A stretch of DNA of 12,878 bases, taken from NCBI GenBank assembly GCA_036507075.1, contig DASXQR010000018.1:1-12878 (forward strand), written 5' to 3'. Position 1 is the stretch's first letter; every line of letters starts with the position of its first letter. The DNA is from Acidobacteriota bacterium (GTDB taxonomy: Bacteria > Acidobacteriota > UBA6911 > JACQSX01). Below, piece after piece: positions 1 through 12,878 of this stretch. The translations under genes were made by a program, and so were the position numbers. Below the pieces are notes generated by a model. That model was not told the DNA's origin. It worked only from the letters and a program-made list of their open reading frames with translations, and did no database searches.

Positions 1-49
1 GCAAAAGACGCGCTTGCCCCCGGCTACTCTCCTTGACCGCTTCGCGGTC
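1..49 (-). repeat. Partial GTAG-type REP-like element (inverted copy of 12777..12825)
   Basis: Reverse complement of 1..49 (gaccgcgaagcggtcaaggagagtagccgggggcaagcgcgtcttttgc) aligns without gaps to 12777..12825; the last 30 nt have one mismatch. Truncated by the window edge. Confidence 0.85.
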
Positions 50-51
50 TG

Positions 52-73
52 GAGACGGCCCTCAGGCCGTCTC
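52..73. repeat. Perfect 9-bp hairpin (REP-like or terminator-like)
   Basis: gagacggcc-ctca-ggccgtctc; lies downstream of the last gene of the minus-strand operon, with no clear U-tract. Confidence 0.6.
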
Positions 74-176
74 TCCGCTTCCTAACGTGCAATGAAAAAT
101 GTGGTTAAAAAAACCAGAACTCACGGTTCGGTAGCACGTGGGTGGCTTTTTCTTTGGTTGCGGCCTGCGGCTGCGC

Positions 177-195
177 TTTGTCTTTGTGGTGAAAA
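177..195. repeat. Single arm of the palindromic element at 2782..2846
   Basis: tttgtctttgtggtgaaaa shares ctttgtggtgaaaa exactly with the arm at 2826..2846; lies 16 nt past the phosphatase stop codon. Confidence 0.7.
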
Positions 196-211
196 AGCGC
201 TTCCTGAGGTG

Positions 212-1459
212 CTACGGGCGGCGGCGGGAGTGGCTGGGGGAAGCGCCGAGCGTGACGGCGTCGATCTCGACTCCATCATCGCGGATGGCGCGCAGCGTGA
301 TGCGGGTCTGTTCCACATCAGCGCGCAAGTAGTGGTGTGCCGACCATCTAACGGCGTTCAGCGGACTGCTGTAGGTAGGGTACAGCGACGCGCCCCCGCC
401 GCCGGAGGTGAGGTACACCGTACCGGCGCCGCTGTCGACAGGCACACCTCCTTTGATCGGCTTACTCCGCTGATAGCTGTGTTCATGTCCGTTGATCACC
501 AGCTGCACGTTATAGCGCTCGAGAATCGGCACCACTCGATCACGTACCAGGGCCGATAGCGGATCGTTCTGATTGAGCCCGGTGGAGTATGGCGGATGGT
601 GAAAATAGACAACCCGCCATAATTGCCTCGTTTTTTGCAGGTCGCTTTCCAGCCATTGCAACATTTGGCCCGTTCCGTTAGCCGCTTCAACAAGCGAGGC
701 GTTTGAGTCCAGCGAAATAAAATGCACATTGCCCCAGTCGAACGAGTAATAGCGGCCCCGCCCTCGAACCGGAACATCATCGACAGGCACGGCATGAACG
801 GCCAGGTACGTAGCGGCATTGTTGCTTTCATACTCGTGATTTCCGGGGGTGGGAAAAAACGGCACCAGTCTCATGAGGTCGCGATAATAGCGGAAGTAAT
901 TCCGGTCGATTTGATCGAACGTGCAGCTGGGATAAACAAGATCGCCGGTATGTAACACCAGCGCCGGATCTTCCTCAATCATGCGTCGCGCCACTGAAGA
1001 TTGTCCTGCCGTATCCTCACCGCTGTCGCCGAAAACCAGAAAACGAAAGGGTCCGGGGCCGGGTGTACGAAAATGGAGTTCATCAAGCGGGGTAAGGTTC
1101 CTGTCGTCCAGAATCACACGATAGGAATAATCTGTGCCCGGGCTCAGGCCGCCCAGTTCCGCCCGGTATTGATAAAAGCGGAAGTTCAGTCCGGTGTAAG
1201 GCGCCAGATACTCCTGCACGTCGGCTTCGACGCTGGTGGAAAAACTTCGGTCCGTGGAATACTGAACCACGGCATAGCGATTTTCCACCGTGGTCCAGAG
1301 AATGGTAACTCGATCCCCGCGTAAGTTCTGCAGATACGGGTAACGCAGCGGCGGCGGCAGTTGCAAGAGAGCAGCTATTCCCTTGGAACGCGCGCCTCCC
1401 AGCAGGCCGACCGTTCCTGCCGACAAAGATCGAAGAAAGTTACGACGATTGCTCGCCAT
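212..1459 (-). CDS. Tat-exported purple-acid-phosphatase-like metallophosphoesterase with N-terminal FN3-like domain
   Basis: 415 aa. N-terminal NRRNFLR twin-arginine motif; beta-rich PAP N-domain (PYLQ...VTILWTT...LGGLSPGTDYSYRV); all five calcineurin-like metal motifs in order: GDSG, GDLVY, GNHE, YFHHP, GHEH. Confidence 0.9.
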   Translation of the reverse strand: MASNRRNFLRSLSAGTVGLLGGARSKGIAALLQLPPPLRYPYLQNLRGDRVTILWTTVENRYAVVQYSTDRSFSTSVEADVQEYLAPYTGLNFRFYQYRAELGGLSPGTDYSYRVILDDRNLTPLDELHFRTPGPGPFRFLVFGDSGEDTAGQSSVARRMIEEDPALVLHTGDLVYPSCTFDQIDRNYFRYYRDLMRLVPFFPTPGNHEYESNNAATYLAVHAVPVDDVPVRGRGRYYSFDWGNVHFISLDSNASLVEAANGTGQMLQWLESDLQKTRQLWRVVYFHHPPYSTGLNQNDPLSALVRDRVVPILERYNVQLVINGHEHSYQRSKPIKGGVPVDSGAGTVYLTSGGGGASLYPTYSSPLNAVRWSAHHYLRADVEQTRITLRAIRDDGVEIDAVTLGASPSHSRRRP

Positions 1460-1481
1460 TCAAATTAATTCCCAACCCCCC

Positions 1482-1520
1482 CGGATTACTCACGAATCAA
1501 AAAAGAGTTCGTGAAATCCG
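1482..1520. repeat. Imperfect palindrome of the cacgaa/ttcgtg family
   Basis: cggatt(ac)tcacgaa ... ttcgtgaaatccg between cotH and the phosphatase; same core as 8717..8794. Confidence 0.7.
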
Positions 1521-1529
1521 TGTTCCACT

Positions 1530-2852
1530 TCAAGGCCGTCGCCTGCTGCGTGGCAGGTCTAATCCCAATTCGCGCAGTACAAAGTAACTGCGCTGGCGTG
1601 CAAACTGCCTCAGAAATTCGATCCCGTCTTCAAACTCTTGATTAGAACAGGGCTTCAAGCCCCCTACCCCGTCGGGGCACTGTTTGTTGGGATCCTCAAG
1701 AGCGGCCTCGTGAATCTGATTATACTGGCGGTCGATTTCCAATTCTAGTGATCCATACGGCCCCCCGGCGCGCAATGCGCAACGTGCCAGCGTTTCCAGG
1801 TAAAACTTGCGAAGATCGGCAACCGCCATTGCCCGCCGCATCAGCTCATTCTCCTCTATTCTCAATAAGATAGGGTGCTCGATGGCGCTAAATGTGTTGT
1901 CCTTGTCCCAGGCGATGAACTGCGAGAGGCTCTTTCCCTGGAACCGGTAGAAGTAGAAGTTGTTGATTCCTGCGTACCCAAGGATGCCATCCGACTCGGC
2001 AAGGAAATTCTCCACGGCCACATGGGCGACGAATAGCTTTAAATCCAGGAATTCCGCTGCGGCCCGCTCAAAATCTGCGGCAGGAGTTTGATTAATAATC
2101 CGAGTCATCGCCTCGATAGGGCCGTAGAGTGCGGAAGCGGAATCATTCTCGTGAGTTGTTGGATCAAATATCTCTGCATAACGGGAAAGATCCTGGCCTA
2201 AATAGGTGAGGTAATATGCGTACTTCCACGAGTACTCAAAAAGATAGCCATTGTCCTCACCAAAATTACGCTTCAGGAAATCCTTGTCGACGGATTCCAC
2301 AATTGCGTAAAGGCCGAAGTACTGGTTGTTGATGAACAAGCGAGCGTGCGCTTCGCGCGAAGCAGGCAGCCCCATCTGTTGAAAGAAGAGCATGCTCAAT
2401 CGCTCTCTGAGCATGGACGCATCCTGCGTCATGTTGTCCAGGATGACCGATTTCAGTCCCAGAAACGTTTGCCCCGGCACGTTGCGATTGAAGTCCACAC
2501 GCAGTCCGGGCTTGGCCGCACTGCGGGTGCCTCCTCCACGCGAGCGGATGGCCACGTTCTCGACCAACAAATCGCGATCTTGATAGCGCCATCGAAAATT
2601 GCAATCGTAGTAGGCATTGCTCCGGAAGTTGTTACGCAGGACCTGCCAGTCGTTCGGATGGATGTCGAGCCTTATCTCATGGAGTATCGTGTCATCGAAA
2701 AAGTTGTCGGCAGTCTGGGCTCTGGCCGGGGCCGACAACATTATCAGGAGCGCTGGAATCGCTGTGAGGGGGTGGACCCATTTTTCACCACAAAGACACA
2801 AAAGCCACAAAGGTCCTCTGCCCCCTTTGTGCCTTTGTGGTGAAAATCTCAT
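1530..2852 (-). CDS. Exported CotH-family atypical protein kinase
   Basis: 440 aa. CotH-like motifs IRSRGGGTR, KPGLRVDF, LDN..D.SMLRE, YFGLYAIVESVD, SDG...NNFYFY, IAWDKDNTF; signal-peptide-like segment ending ARA-Q. ATG is 22 nt after the porin stop; codons 3-24 derive from a palindromic repeat. Confidence 0.88.
   Translation of the reverse strand: MRFSPQRHKGGRGPLWLLCLCGEKWVHPLTAIPALLIMLSAPARAQTADNFFDDTILHEIRLDIHPNDWQVLRNNFRSNAYYDCNFRWRYQDRDLLVENVAIRSRGGGTRSAAKPGLRVDFNRNVPGQTFLGLKSVILDNMTQDASMLRERLSMLFFQQMGLPASREAHARLFINNQYFGLYAIVESVDKDFLKRNFGEDNGYLFEYSWKYAYYLTYLGQDLSRYAEIFDPTTHENDSASALYGPIEAMTRIINQTPAADFERAAAEFLDLKLFVAHVAVENFLAESDGILGYAGINNFYFYRFQGKSLSQFIAWDKDNTFSAIEHPILLRIEENELMRRAMAVADLRKFYLETLARCALRAGGPYGSLELEIDRQYNQIHEAALEDPNKQCPDGVGGLKPCSNQEFEDGIEFLRQFARQRSYFVLRELGLDLPRSRRRP
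2782..2846. repeat. Palindromic element with 21-bp arms inside the 5' end of the cotH ORF
   Basis: ttttcaccacaaagacacaaa (2782..2802) and tttgtgcctttgtggtgaaaa (2826..2846) are reverse complements with one mismatch. Confidence 0.9.
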
Positions 2853-2874
2853 GAACGAATTTCCGAGCTAAGGT

Positions 2875-4398
2875 CTAAAGCACGAATTGCAGCCGAAACC
2901 ACCGGCCCCAGAATCGACTTCGACCGGGAATCGGGCTGCGCGCTGTGTCTTCGATTCTTTCACGGACCGCGTTGGCTTGGATTTTCACCCAGCGGTTGAG
3001 GTACCAGTTGATTCCGAAGGTCCAAACGCGATCACTGTTACCCAATATGTTGGCTGCCCGCGTGCCGCGAGAGGGTATCCCGGGATGCTCGCTGCTGCCG
3101 AAACGAATCTGCTCGCAGCGAGCCGCAAGTTCCAGGGCGCCGAAGCCCCGCTCGCGTAAAAATTCTCTGCGCGGTTTGATCTCGTCTGCTTTCTGCTCCC
3201 CGGTCACCGCCCAGGTACCGGTCAGGTACCAGCCACGTGAAATCAGGTCGGGCAGATCCTGGCCGAGCAGGCTTTGCTTCTTGCGCTGCTCTTGAACATG
3301 AATGAATTCGCCCTGGAGTGAAAAAGGCCCCGGCCTCCAGTTCATTTCCGTTCCCACTCGCAGCCTTCGTCCATTGACAAACATATGGCGGAAAAAGGTC
3401 TCTTTAGCGAGGGTGCGTCCACGCAGGCCTTTGAGTCCTTCGGAAACATTGCTGGAGGTGAATGCCATGCCGAGTTCGATATTTTTCGTCACCGCAGGGG
3501 AGGGAATCAAACGAAGCGGCCGCACCAACACGCGACCCGCCAGGGTGTGGCCGCCCGTGTGCTCGTTGTCGCTGGTGCGGGCATTCTCGCCATCCTGAAG
3601 GAAATAGCCCGCCTGATAGCTCAATCCACGCTCAAAGAGGCGCCCGTGGGCCATGATGCCTTTGTCCCGGGCAGGCGCCAGGAGATCACCGATCCGCGAG
3701 CGCATGATAAAGTCCAGCTTGGTCGCGCCCTGCGGTTGGTCCATGCCAAAGGGCAGTTTGAACTTCCCCACTTTGATCTGAAAATCCGGGAAGTAGCGAA
3801 AATTCACGTAGACGTCGCGCCAGGGATTGTCAGTCCTCCCGGCTTCATCGAGGTCCTCGTAGAACCGGCGAAAGGTATCACGCAATTCGCGTTCGATCTC
3901 GAATTCGAAATGTTTGAGAAACCGGCCTTCCACGCCAATGCGCGCACGGTGCAGATCGAACACTCCCTCTTCGATCTTCCGTTCGGGCCAGAAAGTGCGG
4001 AAGTCGCCCTGCGCTTTCGCATGGAAATCGACGCGCAGCGCCTTGCCAAAACGAAGCGAAGGGTAATCCTTCATTTTGAACTTCAAACCGGCCGAGTCTT
4101 TAGTATTTTCATCCTGAGATTGCGCATCTGAAGGGTCTGTTTTCTTTTTCCCGGCCGCCGAACCTTTCTTTTTCCCGGCACCCTCTTTCTTTTTCTCTTC
4201 CTCGGCCGCCGCGTCGGATTTCTTTTTGCCGGAACCGCCCTTCTTCTTCGCTTTCTCGGCAGACGTGCCGGATTTCTTTTTGCCGGAAGAAATACCTTGG
4301 TTATTGTCGGCAATGACGGCGGCTTGCGCTAATAACGGCACTTCACTCACGTGCAGCAGCGAGAACAACAACACGCCCGGCAGGAAAATGCGGAGCAG
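2875..4398 (-). CDS. OprO/OprP-like phosphate-selective porin with Lys-rich N-terminal extension
   Basis: Porin O/P-like motifs HRARIGVEG, IKVGKFKLPFG, RDKGIM, LQGEF, GWYLTGTWAVTGE, GALELAAR, TFGINWYLN, C-terminal RLQFVL. Start uncertain: the ORF-track GTG at 4512 lies inside a repeat element. A CTG at 4398 has GAAGGA 6 nt upstream and precedes a hydrophobic stretch ending AQA. Confidence 0.8.
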   Translation of the reverse strand: MLRIFLPGVLLFSLLHVSEVPLLAQAAVIADNNQGISSGKKKSGTSAEKAKKKGGSGKKKSDAAAEEEKKKEGAGKKKGSAAGKKKTDPSDAQSQDENTKDSAGLKFKMKDYPSLRFGKALRVDFHAKAQGDFRTFWPERKIEEGVFDLHRARIGVEGRFLKHFEFEIERELRDTFRRFYEDLDEAGRTDNPWRDVYVNFRYFPDFQIKVGKFKLPFGMDQPQGATKLDFIMRSRIGDLLAPARDKGIMAHGRLFERGLSYQAGYFLQDGENARTSDNEHTGGHTLAGRVLVRPLRLIPSPAVTKNIELGMAFTSSNVSEGLKGLRGRTLAKETFFRHMFVNGRRLRVGTEMNWRPGPFSLQGEFIHVQEQRKKQSLLGQDLPDLISRGWYLTGTWAVTGEQKADEIKPRREFLRERGFGALELAARCEQIRFGSSEHPGIPSRGTRAANILGNSDRVWTFGINWYLNRWVKIQANAVRERIEDTARSPIPGRSRFWGRWFRLQFVL

Positions 4399-4425
4399 GC
4401 ATTTTCCTTCAGCAAAAAGCCGGAG

Positions 4426-4560
4426 CCGCGAAGGCGCGAAGGCGCTAAATGAATGAGGTCTCTTGACTAACCAATTGGAACTAAACACTGCGATGTCTGC
4501 GGTTCTGGTCACTCAGAAAAACCAGAGCAATTTTGCTTTCGCGCCTTCGCGCCTTCGCGG
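4426..4560. mobile_element. MITE/REPIN-like element with 24-bp inverted arms built from 9-bp units
   Basis: ccgcgaaggcgcgaaggcgctaaa (4426..4449) versus tttcgcgccttcgcgccttcgcgg (4537..4560): one mismatch, 87-nt spacer. Mobility is inferred only. Confidence 0.6.
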
Positions 4561-4561
4561 T

Positions 4562-4592
4562 AATGACGAATGACTAATGAACCAATGACCAA
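4562..4592. repeat. Degenerate 7-bp tandem repeat (aatgacN)x4
   Basis: aatgacg aatgact aatgaacc aatgacc aa, lying 4 nt past the PLD gene stop. Confidence 0.8.
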
Positions 4593-4596
4593 CGCC

Positions 4597-5514
4597 TCAC
4601 TCCTCCTCGTCTTCATCCTCAGAAGACTCCTGGCCGCTCTCGCTTCCGGGTTCCCCTTCACGGAGTTGCTGGAAGAATGCATTCAACTGGCTGACGCAAA
4701 CCGGGTCTTGCACCAGCAGGGCCAGCTCCCGGCGGAAGCCAAGGCTTAGCGCCGACAGAGAAATGCTGCCGATCGTTGCCGCTGCCTGGTCTATCAGAAT
4801 CATCTTACCGTGACTCAATAAGCTTCCCATGTTTCGCCCACCCAGGATTTCGACGGCAACGCCCTCGGCTCTCCTTGCTTCAAGCAGGGTTATCATGGTT
4901 GGATCGGTCAACTTGTGGTCAATGATGCGGATGCTTCGGCGTGCCTGCTGCAGCAGCGCCGTGAGCTGCCCGCGGGCCAGCTCGGGGCCGACGATCAATC
5001 GATTCGACAGACCTTCGGGCAAGGACGAATGTGATGGGCGGCAATCCGCTTCAAAAAGTCTCTTTAGCCCCGAGACCACTTGCCGGTCGTGAGTGATGTG
5101 AATGAAATCGCAGGTTCTCTCGAAACACTTCCGTGTGAAATTCAACGATGCAACAAGAGCCGGACCGTCATCTGCCACCACATACTTGGCATGATATTTG
5201 ACAACCGGGTCGCTGTAGCGGTGGACCTGCGCGCCCAGGCTTTCCAGATACTCCCACAGTTCCTTCAGGCGCTTCTTGCCGCCTTTGGCGCGTGAGGTAA
5301 GAAGGACTTCTACCCGAACGCCGCGCCGCAGGGCTTCAGGCAGAGCGTCCAGCACTTTGAAGTCATCGCAGCGGAACACAGAGAGCAGCAGCCGATGCCG
5401 TGCTCCGCGGATGAAACTCAGCAGCGTCTCTCGCCGCTTGTCCGGTTCCAGGATGGTCCGCTCTTGGCGCGATTGTCCGAATGCATCCTGTTCTGGCTCG
5501 GCTTGAGAAGCCAT
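4597..5514 (-). CDS. Phospholipase D superfamily protein with two HKD motifs, probably cytoplasmic
   Basis: HAKYVVAD...ASLN and HGKMILID...GSIS both match HxK(x)4D; no signal peptide or TM segment; acidic tail ESSEDEDEEE. ATG at 5514 (5 nt after the DUF4956 stop, 305 aa) is preferred to the overlapping start at 5547. Confidence 0.85.
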   Translation of the reverse strand: MASQAEPEQDAFGQSRQERTILEPDKRRETLLSFIRGARHRLLLSVFRCDDFKVLDALPEALRRGVRVEVLLTSRAKGGKKRLKELWEYLESLGAQVHRYSDPVVKYHAKYVVADDGPALVASLNFTRKCFERTCDFIHITHDRQVVSGLKRLFEADCRPSHSSLPEGLSNRLIVGPELARGQLTALLQQARRSIRIIDHKLTDPTMITLLEARRAEGVAVEILGGRNMGSLLSHGKMILIDQAAATIGSISLSALSLGFRRELALLVQDPVCVSQLNAFFQQLREGEPGSESGQESSEDEDEEE

Positions 5515-5519
5515 TGCCC

Positions 5520-6311
5520 TCAGTTGCTCTTCTTTGGCAATTCCCACGTCACCGATTTGATGCCGGAATATCCGCCGCTTATCAATTGCTCGCTCATGTA
5601 TTCCAAAGATGTGTTGGGCTCGAGCAAAACGTGGTATTTGATTGTTGCTCCGTCGCCATGAGATACCTCGCGGGGTTCATAGACCAGACCATAGGCTGCA
5701 AAGATATTCTGGATATGCCGTGTGGGGAGCTCGCGTCCCTCGGCCACCAACTCGAGCATCATGGCCCTTGGCTTCTGCTCGCCGATGTGATCGAGAACAG
5801 CGAGGAACAAGCAGATAAAAACTGTGGCCAGGCCCGCCACGCCAAACGACGCCAGCCCGCACGCCATCCCCACTCCCAGCAGGAGAAAAAGGATGGTGGT
5901 ATCTTTCGGGTCCTCTATCGGCGTGCGGAAGCGAATGATGCTGGCGGCTCCCAGCACGCCGAAGGCCCGCGGCAGGGAGCCGCCGATGATAATCATCATC
6001 AAGGCTCCGGCAACTGTCAGCAGGATTTCAGCCTGTTCCATGGAGCGGCTCAGCAGTTTTTCGCGATGGTAGTGCTTATGGACGGCCGTGATCATGACGC
6101 CCAGTAATGCGGCGACCACCAGCTTGAGCACTTCCAAAAAAGGGTACAGTGGCGGAGGAGTGTCAAGTGCCGGCGATGGAAGGTAGGCCGGCGCGCCCGG
6201 AATGGTCAGCAGACCTGGCCAACGCAGGGCAGACCAAACAAGCGCCGCGCAAAGCGCACCCGACACGATGACCACTTTGAGGGTTTTCCATGATCTTGAG
6301 CGCATCTGCAC
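5520..6311 (-). CDS. DUF4956-family (MgtC/SapB-like) inner-membrane protein
   Basis: Several hydrophobic helices; family-typical AFGVLGAASIIRFRTPIEDPKD..ILF...GVGMACG; small soluble C-terminal alpha/beta domain. Start is GTG 6311 or ATG 6305. Confidence 0.82.
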   Translation of the reverse strand: MQMRSRSWKTLKVVIVSGALCAALVWSALRWPGLLTIPGAPAYLPSPALDTPPPLYPFLEVLKLVVAALLGVMITAVHKHYHREKLLSRSMEQAEILLTVAGALMMIIIGGSLPRAFGVLGAASIIRFRTPIEDPKDTTILFLLLGVGMACGLASFGVAGLATVFICLFLAVLDHIGEQKPRAMMLELVAEGRELPTRHIQNIFAAYGLVYEPREVSHGDGATIKYHVLLEPNTSLEYMSEQLISGGYSGIKSVTWELPKKSN

Positions 6312-6347
6312 AAAAGAGCCGTCCGGCCTAAGTTAGAAATTTCGCGG

Positions 6348-6356
6348 AGTATAACA
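6348..6356 (-). promoter_or_regulatory. Putative extended -10 promoter of the five-gene operon
   Basis: Minus strand reads TG-T-TATACT about 36 nt upstream of the DUF4956 start; no good -35 at 17-nt spacing. Confidence 0.55.
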
Positions 6357-6371
6357 CCGCTCCGTATCAAA

Positions 6372-6432
6372 GCGGAAGGCGGAAGGCGGAAGGCAGGAGG
6401 CGGGAGGCAGGAGGCGGGAGGCGGGAGGCAGG
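6372..6432. repeat. 7-bp tandem repeat GCRGRAG, 8 full copies plus a partial
   Basis: gcggaag x3, gcaggag, gcgggag, gcaggag, gcgggag x2, gcagg. Confidence 0.95.
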
Positions 6433-6776
6433 CCCACCCAACCGAACCGCGCGCGTAAGCAAGCGGACTCTCGATGTAACACTTCTGGTTTATGTATGAC
6501 CTGGCCCGGATCATTCATGAAGTTTGCGCCGTCCCCTCTCCTACCTGGGTCAGACGCGGGCGTCACCCGCGCAGGGAGAATCAAACTACTTCCACCGGCG
6601 TCAGACCGGCGAAGCGCAAAGCCACGTCCCGCAACGCAAGGGCGTGGCGGAAGCGATCTGAGCCGGCTTGCCGGAATGGGTGATTCGTGCCCCGATTTCG
6701 TTTGCCTCGCTGTGCCCTTGTGGGTCATGGCTCTGCGCTTCGCGCGCAGACTCGCGGCTTTTTGCGTCTTTCTTTT

Positions 6777-8486
6777 TTACTTCCTGGCATCTCGATCAAA
6801 AGACTTTAGTCCGGCCGCTCGCCCGTTGAGCTCATAAATTGCGCCGTTTGTGAGCGAAACGATATAGACACCGCCACCGGGACTTGTTTTAATGTCGGTG
6901 ATCACACCAAAGTCTTTTCCGATCAGCAGGCTCTCGCTTTCGCCCATGTCGTGAAACGTTGCGTTATCGGCAACCAGATCCTGAAGCCGTGAATCGCTGA
7001 ATGAAAGCTTCTTGCGGTCAGCGGAAAGCTTAAACCGAAACAGCGGGCCGCCGAGCGGTTCCGGCACGGCAAAACCGACGAGCAAATCCCCGAAGTATTG
7101 CGACCCGAGTGCCTGCGAGCCGACAAAACCAATTCCCGCAGGAGCGAGCACGTGCTTCCAACTGAATTCGGGATCGCGATAGACAGACCCCGGCAGCACG
7201 AAGAGTCGGGCTAACGCCTCCTGCGGAGTATCCGCGATGCGGCTGGGCCCCCAGCGAAACTGCTGGAGATTCGGGAAATCCTCGTGGTGCAGGGAAGTTG
7301 TTTCGATGGCCTTGTACTGTGACACACGCTCCATGGGACCGATAATCTGAATCCATCCGCTGTTCATTCCGCGCTCGATCCGGTTGATCTCGTCGAAGGC
7401 ATCTTCTCCATTTTCCTCATCCCAGAGATTGCCCGATACAGGATCGAAAGCCATGCCGAAGCCGTTACGAACACCGTATGCCCATACTCTGCGCAGGTTG
7501 AATCCCACGTCGCCACCCACTGACTGGCCGTGCGTGAAGAAGGGGTTGTCGGCGGGTGCAGTCCCGTCGTCATTGAGTCTTAGAATAATTCCGGAAAAAT
7601 GAGTGAGATCAGGTGCAGGGCCGCCGAACTGATCATCGGCAACGGTGGGCCCTAACCCGGTTGCGGTAGGTCCCGATGGAAGATTCTGCATTTGTCCGCG
7701 GCGTCCGGCGTCTCCGAAGAAGGCGTATAACTTGCGGTCAGGACCAAATGCGAGTACACCGCCGTCATGGTTTCCCCGGGGCAGCTGATTTTCGTCGTCC
7801 TGATTTGGAGGAACGGGCGCGCCGTCATTTTGAAATGAGCGCAAGAAGATCAGGTTCTTTTCGAGCGTGAGTGTGGAGCCGTTCCACAGAAAGCTGTCGA
7901 TGCGGTTTCCCAGCAGGGGCGTTGCCAACATGTTATCCGTGTCGGCCCCGAAGAGATTACTTTGCAGAGTTTCGTCAGAATCACGATTTTTCAGGATCAA
8001 GTCAAAATCCAGGCAGGCGAGTTCCTGCGGGAAAAACGCGTTTGGCGGCGCTGTCGCCGTTCGGCATGACCAGAAAAGATAAACTCGAGGGTTGACCGGA
8101 AAGTCCGGATGCAATGCAATTCCAAGCAAGCCGCGTTCCGACGCGAAATTAACCGCAAGATCCAGCACCGTGCTTTGAACGGCGCCGTTTACGATTCGCA
8201 GAACCTTTCCGGTATCTTTCTCCAGTAGAAAAAAATCATTTGGTCCGAGAAAGGCCATGCTGATCGGGGTCTTGAGGCCGGAAATTACGGTTCGCAAACT
8301 CAAGTCTGGAACGGTCAACGTCGGCGCGGGATCCTGCGCGCTCACTGCCGGATTCACCATGAGCAGCATGGCGCCTGCGGTAATAAGAAGCAGACCGGCC
8401 CTGACAACCTTCGCGCCTCGCTGAAGGAGAGGAAATCCGGCGGTGATGTAATAGAGAAAACTTCGCACAGTGGTGTGTAGGAACAT
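6777..8486 (-). CDS. Exported PQQ-dependent sugar dehydrogenase (glucose/sorbosone dehydrogenase beta-propeller family)
   Basis: Motifs GLKTPISMAF, ERGLLGIALHPDF, NHDGGVLAFGPD, GIILRLNDDGTAPADNPF, AYGVRNGFGMAFDP, DEINRI..G.N.GW; signal-peptide-like segment ending VSA-Q. AAGGAGG at 8502..8496 is 9 nt from ATG 8486, favouring it over TTG 8492. Confidence 0.9.
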   Translation of the reverse strand: MFLHTTVRSFLYYITAGFPLLQRGAKVVRAGLLLITAGAMLLMVNPAVSAQDPAPTLTVPDLSLRTVISGLKTPISMAFLGPNDFFLLEKDTGKVLRIVNGAVQSTVLDLAVNFASERGLLGIALHPDFPVNPRVYLFWSCRTATAPPNAFFPQELACLDFDLILKNRDSDETLQSNLFGADTDNMLATPLLGNRIDSFLWNGSTLTLEKNLIFLRSFQNDGAPVPPNQDDENQLPRGNHDGGVLAFGPDRKLYAFFGDAGRRGQMQNLPSGPTATGLGPTVADDQFGGPAPDLTHFSGIILRLNDDGTAPADNPFFTHGQSVGGDVGFNLRRVWAYGVRNGFGMAFDPVSGNLWDEENGEDAFDEINRIERGMNSGWIQIIGPMERVSQYKAIETTSLHHEDFPNLQQFRWGPSRIADTPQEALARLFVLPGSVYRDPEFSWKHVLAPAGIGFVGSQALGSQYFGDLLVGFAVPEPLGGPLFRFKLSADRKKLSFSDSRLQDLVADNATFHDMGESESLLIGKDFGVITDIKTSPGGGVYIVSLTNGAIYELNGRAAGLKSFDRDARK

Positions 8487-8716
8487 TATCAAGGACCTCC
8501 TTCGGTCGCCCTATTGTTACGTTAATATTTGAATCGTACTGCGGAAGGAAGAAGAGGCAAGAGGATGGAGAGAGTAAAAACCTCTTTTCCAGATTCTTCT
8601 GGAATGCACTCTATCGATCGGGGCAGCGTGATCCAGAAAATTGGACTATGAGACTTCGTTAATCCAATTTCTGCGAAGTGCGCGCGGCGTGAGGTCTTGG
8701 AAATTGAATTTCTGAG

Positions 8717-8794
8717 GAGCACGAATTGACACGAATTTCACGAACCTATTTGAAAGATTCGTGAAATTCGTGCCATTCGTGAAAATTCGTGCTC
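8717..8794. repeat. Palindromic element of tandem cacgaa/ttcgtg units
   Basis: Perfect 11-bp terminal inverted repeat gagcacgaatt (8717..8727) / aattcgtgctc (8784..8794); three cacgaa units left and four ttcgtg units right; overlaps the transporter stop codon. Confidence 0.9.
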
Positions 8795-10271
8795 AACTCC
8801 CCAACCACGACTGCAGCAAATTGCGGATTACGAAAAAGGAGAAAAAGGCATAAAAACCTGCACAGACAAGCAGCATCAATTCACGCCACAGAGGAGGGCG
8901 AACGGCGCGCGGAAGAAAGCGACGATTCACCAGAAAGATCTGAATGCCTCCAATCACGAGGACCATTCCGGCTATGTTGGCAAGGATCGTAAAGAGTTTC
9001 ATGGGTGAAGCGCTTCTGATGGCAATGACACCCCAGATAGAGAAGGCCGCAAGAATACCGTAATAGATCCGGCGAATACTGCCGCCCCGCCAGTCGCGCA
9101 GGCGCGGACTGGACATCCACAATGCGTCAGTGACGGTCCTGACAAGAATGTCGGTGTTGCCCAACTGGGTCTTGAACAATGTCCAGAACCCGTTAAAGAG
9201 TGTGAGAAACCAGAATCCGACCCAGGCCTTTTCTGCGAGGTACTTTGCCTGATAAGCCCCGGCGGCCAATCCCTGAAGATCGGTTCCGTGCGGGATAAGA
9301 CTGGTGGCAAGGTTCACGTTCAGGTACATGCCAAAGAAGCAAAACAACCCCCAGACCCAGATCTGATCGGCATGGATATAACGCATCCATTCGTTCCAGT
9401 GGCGCAGGCTGGATTCGTTCACTGCGAAGACCTTCCCTACGTGAGACAGCTTTATCTCATGCCCCCCGACGGCGCTTGGAATTGCTCCGACTTTCGCTCC
9501 CATGCCGAAACCTTTGTCGCGGACCCAATTGGAAACAGTCAGGTTCCCGATCCCGCCCGAACCCGCAGTTGCGGCCAGAGCTCCGATCAATAACCAGTCG
9601 ATCGGGTGAGGTATGCCCGAGAACTGAAAAAAACCGAGGAATGTTTGCCACCAGTGCGTCAACGGAACGTAGGCCAGGTTGACGAACACCAGAAAACTGA
9701 ACACGCCGGCCAGCATGGTCCAGGCAAAGTATTCGAGCATTTTCTCAATCGTCCCGCCGAAAGAGAGAATTCCCACCACCACAAAAATCAAGCCGGTCGC
9801 AATCCATGCTACGTCCCCGGCATCGGCGCGGGAGGAAGGAAGCCTGCCCGTCCAGGCGCTGAACAAAGTTGTCGCTGCTGATCCAGCCAGAGCAGGCCAT
9901 CCCAGTTGAAAAAAACCGACGATGGTGTAAAAGACCGCCCAGAATCTGGGACCGGGTTTAAGCCGCATGATGCCGCCATAGATCGGCTCTCCCGTGTAGA
10001 GCGTATAGCGCACCGCTTCAAGGTTGAAAATCACCTGCAGCAAAATTGAAACCGTAACGATGAGAAAAATGGACGACGAATATTTCACCGCGGCAGCGGG
10101 ACCGACCAGCCATTCACCTCCGCCGATGGACGCCGCCGCCAGCACGGCGCCGGGTCCTATGACCCGCAGCAGGTTTCTGAAATTGAAATGCGGCGGCGCG
10201 GGCAGTTCGTCTACTTCCCAGGGGGGAAGCTCGCCATGGCGTGTCGGCAGTGTTCCGGCCTCTTGCTGCAT
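8793..10271 (-). CDS. Nramp-like / APC-superfamily membrane transporter, substrate unknown
   Basis: 492 aa with roughly 11 hydrophobic segments; N-terminal IGPGAVLAAASIGGGEW and RYTLYTGE. Lacks the DPGN motif of true MntH. Confidence 0.75.
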   Translation of the reverse strand: MQQEAGTLPTRHGELPPWEVDELPAPPHFNFRNLLRVIGPGAVLAAASIGGGEWLVGPAAAVKYSSSIFLIVTVSILLQVIFNLEAVRYTLYTGEPIYGGIMRLKPGPRFWAVFYTIVGFFQLGWPALAGSAATTLFSAWTGRLPSSRADAGDVAWIATGLIFVVVGILSFGGTIEKMLEYFAWTMLAGVFSFLVFVNLAYVPLTHWWQTFLGFFQFSGIPHPIDWLLIGALAATAGSGGIGNLTVSNWVRDKGFGMGAKVGAIPSAVGGHEIKLSHVGKVFAVNESSLRHWNEWMRYIHADQIWVWGLFCFFGMYLNVNLATSLIPHGTDLQGLAAGAYQAKYLAEKAWVGFWFLTLFNGFWTLFKTQLGNTDILVRTVTDALWMSSPRLRDWRGGSIRRIYYGILAAFSIWGVIAIRSASPMKLFTILANIAGMVLVIGGIQIFLVNRRFLPRAVRPPLWRELMLLVCAGFYAFFSFFVIRNLLQSWLGS

Positions 10272-10533
10272 CAGTTAATCCTGCGCTGGTCAATCGCCAT
10301 AGGTGCCTCGCCGATTCCAACCCGAGCCAAGCATACGACACGCCGGCCGAGCAGCGCTACAGTACCGCGATCCGTTAGGTCGCGGCGCGCCAACCGGTCG
10401 AGTCTCATTCCAAGCCTCGCCAGGTGCCATCTCCAGACCCGCCACTCTGGCTTGCCGCAACCTTACGGATGCGGTACTGATGCGGCGTCAGCGCGGCTCA
10501 GGAATTTAATCTGCAGGGATGCTGTTGCAAGCC

Positions 10534-10542
10534 TGCTACAAT
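10534..10542 (+). promoter_or_regulatory. Putative extended -10 promoter of the sulfatase
   Basis: TG-C-TACAAT ending 8 nt before ATG 10551; no Shine-Dalgarno in between. Confidence 0.55.
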
Positions 10543-10550
10543 CACCGGTC

Positions 10551-12014
10551 ATGAAGCGCAGATCGATTCTCCGAGGCCGCCGCGCGGCGCTGCTCTGTAT
10601 CATCGCTGTTGGTTGTGTTCCTCTTGCGACGAGAGTGCCAATTGCGGCTACTGTTGGCAGGCAACAGCCACCTTCGGCGGAGCGTGCGCGCTCGGCCAGG
10701 CCCAATATCATTTTCATCATGGCAGATGATCTGGGTGTGGGGCACCTGGGATGCTACGGCCAGACACGGATACGCACCCCGAACATCGACCGTCTCGCGC
10801 AGCAAGGACTGCGTTTTGCGCAGGCATACGCCGGTTGCACGGTTTGCGCACCATCACGCAGCACATTAATGACAGGCCTGCACATGGGACATACGCCGGT
10901 GCGTCTCAATCCCGGCGGGATTCCACTGCGTGCCTCCGACATCACTGTTGCCGAGGTGCTCAAGAAGGCAGGCTACGCCACCGGAATTTTCGGCAAATGG
11001 GGACTGGGTGACGCCCGCACCACGGGCGTTCCCGAAAAACACGGCTTCGATGAGTCGTTCGGTTATCTGCACCAGGTGCACGCTCATTTTTACTATCCGG
11101 ACTACCTCTGGAAGAATGGGGCGAAATTTATTTTGCAGGAAAACTCCGGCGGCAAGCGAGGACGGTACTCTCACGATCTAATCGTCAGCGAGGCGCTGGA
11201 CTTTGTGCGCGCACACCGGGATCGCCCGTTCTTTCTTTATCTGGCGCCCACGATTCCGCATCTGGAGCTTTTGGTGCCGGAAGATTCACTGGACGAATAT
11301 CGCGGACGATTCCCTGAGACTCCGTTCCACGATCCGCGGGGCCACTACGCCGATCAGGCGACGCCCCACGCCGCCATTGCGGGAATGATCACTCGGCTCG
11401 ACCGGGGGGTGGGTCAACTGATGTCCCTGCTGGAGGAACTGAATCTGGACAAGAACACCATCGTGTTCTTTACTTCCGACAACGGCGCACAAAATGGATA
11501 TGCTACCGATCCGGACTTTTTCAAAGCGACCGGACTGTTTCGAGGGTACAAACAGGATTTCTATGAAGGTGGAATCAGGGTGCCGATGATCATCCGCTGG
11601 CCCGGACGTGTGCGCCCCGGGCGCATGACCGATCAGATATGGGCACACTGGGATTTCATGCCGACGGCGGCAGAAGTGGCCGGCTCACGAGCGCCTTCCA
11701 ATGTCGACGGCATATCGCTCCTTCCCACGATTCTTGACAAGCAGCAGAAGCAGCACTCCTTTTACTACTGGGAATTCGGTGATGCGGCAAAGCTGGCGCA
11801 GGCGGTGCGTGCGGGGGACTGGAAGGGCGTTCGCACGCGTCCCGGCGTCGCTCTGGAGCTGTACGACCTGAAGGCCGACCCGGGGGAGAAGCGCAATGTC
11901 GCCGCCGACCATCCCGACGTTGCAGCGCGCATCGAAAAGATTTTGAGAACTGCCCGCGTCGATCCGCCGCCGCAGATCGAACCTCCCAAGGAACCGGGAA
12001 AGAGTTACCAGTGA
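10551..12014 (+). CDS. Exported formylglycine-dependent (Cys-type) sulfatase, arylsulfatase A-like
   Basis: RPNIIFIMADDLG, CAPSRSTLMTG (CxPxR), GKWGLG, FTSDNG, YEGGIRVP, ELYDL..DPGE. ATG 10551 starts a basic then hydrophobic leader (MKRRSILRGRRAALLCIIAVG). The ORF-track start at 10188 overlaps the opposite gene. Confidence 0.93.
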   Translation: MKRRSILRGRRAALLCIIAVGCVPLATRVPIAATVGRQQPPSAERARSARPNIIFIMADDLGVGHLGCYGQTRIRTPNIDRLAQQGLRFAQAYAGCTVCAPSRSTLMTGLHMGHTPVRLNPGGIPLRASDITVAEVLKKAGYATGIFGKWGLGDARTTGVPEKHGFDESFGYLHQVHAHFYYPDYLWKNGAKFILQENSGGKRGRYSHDLIVSEALDFVRAHRDRPFFLYLAPTIPHLELLVPEDSLDEYRGRFPETPFHDPRGHYADQATPHAAIAGMITRLDRGVGQLMSLLEELNLDKNTIVFFTSDNGAQNGYATDPDFFKATGLFRGYKQDFYEGGIRVPMIIRWPGRVRPGRMTDQIWAHWDFMPTAAEVAGSRAPSNVDGISLLPTILDKQQKQHSFYYWEFGDAAKLAQAVRAGDWKGVRTRPGVALELYDLKADPGEKRNVAADHPDVAARIEKILRTARVDPPPQIEPPKEPGKSYQ

Positions 12015-12038
12015 CGCTGTCGGCAGTGGATTTTTTTT
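12015..12038 (+). terminator. Possible weak intrinsic terminator between convergent genes
   Basis: cgctg-tcgg-cagtg (5-bp stem with one G-U pair) followed by ga and T8. Confidence 0.35.
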
Positions 12039-12400
12039 CAGCGGGCAAACGGTACGATCCTGGAGCGAAGAATGGAGCGGTCGCGGGTAAGCAGGGGTAG
12101 TTTTTCGACAATGCTGGTGGCTGCAATGATTTCGTCTTCGGGGCCGGATTTGAAATCGAGCTGGGTGCTTATCCGGGCGATCTCCAGAGTGATTGGAACA
12201 ACTGAAATTGAGCGAAGCGCCTGGCGGAATTCGCTGCTGTCAAAATCGATCTGCAGGCGTCGCATCTGTGAAAGCTTTGCAAGCTCCCAGAGCACGATGT
12301 CGGAGATTGCCAGTGTTTCTGTCACGATGTGCTTTTCCTCGCGCGGCGTCAGCTCCCCGGCCAGCAGGGCGATCAGAATGTGAGTGTCAAGATTTAACAT
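12038..12400 (-). CDS. vapC: VapC-family PIN-domain ribonuclease toxin
   Basis: 120 aa; PIN acidic residues in LDTH, WELA, EDEIIAAT, LLTRD; overlaps the upstream antitoxin by 14 nt. Confidence 0.9.
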   Translation of the reverse strand: MLNLDTHILIALLAGELTPREEKHIVTETLAISDIVLWELAKLSQMRRLQIDFDSSEFRQALRSISVVPITLEIARISTQLDFKSGPEDEIIAATSIVEKLPLLTRDRSILRSRIVPFAR

Positions 12401-12617
12401 TCCATTTTGCGCCTGTGCTGAAGATGTTTCCCTTCACCTTGATCTTCGTCTTCATCGACCCGATCAGGCTGCGATTCTGCTCAGCCAATATGGGCGCCAC
12501 CCTGGCGATCGGCTTACCCCGTTTGGTTACGATGAGGCCCTGGGCATCGAGTTCGTCAAGAATCTTCAGACACTTGGCCTTGAACTCGGTCACGGTCATG
12601 GTTTTTGGGCCAGTCAT
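12387..12617 (-). CDS. Phd/YefM-family antitoxin
   Basis: 76 aa; N-terminal MTVTEFKAKCLKILDEL...LIVTKRGKPIARVAP typical of Phd/YefM DNA-binding domains; directly upstream of vapC. Confidence 0.9.
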   Translation of the reverse strand: MTGPKTMTVTEFKAKCLKILDELDAQGLIVTKRGKPIARVAPILAEQNRSLIGSMKTKIKVKGNIFSTGAKWNVKS

Positions 12618-12623
12618 GTCCGA

Positions 12624-12659
12624 ATACTAACAGATGACTGGTCAAATGACCAGTCATCT
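12624..12659 (-). promoter_or_regulatory. TA operon promoter/operator: extended -10 plus 28-bp palindrome
   Basis: agatgactggtca-aa-tgaccagtcatct (12632..12659, perfect 13-bp arms); minus-strand TG-T-TAGTAT at 12632..12624, 6 nt before the ATG. Confidence 0.8.
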
Positions 12660-12776
12660 CAACTTTTTTTTTTGTTATTTTGGCAAAGTTTTTCAAAACC
12701 GTCCACGTCTACGAGCCTACAGTGGCCGTAAGGCCATAACCAAAAAGGAGACTCAGAGCATTGAATTGCCGGTCTG

Positions 12777-12874
12777 GACGCTGAAAGCGTCAAATAGAGT
12801 AGCCGGGGGCAAGCGCGTTTTTTGCGCGCCGCCCCCGGTGAGCTTCCCCAAACCGGCGCACCCTGAAAGGGTGC
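12777..12874 (+). repeat. Composite GTAG-type REP-like element
   Basis: Hairpin gacgct-gaa-agcgtc (12777..12791), GTAG (12799..12802), palindrome ccgggggc...gcccccgg (12803..12838), second hairpin gcaccct-gaa-agggtgc (12858..12874). Confidence 0.8.
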
Positions 12875-12878
12875 CAGA

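Follow-up and report, generated by a model that had tools for sequence, protein, structure and literature searches.

A candidate polyphosphate module in an Acidobacteriota bacterium pairs a DUF4956 membrane protein with a PLD-fold enzyme that likely resembles the PPK1 catalytic core

Main finding

DUF4956 genes pair with a gene for VTC, PPK1 or a PLD-fold enzyme and never with two of these in 46 loci, a pattern that is new here. At the locus studied, which lies in a window of 12,878 nucleotides (the whole stretch of DNA analysed), the partner is a PLD-fold enzyme (hereafter PLD) that, on its sequence, is likely a stripped-down polyphosphate kinase consisting of the catalytic core C1+C2. The module to which it belongs very probably handles polyphosphate. 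That a dedicated mini-PPK1 feeds this polymer through DUF4956 to a predicted exported kinase is a plausible reading of the genes, if one that falls a little short of being probable.

The gene cluster

Five co-oriented ORFs occupy positions 212-6311 of the minus strand in the open-reading-frame list, and each product scored above its Pfam cut-off, in agreement with the original prediction of a five-gene system. The first (5520..6311) encodes a DUF4956 (MgtC-like) inner-membrane protein (PF16316, E 4.6e-10) of 261-263 aa, depending on whether GTG 6311 or ATG 6305 is the start. Its stop codon is separated by 5 nt from the ATG (5514) of the two-HKD PLD of 305 aa (4597..5514, or up to 5547 as an ORF; PLDc_2 twice, 7.7e-30). 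After 84 nt to the first porin start there follows an OprO/OprP-family outer-membrane porin (2875..4512; Porin_O_P, PF07396, 6.1e-32), then, after 22 nt, a CotH-family kinase predicted to be exported (1530..2852; PF08757, 9.3e-44), and after a further 70 nt a purple-acid-phosphatase-like metallophosphoesterase (212..1459; Metallophos and purple-acid-phosphatase N domain, 1.1e-19). Gaps of 5 and 22 nt had been noted originally, and these are the DUF4956-PLD and porin-CotH gaps, respectively. Short gaps and conserved gene order support a putative operon, and the cell locations given for the five products are predicted ones.

The consensus promoter scan of the window listed 4 sites, against 5.0 expected, and none of these lies 5' of position 6311. 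The candidate promoter 5' of the DUF4956 gene, absent from that list, is an extended -10-like motif, TGTTATACT, at 6348-6356 on the minus strand; its pattern class occurs 80 times in 6.1 Mb. Two palindromes, neither assigned to a strand, lie over the PLD-porin junction (4421..4560) and within the start of the CotH ORF (2782..2846). As these are genome-wide repeats with 55 and 147 sites, respectively, they were rejected as parts of the system, while the 70-nt CotH-phosphatase gap, taken whole, has 1 site only in the genome. The contig is short and repeat-rich. No pel-like gene was found among the scanned ORFs of the window.

Recurrence of the gene set

The predicted recurrence of the gene set held for a four-gene core. 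Of the 80 metagenome contigs, 8 carry the genes in the order DUF4956, PLD, porin, CotH; genomes G234 and G082 share this order, and G308 has all five genes in the same order at 49-60% identity. The phosphatase is an accessory and the least conserved member: its orthologue lies after CotH at three of the 80 loci from metagenomes and also in G308 (loci L037, L038, L057 and L236), and elsewhere a different metallophosphoesterase of ~300 aa lies nearby instead. The porin gene is directly behind the PLD gene in 30 of 57 loci. A scan of the genome collection with a single PLD query gave 2 loci only.

DUF4956 and its exchangeable partners

From 301 genomes, 46 of 48 DUF4956 matches, spread over the phylum, were examined for a partner encoded on the same strand within 4 kb. 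VTC was the partner at 16 loci, PLD at 13 and full-length PPK1 at 9, with no partner at 8 and two partners at 0, though these counts are not independent, since the PPK1 cases (9/9) are one family. Of the three alternative partners, VTC and PPK1 belong to established families of polyphosphate polymerases. VTC had 0 matches in the genome studied (95.7% complete), which has a single DUF4956 copy, and neither VTC nor PPK1 was found at any of the 80 metagenome PLD loci. The exclusive exchange of partners and the PPK1-type residues of PLD described below strengthen the original link to polyphosphate; the original interpretation as a whole is supported in part.

A CotH or a second kinase-fold protein is encoded within 7 kb at 12/13 PLD loci and 8/9 PPK1 loci, and 6 of the 8 enzyme-less DUF4956 loci keep a kinase. 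A thymidylate-kinase-fold pair, present in 12 of 17 long loci, resembles PPK3 (PMC12995831). For the second kinase family, member 1 had no Pfam match, only single-member chance matches were seen among 25, and neither a match to the CotH of the window nor a solved relative was found by sequence.

Hydropathy analysis of DUF4956 gave 5 hydrophobic segments followed by a C-terminal soluble domain. Its R-x-R motif is invariant, with R125 and R127 present in 53/53 aligned rows and common to the VTC-, PPK1- and PLD-partnered types. A search of the DUF4956 profile against solved structures returned no match under E 0.2. An apparent DUF4956-PLD fusion (P0121) was rejected as a frameshift artefact made up of just PLD and porin pieces with out-of-frame joins; P0122-P0124, which are DUF4956-CotH joins and possibly read-throughs too, are a weak lead.

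Comparison of the PLD-fold enzyme with PPK1

PLD and E. coli PPK1 (1xdo) gave one collinear match, in which PLD residues 17-278 correspond to PPK1 residues 339-638 and span C1+C2. The PLD profile runs as a single stretch across both PPK1 domains, whereas cardiolipin-synthase-type proteins match piecewise; PPK1 proteins from DUF4956 loci likewise match it as one stretch, and the PPK1 of the genome itself over a shorter one. Residues H108, H235, D136 and E263 align with H435, H592, D470 and E623, the catalytic quartet of PPK1 (PMC3163519), which is general to PLDs and hence not diagnostic of PPK1. As judged by the residue table, the positions of PPK1 R375, R405 and R621 are basic in 19/19, 14/19 and 19/19 members of the PLD family and in 10/10 PPK1 sequences each, as against 0/23, 1/23 and 0/23 other PLDs, and are occupied here by R48, K77 and R261. 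The basic pocket residues of PPK1 presumably contact phosphate. A pocket role is given to R375 and R405 in a docking study.

The two enzymes differ in size (305 aa versus 687 aa in E. coli), and no Pfam match to PP_kinase_N or PP_kinase was obtained in the 305-aa PLD, in which the N and head domains are missing; a search for an intact longer form found none. Y468 is replaced by T134, R594 by K, and the variable R564 position by G (R in only 53/124). The N domain of PPK1 caps the adenine (PMC6416319), and because PLD lacks this domain and carries these three exchanges, its use of ATP as in PPK1 is doubtful.

The predicted structure of PLD (pLDDT 90.5) retrieved PPK1 in 6 of the top 8 Foldseek rows (TM 0.74). 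Its top structural match is bacterial phospholipase D (7e0m), and in a wide fold search PPK1 (Z 27.9) takes fourth place, after 7e0m (29.7), PLD4 (28.9) and F13 (28.3). Per-domain profile scores were 85-119 for cardiolipin-synthase-type and other PLDs versus 71 and 52 for the matching PPK1 domains, the PPK1 profiles being shallower. A first tree left the grouping of PLD with PPK1 without resolution, and in a second tree the branch that holds both (89/68) takes in another subgroup (p-AU 0.25). Profiles, tree and fold do not, then, single out PPK1 as the relative of PLD.

The labels DISARM DrmC (69.6 versus 133 bits) and NucT (54.3 versus 211 bits) were rejected, each matching the N-half only. 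The genome already has PPK1, and a PLD paralogue adjoins it without DUF4956; this second PLD subgroup lies divergent from ppx-ppk1-sixA here and in two other genomes (G301 and G303). A literature search on PDB entries 9urj (PPK1 with polyphosphate), 9uuh (with ATP) and 9uri found no paper. PLD is probably a polyphosphate-active enzyme that uses H108 as its phospho-histidine.

Porin, kinase and phosphatase

By sequence, the remaining products are members of the families of OprP/OprO, Bacillus CotH and the purple acid phosphatases. The porin scored 111.7 bits against a cut-off of 20.9 (PF07396) and matched OprP (2o4v, E 2.7e-7) and OprO (4rjx, E 1e-5); its start codon is uncertain, and a genome-wide repeat extends into the first ~37 codons. 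The OprO/OprP family has an import role. In the CotH protein, D288 and D316, which are conserved in a local alignment of 30, correspond in the alignment to two aspartates of Bacillus CotH (5jd9) that lie 23 residues from each other; by this spacing, the 5jd9 pair was matched to D228 and D251, reported as catalytic in B. subtilis (PMC7821199). Where tested, CotH is reported to be an ATP-using kinase, and the context here differs from Bacillus in being non-spore and two-membrane. The phosphatase carries the motifs GDSG, GDLVY, GNHE and GHEH and matched 6gja (E 2.8e-17). Signal peptides predicted by eye are of AxA type in CotH (residue 41-47) and twin-arginine in the phosphatase (RRNFL at residue 5), and neither protein passed the hydrophobic threshold in hydropathy analysis.

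Proposed mechanism and alternatives

In the mechanism proposed, PLD would make polyphosphate in the cytoplasm, the polymer would leave through the DUF4956 membrane protein, and the predicted exported CotH kinase would receive it, with the porin predicted to pass phosphates. PLD may couple synthesis to passage of the polymer through an oligomer of DUF4956 whose lining would be formed by the invariant arginines, an arrangement that is conceivable by analogy with yeast VTC but not quite an even prospect. The logic that would be shared with the yeast complex (bioRxiv 10.1101/2023.01.27.525886) is a polymerase placed on a small channel in the membrane, one that is built as an oligomer and has rings of basic residues; the catalytic fold differs and the genes are separate here, and the likeness proposed is one of logic. 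More tentatively, polyphosphate could be the phosphoryl donor with which CotH modifies envelope substrates, with the porin passing polymer or phosphate over the outer membrane and the phosphatase acting by trimming or reversal.

The closest known gene set is the Gram-positive trio of CotH, VTC-like polymerase and DUF4956 at pel loci (bioRxiv 10.1101/768473; 10.1101/2024.04.20.589940), which has in common with this locus DUF4956, an exported CotH and a cytoplasmic enzyme of polyphosphate type. Here a PLD-fold enzyme takes the VTC slot, and an OprO/P porin and a phosphatase are added. The available text of the two preprints does not mention PLD or PPK1 partners, and that of PMC13318637 contains nothing on these families. 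In Streptococcus intermedius, deletion of the VTC-type trio genes is reported to have changed little. This weighs against the proposed mechanism, as do the eight DUF4956 loci without such an enzyme, the PPK1 already present in the genome and the use of ATP by CotH where tested; the kinases encoded near most PLD and PPK1 loci, the PPK3-like pair and the second PLD subgroup next to ppx-ppk1-sixA speak for it.

It is unlikely that DUF4956 is instead an MgtC-like regulator in the membrane that controls a cytoplasmic polyphosphate enzyme and either senses the state of the exported kinase and phosphatase or passes it on, with no polymer crossing the membrane. This would fit its weak MgtC match (Pfam, E 7.8e-4), the N-terminal STAS domain of many orthologues (lacking in the protein of this locus), the kinases kept at six of the eight enzyme-less loci, and a Streptococcus intermedius paper that gives DUF4956 as 4 TM + ACT and suggests cytoplasmic polyphosphate. 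However, it leaves unexplained the frequent position of the porin directly behind PLD, the arginine pair invariant in three DUF4956 types and the donor of the exported kinase.

Inward flow has a low probability. External polyphosphate would here enter via the porin, be shortened by the phosphatase and be taken up by DUF4956, and PLD would consume it, either by hydrolysis or by transfer to an acceptor such as ADP. The porin family, the basic residues kept by PLD in the absence of an adenine cap, and phosphatases of two other kinds that recur nearby are in its favour, but VTC and PPK1, which fill the same slot, favour synthesis, the exported kinase has no part in it, and the phosphatase is the member conserved least.

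Similarly improbable is that PLD is a cardiolipin-synthase-like phosphotransferase for lipids or glycans and that the module places phosphate onto envelope lipids or polysaccharides, with polyphosphate incidental. Automatic annotation does name PLD 'cardiolipin synthase', two HKD motifs and the fold are shared with that family and with 7e0m, cardiolipin-synthase-type domains outscore those of PPK1 in profiles, and the Gram-positive trio adjoins polysaccharide genes. Against this, a starred branch in both trees (100/97; 99/98) splits cardiolipin-synthase types from the PLD family, and PLD missed every cut-off (281-787 bits) of the cardiolipin synthase family models, scoring at most 44.5 bits (30.8 versus 290 and 44.5 versus 281 bits among them). 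The Asn of the second motif, present in 23/23 other PLDs, is Ser/Ala in 16/19 of the PLD family, which has the PPK1-type arginines; hydropathy analysis found no hydrophobic segment in PLD that could serve as a membrane anchor, and the genome carries a separate cardiolipin-synthase-type gene. Lastly, chance neighbours or an assembly artefact, to which the nature of the contig and the presence of the PLD subgroup in just 2 of 41 near relatives might point, can be dismissed, as recurrence of the same order refutes chance for the four-gene core.

Significance

In bacteria that do not sporulate, exported kinases depend on a source of phosphoryl groups, and literature searches turned up no bacterial polyphosphate exporter. 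At the more speculative end, PLD might be a polyphosphate polymerase made of a stand-alone 'PPK1 core', the first of its kind, and DUF4956 a putative bacterial polyphosphate export channel that accepts VTC, PPK1 and mini-PPK1, enzymes unrelated or differently built, and supplies two exported atypical kinase families using polyphosphate, not ATP. The exclusive pairing at the 46 loci offers a specific and cheap test, with a soluble enzyme of 305 residues in which the residues of interest are named and, as its small partner in the membrane, a protein in which two arginines are invariant. If the proposal is true, it would provide a new polyphosphate enzyme family and a function for DUF4956, with a bearing on phosphorus cycling by soil bacteria, and an export channel of this kind would be a general answer to extracytoplasmic phosphorylation in bacteria.

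Gene content of the locus

The original prediction of five co-oriented genes of named families was borne out, as minus-strand ORFs for DUF4956 (5520..6311), a PLD-fold enzyme (PLD, 4597..5514), a porin (2875..4512), CotH (1530..2852) and a phosphatase (212..1459) each scored above the Pfam cut-off. Successive intergenic gaps along the run are 5, 84, 22 and 70 nt, which includes the predicted gaps of 5 and 22 nt. Contig C18 of the source genome (G000) corresponds to the window in full; the taxa of the nearest clusters and hits make G000 a likely acidobacterium. At least half of this stretch is present in two soil metagenome runs, one of which may be its source.

By sequence alignment, CotH retains two aspartates present in 5jd9, for which a catalytic role is given in PMC7821199. 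The porin matches OprP and OprO, and the phosphatase matches purple acid phosphatases, with the metal motifs and RRNFL present. Export signals of the window proteins were read by eye. The porin's N-terminal part includes a lysine-rich repetitive linker (4138-4290) that is missing in the match to the 447-aa orthologue in the related genome G308.

A consensus scan listed no consensus promoter upstream of the gene run, where an extended -10-like motif is found at 6348-6356. Palindromes at two junctions of the run are genome-wide repeats with 147 and 55 sites in G000. Short repeats at 1-37, 140-205, 2782-2846, 4421-4560, 6365-6435, 8717-8794 and 12789-12825 belong to unrelated palindromic or tandem families (32-147 sites each in G000); two of them add repeat-derived peptides to ORF starts, and both contig ends are inverted copies of one family. 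The neighbouring genes encode a glucose/sorbosone dehydrogenase (6777-8492), an Nramp-family transporter (8793-10271), a sulfatase (10552-12014) and a PIN-domain (VapC-like) protein (12038-12617), for which a short upstream ORF may encode the antitoxin. For none of these four genes was a recurring cluster with the module found.

Recurrence of the gene set

In a metagenome survey of the best 80 of 555 PLD relatives, which form 70 clusters at 90% identity and are weighted towards close relatives, DUF4956 was directly upstream of PLD at 40 of the 65 loci with room, and the porin directly downstream at 30 of 57. Neither VTC nor PPK1 was found in any of these 80 PLD loci. The full DUF4956-PLD-porin-CotH run was seen in 8 of the 80 contigs, mostly short, and also in genomes G234 and G082, while G308 carries all five genes in the window's order at 49-60% identity. 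Recurrence, the proposed check, holds for the four-gene run; the claim for the five-gene set stands only in part, as a phosphatase orthologue (48-54%) follows CotH only in L037, L038, L057 and G308. Other loci include a ~30% phosphatase paralogue instead, often on the opposite strand. Distribution of PLD among 41 near relatives is patchy, with the window's subgroup only in G000 and G308, and a second subgroup in G000, G301 and G303.

Enzyme partners of DUF4956

DUF4956 was detected in 40 of 301 phylum genomes (48 matches) and the PLD family in 26 (30 matches). Regions of up to 18-20 kb were examined for 46 of the 48 DUF4956 matches; the other two are G240:C153 and G090, the latter covered as a short locus only, in which VTC adjoins DUF4956. 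Same-strand enzyme partners within 4 kb were VTC at 16 loci, PLD at 13 and full-length PPK1 at 9, with none at 8, and no two of these enzymes were found together at any of the 46 loci. As the 13 PLD cases are from 6 families and the 9 PPK1 cases all from one, independent partner events are few. G000 (95.7% complete) includes a single copy of DUF4956 and no match to VTC.

Full-length ppk1 lies within 1.5 kb upstream of DUF4956 at nine loci of one family (L141-L146, L148, L150, L153), often with a convergent DSP phosphatase gene. Many DUF4956 orthologues upstream of PLD have an N-terminal STAS domain (L111:2818-3981, L029:1270-2382), and a second, truncated DUF4956 precedes PLD in L086, L105 and L111. 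Genes for an HlyD-type membrane fusion protein or FadL-type outer-membrane barrel follow VTC-DUF4956 in L017, L020, L025 and L027, which hints at an export route. DUF4956-CotH is one ORF in records P0122, P0123 and P0124, which may be read-throughs.

Either CotH or a second kinase-like protein was present within 7 kb at 12/13 PLD, 8/9 PPK1 and 6/8 partnerless loci, and at 6/16 VTC loci by local models (10/16 with Pfam hits added). The second family (alignment A3; L141:9491-10453, L146:2284-3249, L131:7088-8248 and, on contig C17 of G000, L234:5417-6523) appears to take the place of CotH, and is encoded between ppk1 and DUF4956 or adjoining PLD. These ~320-aa proteins have an N-terminal hydrophobic stretch, a predicted signal peptide and a predicted CtkA/HipA/Fam20C-like atypical-kinase fold. 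No Pfam name was found for them; their Atlas neighbours (<0.9) are among Fam20C, PI3K, CotH and HipA clusters, and the best matches to the model are the atypical kinases CtkA, Fam20C and HipT (E 4.6e-6, TM ~0.5).

A CotH/VTC/DUF4956 trio is described beside pel loci (10.1101/768473, 10.1101/2024.04.20.589940), where deletion of the trio genes left Pel and aggregation largely intact (10.1101/2024.04.20.589940); the latter study did not encounter the trio away from pel operons. The literature searched, which covered few subscription papers, yielded neither a stand-alone PPK1 core nor any case of DUF4956 partnered by PLD or PPK1.

Relationship of PLD to PPK1

The PLD profile matched PPK1 in one stretch spanning both domains, and cardiolipin-synthase types matched it in pieces. 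H108, H235, D136 and E263 of PLD occupy the positions of the PPK1 catalytic quartet (PMC3163519, 10.1101/630129) in the 1xdo alignment, with the offset checked on H435 and H592. In a core alignment of 23 family-like, 10 PPK1 and 23 other PLD rows, the R375, R405 and R621 positions were basic in 19/19, 14/19 and 19/19 members of subgroups A-C, in 10/10 PPK1 sequences each, and in 0/23, 1/23 and 0/23 other PLDs; L137-L140, four rows at a greater distance, had no basic residue at R375. In PPK1, R375 and R405 presumably contact phosphates. Both are named as pocket residues in connection with docking in PMC7301697. In L136-L139, where the PLD gene immediately follows one for an ABC transporter, the enzymes form a related subgroup that has retained two of these three basic residues and branches in the tree as sister to the PLD family (82/78).

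A module or polyphosphate gene was within 5 kb of 20 of the 29 PLD-family genome matches examined (30 in all), and eight of the nine others are the weakest-scoring rows or close to them. Second-subgroup paralogues (L033:6286-7182 on contig C94 of G000, L237, L238), with HxR in the second motif as in PPK1, are divergent from ppx-ppk1-sixA; in G000, G301 and G303 a DSP phosphatase and CHAD accompany them. G000 elsewhere encodes PPK1, the second kinase-like protein and a thymidylate-kinase-fold pair (L235:3663-5049, contig C211). This pair, present in 12 of 17 long PLD loci, is a probable family 3 polyphosphate kinase, being similar to PPK3 as PMC12995831 describes it.

PLD is not a PPK1 member, as it has neither the head domain nor the N domain, which caps adenine (PMC6416319); in addition, Y468 is lost, the R564 position is variable and R594 is Lys. 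Generic PLDs scored above PPK1 with the PLD domain profiles. Foldseek with the PLD model placed a bacterial phospholipase D first, although six of its eight best rows were PPK1, and a wide fold search placed PPK1 fourth, at most 2 Z units behind. In a 56-row tree, cardiolipin synthases were set apart (100/97) from both PPK1 and the family, which were not resolved among other PLDs; after removal of 24 rows (long branches, near-duplicates), a family-PPK1 clade was neither recovered nor rejected (p-AU 0.25). PLD may work like a PPK1 core, and it may consume polyphosphate instead of making it.

Possible role of the module

We infer each functional step of the mechanism that we tentatively favour, at slightly less than an even chance. 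PLD would be a dedicated polyphosphate-forming core that hands its product to DUF4956, which, on the model of the yeast VTC channel and its lining of basic rings (10.1101/2023.01.27.525886), would be a passage supplying polyphosphate to the predicted exported kinase; the porin would provide the route across the outer membrane, and the phosphatase would be optional. R125 and R127 of DUF4956 are invariant in 53/53 rows, across all three partner types. That DUF4956 is instead a membrane regulator with no transport is unlikely. Inward scavenging by the module is a little less probable still, and lipid or glycan phosphotransfer by PLD is doubtful to the same degree.

The locus is real and conserved, and represents an unstudied form of an unexplained module. 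Beside DUF4956, VTC, PPK1 and PLD take one another's place; this three-way exchange and the PPK1-like core of PLD are new, testable points.
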